From assembly GCA_036388895.1 (NCBI GenBank), contig DASVQY010000054.1:77050-101049 (forward strand): a DNA stretch of 24,000 nucleotides, given 5' to 3'. Below are positions 1 to 24,000 of the stretch, one piece after another. Numbering within the stretch: position 1 is the stretch's first letter; each line of letters starts with the position of its first letter. A program made the translations under genes and the position numbers. This DNA comes from Pyrinomonadaceae bacterium (GTDB lineage: Bacteria; Acidobacteriota; Blastocatellia; Pyrinomonadales; Pyrinomonadaceae). The notes beneath the pieces are model-generated. The model made no database searches, was not told the DNA's origin, and saw only the letters and a list, made by a program, of their open reading frames with translations.

Positions 1-2
1 AC

Positions 3-194
3 GCTCACGTTTTCGGCAATCAGCACGTCGAAACGAAAGTATATTTGATGCTGCCGACCGACGCCGACGAGGTAACGGTTGACGGCTGCGGCGTTTTTGA
101 GGGACGCATCGGAGTGACCGAACAACAGCAGCAAACAGGCGAATCCTGGATTGATACGCAGGTTGAGGAATCAGACAAAAACAACGAATTTTAG
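3..194 (+). CDS. 3' end of an ORF running off the left window edge (hypothetical protein, last ~63 codons)
   Basis: Frame 3 is open from the edge to TAG at 192-194 (...VYLMLPTDADEVTVDGCGVFEGRIGVTEQQQQTGESWIDTQVEESDKNNEF*). Codon usage resembles neighbouring genes. It shares orientation with the next gene and ends 10 nt before it. No family recognised. Confidence 0.35.
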   Translation, partial: AHVFGNQHVETKVYLMLPTDADEVTVDGCGVFEGRIGVTEQQQQTGESWIDTQVEESDKNNEF

Positions 195-204
195 AGGTGA
201 AGTT

Positions 205-525
205 GTGAATGAAGCGACAAAACAAAATCCTTTAACTGAATTTTTGAAATTTTACACTGAGCAAAATAAAGGACGTTCGACCCGGCTCGGAGTGTTTGAA
301 AACGGAAACGATTTTTGGCTGGAAGACGGTCTGCCGCTGGCGGGAGTAGACGCAGACACGCACGGCGAATCGCCGACAATCGAAATTATACTCGGCAATG
401 ATTTTACGCACACTGTTAAAGGCGCAAAAAGTATCAAAATACATTTTAATTTCGACGAGAATTCCGACGGGCTCGACATTACTGACACGGAAGGAAAAAC
501 AACTATTTTGCGTTTTGAAAATTAG
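205..525 (+). CDS. small DUF5335-like protein (function unknown)
   Basis: GTG at 205 is preceded by AGAGGTGA (193-200); the track ORF 151..525 begins at an upstream TTG. The pattern ...LPLAGVDADTHGESPTIEIILGNDFTHTVKGAKSIKIHF...GKTTILRFEN matches my recollection of DUF5335 proteins. Confidence 0.55.
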   Translation: MNEATKQNPLTEFLKFYTEQNKGRSTRLGVFENGNDFWLEDGLPLAGVDADTHGESPTIEIILGNDFTHTVKGAKSIKIHFNFDENSDGLDITDTEGKTTILRFEN

Positions 526-541
526 AAAATAAAACCGAAAA

Positions 542-1120
542 ATGAGTTCAAATAATTTAACCGAAACAATTGACAAAGTTCTTTCGGACGAGCGCGACGT
601 TCGAGAAGCGACCGCGCCGCATCAAAAGGAATTTCCTTATGAGCGCGATGAGGAATCACAGGTTACGCGCCGCGAATTTTGTAATTTTTTGTTTTTAACG
701 TCGAGCGCTTTGTTCGTCAGCGCTGCCGGATTTGCCGGAAAGGCTGTTTATGACGCGCGGTTTGAGCAGCAATTTCCGCCGATGAGAATCGAAGGTGCGG
801 ACGCGCTCCAGCCGGGAACGGCGCTTAATTTTCGCTATCCGAATGAAGACGAAACGGCGATTCTGGTTCGCTCGGCTAATGGCAATTACTACGCTTACGG
901 ACAGAAATGCACGCATCTGGCGTGTCCGGTTTATTATGCGAAAGAAGCGAATCGGCTGGAATGCCCGTGTCACGAAGGCGGTTTTCAAGTCGAAACGGGA
1001 AACGTTTTATACGGTCCGCCGCCGCGCCCGCTCGATCAAATCGCTCTGGAAGAACGCGGAGGCGAGATTTGGGCAATCGGAATAAAGTACGGCGGAGGGC
1101 ATAATGAAAGCGGAATTTAA
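542..1120 (+). CDS. Rieske [2Fe-2S] protein, Tat-type signal-anchored (bc/QcrA-PetA-like iron-sulfur subunit)
   Basis: Rieske box I CTHLAC and box II CPCHEG are present, each including its second Cys (the disulfide pair typical of high-potential bc-type Rieske). The N-terminus has TRREF followed by the hydrophobic stretch FLFLTSSALFVSAAGFAG. Confidence 0.85.
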   Translation: MSSNNLTETIDKVLSDERDVREATAPHQKEFPYERDEESQVTRREFCNFLFLTSSALFVSAAGFAGKAVYDARFEQQFPPMRIEGADALQPGTALNFRYPNEDETAILVRSANGNYYAYGQKCTHLACPVYYAKEANRLECPCHEGGFQVETGNVLYGPPPRPLDQIALEERGGEIWAIGIKYGGGHNESGI

Positions 1121-1457
1121 CGAGCTTACAGACGAGCAAGCGCGGAGAAAGGCTTTTGAAGCGCAGAGCGCCGCGCGAGCAAAAGATTTTCAGGGCGGCA
1201 CTCGCCCGGCGGGACGAGGTTACACCGCCGTCTGGCAGGCGCGGCTGGCTTTATTCGTGATGATAAACGTTGCGCAGTTATGGATACTCGCAGCGACGGT
1301 CGAAGCCGCTCTGGCGCGCCATTACAAACAGTTACTGCCGCTCGTCGTCGCTTCGGGCGTGTGCTGGCTAATTGCGCTGACGATTTTCCTCTGGTGGAAG
1401 CCGGCTTCCCGAAGGCGCTCAAGCACGGGATACATAAGTTCAAAGTCCAAATTCTAA
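1104..1457 (+). CDS. small 2-TM membrane protein, translationally coupled to the Rieske gene
   Basis: ATG 1104 overlaps the Rieske 3' end by 17 nt, with GGAGGG a few nt upstream. Two hydrophobic helices (LALFVMINVAQLWILAATV and LLPLVVASGVCWLIALTIFLWW) are followed by a basic tail. No family recognised. Confidence 0.6.
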   Translation: MKAEFNELTDEQARRKAFEAQSAARAKDFQGGTRPAGRGYTAVWQARLALFVMINVAQLWILAATVEAALARHYKQLLPLVVASGVCWLIALTIFLWWKPASRRRSSTGYISSKSKF

Positions 1458-1538
1458 AATTCAAAGTCTGGTTTCCCGAGTGAATTTTGTTTTAGCTCTT
1501 GAGACTTGGTCTGTTTGGGCATCGCATTTTTCCTGAAA

Positions 1539-1742
1539 ATGAAGCGAAAAATCACCGGCTATAACAAAGATGATAAAAACGATTGGCGGGCGGAGCTTGA
1601 ATGCGGGCATTACCAGCACATCCGGCACAAACCGCCGCTCGTCTCGCGCGAGTGGGTTCTGACCGAAGCCGGGCGCGAATCGCGTCTCGGTCTTGAATTC
1701 GAATGCAAAAAATGCGACGAAAATCAGCTTTCGGATTTTTGA
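1539..1742 (+). CDS. DUF3565 domain protein (small Cys/His-rich protein)
   Basis: The internal ATG at 1539 gives MKRKITGYNKDDKNDWRAELECGHYQHIRHKPP...ECKKCD, which matches the DUF3565 pattern as I remember it. The track ORF starts at 1506 with an unlikely hydrophobic extension. Confidence 0.65.
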   Translation: MKRKITGYNKDDKNDWRAELECGHYQHIRHKPPLVSREWVLTEAGRESRLGLEFECKKCDENQLSDF

Positions 1743-1960
1743 GCAAAATCATCACTTAGTTGCTTTAAACTTTAATCAACCGCGAAATTTTCCACACTCA
1801 AAAGCGTGATATTTCACAGACAGCTTTCTCATCTCAAAATTTAAATACTGATCAAACGTCTTCAACTCTCGATAACTCCAATGTTTACAGTAAATAAATT
1901 TCTTTCTGCATCTTGTCGGCTGACGGCACGATCATTGCGACTGCTAAGAATTTGAAAGTC

Positions 1961-1989
1961 TTTTGATAAACGAATTAAATTTATCAAAA
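1961..1989. promoter_or_regulatory. perfect 10-bp inverted repeat TTTTGATAAA-N9-TTTATCAAAA upstream of the NarK-type transporter (candidate operator)
   Basis: Read directly: 1961-1970 is the exact reverse complement of 1980-1989. It lies 35-63 bp upstream of ATG 2024 and overlaps an AT-rich promoter-like stretch (TATAAA near 2001-2006). Confidence 0.4.
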
Positions 1990-2023
1990 AGTTAATTTAA
2001 TTATAAAAAGCATTTTTCACTCG

Positions 2024-3238
2024 ATGCAAAAGGAATTTATGAGCAATAATACTTCAAAACCAGGCGCCAATCGGGCACTGTTTTTTTCAACCACGGCTTT
2101 CGCGGTTTCATTTGCCGTTTGGGGATTGATCGCCGCACTGGCGCCGACTTTTACGCAGCTTTACAACCTTACCGCTACCGAAAAAAGTTTAATGATCGCT
2201 GTTCCGGTTCTGCTCGGTTCAATCGGCAGACTCGCCGCAGGAATGCTCGCCGACCGTTTCGGCGGGCGTTTGACGTTTGCCGCTCTGCTGTTTTTTGCGG
2301 CAATTCCGGCAATCGCCATTGGTTTTTCGACCAGCTTTACACAGCTGTTGATTTTCGGTCTTCTGCTCGGAATTGCCGGAACGACTTTTCCGGTCGGCGT
2401 CGGATTTACCTCGAAATGGTTTCCGCCGGAGAAGCAGGGAACGGCGCTCGGCGTTTACGGAATGGGAAACATCGGGCAGTCGGTTGCGGTTTTCGGCGCT
2501 CCGGTACTCGCGTTATGGCTCGGAGATTGGCGGACAGTTTTCTTTGTTTTCGCCGCTGTAGCGATCATCTGGGGAGTTTTATATTACCTTTTCGCCAGAG
2601 ATGCCGCCGCAACCGCGCAGCCGAAAACATTGGCGGAGAATTTAAACGTCTTGAAACGTTCGAAGCTCGCCTGGATTTTGTCTCTATTTTATTTTCTCAC
2701 TTTCGGCGGATTCGTCGCACTCGCGCTTTATATGCCGACTTTTCTGCGCGAAATCTTTAACCTCTCGCCGACCGACGCGGGCGCGAGAACTGCCGGATTT
2801 GTCATTTTGGCAACACTTATGCGCCCGGTCGGAGGCATTTTAGCCGATAAAATGGGCGGCGCTAAGGTTTTGGTTTTTGTTTTCGTCGCAATCGCCGCTC
2901 TGTCTCTGCTCTTGAGCTTTTCGACGATCACCCTTTTCACCGTCGGAGCTTTGGGCTGCGCGGCGGCTTTGGGACTCGGCAATGGCGCGATCTTCAAACT
3001 CGTGCCGCAGTATTTCCCGAAAGAAACCGGAACGGTGACCGGTTTGGTCGGTGCCTTCGGCGGATTGGGCGGATTTTTCCCGCCGCTCGAACTCGGTTTG
3101 GTCAAAGACGCAACCGGTGCCTACACCATCGGCTTTGTTTTGCTCGCGGCGTTCGCTGTTGTATGTCTGGCTGTAAATTATTTCACTTTTCTGCGCGGTT
3201 CCGTCGAAGAAAGAGCAACCGCCGCTGTGAATGCATAA
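2024..3238 (+). CDS. narK: MFS transporter, nitrate/nitrite porter (NarK/NasA, NNP family)-like
   Basis: 404 aa with about 12 hydrophobic segments. It carries the MFS motif GMLADRFGGR and Gly-rich YGMGNIG / GLGNGAIF motifs resembling NNP signature motifs. An alternative start at ATG 2039 has AAGGAA upstream. Neighbouring RIC, MobA and Crp-family genes fit this context. Confidence 0.7.
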   Translation: MQKEFMSNNTSKPGANRALFFSTTAFAVSFAVWGLIAALAPTFTQLYNLTATEKSLMIAVPVLLGSIGRLAAGMLADRFGGRLTFAALLFFAAIPAIAIGFSTSFTQLLIFGLLLGIAGTTFPVGVGFTSKWFPPEKQGTALGVYGMGNIGQSVAVFGAPVLALWLGDWRTVFFVFAAVAIIWGVLYYLFARDAAATAQPKTLAENLNVLKRSKLAWILSLFYFLTFGGFVALALYMPTFLREIFNLSPTDAGARTAGFVILATLMRPVGGILADKMGGAKVLVFVFVAIAALSLLLSFSTITLFTVGALGCAAALGLGNGAIFKLVPQYFPKETGTVTGLVGAFGGLGGFFPPLELGLVKDATGAYTIGFVLLAAFAVVCLAVNYFTFLRGSVEERATAAVNA

Positions 3239-3303
3239 ATTAGTTGAAACCCGCATCGCCGGCGATAAAAAAGGTAAAAAATAAAAAGGAAGGATTGATA
3301 AAT

Positions 3304-4083
3304 ATGTTGATTGATGTAACCAAAATAGTGCGCGAATTGGCGGTCGAAAATCCTGCGACGACACGCGTATTTGAAAAACTCAGAATTGATTACTGCTGCG
3401 GCGGTCATCTGTCGCTCGAAGAAGCCTGTCAAAATGCGGGCGTTGAAATCGAGCAAGTTTCAGAACTACTCGAAAACGCAAAAAACGAATCGTTCGAGAC
3501 AAACTTCGCCGCGAAAGATTTTGCGGAAATGTCTCTTGCCGCTCTCGCCGATTACATCGTGCGAAAACACCACACGTTTACTCGCGACGAAAGCGAGCGC
3601 ATAACGGCTTTGCTCGAAAAGGTCGCTTCGGTTCACGGCAAAAGACACGCCGAATTGTTTGAAATTCAAAGAATTTTCGGAATGCTGCGGCTTGAAATCG
3701 AAAATCACCTTTTAAAGGAAGAACGGATGCTTTTTCCGTACATCGCTTTGATGGAAAGCTCGCTCACATTCGGGCTGCCGCTTTCGCCCGCACCGTTCGG
3801 CACGACGCGCAATCCGGTCGCCGTAATGGTCGCGGAACACGACGCGGCTGGCGAATTCTTGCGCGAAATCAGAAATTTGAGCAATAATTTCGCCGTCCCG
3901 GTTGATGCGTGCGTGACTTACAAAACTCTCTACGGCGCGCTCGAAAATTTTGAAACGGATTTGCACCGGCATATTCATCTGGAAAATAACATTTTATTTC
4001 CCAAAGCAATCGAAATGGAAAACGCCGGCGCGAAAACGGAGCCGAGAGGAATGAACGCGGCTTTGTGCGGAGCGAGCCTTTGA
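3304..4083 (+). CDS. ytfE: iron-sulfur cluster repair di-iron protein (RIC / YtfE / ScdA family)
   Basis: ATG 3304 follows AAAGGAAGGA. The N-terminus has an ScdA_N-type motif (RIDYCCGG). The C-terminus is hemerythrin-like, with H/E ligand motifs (KHHTF...E, HLLKEERMLFP, AEHD, HIHLENNILFP). The track ORF starts 60 nt too early. Confidence 0.85.
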   Translation: MLIDVTKIVRELAVENPATTRVFEKLRIDYCCGGHLSLEEACQNAGVEIEQVSELLENAKNESFETNFAAKDFAEMSLAALADYIVRKHHTFTRDESERITALLEKVASVHGKRHAELFEIQRIFGMLRLEIENHLLKEERMLFPYIALMESSLTFGLPLSPAPFGTTRNPVAVMVAEHDAAGEFLREIRNLSNNFAVPVDACVTYKTLYGALENFETDLHRHIHLENNILFPKAIEMENAGAKTEPRGMNAALCGASL

Positions 4084-4200
4084 CTTTTAATAATTTGGAT
4101 GTTTGAAATTCGATCTGCAAGGCGGCGGGTTTTACGAATTGATATGCGGATGATTCGACAACCTGCCGCTGCGAGTTGAAATTTATAACAAAAATCGGTT

Positions 4201-5766
4201 ATGAGAAATTCATTAAGTAAAAGCGGAATTTTTTTTTCCGCTTTCAAACAATTTATATTTTTTACAGCATTTTTATTAGCTTTTTGTTTTATTGTAAACG
4301 CGCAAACCGGTTCGGTCGCCCAAATCAAAACAACTGCGGAAACGAATGCTCCCGGAAATACAAACGCAGGCGATGAAACTCAAACTCGCGTCAAACAACT
4401 CGAAGCGCAGATGCAGATGATGCAGGCGGAAATCGAGCAATTGAAAAAACACATCGTCAAGCAACAGCCGACACAGCCCAGCGCAGCACAAACCGAAACT
4501 AAACCGGCATCGAAAGAGCCGAATTCGGTCGCCGCAAAGCCGGAAATCAAAACGACTGAAACAATCAATACTGAAGCAAAGCAAACCGCGCAGCCAAAAC
4601 AACTCGGCGTTGACATCGGCTCGGCTCGCCTGACGCCTTACGGCACGATTTATTTTAACGCTTTCGGCAACAGCGGCGGCACGAACAATTCGGACGTTCC
4701 GCTTTTCGCGACGCCGACCGGAACGGGAAATGCCAGCGCGACAGTCAGGCAAACCCGTCTCGGCGCGCGGGTTGAAGGCGCGCGAGTTGGAAACGCAAGA
4801 TTAAGCGCAATCGTCGAAGCCGACTTTTTCGGCGGTTTTTCAAACATCGGTATAGGCGAAAACTTCGGCGTCGTTCGTCTGCGTCTGGCGAACGCGCGAC
4901 TCGATTGGGAGAAAACTTCGGTTACAATCGGGCAGGATTGGATGGTTTTCGCGCCGGTCAATCCGACATCAATCGCCGCCGCGGCAATTCCGCAGATGGC
5001 TGCCGCCGGAAATCCCTGGGCGCGTCTGCCGCAAGTCAAAATCGAGCGAAAACTCGGCGCGAATTTTACAGTGCAAGGCGCGGTTCTCGCAGCGCAAACC
5101 GGCGATTACCCGACGGCTTCAAATTTCTTTTTGCAGCCGACGAGCGGAGCGGCTTCGCGCACGCCGTTTTTCCAAAGCCGCATCGCTTTCGCCGATAAAA
5201 ACTTTTTCGGTACGAAAAAAGCCGGAAGCATCGGGCTTTCCGGTCATTTCGGTCAATCGAGAGTTTTTACCGAAGCGGCGAATGATCGTCACGACGTTGA
5301 TTCGGTCGGCGTCGCTCTGGATTGGAACATTCCCCTTTCGGAACAATTCAACCTAGCTGGCGAAGCGTTTTTCGGGCGAAATTTAGGCGGTTTTCAAGCA
5401 GGAGTTTTTCAAAGCATCAACACGGATTCGGCTTATCGGCAAAATAACATTTTAATTTCCGGCGGCGTGCGCTCAATCGGCACTCGCGGCGGCTGGACGC
5501 AGCTCGGTTTTACGCCGAAAATTTGGAAAAATCGTTTTTCAATTCTCGGTTCAATCGGGATAGACGACCCGCGCGATGAAGATTTGACGAGCTTGACGCG
5601 CCGCGATTTTCGCTCTCGAAATTTAGTGTTCGCCTTCGATTTGATTTACCGGTTTACACCGCAATTTCAAGTCGGCGCCGAGTTTCGGCGTTTTCAAACC
5701 GATTATCTTTTCAGCGGCAGACAAAATTCAAATCACGTCAATCTCGGCGCCGCGTATAGTTTTTAA
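4201..5766 (+). CDS. outer-membrane beta-barrel porin with N-terminal coiled coil and P/T/Q-rich linker
   Basis: A signal peptide ends ...FIVNAQT. A heptad-like segment (RVKQLEAQMQMMQAEIEQLKKHIV) is followed by a low-complexity linker, then alternating amphipathic strands. The C-terminus ends ...NLGAAYSF, the aromatic terminal residue typical of OM barrels. Confidence 0.7.
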   Translation: MRNSLSKSGIFFSAFKQFIFFTAFLLAFCFIVNAQTGSVAQIKTTAETNAPGNTNAGDETQTRVKQLEAQMQMMQAEIEQLKKHIVKQQPTQPSAAQTETKPASKEPNSVAAKPEIKTTETINTEAKQTAQPKQLGVDIGSARLTPYGTIYFNAFGNSGGTNNSDVPLFATPTGTGNASATVRQTRLGARVEGARVGNARLSAIVEADFFGGFSNIGIGENFGVVRLRLANARLDWEKTSVTIGQDWMVFAPVNPTSIAAAAIPQMAAAGNPWARLPQVKIERKLGANFTVQGAVLAAQTGDYPTASNFFLQPTSGAASRTPFFQSRIAFADKNFFGTKKAGSIGLSGHFGQSRVFTEAANDRHDVDSVGVALDWNIPLSEQFNLAGEAFFGRNLGGFQAGVFQSINTDSAYRQNNILISGGVRSIGTRGGWTQLGFTPKIWKNRFSILGSIGIDDPRDEDLTSLTRRDFRSRNLVFAFDLIYRFTPQFQVGAEFRRFQTDYLFSGRQNSNHVNLGAAYSF

Positions 5767-5833
5767 CAATTACGAGTTGCGAAAAACGAATGAAAAAACT
5801 AATTTCTTTTAATTCGTAATTCGTAATTGTTAT

Positions 5834-6457
5834 ATGAACGATTTTGATGGATACGTATTAGCCGGCGGCGCGAGCAGGCGGATGGGAAGGGCGAAAGCGA
5901 ATCTGCGTTTGGGCGGAAAAACTTTCGTTGAACGTGCCGCAAACGCACTGTCCGCGATTTCTCCGAAGCGATTGTTAGTTGTGGGCAATCTTTTGGAAAT
6001 GCCGCCCGGTTTATCGGCTCTGCCGGATAAGTTCAACACAGAGAACGCCGGACAAACGCGCGGTTCAATAATCGGCTTACACGCCGCTTTGTCGGATGCC
6101 CGCAACGATTGGGCGGCGGCGCTGGCTTGTGATTTGCCGTTTGTGTGCGGCGAGTTGTTTCGAAAACTCGCGTCGTCTAGTCGAAAGGATTTCGACGCCG
6201 TTGTCCCCCTGCAGAACGATGATAGACCGCAGCCGCTCTGCGCATTATATCGTGCCGGGACTTGTTTGCCGGTAATCGAAAAAATGCTTGGCGAAGAAAA
6301 TTGGAAACTGCGAAATCTTCTGCAAAGCGTCAAAACTCGTTTCGTCTCGTTCGATGAAATTTCAGATTTGCCGCACGCCGAACATTTCTTTTTCAACGTC
6401 AACACGCCGGAAGATTTTCGCGAAGCGCAAATGATAGAAAATTCGCTGGGTAGCTAA
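5834..6457 (+). CDS. mobA: molybdenum cofactor guanylyltransferase MobA
   Basis: The N-terminal GYVLAGGASRRMG...K motif and the overall ~200-aa size are typical of MobA. Confidence 0.8.
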   Translation: MNDFDGYVLAGGASRRMGRAKANLRLGGKTFVERAANALSAISPKRLLVVGNLLEMPPGLSALPDKFNTENAGQTRGSIIGLHAALSDARNDWAAALACDLPFVCGELFRKLASSSRKDFDAVVPLQNDDRPQPLCALYRAGTCLPVIEKMLGEENWKLRNLLQSVKTRFVSFDEISDLPHAEHFFFNVNTPEDFREAQMIENSLGS

Positions 6458-6467
6458 CCTTTTTTAG

Positions 6468-7097
6468 TCAGGCGGCAACCGCTTTAACGAAAACTTTGTG
6501 ACTAATCGGCGGATGCGCGGCGACCGTTACAGCCGTCGTCGGACGATAAAAATAGATGAACCATTCGTCGAAATTTCTCTCTTCCGCCCAGCTCGCCAAA
6601 CCGCGCCGGGCGAACATTTCACGCAGCGGAATTGGATCGAATGGATGTTTCAAGAGCAAAACGTCTCCGGTTTTTTTTAGGTTGATTAATCCTTTGGCGA
6701 TTGCCGGCATCGGGTCGCGTTTTTCTTCAGCCTGCTGCATTAGATCAACAAAAGTTACATTTGCGTCCGTATCTTTAAGACGGGCAATCTCAAATGGTTT
6801 GACGGGCGAATTTGTATCGGTGTATTCAAAATCTTCCCGGCGGCTGTGGAAAAGTTCGGCGGACAATTCCGCCTCGTCTTCGCCGAGCGTCAGGTTCAAG
6901 ACGTAAAGCATTTCCGTTAAAGGAATGCCGGCGATTTTGGCGGCTTGTTCGACGGTGATGCGCCCGCTCATCGCCCGGCGCAGTTTAGGATAATTTAATC
7001 GCTCGAATTCGGGTGCAAGGAGCGTCAGCGCGGACAAAACCTTTTCTTCGTTTATCGCCAGAACTTCCTTGATTTTTATATCGCGTTTTACTTTCAT
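6468..7097 (-). CDS. DUF1858 (ScdA_N-related) - DUF2249 fusion protein
   Basis: The N-terminal half (...LLAPEFERLNYPKLRRAMSGRITVEQAAKIAGIPLTEMLYVLN) resembles DUF1858. The C-terminal half (VDLMQQAEEKRDPMPAIAKGLINLKKTGDVLLLKHPFDPIPL) resembles the DUF2249 / TusA-like fold. I prefer the start at Met16 (7097) because GGAGGA lies 9 nt upstream; the track start at 7142 has no RBS. Confidence 0.65.
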   Translation of the reverse strand: MKVKRDIKIKEVLAINEEKVLSALTLLAPEFERLNYPKLRRAMSGRITVEQAAKIAGIPLTEMLYVLNLTLGEDEAELSAELFHSRREDFEYTDTNSPVKPFEIARLKDTDANVTFVDLMQQAEEKRDPMPAIAKGLINLKKTGDVLLLKHPFDPIPLREMFARRGLASWAEERNFDEWFIYFYRPTTAVTVAAHPPISHKVFVKAVAA

Positions 7098-7148
7098 ATC
7101 GGGTTTTCCTCCGGTAAGAGAATTATCGGTCTTGTTGTTCATCGCTGC

Positions 7149-7164
7149 GGTGATTTAAGTCACT
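7149..7164. promoter_or_regulatory. CRP-type palindrome gGTGA-N6-TCACt in the divergent promoter region
   Basis: GGTGATTTAAGTCACT read directly; the GTGA/TCAC arms are exact reverse complements with 6-bp spacing. A GATAAT -10-like hexamer on the minus strand (7127-7122) places the site centre near -41.5 of a putative TSS around 7115. The adjacent regulator has a CRP-like R-E-x-x-x-R recognition helix. Confidence 0.45.
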
Positions 7165-7241
7165 CGGAAAAAATAACGAATGACTTTTAAGGCAGAAAAT
7201 AATCGTTTTGGAAAAGCGTAAAAAAAGTTTAAAGTTTTATC

Positions 7242-7955
7242 GTGAGCAAAAATAAAATCGCTGTTTTCAAACAAACCGAGCTTTTTCGGGATTTGGACGA
7301 AAACGTTCTTCGCGTTTTAGCGAGTCGCGCCGGTGAAAAAACTTTGCGCCGCAACGAAATATTGTTTCTCGCCGGAGAAAAAGCCGCCGGATTGTTCGTG
7401 ATCGCGGCGGGTTCGATCAGAGCGTTTCGCACCGGAGCTGACGGGCGCGAGCAGGTCATTCACGTCGAGCGCGCCGTTTCGACGATTGCCGAGCTTCCGG
7501 TTTTCGACGACGGCAATTATCCTTCGACCGGAGCGGCGGAAGAAGACGCGACGAAAGTTTATTTTCTGGATATAACGCAGGTTCGCGCGCTTTGTCTCGA
7601 ACATCCCGAACTTGCTCTGGCGGCGACCAGACTGCTCGCCGCGCGTCTGCGCAGCTGCGCCGAGCTCGTCGAGTCGCTTTCGCTCCGCGAAGTCGGTCAG
7701 CGTCTCGCTCAACTGCTCTTAAACGAAGCCGAAACGAAAGGCACACAAACCGCAAGCGGTATTCGTATCAAACAAAAATTAACGCACAACCAGCTCGCCG
7801 CCCGCATCGGAACCGTCCGCGAAGTCGTCACGCGTGTTTTCTTTCGTTTGCAAAATCAAGGCTTGATTGTTGTTGACGGAAAGGAAATTCTCATTCCCGA
7901 TACAGAGATTCTCGCTCATTATGCCGATTTGAGAGCGGATTCAAGAAAAGACTAA
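7242..7955 (+). CDS. Crp/Fnr-family transcriptional regulator (CRP/Dnr-like; no N-terminal Cys cluster)
   Basis: GTG start. It has an N-terminal cNMP-binding-like beta-roll and a C-terminal HTH (THNQLAARIGTVREVVTRVFFRLQNQGLI). The FNR-type N-terminal cysteines are absent. Confidence 0.85.
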   Translation: MSKNKIAVFKQTELFRDLDENVLRVLASRAGEKTLRRNEILFLAGEKAAGLFVIAAGSIRAFRTGADGREQVIHVERAVSTIAELPVFDDGNYPSTGAAEEDATKVYFLDITQVRALCLEHPELALAATRLLAARLRSCAELVESLSLREVGQRLAQLLLNEAETKGTQTASGIRIKQKLTHNQLAARIGTVREVVTRVFFRLQNQGLIVVDGKEILIPDTEILAHYADLRADSRKD

Positions 7956-8031
7956 AAATTTTGCGACTTGATATTTGTTAGAGTAAGCAAAAACATTAAG
8001 AAAGACACAAAAACGCACTTTCCGAAAATAA

Positions 8032-8059
8032 AAAAGACCTGCAAAACGACAGGTCTTTT
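8032..8059. terminator. bidirectional rho-independent terminator between convergent crp and FG-GAP genes
   Basis: AAAAGACCTG-caaaacga-CAGGTCTTTT forms a perfect 10-bp stem. The arms themselves contain the A-run and T-run, so the structure reads as a terminator on both strands. Confidence 0.8.
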
Positions 8060-8141
8060 AATAAGTAATTTCTTTAATCTCAGGTTCAAAAAATTCTCAT
8101 TTACGAATCTTTCAAAGCGTCTTCTGTTTACTTAATCGAAA

Positions 8142-9077
8142 TTATCGAACGTAAGCCGACGGCACAGGCTTGTCTGTGCTGACTCCGAATTGAACTGCTC
8201 GATGCTGACCGCCCGCCGAGCTAGCCGCATACCACCACGTTCCTGTTGACGGGCGATAGACAGCAAAATCCATTCTGTTATCGCCGTCGTAATCACCAGG
8301 CGCGGGAACGTCGCCGGCAGCGCCGAACTGCAGCGTTTGAACGCTGCTGTCTTCGCTTCTGATTACCGCCCACATTCTCGCTGACGGGCTGTAAATCGCC
8401 GGGTCAACTTTTCCGTCTCCCGTATAATCGCCCGGCACAGCCACATCGCCGTTCGCAACGGAAGCAGCAACAGATGATTTCATTTCTGAATCTCTTGATG
8501 CGACGTTTAATGTGCGGTAAGTATTATTCGATGAATTAAATGTTGCGAGATTGGCGCGTCCGTCGCCGTCGTAATCAGCCGGAACGGGAACTTCGCCGTT
8601 TCCTCCGAAAACTATCTGATCAATTCCGCCGGTTGATTTCAAGATGTACCACTTCGTTTCAGAAGGACGGTAAACGGCTGCATCGGCACGACCATCGCCG
8701 TCGTAATCAGCCGGAACGGGAATGTCGCTGGCTAAACCGAACGGGAAAGCGTAATAACTGAAATCCTCGCTTCGCAAAATGTACCAGGTTCCGTTTCTGT
8801 AAAACGCAATATCTATTTTCCCGTCGTTCGTATAGCTGGCTGGCACGATTACATCCGTCGCCGTTCCGAATTGAAAAGCGCGGTGGTTTCCGTCGCTGCT
8901 CCGGTAATACCACCATTCGCCGCTTGAAGGACGAAAGATGGAAAAATCTGTTTTGCCGTCGCCGTCGAAATCAAAAGTCGCCGCGCGCGTTATGTTAATT
9001 CCGTTAACAAATATAATTAAACCGATAGAAATGCTGATACTTATTCGTAACCAAGCTGAAATCGAATTATTTTTCAT
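8142..9077 (-). CDS. secreted FG-GAP / VCBS-repeat (integrin-alpha-like beta-propeller) protein, paralog 1
   Basis: GGAGGA RBS and a signal peptide. Six repeats of D-[YF]-[DT]-G-D-G-[KR]-x-D...Y-R...W-[YW]...F-G...D-x-P-V-P (Ca-binding DxDxDG-like loops). Confidence 0.85.
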   Translation of the reverse strand: MKNNSISAWLRISISISIGLIIFVNGINITRAATFDFDGDGKTDFSIFRPSSGEWWYYRSSDGNHRAFQFGTATDVIVPASYTNDGKIDIAFYRNGTWYILRSEDFSYYAFPFGLASDIPVPADYDGDGRADAAVYRPSETKWYILKSTGGIDQIVFGGNGEVPVPADYDGDGRANLATFNSSNNTYRTLNVASRDSEMKSSVAASVANGDVAVPGDYTGDGKVDPAIYSPSARMWAVIRSEDSSVQTLQFGAAGDVPAPGDYDGDNRMDFAVYRPSTGTWWYAASSAGGQHRAVQFGVSTDKPVPSAYVR

Positions 9078-9239
9078 TGTCCTTCCTCCGAGTGGGTTTA
9101 GTGTTTTGTTTCTCCACCTTCGATGAATGAGACGTAGAAGATATTCGGTTTTGCCTTTAAATTGTGTTTAAAGCAAATTGATTTAATAAGAACGTGAAAA
9201 TGTTTGAAAATTAAATGATGTTTGGCGAAATTTTACTTG

Positions 9240-9270
9240 AAAAAATATCGTTCGACCGTAGCCGACGATA
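9240..9270 (-). terminator. weak hairpin plus T-run downstream of FG-GAP paralog 2
   Basis: The minus strand reads TATCGTcggctacggtcgaACGATA followed by TTTTTT. The stem is only 6 bp and AT-rich. Confidence 0.3.
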
Positions 9271-9315
9271 ACAGCCTCTAAAACGGAGCATTGCTTTTAT
9301 TATTAAAACCATTTT

Positions 9316-10215
9316 TTAAGGCACGAGAAAAATGTAAGCATTGGGAACAGGTTTATCCGTGCTTAAGCCAAACTGTACGGCTTTGTGTTGTCCATTCGCC
9401 GAACTTGCCGCATACCACCACGTTTTTGTTGATGGACGATAAACAGCGAGATCGGATTTACCGTCGCCATCATAATCTGCGGTAACGGGAATGTCCCCGA
9501 GCATTCCGAAATTCGATTTACTCAAAGTATTGTTTTCGCTGTTCACAATGTACCATTCGCCGCTGGTCTTATACTTTGCGACATCAACTTTTCCGTCACC
9601 GGTATAATCTGCCGGAACAGGTTGATCGCCTAATGTTCCAAAGATTGAAACGGCAATCTCGACACTGCCCATCTTTATGCGCCACAGGTTGGTGCCGGGT
9701 TCATAGATTGCCAAGTCGGCTCGCCCGTCTCCGTTGTAATCTGCCGGAAATGGCGAGCTGCTGGTATTGCCAAACTGCTCTATTCTTACGCCGCCTGTGG
9801 TGTTTAAGATATACCAGGTGTTATTTGAATAACGATACACTGCCGCGTCAGTTTTTCCGTCTCCGTCGTAGTCCATCGGTACGGGTATATCTTCAGCTAA
9901 ACCGAACGGAAAGGCGTAATAGCTGAAATCCTCGCTTCTAAGAATGTACCAAACGCCTTGATTGGGGCGAAAGAAAGCAAAGTCCGTTTTTCCGTCGCCC
10001 GTGTAATCGGCGGGCACGATTTTATCCGTTGCCGACCCGAATTGAAATGTTCCGATACTTCCGTCAATGCTTCTTAAATACCACCACTGTCCCGACCCCG
10101 AACGATAAATTGAAAAGTCGGATTTACCGTCGCCATCAAAATCAAATGAAGTTCGGGCTAAGCAAGTATCAGCAAAAGCGATTAAGAAAATGAGCAATGG
10201 CAGAAGCTTTTTCAT
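9316..10215 (-). CDS. secreted FG-GAP / VCBS-repeat beta-propeller protein, paralog 2
   Basis: Signal peptide MKKLLPLLIFLIAFADTCLA and the same repeat architecture as 8142-9077. The block WYILRSEDFSYYAFPFGLA.DIPVP.DYDGDG is shared almost verbatim. Confidence 0.85.
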   Translation of the reverse strand: MKKLLPLLIFLIAFADTCLARTSFDFDGDGKSDFSIYRSGSGQWWYLRSIDGSIGTFQFGSATDKIVPADYTGDGKTDFAFFRPNQGVWYILRSEDFSYYAFPFGLAEDIPVPMDYDGDGKTDAAVYRYSNNTWYILNTTGGVRIEQFGNTSSSPFPADYNGDGRADLAIYEPGTNLWRIKMGSVEIAVSIFGTLGDQPVPADYTGDGKVDVAKYKTSGEWYIVNSENNTLSKSNFGMLGDIPVTADYDGDGKSDLAVYRPSTKTWWYAASSANGQHKAVQFGLSTDKPVPNAYIFLVP

Positions 10216-10612
10216 AACATTAATTTATGTGTTTTCGCGAAAACGAATCGGGCTATTTATTAATGCCCGAAACAGCGGAAAACTTACAATTATTTTCTCG
10301 CAATTAATTACACAAAACATTGTTATTTTGATTATTACTCGAAACAGCCACAAATTAAGTAAATTGATTAAATTAACCCGAGTGAAAGTACCTGCTATTA
10401 TCTGCGGACTCAGTTTTATGTCAAGAAACATTTCCTTTTGTCCGGCGAATCATCATGTGCCGGTTTTTACAAGCCGTTTTCGTAATCTTAGCCGTTGAAA
10501 AACCTATGTGCCTTGTTTCAGTATTCTTAAATTTAAAAAATCTGGCAAATTCGCCCGCTTTCGGCGAATCTTCGAGCCTGAAGCGCCGAAGCGGTTCAAC
10601 CAGGATGTTTTC

Positions 10613-10654
10613 AAAAAAAATAAAAGCCTGGGGTTTAGTTAAAACCAAAGGCTT
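10613..10654 (-). terminator. second hairpin plus long T-run (minus strand) downstream of tRNA-Pro
   Basis: The minus strand reads AAGCCTTTGGTTTtaacTAAACCCCAGGCTT followed by TTATTTTTTTT. The stem is imperfect. Confidence 0.5.
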
Positions 10655-10696
10655 CGCTGTTGGTAACTGAGTAGTATTAGCTGGGAAATTAGGGGC

Positions 10697-10730
10697 GGAA
10701 AAAGAAAAGAGGCATCGAAATGATGCCTCT
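10697..10730 (-). terminator. rho-independent terminator of tRNA-Pro
   Basis: The minus strand reads AGAGGCATC-atttc-GATGCCTCT followed by TTTCTTTTT. Confidence 0.75.
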
Positions 10731-10747
10731 AAACTACTGTAAATAAA

Positions 10748-10824
10748 TGGTCGGGGCGAGATGATTTGAACATCCGACCTCACGGTCCCGAACCGTGCGC
10801 TCTACCAGGCTGAGCCACGCCCCG
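10748..10824 (-). tRNA. tRNA-Pro (anticodon CGG), CCA encoded
   Basis: The reverse complement folds as a cloverleaf: CGGGGCG-TG-GCTC-AGCCTGGTA-GAGC-G-CACGG-TTCGGGA-CCGTG-AGGTC-GGATG-TTCAAAT-CATCT-CGCCCCG-ACCA. The anticodon loop is ttCGGga. Confidence 0.92.
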
Positions 10825-10873
10825 TCAAAACAATTTATAATCTTAGATTAATGCCGGTTATAAAGTCAAACCG

Positions 10874-11596
10874 TTATTGAACATCGGGCTCGGGAGCGAC
10901 CATTGCCAGTTTTTTTTCGCGGCGCGCTTTTATGTATTCGAAGATAATCGGCAGAATTGAAAGTAAAACGACGACTACGACGACTTTGTCAATGTGGTCT
11001 TCGAGCAGAAAGTTTTCGACGCCGAATACGCTGCGCATAAATTGTTCGACCAATCCGCCGAGAAAATAGCCCGCCGAGAGCATACTGACGACCCAGAAAA
11101 GCCCGCCGAAAACGTTGTAAAACAAAAATTGCTGGTACGACATCTTTGCCGCGCCCGCGACAATCGGCGCAAATGTTCTGACGATTGGAACGAAACGCGC
11201 TATAACGATTGTTTTGCCGCCGTGTTTTTCGTAAAAGGCGTGCGCTTTCTGAATATGTTTCGGGTTGAAAATACGCGATTTCGGGCGTGTGAAAAGCGTT
11301 TCGCCCATTTTTTTGCCTGTCAGATAACCGACAGCGTCACCGGTTATGGCGGCAACGAAAAGCGTGACCATTAATATCGTCAAATCCATTTTGCCCGCTG
11401 CGGCGAAAAGTCCGGCGACGACCAGGAGGGAATCGCCGGGCAGGAAAAAACCGACTGCCAGTCCGGTTTCGGCGAAAACAATTAAAAACAGCGCGACGTA
11501 GACGTAACCGCCGAATGTGTCAAGCAAACTGTCAATCATTATTTTCGGATTGAGAAAGTCCTTGACCTGATGTAGAAAATCCATTATTGACTGCAT
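10874..11596 (-). CDS. dedA: DedA-family (VTT/SNARE-associated domain) inner-membrane protein
   Basis: FAETGL..GFFLPGDSLL...G...GY..G and ARF.P..R.F....AG motifs, with multiple TM segments. Confidence 0.85.
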   Translation of the reverse strand: MQSIMDFLHQVKDFLNPKIMIDSLLDTFGGYVYVALFLIVFAETGLAVGFFLPGDSLLVVAGLFAAAGKMDLTILMVTLFVAAITGDAVGYLTGKKMGETLFTRPKSRIFNPKHIQKAHAFYEKHGGKTIVIARFVPIVRTFAPIVAGAAKMSYQQFLFYNVFGGLFWVVSMLSAGYFLGGLVEQFMRSVFGVENFLLEDHIDKVVVVVVLLSILPIIFEYIKARREKKLAMVAPEPDVQ

Positions 11597-11661
11597 AATT
11601 TTTTGATGAAAGGAAGATGGGCGGGCGGGAATGCCGCTTCATAAATGTACTTTAATCTTTT

Positions 11662-12315
11662 TCAGTTATTTTGCCAACCGTGTTCGCCGATTAAAGGCAC
11701 AAAAGCGCAAGCGCCGAAATCTTCACGGTGAAAACCTTTTTCAGTTCGCGTGACGCGAATCAAATTCTGCGTTTTCGGATCGTTTCCGATTGGAATCACG
11801 AGTCGCCCGCCGATTTTTAACTGTTTAAGAAGCGGTTCGGGAACTATCGGACCGCCTGCAGCGACGAGAATTCCGTGGAAAGGCGCATAAAGCTCCCAGC
11901 CGTTTGTGCCGTCGGCGCAGCGCAGAGTTACATTATTAAATCCGAGTCTTCGCAGACGTTCCTGCGCTTCCTGCACAAGAAGCGGGATGCGCTCAATCGC
12001 GTAAATTCTTCCGGCAAGCGATGCCAGAATCGCGGTTTGATAACCGGAACCTGCGCCGATTTCCAAAACGCGGCTTTTTTCGCTCACTTCGAGCAATTCG
12101 GTCATTCGCGCCACGATAAACGGCTGCGAAATAGTCTGATTGGCGGCAATCGGCAGCGCGTTGTCTTTGTAGGCTTGCGCTTTTAACGCTTCGGGCACAA
12201 AAAGATGGCGCGGAAGTCGCAGCATCACTTCCAGAACTTTTTCGTCTCGAATTTTATAATGCTCGCGCAAACGCTGAACCATTCGCTCGCGGGGAATCTG
12301 ATACTCGTCCATCAT
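11662..12315 (-). CDS. pcm: protein-L-isoaspartate O-methyltransferase
   Basis: TISQPFIVARMTELL and the SAM-binding motif VLEIGAGSGYQTA. It lies directly downstream of surE, the classic surE-pcm arrangement. Confidence 0.9.
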   Translation of the reverse strand: MMDEYQIPRERMVQRLREHYKIRDEKVLEVMLRLPRHLFVPEALKAQAYKDNALPIAANQTISQPFIVARMTELLEVSEKSRVLEIGAGSGYQTAILASLAGRIYAIERIPLLVQEAQERLRRLGFNNVTLRCADGTNGWELYAPFHGILVAAGGPIVPEPLLKQLKIGGRLVIPIGNDPKTQNLIRVTRTEKGFHREDFGACAFVPLIGEHGWQNN

Positions 12316-12318
12316 TTT

Positions 12319-12390
12319 GAGTTCATAGAGTTCACAGAGTTTATAGAGTTCATAGAGTTCCTTGGGTTCATAGGGTTCGTTGAGTTAGAT
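12319..12390. repeat. 8 tandem copies of a 9-bp unit (consensus GAGTTCATA) in the surE-pcm spacer
   Basis: Units read directly: gagttcata gagttcaca gagtttata gagttcata gagttcctt gggttcata gggttcgtt gagttagat. In addition, 12349-12371 is a 22/23 inverted match to 12409-12431. Confidence 0.9.
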
Positions 12391-12431
12391 GAAAAATTCT
12401 TTTTCTCAATGAACCCAACGAACTCTATGAA

Positions 12432-13184
12432 CTAACTTTCCCAAGTTTGCAGAATTTCAATTGCAATGTGATTCGTTAAATCGCTTCGCATCGGCGTTAC
12501 CGAAACGTAGCCTTCGTCAATGGCTTCAAAATCCGTTCCGCCTTCCGGGTGAAAACCGCTTCGTTCTTCGCCGATCCAGTAATACGGCTTGCCGCGCGGG
12601 TCAATATGTTCGGAAATGATCGGGCGGGCGTTCTTAAAGCCCTGTTTGGTAATTCGTATGCCTTTCGGAATGCCTTTCGGAACATTTATGTTGAGCAGAG
12701 TGTTCTCCGGCAAGCCTTCGTTCAAAGCTCTCAAAGTTAATTCTTTCGCAACTTTTGCTGATTCGGAAAAGTCGTAATTGCGATTGGCGACCAGACTGAA
12801 TGCCAAACCCGGAACGCCCAGAATGGTTGATTCCATCGCGCCAGCGACCGTGCCGGAATACGTCGCGTCATCGCCCAAATTCGCGCCGTGATTTATTCCT
12901 GATACGCAGATAACCGGACGTTCTTCCGCACTGAAAATTCTATTCAGCGCGAGCGTTACGCAATCGGTCGGTGTTCCGTCAACCGTCCAGTGCCGCCCGT
13001 CAATTTGCCGGATCCGCAAAGGGCGCGACAAAGTTAAACTATGCGAGGCGCCGCTCATCTCGGAAGCGGGAGCGACGACGTAAACATCGCCGATTTCGCT
13101 CAAAGCATTTTCCAGCGCGATAATGCCTTCCGAATGATAACCATCGTCGTTGGTTAATAAAATACGAATGTTTTCCGCGTTCAT
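12432..13184 (-). CDS. surE: 5'/3'-nucleotidase SurE
   Basis: The internal Met gives MNAENIRILLTNDDGYHSEGI..., the SurE N-terminal DDG motif, plus GINHGANLG. The track start at 13250 adds an implausible Cys/Phe-rich extension that overlaps a terminator hairpin. Confidence 0.9.
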   Translation of the reverse strand: MNAENIRILLTNDDGYHSEGIIALENALSEIGDVYVVAPASEMSGASHSLTLSRPLRIRQIDGRHWTVDGTPTDCVTLALNRIFSAEERPVICVSGINHGANLGDDATYSGTVAGAMESTILGVPGLAFSLVANRNYDFSESAKVAKELTLRALNEGLPENTLLNINVPKGIPKGIRITKQGFKNARPIISEHIDPRGKPYYWIGEERSGFHPEGGTDFEAIDEGYVSVTPMRSDLTNHIAIEILQTWES

Positions 13185-13201
13185 TATAAAGAAAAATCTA
13201 T

Positions 13202-13266
13202 AAACAAAAAATGATGCGTGAAAAGCAAATGTACATTTATCTGCACACATTCGCTTTACGCATCAT
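13202..13266 (-). terminator. long hairpin plus T-run after rpsU (terminator or attenuator ahead of surE)
   Basis: The minus strand reads ATGATGCGTAAAGCGAATGT...ACATTTGCTTTTCACGCATCAT followed by TTTTTTGTTT. It ends only ~18 nt before the surE start. Confidence 0.6.
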
Positions 13267-13286
13267 AAAACTTTTCTAACCGCTAA

Positions 13287-13538
13287 CTAACGGTTGTTTT
13301 GATTGTTCGGTCTTTGCTGATTTCCCGCATTATTGTTGCCGGTCGGACGCACTTGACGGAAACGTCGGCGATTTCGCTTACGGGCATTTGCCGATTTGAG
13401 TTTCGCTTTCTGACCGGGCGGAATAAAATGCGCGTGTTTTTTCAAATCTTTGATAATTTCTTCGCTGATTACTTTTCGTTTGAATCGGCGCAGAGCGCTT
13501 TCAATTGATTCGTTAGCATTTACATTGATAGAAGCCAT
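13287..13538 (-). CDS. rpsU: 30S ribosomal protein S21
   Basis: MASINVNANESIESALRRFKRKV...ARKR with a basic tail. AAGGGGGTGA RBS upstream of ATG 13538; the track start at 13589 is too early. Confidence 0.9.
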   Translation of the reverse strand: MASINVNANESIESALRRFKRKVISEEIIKDLKKHAHFIPPGQKAKLKSANARKRNRRRFRQVRPTGNNNAGNQQRPNNQNNR

Positions 13539-13634
13539 TCTTGTTTTCACCCCCTTTTGGGCACAAATTCTTGCTTTGAGAGCAAACAAATATTAAACAC
13601 TTTTTTGCGGTCAAAGGCAAATGCGAATACGGTT

Positions 13635-16600
13635 TTACCGGGCGGCGAGCGGCAGCGCGAGCAGATGTCCGAGATAAACGAAGTAAATTTTTGCTTCCTT
13701 CTCGTCTACCCAGATGTCCATACCGCTTAAATTTATATCGGGGATTTTAATGAGCGGCTGAAAACGGAAAGTTTTTTCGTCGTATCGCCCGATGTTCGTT
13801 TCGTTTGTTTTTTTCTCGTAAATGGCTGCCCAAAATTCACCCGGATTTTCGGTCGGCTGCAAACGGCGAACGGATTGCTGCCACAGCGGGCGAAATTCTC
13901 CTTTGATCAATTGCACAGCTTCGGTGTTTGCGTCGAATAAATAATACTCCGGCGTTTTCGGACTCGGATTGGGTTTGATCTTGCCGCGCCGCCGCAAAGC
14001 CCAGCTTTCTTCGGGACTTATCTCTTGGGCAGCCTCGATAGGCGCCCCGCTCGTTCGCAGGAAATGACCTTTAGCCCGATAAAGCAGAACCTTATTGTGC
14101 GAGCCGATGAACGCAATCGGGTAGAAGGCGTCCGACGGCAAGACATTGATTTTGTATTCTCTGCCGGTTTGCAGATTTATTCTGACAACCGTTTTCGGCT
14201 CGCTCCAATCCGTTTCGGCTTTCGTCGCCACTGCCCATTTACCGTCGGCGGTGATAATCGGGTTAGCGTAAAGTCCTTCTTTGAATTTAACCGGGTTTGA
14301 AGACCCGTTTATTTTATACAAACCGCCTTCGTAAGGTTCAGCGACGCGGATTTCGACGTTTCCGGCGCGAACCTGCCATTCCGGCGTCGAATAGTTGATG
14401 ACGGATTGAAAATTTTCCGCGTTTCGGTTAAAAAGCGAAAATTCCGACGGCTGCGCAGCCGAGGCGCTGAGCTTGCCGTTTTGCAAATTTCGCCAGGACA
14501 AATGCGCGCCAGCCATTTCTTGGCGTTTTTTCATAAACGCGGCGTATTGAGCTTGTCGCTGGTCGGAGTTTTCTTCATCGATTTCGATATTGTAAAGGCT
14601 TTTTTGCAGCTCCAGCAATTCTTTTTCGATGTCTTTCTGTTTGAGTTTATCTTCGATCAAAAGGCGCAGATCAGCGTCTTTTTTCCAAACCGCGCGGGCT
14701 TCGAGATTCTTATCCGCCAGCAATACTTCCAAACCTTTTACTTTGTCGGAGAAGCGATACTTAAGCGCGAGATTTTCATTTTTGAACGATTCGAAATAGT
14801 CGAATAATTCTTTGACGACGTTTTTTTCGTTGTACGTCGAGCGCAGAAAAACTCTTCGACCACCGCTGCGCCCGAACATCACGAATTCGCTCGATTGGCA
14901 TTCTTCACAGGAAGAATTGTTAAAGGATGGAAGCGCGTCTATTTTGTTTGCCAACAAAAAGTTATAAAAATTCTCGAATTCTTTCGCCGTGAGAATTCTC
15001 TCCCAGTAACGCGCCACATCTTCTTCGTATGTATAAACGATTTTGTCTTTATAGACGCGAATTATCTGCTGACCGCTTGCCGCGTCGGGCAAAGTAGCGT
15101 AAACAGCCGTAAGCTCGGGGACGGCTTTGATTTCAGAGCGCAATTTCTCTTCGTTTTTCTTTAAATTCGAAAAGGAAATTGACCAGTAGCCGATTCCGTT
15201 TACGCTTTCAAAAAGAGCGTCGAGATTTTTTCTTTCGATTGCTTTTTCTTCGGGCACAAACGCCATACGCGCGCCGAGAATCAAAGCCTCGTTCGGGTGT
15301 CTGGCTAAAACGAGCGCGCGAGCCTGCGGGCTGTCTTCGGATTCGAGCCATCTTTCAGCCGCGAGCGCTAAAAGTTTATTTGAATCGTTCGTAAATTCGG
15401 CTACTTCGGCAACCGGCAATTTGGCGCGAAGCAGCCGGGCGCAGCCGAGCATGGCTATGCGAGCTTCCGCGTCAGTTCCGCGCAGAATTCCCGCATACTC
15501 GCTTTCTTCTTCGATCAAACAAGCGCCGATGCCGCGCGTTGTTCCGCTCGAACTGCGCAGCATCGCAAGCTCGTTCGGAACTTTCTCACGGAAATCCTTG
15601 CGTTTGGCTAAAGCGCTTAAAATCGTTTCGATGTCGGCTTCGCCGATTCGTATCTGCCGCAGAATTTCAGCGAAAATCGCCGCGCCTTTCCATTTCTGCA
15701 TTATTTCCGCAAGAGCAGCGGCGACCGGCGGCTTTGTTCGCCGCAAAACTTTTAACCGCTCGACCGCCCGAACGACAAGACCGTCGCTCGGCTCTTCCTG
15801 TTCGCCCACGGTTTTTCCGATACTGATTTGCAGCGGAAGAGTTTTTGTTTCAGCCTTTTCTTCCGGTTCTTCCTCTTCGTGACTGTCACCGTAGTACCCG
15901 TATTGAAAAGCGTTAAGTTCGGCTAAACCTTCGGGCGTCGAAATCATTGTCGCGTAAGCCTCAAGCGCCGCCATCTGCTCATCGTCGGATAAACCTCCGC
16001 TGGCGATTAATGCCTGAACGATTACCCCTCGCGTTTCGGGATTCATTTCTTTTGAAAGAGCGAACTTTAAAGCCGGAACCGCGCGCGAATCTTTGTATCT
16101 GACGAGCGCGCTGATCGCCGCGAAACGGAATTCTTCCTCGTTCATTACAATCGCGATTAAGCTCGGAATGCTTTCCGGCAAGTCAACTTCGGCGAGAGCG
16201 GAAATCAATTGTCCTCTTTCGGAGTTTCGCGACGGTTTCGCCCAATTCGGATCGGAAAGCCACGGAAGCAAAGCCTGTAAAACTTCTTTATTTTTACCGT
16301 CAAATGAATCCATCAAGTTTCGCGCCGCTGCCGAACGAACGGCGAAATTGTCGCTTTTGACGAGTTCGATCATTTTTTCGATCCATTTTTTCGGCGGCGA
16401 CATAGAAATCAAAGTCGTCAAACCCGTGTTGCCGTTATCTTGAATCGTCAATAAAGTTTCGTCGGCGAGCAGGGAAAGATACCATTCGTCGCGCCCTTTC
16501 CAATCGCCGCTCGCCGCCAGCGCGTCCATCGCTAAATCGCGCTGCGCCCAAGCTGCCGTTTTATTCTCGACAATATCTTGCAGCATTCTTCGATATTTTT

Positions 16601-17309
16601 CCGCCGCGCTTTCGTCCTCCGTATCAATCGCGCGTTTATATCGAACCCATCTCGCCAAAGTTTGTGAATAAGGCTGCGACGAATCATTTTCCAAACGCTC
16701 GACAATCGGTCGGGCGGAATTCCAGTCAATTTTTGCCAGAGCCAGCAGCACGTCCTGCTGATTGTTCGGCACGTAATCATTTTGATCCTTTGTTTTCTGA
16801 GCTTCACGAACCAGTTCGGCGACAAAATGATTGCTGTTATGTTTCAGCCATTCCTTAAGGCGCAGTTGCGTGTAAGGTTCCATTTCATTTTCTTGCTGTA
16901 AATTGTCGTAGAACCTCTTGACGGTATCTGAAGTTCTGGCATCGGAAGGCAAAACCGAAAGGTAATTTACGAGTTTTTTCGGATCATTTTCACAGGCTTC
17001 GATAATTCTTTCGATTGTTTTGGCGGAAGGTTTTAATTGATAATTCAGGCGGTTGTAGCTTTCATTCTGCTTCGCCCAGTAATCGAGCAAATCTTCTATC
17101 GGCGCGTCGTCCGGCGGAATATTTTCATCGCTGTAGAAATCCTCCGTGCGTTCTTTTACCTTTCGTTCTTTGCCGTCTTCGTTCGGTGGCGCGGGCGCGG
17201 GCAAATCCAATAGTTCTTTTAGTAAAATGTTTGAATTAACCGTTTGAGCTTGAATTGTCAGTGATAAGAATAAGGTTGAGAGAAATATCTTGAGAAAAAA
17301 CCGGTGCAT
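13635..17309 (-). CDS. large secreted HEAT/ARM-like repeat protein with beta-rich C-terminal domain (function unknown)
   Basis: ATG 17309 has AAGGAG 8 nt upstream and gives signal peptide MHRFFLKIFLSTLFLSLTIQAQT. HEAT-like units are present (FAVRSAAARNLMDS; FRFAAISALVRYKDSRAVPALKFAL; ETRGVIVQALI). The C-terminal ~250 aa is strand-rich and TolB/propeller-like. No catalytic motif recognised. Confidence 0.75.
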   Translation of the reverse strand: MHRFFLKIFLSTLFLSLTIQAQTVNSNILLKELLDLPAPAPPNEDGKERKVKERTEDFYSDENIPPDDAPIEDLLDYWAKQNESYNRLNYQLKPSAKTIERIIEACENDPKKLVNYLSVLPSDARTSDTVKRFYDNLQQENEMEPYTQLRLKEWLKHNSNHFVAELVREAQKTKDQNDYVPNNQQDVLLALAKIDWNSARPIVERLENDSSQPYSQTLARWVRYKRAIDTEDESAAEKYRRMLQDIVENKTAAWAQRDLAMDALAASGDWKGRDEWYLSLLADETLLTIQDNGNTGLTTLISMSPPKKWIEKMIELVKSDNFAVRSAAARNLMDSFDGKNKEVLQALLPWLSDPNWAKPSRNSERGQLISALAEVDLPESIPSLIAIVMNEEEFRFAAISALVRYKDSRAVPALKFALSKEMNPETRGVIVQALIASGGLSDDEQMAALEAYATMISTPEGLAELNAFQYGYYGDSHEEEEPEEKAETKTLPLQISIGKTVGEQEEPSDGLVVRAVERLKVLRRTKPPVAAALAEIMQKWKGAAIFAEILRQIRIGEADIETILSALAKRKDFREKVPNELAMLRSSSGTTRGIGACLIEEESEYAGILRGTDAEARIAMLGCARLLRAKLPVAEVAEFTNDSNKLLALAAERWLESEDSPQARALVLARHPNEALILGARMAFVPEEKAIERKNLDALFESVNGIGYWSISFSNLKKNEEKLRSEIKAVPELTAVYATLPDAASGQQIIRVYKDKIVYTYEEDVARYWERILTAKEFENFYNFLLANKIDALPSFNNSSCEECQSSEFVMFGRSGGRRVFLRSTYNEKNVVKELFDYFESFKNENLALKYRFSDKVKGLEVLLADKNLEARAVWKKDADLRLLIEDKLKQKDIEKELLELQKSLYNIEIDEENSDQRQAQYAAFMKKRQEMAGAHLSWRNLQNGKLSASAAQPSEFSLFNRNAENFQSVINYSTPEWQVRAGNVEIRVAEPYEGGLYKINGSSNPVKFKEGLYANPIITADGKWAVATKAETDWSEPKTVVRINLQTGREYKINVLPSDAFYPIAFIGSHNKVLLYRAKGHFLRTSGAPIEAAQEISPEESWALRRRGKIKPNPSPKTPEYYLFDANTEAVQLIKGEFRPLWQQSVRRLQPTENPGEFWAAIYEKKTNETNIGRYDEKTFRFQPLIKIPDINLSGMDIWVDEKEAKIYFVYLGHLLALPLAAR

Positions 17310-17574
17310 TGTGAAAACTCCTTTGCGTAAATGCTTGCGCAATTATAAATGTTTGCTGTTGTAAATCAAGAACAAATTTTTACTAAAGACAAATGCACGA
17401 AGTTATTTTTATTTGTCTGTTAATTTAATCGCTTTATAGTTTTACAAATAGGAAAGTACTGGCAGCAAAGATATTTCGCGGTTTTTTAGAAAAATTCGTA
17501 AGGCAGGATAGGCAAATCGGAATTTGAAGCTGTTAACGGAATGAGGTTTTAATCTGCTCGCACGAAAATAAATA

Positions 17575-17625
17575 AAAAATAAAGCCTTGTCGAAAGTAAA
17601 ATCAACAAGGCTTTATTTTTTTATT
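17575..17625. terminator. rho-independent terminator after the radical-SAM gene (A/T runs on both sides)
   Basis: ATAAAGCCTTG-tcgaaagtaaaatcaa-CAAGGCTTTAT is flanked by AAAAAA and TTTTTT. It lies 10 nt downstream of the stop at 17635. Confidence 0.75.
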
Positions 17626-17634
17626 CAGGAACGT

Positions 17635-19668
17635 TTATGCCGAAGCCGTTCCCGATTTAGCTTTCTTTTCGCGTTTTATTCCGCCGATTTGAACGAGATT
17701 GTCACCTTTGATTTGATTTTTCTCCATCACCATTTGCTGATAAAGCTTGCGCATCATCTGCATTTCTTCGGCAGCGGTTTTAGGTCCTTCCATTTCCGGT
17801 TTGTTCGGACGCGAAAGATCAACTTCGTTCAAAATCAAATTGTGCGTTTTATCGCCCAATTCGACTTCTTTGCCGCGCGCGAAAACTTCGTGACGACCGT
17901 GTTCTTTATACCACTGCGCGACGGTCGCGTTCTGGTGCATATGCTCGATGATGTTTCTCCAGCCGATACCCGTATTGTAAGCGCAGAACGAAATTTCGCC
18001 TTCCTGCGTTCCGTAGGGAATAATGCACATTTCCGTGCGGCGGAAATCGTAATTGAACAAATCTTGGAACCACATACCGGCGATGAAAAGGAAGTTCCAC
18101 GGGTCTTTGCGGCGTTTTTCGATGTCTTCTATAGTGCGCGTGCCGTCAACTTTTCCGTAGTTTTTGCCCGACAAACCAAACGATTTATCGAATTTGGCAA
18201 AGATGCCGCCGAGCGTTAAACTTTCCGGCGCGCCGTATGGGTTGTAGTTTTTCAGAAGAGCCAAGCCCATCATAATATTGGAAAACCATTTTCCGCGAGC
18301 CGTGTCGGTGATGTGCTTCATATCTTCGACGAGTCCGGGAATGTGCAGAAATTCCGGCACCGGAGCCATTTCTTTGGTTTCCTTGTTGATCATCACGGCG
18401 GTTCCGACGCCGCAGTTCGGGTGGCAACCGCAGGAAACTTGTCCCCAATCGGCTTCCGGTCCGTGAACGAGATCAGCGAAATCGGCGAACGCGCCCATCA
18501 ATGAAAGCGGGAACCAATCGCGCGTCGGTTCAGTGATTCCGACTTGTTTCTGAACGTCCTGAGCCAGATGCGAAAGCGTATAACGCTGTTGTAATCGGCG
18601 CTGTTCGGTGATGTGCTCGTCGCGACCCGTAAATGAAACGGGTTGAAATGACACAAATGAAATTTTCTTCGGGTTTTCCAAAGCAAAACGAACAATCGTT
18701 CCGACCTGATCGTTATTGACGCCGTTGACCAGCGTCGTGACGAGAACGATGTCAACGCCCGCTTCGTGCAAATTGTTGATGGCGCGAAGTTTCACGTCGA
18801 ACAAGTTGCCGATTTGACGGTGCGAGTTGGCGTCGTTGCCGATTCCGTCAAACTGCAGATAAACGAAACGAAGACCGGCTTCGGCAGCTTCGCGGCAGAA
18901 TTCTTTGGATTTAGCGAATTCGATTCCGTTTGTCGCCGCCTGCACCGAATTGTAACCGACTTTTCGGGCGTAACGAATAGCTTCGATAAAGTACGGCGAA
19001 AGTGTCGGTTCGCCACCCGAGTATTGTACGGACATTTGGCGGCGCGGTTTGATCGAAATCGCGTTATCGAGAATTTCTTTAACGTCTTCCATCGAAAGCT
19101 CGTGAACGAATCCGACCTGATTGGCGTCCATAAAACACGGGTCGCACATCATATTGCAGCGGTTCGTCAAGTCAACCGTCAGAACTGCGCCGCGTCCGTA
19201 TTTAATCGTTGAAGAACCGTGATTGTGCAGTTTTTCGTCGTTATGAGATTGAATGTCTCGACCGGGAAAATTTGCTTCGATATGTTTTAAGAACTTAGAG
19301 TCAATCGCCATTAAGTCTTCAAAATGCCCGTGCTCGGGACAATCCTTAATCATCCAGATTTGACCGTCGCGTTCGATAATCTGGGCTTTAATTTCGCCGA
19401 CCTTTTCGTTAATGAGCGTTGAAACGTCGCGCTTTCCAGCCAAAATTTCTTCGCGCGCTTCGATAACGCAATTCGGGCAGAGCGAATCTGTCGTGCGCGG
19501 AAAGCCGAGCGTCGGTTTTGATTTCTGCCAAGATTTAAGCAGTGGTTTGTCCGACCATTTCGGCGTAAATGAAGGATTCGGTTTATATTGATTTACGGCT
19601 TTGATGGCTTTGAATAAGCCACTCGCCATATACGTCAATCCCTTTTCAAAATGTTTTACAGGTCTCAT
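17635..19668 (-). CDS. radical SAM enzyme with tetraether lipid synthase (Tes / GDGT-MAS, MJ0619-type)-like architecture
   Basis: GGAGAG RBS. An N-terminal CPNC is followed about 40 aa later by CPEHGHF (a rubredoxin/zinc-knuckle pair). The radical-SAM motif is TVDLTNRCNMMCDPCF (CX3CX2C), followed by GGEPTL. The large C-terminal domain carries extra Cys (SCGCHPNCGVG, FCAYN). Assignment is from remembered family architecture, not a search. Confidence 0.6.
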   Translation of the reverse strand: MRPVKHFEKGLTYMASGLFKAIKAVNQYKPNPSFTPKWSDKPLLKSWQKSKPTLGFPRTTDSLCPNCVIEAREEILAGKRDVSTLINEKVGEIKAQIIERDGQIWMIKDCPEHGHFEDLMAIDSKFLKHIEANFPGRDIQSHNDEKLHNHGSSTIKYGRGAVLTVDLTNRCNMMCDPCFMDANQVGFVHELSMEDVKEILDNAISIKPRRQMSVQYSGGEPTLSPYFIEAIRYARKVGYNSVQAATNGIEFAKSKEFCREAAEAGLRFVYLQFDGIGNDANSHRQIGNLFDVKLRAINNLHEAGVDIVLVTTLVNGVNNDQVGTIVRFALENPKKISFVSFQPVSFTGRDEHITEQRRLQQRYTLSHLAQDVQKQVGITEPTRDWFPLSLMGAFADFADLVHGPEADWGQVSCGCHPNCGVGTAVMINKETKEMAPVPEFLHIPGLVEDMKHITDTARGKWFSNIMMGLALLKNYNPYGAPESLTLGGIFAKFDKSFGLSGKNYGKVDGTRTIEDIEKRRKDPWNFLFIAGMWFQDLFNYDFRRTEMCIIPYGTQEGEISFCAYNTGIGWRNIIEHMHQNATVAQWYKEHGRHEVFARGKEVELGDKTHNLILNEVDLSRPNKPEMEGPKTAAEEMQMMRKLYQQMVMEKNQIKGDNLVQIGGIKREKKAKSGTASA

Positions 19669-20358
19669 AAATATTTCTCTCCGGTATAATAAATACTATT
19701 TTGCGTCAATTTAAATATTGGGAAGTATTAGAACTTGATTCATCTTAAATAAACATCAAATTCCAACAAGCAATAAGTGTGCCGCAGATTTATGTTCGTG
19801 ACTAGTGAGAATTTCCACTCAAATACGCAGATTGTTAGTAAGAATATAAATACATTGAGCTTCAAAATGACACGTAATCGCTGTTAAAGAAGGTAATGTT
19901 TACTTATGACACAGAAGGCTCGGTTGTTAGTGTAGAACGTTTTAGTATAGATTGGTTCTCGTTTCGACTGTTTAAGCCACTGCTTAATAATTTTCATAGT
20001 TGTGGAAAACTGTTAAGCTACAATATATTCTGCATTTTTCTAAAAAACAGCGAGTTTATATTCTTATTTTACGTTTTATTAGTTTTTTGTTCACCTTGTG
20101 TTCACTTTTAAGCAGTTGATTTAACTCTTACTTGAAGAATAAATTGCAAACCATTGAAAAAGAAACAGATAGATGAAATAAAAAAGATCTTTACTTCGCA
20201 ATTTCGTTATGCTAAATTCACTTTCACCTTCAAGGGAAAATTAGTTAAAGGACGGACGGTTATTTAACTAATAAATATATTCGATAGCTTTCTTCGTTGA
20301 ATCACATAACAAAAATAAAGCAGTATTTTTAGATTTTTGTTTTCTAACAAACGTAAAT

Positions 20359-21747
20359 ATGTCTATACGCTTCGGAACATCCGGTTGGAGAGCAATAATC
20401 GCGGATGATTTTACATACGAAAATGTCCGTGTCGTCACCGAAGCAATATGCAGCTATTTGAAAAATAATTCAAGCGGCGAACAGAAATTAATCGTCGGAC
20501 ACGATACGCGTTTTATGGGCGAAAATTTCGCCGCCGTTGCCGCCGAGATTGCCAAACGAAAAGGTTTTCGCGTTCTGCTTTGCGAAAGCCCGACTCCGAC
20601 ACCGACCATTTCACACGCGATTCGGAACGAAAAAGCAGCCGGCGGCATAAATTTTACGGCTTCGCATAATCCGCCCGAGTATCAAGGAATAAAATTTTCG
20701 ACGGCGGATGGCGCTCCGGCTTTGCCCGAGGTTACCAAACAGATCGAAGAATTTATCCGAAATAATGCGAAAGCAAACGAGGCTGAAGGCGGATCAATTG
20801 AAGTTTATGACGCGCGACCCGCTTATCTCGATGATCTGAAAACTAAAATTCGCTTTGACTTAATCGCCGGTGCGAAAGGCAGATACGCTTACGACGCGCT
20901 TTGGGGAACAGGTCGCGGTTATCTGGACAGGATTTTGCGCGACAATGGTTTAGAAGTCGAGACGATTCACGATTGGCGCGACGTGACATTTGGCGGAAAA
21001 TCGCCGGAACCCGGCGAAGATCATCTCGATGAATTAAAAGAGGCGGTCAAAACCAAGCGATTAGTTCTCGGACTTGCGACAGACGGAGACGCCGACAGAT
21101 TCGGAATAATTGACAGCAACGGCGAGTTTATTACGCCTAATCAATTAGTCGCTCTTTTAACGGATTATTTAGCGGAATCGCGCGGTTGGACGAACGGAGT
21201 CGCGCGTTCGGTCGCTACGACGCATTTAATTGACAGAGTTGCGGCAAATCGCGGCTTAAAGCTTTACGAAACGCCGGTCGGTTTCAAATATATCGGCGAA
21301 TTGATAAATAAAGACGAGATTATTATCGGCGGTGAAGAATCTGCGGGACTTTCGATTCGCGGTCATTACCCGGAAAAAGACGGAATTTTAGCTTGTCTTT
21401 TAGCTGCCGAAGCGGTCGCGGCTCGCGGCGTAAGTTTGACTGAACAGCTAAGAGATTTGACAAATCGGGTCGGGAATCTCGAATCGGGCAGAATCGGCGT
21501 TAAATTAACCGCAGAAATTGTCCAAAATTTGAAGGAAATACTTGCGAAAGAGCCGTCAGAAATCGGCGGACGGAAAATTGAAAAAATAAATAGAATGGAC
21601 GGCGTAAAATTCATTTTCACGGACGGAAGCTGGATGCTGATGCGTCCTTCGGGAACCGAGCCTTTGGTCAGAATTTACGCCGAGACAGAAAATACGAAAG
21701 ATTTGGAGGTGCTGCTTGAGCAAGGTCGTCGCTACTTATTGGACTAA
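20359..21747 (+). CDS. phosphoglucomutase/phosphomannomutase-family alpha-D-phosphohexomutase
   Basis: FGTSGWR at the N-terminus, active-site loop TASHNPPEYQGIKF, metal loop ATDGDADR, sugar loop GGEESAG and phosphate loop RPSGTEP. Confidence 0.9.
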   Translation: MSIRFGTSGWRAIIADDFTYENVRVVTEAICSYLKNNSSGEQKLIVGHDTRFMGENFAAVAAEIAKRKGFRVLLCESPTPTPTISHAIRNEKAAGGINFTASHNPPEYQGIKFSTADGAPALPEVTKQIEEFIRNNAKANEAEGGSIEVYDARPAYLDDLKTKIRFDLIAGAKGRYAYDALWGTGRGYLDRILRDNGLEVETIHDWRDVTFGGKSPEPGEDHLDELKEAVKTKRLVLGLATDGDADRFGIIDSNGEFITPNQLVALLTDYLAESRGWTNGVARSVATTHLIDRVAANRGLKLYETPVGFKYIGELINKDEIIIGGEESAGLSIRGHYPEKDGILACLLAAEAVAARGVSLTEQLRDLTNRVGNLESGRIGVKLTAEIVQNLKEILAKEPSEIGGRKIEKINRMDGVKFIFTDGSWMLMRPSGTEPLVRIYAETENTKDLEVLLEQGRRYLLD

Positions 21748-21784
21748 TTCACAAACGGTTTGGACAAAACCGCAAACGGCTACG

Positions 21785-22099
21785 ATGCCGAGGGAAAGTC
21801 GTGCAAAAACTGTCAGAAGCAGTGAACGCACAACTCCGCAATGGGTTATCTTTACCGTTATAGCTACGCTGACTTGTATGCTTTGCCTTACGGTAAATTT
21901 CCGGGCATACACGGAAGTGCAGCAGGAAATGAGTCAGAACGAAACATTATCCGCGCAGGCTGAGATTTTAACGACCGAAAATTTGGCTTTGCAGGAAGAA
22001 ATACACAGTTTGAAAAGCGACCCGCGCGCCATCGAGCGCGAAGCCCGAAAAATCGGGATGAGTCGCCCGAATGAAAAGATTCTTGTGCCGACGAATTAA
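21785..22099 (+). CDS. ftsB: septum formation initiator (FtsB/DivIC family)
   Basis: A short N-terminal tail, one TM helix (WVIFTVIATLTCMLCLTV), a coiled coil (LSAQAEILTTENLALQEEIHSLK), then the conserved DPRAIEREARK.GM..P.E tail. The start at ATG 21785 is preferred over the overlapping TTG at 21716. Confidence 0.8.
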   Translation: MPRESRAKTVRSSERTTPQWVIFTVIATLTCMLCLTVNFRAYTEVQQEMSQNETLSAQAEILTTENLALQEEIHSLKSDPRAIEREARKIGMSRPNEKILVPTN

Positions 22100-22209
22100 A
22101 TAACTGCGGAGAGTTTGTTCGCTGACACAGATAAACCTGCCCTGAAAATAAACCGCCTTTTGCCTATCAACTCCGCTTTGCCTACAGCTTATCCCTTCCG
22201 CCAAAAATC

Positions 22210-22250
22210 GCGGCTTATGTTTCCCGAACGTAAGCCGCACTTCCTTTTTA
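22210..22250 (+). terminator. rho-independent terminator after the phosphohexomutase-ftsB pair
   Basis: GCGGCTTATG-tttcccgaa-CGTAAGCCGC (10-bp stem with one G-U pair) followed by ACTTCCTTTTT. Confidence 0.6.
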
Positions 22251-22288
22251 GACTGCGAATTACCAAGGACGAATTACGAAAGCGCTTA

Positions 22289-22367
22289 ATTTACTAATGA
22301 TTTGATTTACTATTTTTGATTTACTATTAATAAATGGCAATTTACTATCTTTGTATAGATTTACTAT
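22289..22367 (+). repeat. five direct copies of ATTTACTA[T/A] immediately upstream of the deacetylase gene
   Basis: Copies lie at 22289, 22305, 22319, 22340 and 22359. Copies 2 and 3 share TTGATTTACTATT; copies 4 and 5 share ATTTACTATCTTT. The last copy ends 11 nt before ATG 22378. Confidence 0.85.
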
Positions 22368-22377
22368 CTTTATATAA

Positions 22378-23322
22378 ATGAGCCATTACAGAATTTTTTA
22401 TTCGCCGTATTATTACGCGAACATCGGTGAAAATCACGTTTTTCCGATTAGAAAATTTGAACTCGTAAGAGATAGATTGCTGGCGGAAAACACTTTGCAT
22501 CCGTGGGAAATAGTCGAACCGGAACCGGCGGAAATCGAAGATGTTTTGCTGGTGCACACGGAAGATTACACGACGCGCCTGCGAAACGGAACTTTAACGC
22601 GGCAGGAAGTCCGAAAGCTCGGTCTGCCCTGGTCTGAATCTTTAGTCAAACGTTCGTTTCTCGCCACTTCGGGAACGATAAATGCGGCTAAAGAAGCCTT
22701 AAATTCGGGCATTTCCTCAAATCTTGCGGGCGGAACTCATCACGCTTTCCCCGACCGCGGCGAAGGCTTCTGCGTTTTGAATGATGTCGCCGTCGCGATT
22801 CGCGTGTTGCAGAAAGAAAATCTGGCGCAAAGATTTTTAATCGTTGACTGCGACGTGCATCAAGGCAACGGGACGGCTTTTATTTTCAAAGACGAGCCGG
22901 AAATTTTCACCTTTTCGATGCACGGCGAGAAAAACTATCCTTTGTTCAAAGAAACTTCCAGCCTGGACATCGAGCTCGCCGACGGCACGGGCGATGAAGA
23001 ATTTCTCGAAACTCTCGCCGAAGCTTTGCCGCGAATTTTTCTGCATAACCCGGACATTGTTTTTTACCTGGGCGGCGCAGACCCTTACGAAAACGACAAA
23101 TTAGGACGACTGGGATTGACAATTGAAGGATTAAGGAAACGAGACGGAATGGTTTTATCGTTTTTCAAACACCAGCAAGTTCCTATCGTCACGACGATGA
23201 GCGGCGGTTACGCGCTCGACATAAACGATACGGTCGAAATTCACTGCAACACGATTCGAGCGGTAAAAAAGGTATTCTTTAGCGAAAATTACAAAACGGT
23301 TTTGCGCGGAAATGCCGTTTAG
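22378..23322 (+). CDS. histone deacetylase-family (class II-like / acetylpolyamine-type) amidohydrolase
   Basis: Catalytic motifs AGGTHHA, GFCVLNDVAV and DCDVHQGNGT (Zn ligands D..H..D) plus GGADPY and SGGY. Confidence 0.85.
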   Translation: MSHYRIFYSPYYYANIGENHVFPIRKFELVRDRLLAENTLHPWEIVEPEPAEIEDVLLVHTEDYTTRLRNGTLTRQEVRKLGLPWSESLVKRSFLATSGTINAAKEALNSGISSNLAGGTHHAFPDRGEGFCVLNDVAVAIRVLQKENLAQRFLIVDCDVHQGNGTAFIFKDEPEIFTFSMHGEKNYPLFKETSSLDIELADGTGDEEFLETLAEALPRIFLHNPDIVFYLGGADPYENDKLGRLGLTIEGLRKRDGMVLSFFKHQQVPIVTTMSGGYALDINDTVEIHCNTIRAVKKVFFSENYKTVLRGNAV

Positions 23323-23339
23323 CTGAAACTCGAAATGTT

Positions 23340-23367
23340 TTGACATTTACTTTAAAAGCGTGATACT
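23340..23367 (+). promoter_or_regulatory. sigma70-like promoter for the riboswitch-led transcript
   Basis: TTGACA (23340-23345), a 16-nt spacer, then GATACT (23362-23367) with TG immediately upstream. Confidence 0.5.
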
Positions 23368-23419
23368 TTGCTTCTCACGAGTTTTTCCGAAAACTCGTGA
23401 AAATCGGTTCTTTTTCAGT

Positions 23420-23610
23420 TGTAAGTGTACGAAGTCCCGCTTCTTGAGGCGGGAAAGGGGAAGCCGGGTGAAAATCCCGCGCGGTCGCGCCACAGTGAAA
23501 GCCATTTTGGATTTTAGGTTTTAGATTCGGATTAATAGAAAATGTTTATTTAATCCAAAATCAGAAATCCAAAATTGGAAAGTCTGGAAACCTGCCTTTG
23601 TACATTGCGC
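23420..23610 (+). promoter_or_regulatory. cobalamin (B12) riboswitch
   Basis: The core GGGAAAGGGGAAGCCGGGTGAAAATCCCGCGCGGTCGCGCCACAGTGA matches the conserved GGGAA...GGTGAAAATCC...CGCCAC.GT core. The B12 box AGTCTGGAAACCTGCC lies at 23581-23596. P1 candidates are TGTAC (23426-23430) and GTACA (23600-23604). A long AT-rich peripheral hairpin spans 23504-23575. Confidence 0.85.
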
Positions 23611-23683
23611 CGTCAGAATGTTTCGCGTAAAAGCATTCGAGGCTCGCGTCAGCGTGTTTTTTGTATCTCCTTTTGGTGAAAAA

Positions 23684-23739
23684 GCTCTGTCTTTCCGTTC
23701 TTCGAAGTTTTGAAGCGGAAAACGGAGCTTTTTTATTTT
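23684..23739 (+). terminator. expression-platform hairpin plus T-run that also buries the GGAG of the downstream gene
   Basis: GCTCTGTCTTTCCGTTCTTC-gaagtttt-GAAGCGGAAAACGGAGC forms an imperfect stem, followed by TTTTTTATTTT. Confidence 0.45.
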
Positions 23740-24000
23740 GAGAAACAGACAAAAAAAACAAATTTGGTTATTTACTGCTTCGCCTCTTCGCCGGAAATTG
23801 CCTGCATTGATCGGTTTATTGGCTTGCTCTTTGGTTTTCGCAAGCTGCCGAAACGAAAATCCGCAGGGGCAAAATGACACAAATACGCGTGAAGTTACCG
23901 ACGATTTAGGACGGAAAATAAAAATTCCCGTAAAAATCGAGCGCGCCGTGTCCCTAGCGCCGAATTTAACGGAAAGCGTTTTCGCCGTCGAAGCGGGCGA
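23738..24000 (+). CDS. BtuF-like periplasmic-binding lipoprotein of a cobalamin/siderophore-type ABC transporter (5' part; runs off the window)
   Basis: The frame is open from the stop at 23711 to the window edge. The lipobox is LVFASC after LIGLLA. The mature part, ...VTDDLGRKIKIPVKIERAVSLAPNLTESVFAVEAG, is typical of the N-terminus of BtuF/FhuD-type binding proteins. The start is uncertain (TTG 23738 or TTG 23798). It lies directly downstream of a B12 riboswitch. Confidence 0.65.
   Translation, partial: MRNRQKKQIWLFTASPLRRKLPALIGLLACSLVFASCRNENPQGQNDTNTREVTDDLGRKIKIPVKIERAVSLAPNLTESVFAVEAG

What the first reader, a model, noticed from the sequence alone, without database searches (positions are those of the whole stretch)
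17635..19668. Bacterial homologue of tetraether lipid synthase (Tes/GDGT-MAS): candidate membrane-spanning lipid synthase
This 677-aa radical-SAM protein combines three elements. An N-terminal CPNC is followed about 40 aa later by CPEHGHF, forming a knuckle pair. The AdoMet cluster motif is CNMMCDPC. A long C-terminal domain carries additional conserved-looking cysteines (SCGCHPNCGVG, FCAYN, EMCIIPYG). I recall this layout from the archaeal MJ0619-type enzyme, which couples two lipid tails by C-C bond formation to make GDGTs. Bacterial homologues are the main candidates for the orphan brGDGT / membrane-spanning lipid pathway, but direct biochemical proof in bacteria is scarce. The gene appears monocistronic: it has its own terminator and a 690-bp AT-rich upstream region. 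It also ends in a ~90-aa Lys/Glu/Met-rich tail that I do not associate with the archaeal enzymes.
Basis: partly seen in the sequence, partly recalled or inferred. Interest (0 to 1): 0.7.

Follow-up and report, generated by a model that had tools for sequence, protein, structure and literature searches.

The report
Tes-like lipid synthase missing one cluster
This soil acidobacterial gene encodes a real relative of the archaeal enzyme that welds two lipid tails into a membrane-spanning lipid, but it belongs to a distinct bacterial branch that has lost one of the enzyme's three iron-sulfur clusters, and its activity is still untested.

Summary
A 677-aa radical-SAM ORF (17635..19668, minus strand) carries every quoted motif, a strong terminator, a 690-bp AT-rich leader and a Lys/Glu/Met-rich tail.

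The protein is a full-length homologue of Tes/GDGT-MAS:
- NCBIfam Tes E 8e-98.
- PDB 7TOL E 3e-64.
- AlphaFold model versus 7TOL/7TOM: target-normalised TM 0.87-0.88.

It keeps the rubredoxin-like site, the radical-SAM cluster, the C-terminal cluster with its labile Met, and the substrate-proximal Tyr. All four ligands of the N-terminal [4Fe-4S] cluster are gone, and an invariant His triad occupies that loop. It scores below NCBI's Tes cutoff (328 vs 450 bits). It falls in a bootstrap-supported non-canonical bacterial group, some of whose members have also lost the C-terminal cluster.

The variant is 68-92% identical across uncultured Acidobacteriota, Gemmatimonadota and other MAGs. No isolate was found carrying it. 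In Blastocatellia it sits behind a conserved sigma-54 promoter with upstream repeats.

The most likely function is tail-to-tail coupling of iso-branched lipid chains (iso-diabolic-acid-type lipids), confidence about 0.55. The general idea was published in 2022 and is still unproven. This is a new variant of a known kind.

The parts
17635..19668 (-). CDS of the 677-aa Tes-like radical SAM protein (stop codon 17635-17637)
   Evidence: ORF list. Pfam and NCBIfam hits. PDB 7TOL E 3e-64. Model pLDDT 85 with target-normalised TM 0.87-0.88 to 7TOL/7TOM.
19594..19668 (-). N-terminal extension: predicted amphipathic helix (residues 3-25). It lies upstream of everything aligned to Tes. A possible interfacial membrane anchor (inference).
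   Evidence: Helix 3-25 with pLDDT 79-91. Hydrophobic moment 0.53-0.55. The Tes HMM match starts at residue 60.
19306..19503 (-). Rubredoxin-like zinc-ribbon domain (residues 56-121). Ligands are C64, C67, C110 and H113. Knuckle spacing is X42, against X20 in MJ0619.
   Evidence: Pfam PF23545 E 5e-14. C33/H36 of MJ0619 align to C110/H113. The ligands are invariant in 76 clade members, apart from one Ser at C67. MJ0619 motif from Lloyd 2022.
19201..19245 (-). Remodelled loop (residues 142-156, SHNDEKLHNHGSSTIK) in place of the [4Fe-4S]N CX3CX2C...H motif. It contains the invariant H142, H148 and H150.
   Evidence: C73/C77/C80/H83 align to gap/H150/S153/K156. No Cys lies between residues 110 and 171. 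The three His are invariant in 76 sequences. Low model confidence here, pLDDT about 60.
18682..19170 (-). Radical SAM core (residues 167-329), with the CX3CX2C motif C171/C175/C178 at 19135..19158
   Evidence: Pfam PF04055 E 1e-20. Aligned to C98/C102/C105 and F106 of MJ0619.
17971..18456 (-). C-terminal auxiliary-cluster domain (residues 405-566). It holds C419, M532, C548 and C562 (equivalents of the [4Fe-4S]C ligands and labile Met), Y552 (Tyr459 equivalent), and the additional invariant C413, C415 and H416.
   Evidence: Alignment to C338, M439, C455, C470 and Y459. Invariance in the clade. Role of this cluster from Lloyd 2022.
17638..17913 (-). C-terminal tail (residues 586-677). Residues 586-620 are structured, a helix spans 632-650, and the Lys-rich end 657-677 is disordered.
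   Evidence: Composition. Length comparison with the family. Conservation 0.8, then 0.53, then 0.25 along the tail. pLDDT profile.
17574..17621 (-). Intrinsic terminator hairpin immediately after the stop codon, flanked by an A-run and a U-run (could act in both directions)
   Evidence: Scan. Fold dG -30.2 kcal/mol, z -8.7, with 0 of 200 shuffles as stable.
19770..19783 (-). Sigma-54-type -24/-12 promoter GGCACACTTATTGC, about 100 nt upstream of the ATG
   Evidence: Two exact matches in the window against 0.16 expected. The motif is present on the sense strand upstream of the orthologue in 37 of the L001-L043 loci and in 0 of L044-L080. Background is 0.034 per kb per strand.
19868..19913 (-). 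Two upstream TGTGTC-type half-sites (TGTGTC 19913..19908 and CGTGTCA 19874..19868) at about -130 and -91 from the -24 element. Candidate enhancer-binding-protein sites.
   Evidence: Recurrent half-sites at about -93 and -132 in relatives. A strict inverted repeat occurs in 13 of 38 loci, against 0.005 expected per locus. Sequence.
19677..19682 (-). Ribosome-binding site GGAGAG, 8 nt before the ATG
   Evidence: Read directly from the sequence.
19669..20358 (.). 690-bp AT-rich divergent intergenic region shared with the phosphoglucomutase/phosphomannomutase gene (20359..21747, +)
   Evidence: No Rfam family is matched here. Only short blocks are conserved among relatives.

Best explanation
The gene encodes a Tes-family radical-SAM lipid C-C coupling enzyme of a bacterial variant type. 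It most likely joins the terminal carbons of two iso-branched C15-type chains of membrane glycerolipids, tail to tail, to give iso-diabolic-acid-type membrane-spanning lipids in an uncultured Pyrinomonadaceae bacterium.

Proposed mechanism, by analogy with GDGT-MAS:
1. The RS cluster (C171/C175/C178) cleaves SAM.
2. The 5'-deoxyadenosyl radical abstracts H from a terminal carbon of a lipid tail.
3. The tail radical is parked on a sulfide of the C-terminal [4Fe-4S] cluster (C419/C548/C562, with labile M532).
4. A second SAM-derived radical on a second tail attacks that carbon and forms the C-C bond.

Shown here: family membership at fold and sequence level; retention of the RS cluster, C cluster, Met, Tyr and rubredoxin-site residues; loss of the N-terminal cluster; and an autonomous transcription unit with a sigma-54-type promoter and a terminator. 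Inferred: the substrate, the product and the mechanism. Also inferred is that electron delivery works without [4Fe-4S]N, perhaps through the rubredoxin site alone or through a new His-based site.
For: - Full-length Tes homology: NCBIfam NF045702 gives 328 bits, E 8e-98, model positions 2-483 of 486. PDB 7TOL gives E 3e-64, or 4e-68 with a profile.
- The AlphaFold model (pLDDT 85, pTM 0.86) superposes on 7TOM/7TOL with target-normalised TM 0.87-0.88 and rmsd about 3.2 A over 547-551 alignment columns. The next hit reaches TM 0.45.
- Catalytic residues are conserved and invariant in 76 clade members: C171/175/178, F179, Q342, S345, C419, M532, C548, Y552 and C562. The roles of these residues in MJ0619 come from Lloyd 2022.
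- GDGT-MAS itself binds ester-linked bacterial phospholipids.
- The type genus of the family has more than 40% membrane-spanning iso-diabolic acid and ether lipids. Subdivision-4 strains share iso-diabolic acid.
- No Mss homologues were found in Acidobacteria.
- The protein is under very strong constraint: 68-92% identity across phyla in more than 590 genomes.
- In 7 loci of other phyla, a SPASM/twitch-like radical-SAM gene lies about 120 bp away. Published bacterial gms genes cluster with tes in a similar way.
Against: - The score is below NCBI's curated Tes cutoff (328 vs 450), while canonical representatives score 463-593.
- All four [4Fe-4S]N ligands are lost.
- The protein lies in a non-canonical group separated from MJ0619-type Tes with 100% bootstrap support. 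Some members of that group, including Terriglobus roseus WP_014786616.1, have lost the C-cluster Cys and the Tyr. Function has therefore diverged within the group.
- No lipid or ether-lipid genes lie in the window or 10 kb beyond it. Synteny is conserved only within Blastocatellia.
- None of 360 listed clade members comes from a named isolate. No lipid phenotype can therefore be tied to this variant.
- Published screens found Tes homologues in only 3 of 14 iso-diabolic-acid-producing Acidobacteria.
- No bacterial Tes homologue has been validated experimentally.
- R210 of MJ0619, a 5'-dA contact, is Q285 here.
Confidence: 0.55

Rival explanations
1. It is a Tes-fold radical-SAM enzyme that acts on lipid tails but does something other than intermolecular tail-to-tail coupling. 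Examples are intramolecular macrocyclisation only, cross-linking or cyclisation of already coupled chains, or another terminal C-H functionalisation.
For: The catalytic C cluster and Tyr are retained, but the protein sits in a separate group below the Tes equivalog cutoff. It has clade-specific features: the invariant C413/C415/H416, the His triad, the N- and C-terminal extensions and R210Q. GDGT-MAS itself makes both macrocyclic archaeol and GDGT. The family of lipid radical-SAM enzymes is functionally diverse.
Against: No residue difference found here points to a specific alternative chemistry. The whole set of residues implicated in the coupling mechanism is intact.
Confidence: 0.2
2. The non-canonical group has moved to a non-lipid or unknown substrate, so the resemblance to Tes is ancestry only.
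For: Sister types in the same group lack the C cluster and Tyr459, for example the T. roseus type. There is no lipid gene context. No isolate links the gene to a lipid phenotype. Lloyd et al. note bacterial homologues in organisms not known to make biphytanyl chains.
Against: Our clade, unlike those sisters, keeps every catalytic residue invariant. The full Tes fold, including the C-terminal domain that forms the lipid pockets, is retained. The clade occurs in lineages whose cultured relatives are rich in iso-diabolic acid.
Confidence: 0.17
3. It is the pterin methylase that database names suggest (7,8-dihydro-6-hydroxymethylpterin dimethyltransferase, HMPTM, class D radical-SAM methylase).
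For: JGI names and the Pfam domain name Zn_ribbon_HMPTM carry this label.
Against: The label derives from the original annotation of MJ0619. Lloyd et al. could not reproduce that activity and replaced the annotation with GDGT-MAS on structural and biochemical grounds. Methanopterin biosynthesis is not expected in Acidobacteria; that point rests on my own knowledge.
Confidence: 0.01
4. It is a member of the TrsS radical-SAM (seleno)protein family, or a decaying or inactive paralogue.
For: The second-best NCBIfam hit is TrsS, at 216 bits.
Against: The TrsS score is far below its 490-bit cutoff, below the Tes score, and covers only residues 91-377. The ORF is intact and 68-92% identical across phyla with invariant catalytic residues. 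That pattern is incompatible with decay.
Confidence: 0.02

Closest known systems
GDGT-MAS / Tes of Methanocaldococcus jannaschii (MJ0619; PDB 7TOL, 7TOM)
   Same: Same overall four-domain fold (target-normalised TM 0.87-0.88). Also shared are the rubredoxin-like Cys3His site, the CX3CX2C RS cluster, the C-terminal [4Fe-4S] ligands plus labile Met, the substrate-proximal Tyr, and the 5'-dA contacts F, Q and S.
   Different: - Only 32% identical.
- All four [4Fe-4S]N ligands are replaced and the loop is shortened, with an invariant His triad.
- Rubredoxin knuckle spacing is X42, not X20.
- About 55 extra N-terminal residues include an amphipathic helix, and about 80 extra C-terminal residues are present.
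- R210 is Q here.
- The host is a bacterium with ester-linked iso-fatty acids rather than ether-linked isoprenoids.
Canonical bacterial Tes homologues proposed for brGDGT or tetraester synthesis (Ca. Koribacter versatilis, Ca. Solibacter usitatus; Zeng 2022, Halamka 2022, Chen 2025 as cited)
   Same: These are bacterial members of the same radical-SAM family and are candidates for coupling iso-C15 chains. They are likewise unproven biochemically.
   Different: They are reported at 40-42% identity to archaeal Tes, which resembles the canonical representatives that keep all four metal sites and pass the 450-bit cutoff. Our protein is 32% identical to MJ0619 and lies in the other bipartition. I could not obtain those two sequences, so this comparison is indirect.
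Terriglobus roseus DSM 18391 WP_014786616.1 type (representative P0133)
   Same: It belongs to the same non-canonical group (100% bootstrap) and is 40% identical. It also lacks [4Fe-4S]N and shares the conserved extension after the last Cys motif.
   Different: It has also lost the C-cluster cysteines (positions equivalent to C419, C548 and C562 are A, S and S) and the Tyr (V). It cannot use the cluster-parking mechanism. Our protein keeps all of these residues.
Mss, the membrane-spanning lipid synthase of Thermotoga maritima and Thermoanaerobacter ethanolicus
   Same: Mss is the only bacterial enzyme shown to couple fatty-acyl tails into diabolic or iso-diabolic acids. It is also a radical-SAM enzyme with a proposed Tes-like architecture. 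The reaction predicted for our protein is the same.
   Different: Mss is a different radical-SAM family. It has been found only in anaerobes and is reported absent from acidobacterial genomes. No Mss sequence was available here for a direct comparison.
TrsS radical SAM (seleno)protein (NCBIfam NF045646)
   Same: Related N-terminal and RS regions score 216 bits over residues 91-377.
   Different: The score is far below the 490-bit cutoff, and there is no match to the C-terminal half.

Membership tests
Tes / GDGT-MAS (tetraether lipid synthase; NCBIfam NF045702 equivalog) | Radical SAM core with a CX3CX2C [4Fe-4S]RS motif | tested here: met
   C171/C175/C178 align to C98/C102/C105. Pfam PF04055 E 1e-20.
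Tes / GDGT-MAS (tetraether lipid synthase; NCBIfam NF045702 equivalog) | N-terminal rubredoxin-like mononuclear Fe site, Cys3His (C9-X2-C12...C33-X2-H36) | tested here: met
   C64-X2-C67...C110-X2-H113. Pfam Zn_ribbon_HMPTM covers residues 56-121. C33/H36 align to C110/H113. The first knuckle is covered by the Pfam and NCBIfam models only, not by the PDB local alignment. Spacing is X42 instead of X20.
Tes / GDGT-MAS (tetraether lipid synthase; NCBIfam NF045702 equivalog) | N-terminal auxiliary [4Fe-4S]N cluster ligated by C73, C77, C80 and a conserved His | tested here: not met
   The aligned positions are gap, H150, S153 and K156. No Cys lies between residues 110 and 171. All 16 canonical representatives with the motif keep C, C, C and H.
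Tes / GDGT-MAS (tetraether lipid synthase; NCBIfam NF045702 equivalog) | C-terminal auxiliary [4Fe-4S]C cluster (3 Cys plus labile Met439), the site of the C-S intermediate | tested here: met
   C419, C548, C562 and M532 align to C338, C455, C470 and M439, and are invariant in the clade. Actual cluster binding is not testable here.
Tes / GDGT-MAS (tetraether lipid synthase; NCBIfam NF045702 equivalog) | Tyr459 next to the substrate's terminal carbon, strictly conserved in archaeal homologues | tested here: met
   Y552 aligns to Y459 and is invariant.
Tes / GDGT-MAS (tetraether lipid synthase; NCBIfam NF045702 equivalog) | Whole-protein HMM score at or above the curated cutoff (450 bits) | tested here: not met
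   328.2 bits. Canonical representatives score 463-593. The nearest clusters, P0121 and P0127, score 299 and 414.
Tes / GDGT-MAS (tetraether lipid synthase; NCBIfam NF045702 equivalog) | Overall four-domain fold of 7TOL | tested here: met
   Foldseek E 3e-36, target-normalised TM 0.87-0.88, rmsd 3.2-3.3 A over 547-551 alignment columns, from a model with pLDDT 85.
Tes / GDGT-MAS (tetraether lipid synthase; NCBIfam NF045702 equivalog) | Phylogenetic placement with the biochemically validated enzymes | tested here: not met
   Neighbour-joining tree: the query falls in a bipartition separate from the MJ0619-containing canonical group, with 100% of 200 bootstraps. This is a distance method only, and the representatives carry no taxon labels.
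Tes / GDGT-MAS (tetraether lipid synthase; NCBIfam NF045702 equivalog) | Catalyses Csp3-Csp3 coupling of two lipid tails | not testable with these tools
   This needs expression or in vitro assays. No bacterial homologue had been validated as of 2025.
Mss (bacterial membrane-spanning lipid synthase) | Sequence homology to T. maritima or T. ethanolicus Mss with its conserved blocks | not tested
   No Mss sequence or profile is available in the tools. The literature reports no Mss homologues in Acidobacteria.
TrsS radical SAM (seleno)protein (NF045646) | HMM score at or above 490 bits over the full model | tested here: not met
   215.7 bits, covering model positions 12-296 of 441 only.
Class D radical-SAM methylase / HMPTM (legacy annotation) | Pterin C7/C9 methylation activity | not testable with these tools
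   The prototype (MJ0619) was re-assigned to GDGT-MAS because the activity could not be corroborated.
Sigma-54-dependent promoter | -24 GG and -12 GC elements (GGCAC-N5-TTGC) with exact spacing, upstream of the gene on the sense strand | tested here: met
   19783..19770 reads GGCACACTTATTGC. The window holds 2 matches against 0.16 expected. The motif is conserved in 37 Blastocatellia loci, against about 0.013 expected per locus.
Sigma-54-dependent promoter | Upstream activator sites, plus rpoN and an enhancer-binding protein in the genome | tested here: inconclusive
   Paired TGTGTC-type half-sites at about -93 and -132 are enriched. No rpoN or Sigma54_activat gene lies in the window or in the neighbours examined.

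The most novel reading that the evidence does not exclude
This N-cluster-less, His-triad-bearing Tes variant is the missing iso-diabolic-acid (membrane-spanning lipid) synthase of many uncultured soil Acidobacteriota. On this reading neither canonical Tes nor Mss fills that role, and the variant does the same job in Gemmatimonadota and other phyla. It would be a gene marker for major soil sources of brGDGT-type lipids. It would also show that the [4Fe-4S]N cluster of Tes is dispensable for Csp3-Csp3 coupling, being replaced by a new His-based site or by a different electron route. In Blastocatellia its production would be switched on by a sigma-54 enhancer-binding regulator.
Probability: 0.3. 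Interest if true: 0.8.

Novelty: new variant of a known kind. Interest (0 to 1): 0.6.

Why it matters
Branched GDGTs and their iso-diabolic-acid precursors underpin widely used palaeotemperature and pH proxies. The enzymes that make them in Acidobacteria are still unproven. Mss is reported absent from the phylum, and stringent screens found Tes homologues in only 3 of 14 producers.

A highly conserved Tes variant that similarity thresholds and NCBI's equivalog model partly miss could explain some of that gap. It is widespread in soil MAGs and gives a concrete gene to express and to survey.

For enzymology, Lloyd et al. state that the roles of the non-catalytic metallocofactors of GDGT-MAS are unclear. 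This protein is a natural deletion of [4Fe-4S]N that keeps everything else. The sister type lacks the C cluster as well. Together they form a ready-made comparative series.

The conserved sigma-54 promoter suggests that synthesis of these lipids is signal-regulated, which bears on how proxies respond to the environment.

Tried and rejected
- **FNR/CRP box.** I searched the leader for TTGAT-N4-ATCAA because low O2 induces brGDGTs in E. aggregans and a Crp/Fnr regulator gene lies in the window. The window held 19 matches against 14.7 expected, and nothing convincing lay upstream of the gene. Rejected.
- **Rfam.** No RNA family is matched in the 690-bp leader.
- **First AlphaFold run.** A shallow alignment (68-94% identical sequences) gave pLDDT 46 and was unusable. 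The second run, with 29-94% identical sequences, worked.
- **AFDB50 fold search.** I wanted organism names from it, but the library was not available.
- **Search for isolates.** Two further protein-database searches, seeded with Terriglobia and Solibacteraceae members, aimed to find cultured carriers such as E. aggregans, S. usitatus or Pyrinomonas. They returned only MAG and metagenome proteins. A cluster look-up of members on 4-6 Mb contigs gave no isolate either.
- **Literature supplements.** The supplementary tables of Sahonero-Canavesi 2022, Zeng 2022 and Halamka 2022 were not held or lacked the per-strain data. The 2014 subdivision-4 lipid paper is not held.
- **Gene neighbourhood.** No neighbour is conserved across phyla except a second radical-SAM gene in 7 loci. 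No lipid genes lie in the window or the next 10 kb of the contig.
- **Other family assignments.** SPASM peptide maturase, HemN-like, MoaA and NirJ/Ahb assignments match only the RS core, at 76 bits or less. The pterin methylase label is obsolete.
- **The second radical-SAM gene.** PDB and NCBIfam searches could not show whether it is Gms.


Full report
**1. Observation**

Every quoted motif is present: CPNC 64-67, CPEHGHF 110-116, CNMMCDPC 171-178, SCGCHPNCGVG 412-422, EMCIIPYG 546-553 and FCAYN 561-565.

Pfam finds Radical_SAM (residues 167-329, E 1e-20) and the Zn_ribbon_HMPTM domain (residues 56-121, E 5e-14). A hairpin with a 20-bp stem follows the stop codon at 17621..17574. It folds at -30.2 kcal/mol (z = -8.7, none of 200 shuffles as stable) and is followed by a U-run. 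The upstream intergenic region is 690 bp, and the 19501-20500 window is 33% GC. A GGAGAG ribosome-binding site lies 8 nt before the ATG. The last 92 residues contain 12 Lys, 11 Glu and 6 Met.

The window comes from a 71-kb contig of JGI metagenome 3300034781. The closest proteins, 88-95% identical, are labelled Pyrinomonadaceae, Blastocatellia or Acidobacteriota MAGs. There is no organism in culture to analyse.

**2. Family**

The best NCBIfam model is the Tes equivalog NF045702: 328 bits, E 8e-98, with protein residues 60-579 matching model positions 2-483 of 486. The curated cutoff is 450 bits, so the protein falls short. TrsS is second (216 bits against a cutoff of 490). SPASM, NirJ, Ahb and MoaA models match only the RS core, at 76 bits or less.

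In the PDB the only strong hit is GDGT-MAS, 7TOL/7TOM. It scores E 3e-64 with the single sequence and 4e-68 with a clade profile, covering residues 92-567.

A first AlphaFold model from a shallow alignment was unusable (pLDDT 46). A second, from an alignment spanning 29-94% identity, gave pLDDT 85 and pTM 0.86. It superposes on 7TOM/7TOL with target-normalised TM 0.87-0.88 and rmsd about 3.2 A over 547-551 alignment columns. The next hit, SkfB, reaches only TM 0.45 and covers only the RS core.

That is not met. This is a Tes-fold protein.

**3. Metal sites**

Lloyd et al. define four metal sites in GDGT-MAS:
- A rubredoxin-like Fe site, C9-X2-C12-X20-C33-X2-H36.
- [4Fe-4S]N, ligated by C73, C77, C80 and a conserved His.
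- The RS cluster.
- [4Fe-4S]C, ligated by three Cys and the labile Met439.

They also describe Tyr459 as strictly conserved next to the substrate carbon, and they implicate the C cluster in the C-S intermediate.

I aligned the protein with MJ0619 residues 15-475, recovered from the alignment, and with full-length representatives of 50%-identity clusters. The residue map is:

| MJ0619 | This protein |
|---|---|
| C33, H36 | C110, H113 |
| C98, C102, C105, F106 | C171, C175, C178, F179 |
| Q268, S271 | Q342, S345 |
| C338 | C419 |
| M439 | M532 |
| C455 | C548 |
| Y459 | Y552 |
| C470 | C562 |
| C73, C77, C80, H83 | gap, H150, S153, K156 |

The protein has only 12 Cys, and none lies between residues 110 and 171. 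It therefore cannot form the N-terminal cluster.

Sixteen canonical representatives keep all four sites and score 463-593 bits on the Tes model.

In 76 orthologues from related loci, H142, H148 and H150 are invariant in the remodelled loop (SHNDEKLHNHGSS). C413, C415 and H416 are invariant too. The loop is the least confident part of the folded core (pLDDT about 60). Whether the His triad binds a metal is speculation.

**4. Position in the family**

An exhaustive HMMER scan of 1.84 billion cluster representatives finds only 595 clusters with E below 1e-30. The protein's own 50% cluster is represented by P0121.

Neighbour-joining trees give the following bootstrap support from 200 replicates:
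- The query clade: 100%.
- The query clade with P0121: 93%.
- A non-canonical group made of the query clade, P0121, P0144, P0133, P0143, P0171 and P0138: 100%.
- That group plus P0127, against the canonical MJ0619-containing set: 100%.

All members of the non-canonical group lack the N cluster. P0133, P0143, P0171 and P0144 have additionally lost the C-cluster cysteines and the Tyr. P0133 is WP_014786616.1 of the isolate Terriglobus roseus DSM 18391.

At least three Tes-like types therefore exist in Acidobacteria: canonical, this one, and a type without either auxiliary cluster. Our type keeps the full catalytic apparatus.

**5. Distribution**

A scan of one genome per GTDB species found more than 590 genomes with relatives. 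The best 80 are 68-92% identical over the full length. They come from Pyrinomonadaceae/Blastocatellia, Terriglobia, Ca. Acidiferrales, Solibacteraceae, Gemmatimonadota, Eisenbacteria and Acidimicrobiia MAGs. About 70% identity across phyla implies very strong constraint, lateral transfer, or both.

None of the 360 proteins listed in three database searches carries an isolate's name, and neither do members on 4-6 Mb contigs. I could not show that any cultured iso-diabolic-acid producer carries this variant. That is the main gap in the argument.

**6. Extensions**

Relative to MJ0619, the protein has about 55 extra N-terminal residues. They include a confidently predicted amphipathic helix (residues 3-25) and a highly conserved segment (residues 31-63).

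It has 112 residues after the FCAYN motif, against 13-46 in canonical members. The first 35 or so of these (GWRxIxE...GRHxxxA) are shared by the whole non-canonical group and are modelled as packed helices. Residues 603-660 are moderately conserved and include a helix at 632-650. The Lys-rich end is variable and disordered.

Its role is unknown; membrane or partner docking is a guess.

**7. Context and regulation**

The flanking genes are:
- Upstream and divergent: a phosphoglucomutase/phosphomannomutase gene.
- Downstream: a 1235-aa HEAT-repeat protein, then S21, SurE, PCMT and a DedA/VTT membrane protein.

Further along the contig lies a nitrate/NO-type cluster: molybdopterin oxidoreductase, ferredoxin, Rieske, MFS, ScdA, MobA and Crp/Fnr. 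No elb, plsA/ger, agps or fatty-acid genes are present.

Synteny (SurE-PCMT-DedA) is conserved only within Blastocatellia. In relatives SurE usually lies about 500 bp downstream, so the HEAT gene is an insertion.

Aligning the leaders of relatives exposed a conserved GGCAC-N5-TTGC block. This is the sigma-54 -24/-12 consensus, a point that rests on established knowledge of RpoN promoters. In the window it is GGCACACTTATTGC at 19783..19770, about 100 nt upstream of the ATG. Exact matches number 2 in the window against 0.16 expected. A slightly relaxed motif lies on the sense strand within 400 nt upstream of the orthologue in 37 of the L001-L043 loci and in none of L044-L080. The background is 0.034 per kb per strand.

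About 93 and 132 nt upstream of the -24 element, relatives carry TGTGTC/GACACA half-sites. A strict inverted repeat occurs in 13 of 38 loci, against 0.005 expected per locus. The window has TGTGTC at 19913..19908 and CGTGTCA at 19874..19868.

The gene is thus an autonomous unit with a promoter, a ribosome-binding site and a terminator. In Blastocatellia it is probably under an enhancer-binding activator. The signal is unknown. An FNR box was sought and not found above chance.

**8. Mechanism proposed**

Shown:
- The Tes fold.
- RS cluster ligands, C-cluster ligands, labile Met, Tyr and 5'-dA contacts (except R210Q) are conserved.
- The rubredoxin site is conserved.
- The N cluster is absent.

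Inferred:
- The enzyme performs the GDGT-MAS reaction on bacterial lipids. Two SAM cleavages occur, the first tail radical is parked on a sulfide of the C cluster, and the second radical forms the Csp3-Csp3 bond.
- The substrates would be iso-C15-type chains, whose tails Zeng et al. describe as structurally identical to archaeal isoprenoid tails.
- The product would be iso-diabolic-acid-type tetraesters or mixed ether/ester lipids.

Several points make this plausible. GDGT-MAS binds ester phospholipids. The type genus of the family has more than 40% membrane-spanning and ether lipids. Mss is not found in Acidobacteria. Lloyd et al. state that the roles of the other metallocofactors are unclear, so loss of [4Fe-4S]N need not abolish catalysis.

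I put this at about 0.55. The rivals are a different lipid-tail reaction on the same scaffold (about 0.2), a diverged non-lipid function (about 0.17), and the legacy pterin-methylase or TrsS labels (0.02 or less each).

**9. Comparison with what is known**

Bacterial Tes homologues were proposed as brGDGT synthases by Zeng et al. in 2022. They reported 42% and 40% identity for K. versatilis and S. usitatus, and 32% for E. aggregans. S. usitatus is said to have two homologues. Co-occurrence data were added later. As of 2025 no bacterial homologue had been validated.

What I could not find described is this specific variant:
- Loss of the N cluster, with an invariant His triad in its place.
- The N- and C-terminal extensions.
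- A separate group below the equivalog cutoff.
- 68-92% identity across phyla.
- Sigma-54 control in Blastocatellia.

The published screen used a threshold of at least 30% identity and an E-value of 1e-50 or lower. This variant is 32% identical to MJ0619, and the T. roseus type is 27% identical. Both sit at or below the edge of that screen. This may contribute to the report of Tes homologues in only 3 of 14 producers. That is a hypothesis, not a result.

**10. Verdict**

- Observation: confirmed.
- Interpretation: partly supported.
- Membership: it is a member of the Tes superfamily by fold and sequence. It fails two tested defining features of canonical Tes (the [4Fe-4S]N ligands and the curated score) and one placement test. 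I therefore file it as a new variant that probably works like Tes, not as Tes itself.
- Interest: 0.6. The open question (who makes iso-diabolic acid and brGDGT lipids, and how) is long-standing, and this gives a concrete, testable candidate plus a natural cofactor-deletion series. However, the general idea is already published and nothing here proves activity.

Noticed in passing
window 1925..1938 (+): A second exact sigma-54-type motif, GGCACGATCATTGC, lies about 86 nt upstream of the MFS transporter gene (2024..3238). That gene is followed by an ScdA/hemerythrin (RIC) gene and sits next to molybdopterin oxidoreductase, ferredoxin, Rieske, MobA and Crp/Fnr genes. This looks like a nitrogen-regulated nitrate/NO-type cluster.
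   Followed up: partly
window 23416..23613 (+): A cobalamin riboswitch (Rfam RF00174, 43.9 bits) is followed by an ORF that runs off the window end. The ORF has a lipoprotein-like signal and a BtuF/FecB-like periplasmic binding-protein sequence.
   Followed up: partly
window 10751..10824 (-): A tRNA gene (Rfam, 62 bits) overlaps the start of a mechanically listed 120-aa ORF (10421..10783), which is therefore probably spurious.
   Followed up: no
window 13635..17342 (-): A 1235-aa protein whose only recognisable domain is a HEAT-repeat region is inserted between the Tes-like gene and S21/SurE. In most related Blastocatellia loci, SurE lies about 500 bp downstream of the Tes-like gene.
   Followed up: partly
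L047:2310-3491 (also L049, L058, L066 Gemmatimonadota; L060 Terriglobia; L072 Acidimicrobiia; L079 Ca. Versatilivorator): A 393-aa second radical-SAM protein lies about 120 bp from the Tes-like gene on the same strand in other phyla, but not in the window. It has the motif NCNYGCSFC and SPASM/twitch-like C-terminal Cys residues. NCBIfam and the PDB give only generic hits. The literature reports bacterial gms (GMGT synthase, SPASM/twitch) clustering with tes, so it may be a Gms-like cross-linker.
   Followed up: partly
protein P0133 (Terriglobus roseus DSM 18391, WP_014786616.1) and P0143, P0171, P0144: This sister type of Tes-like protein lacks both auxiliary clusters and the Tyr459 equivalent, yet is present in a cultured subdivision-1 acidobacterium. 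Its function cannot follow the published Tes mechanism.
   Followed up: partly
window 19896..20111 (+): A 71-aa ORF inside the AT-rich leader is called as a gene in the JGI record. It has no Pfam hit, and only short blocks of this leader are conserved among relatives. It is probably not a gene.
   Followed up: partly
protein P0127 (601 aa, 42-45% identical): This cluster is intermediate between the canonical and non-canonical groups. It lacks the N-cluster Cys, keeps the C cluster, scores 414 bits on the Tes model, and ends in a Cys-rich C-terminus (...CGSGCGCH).
   Followed up: no
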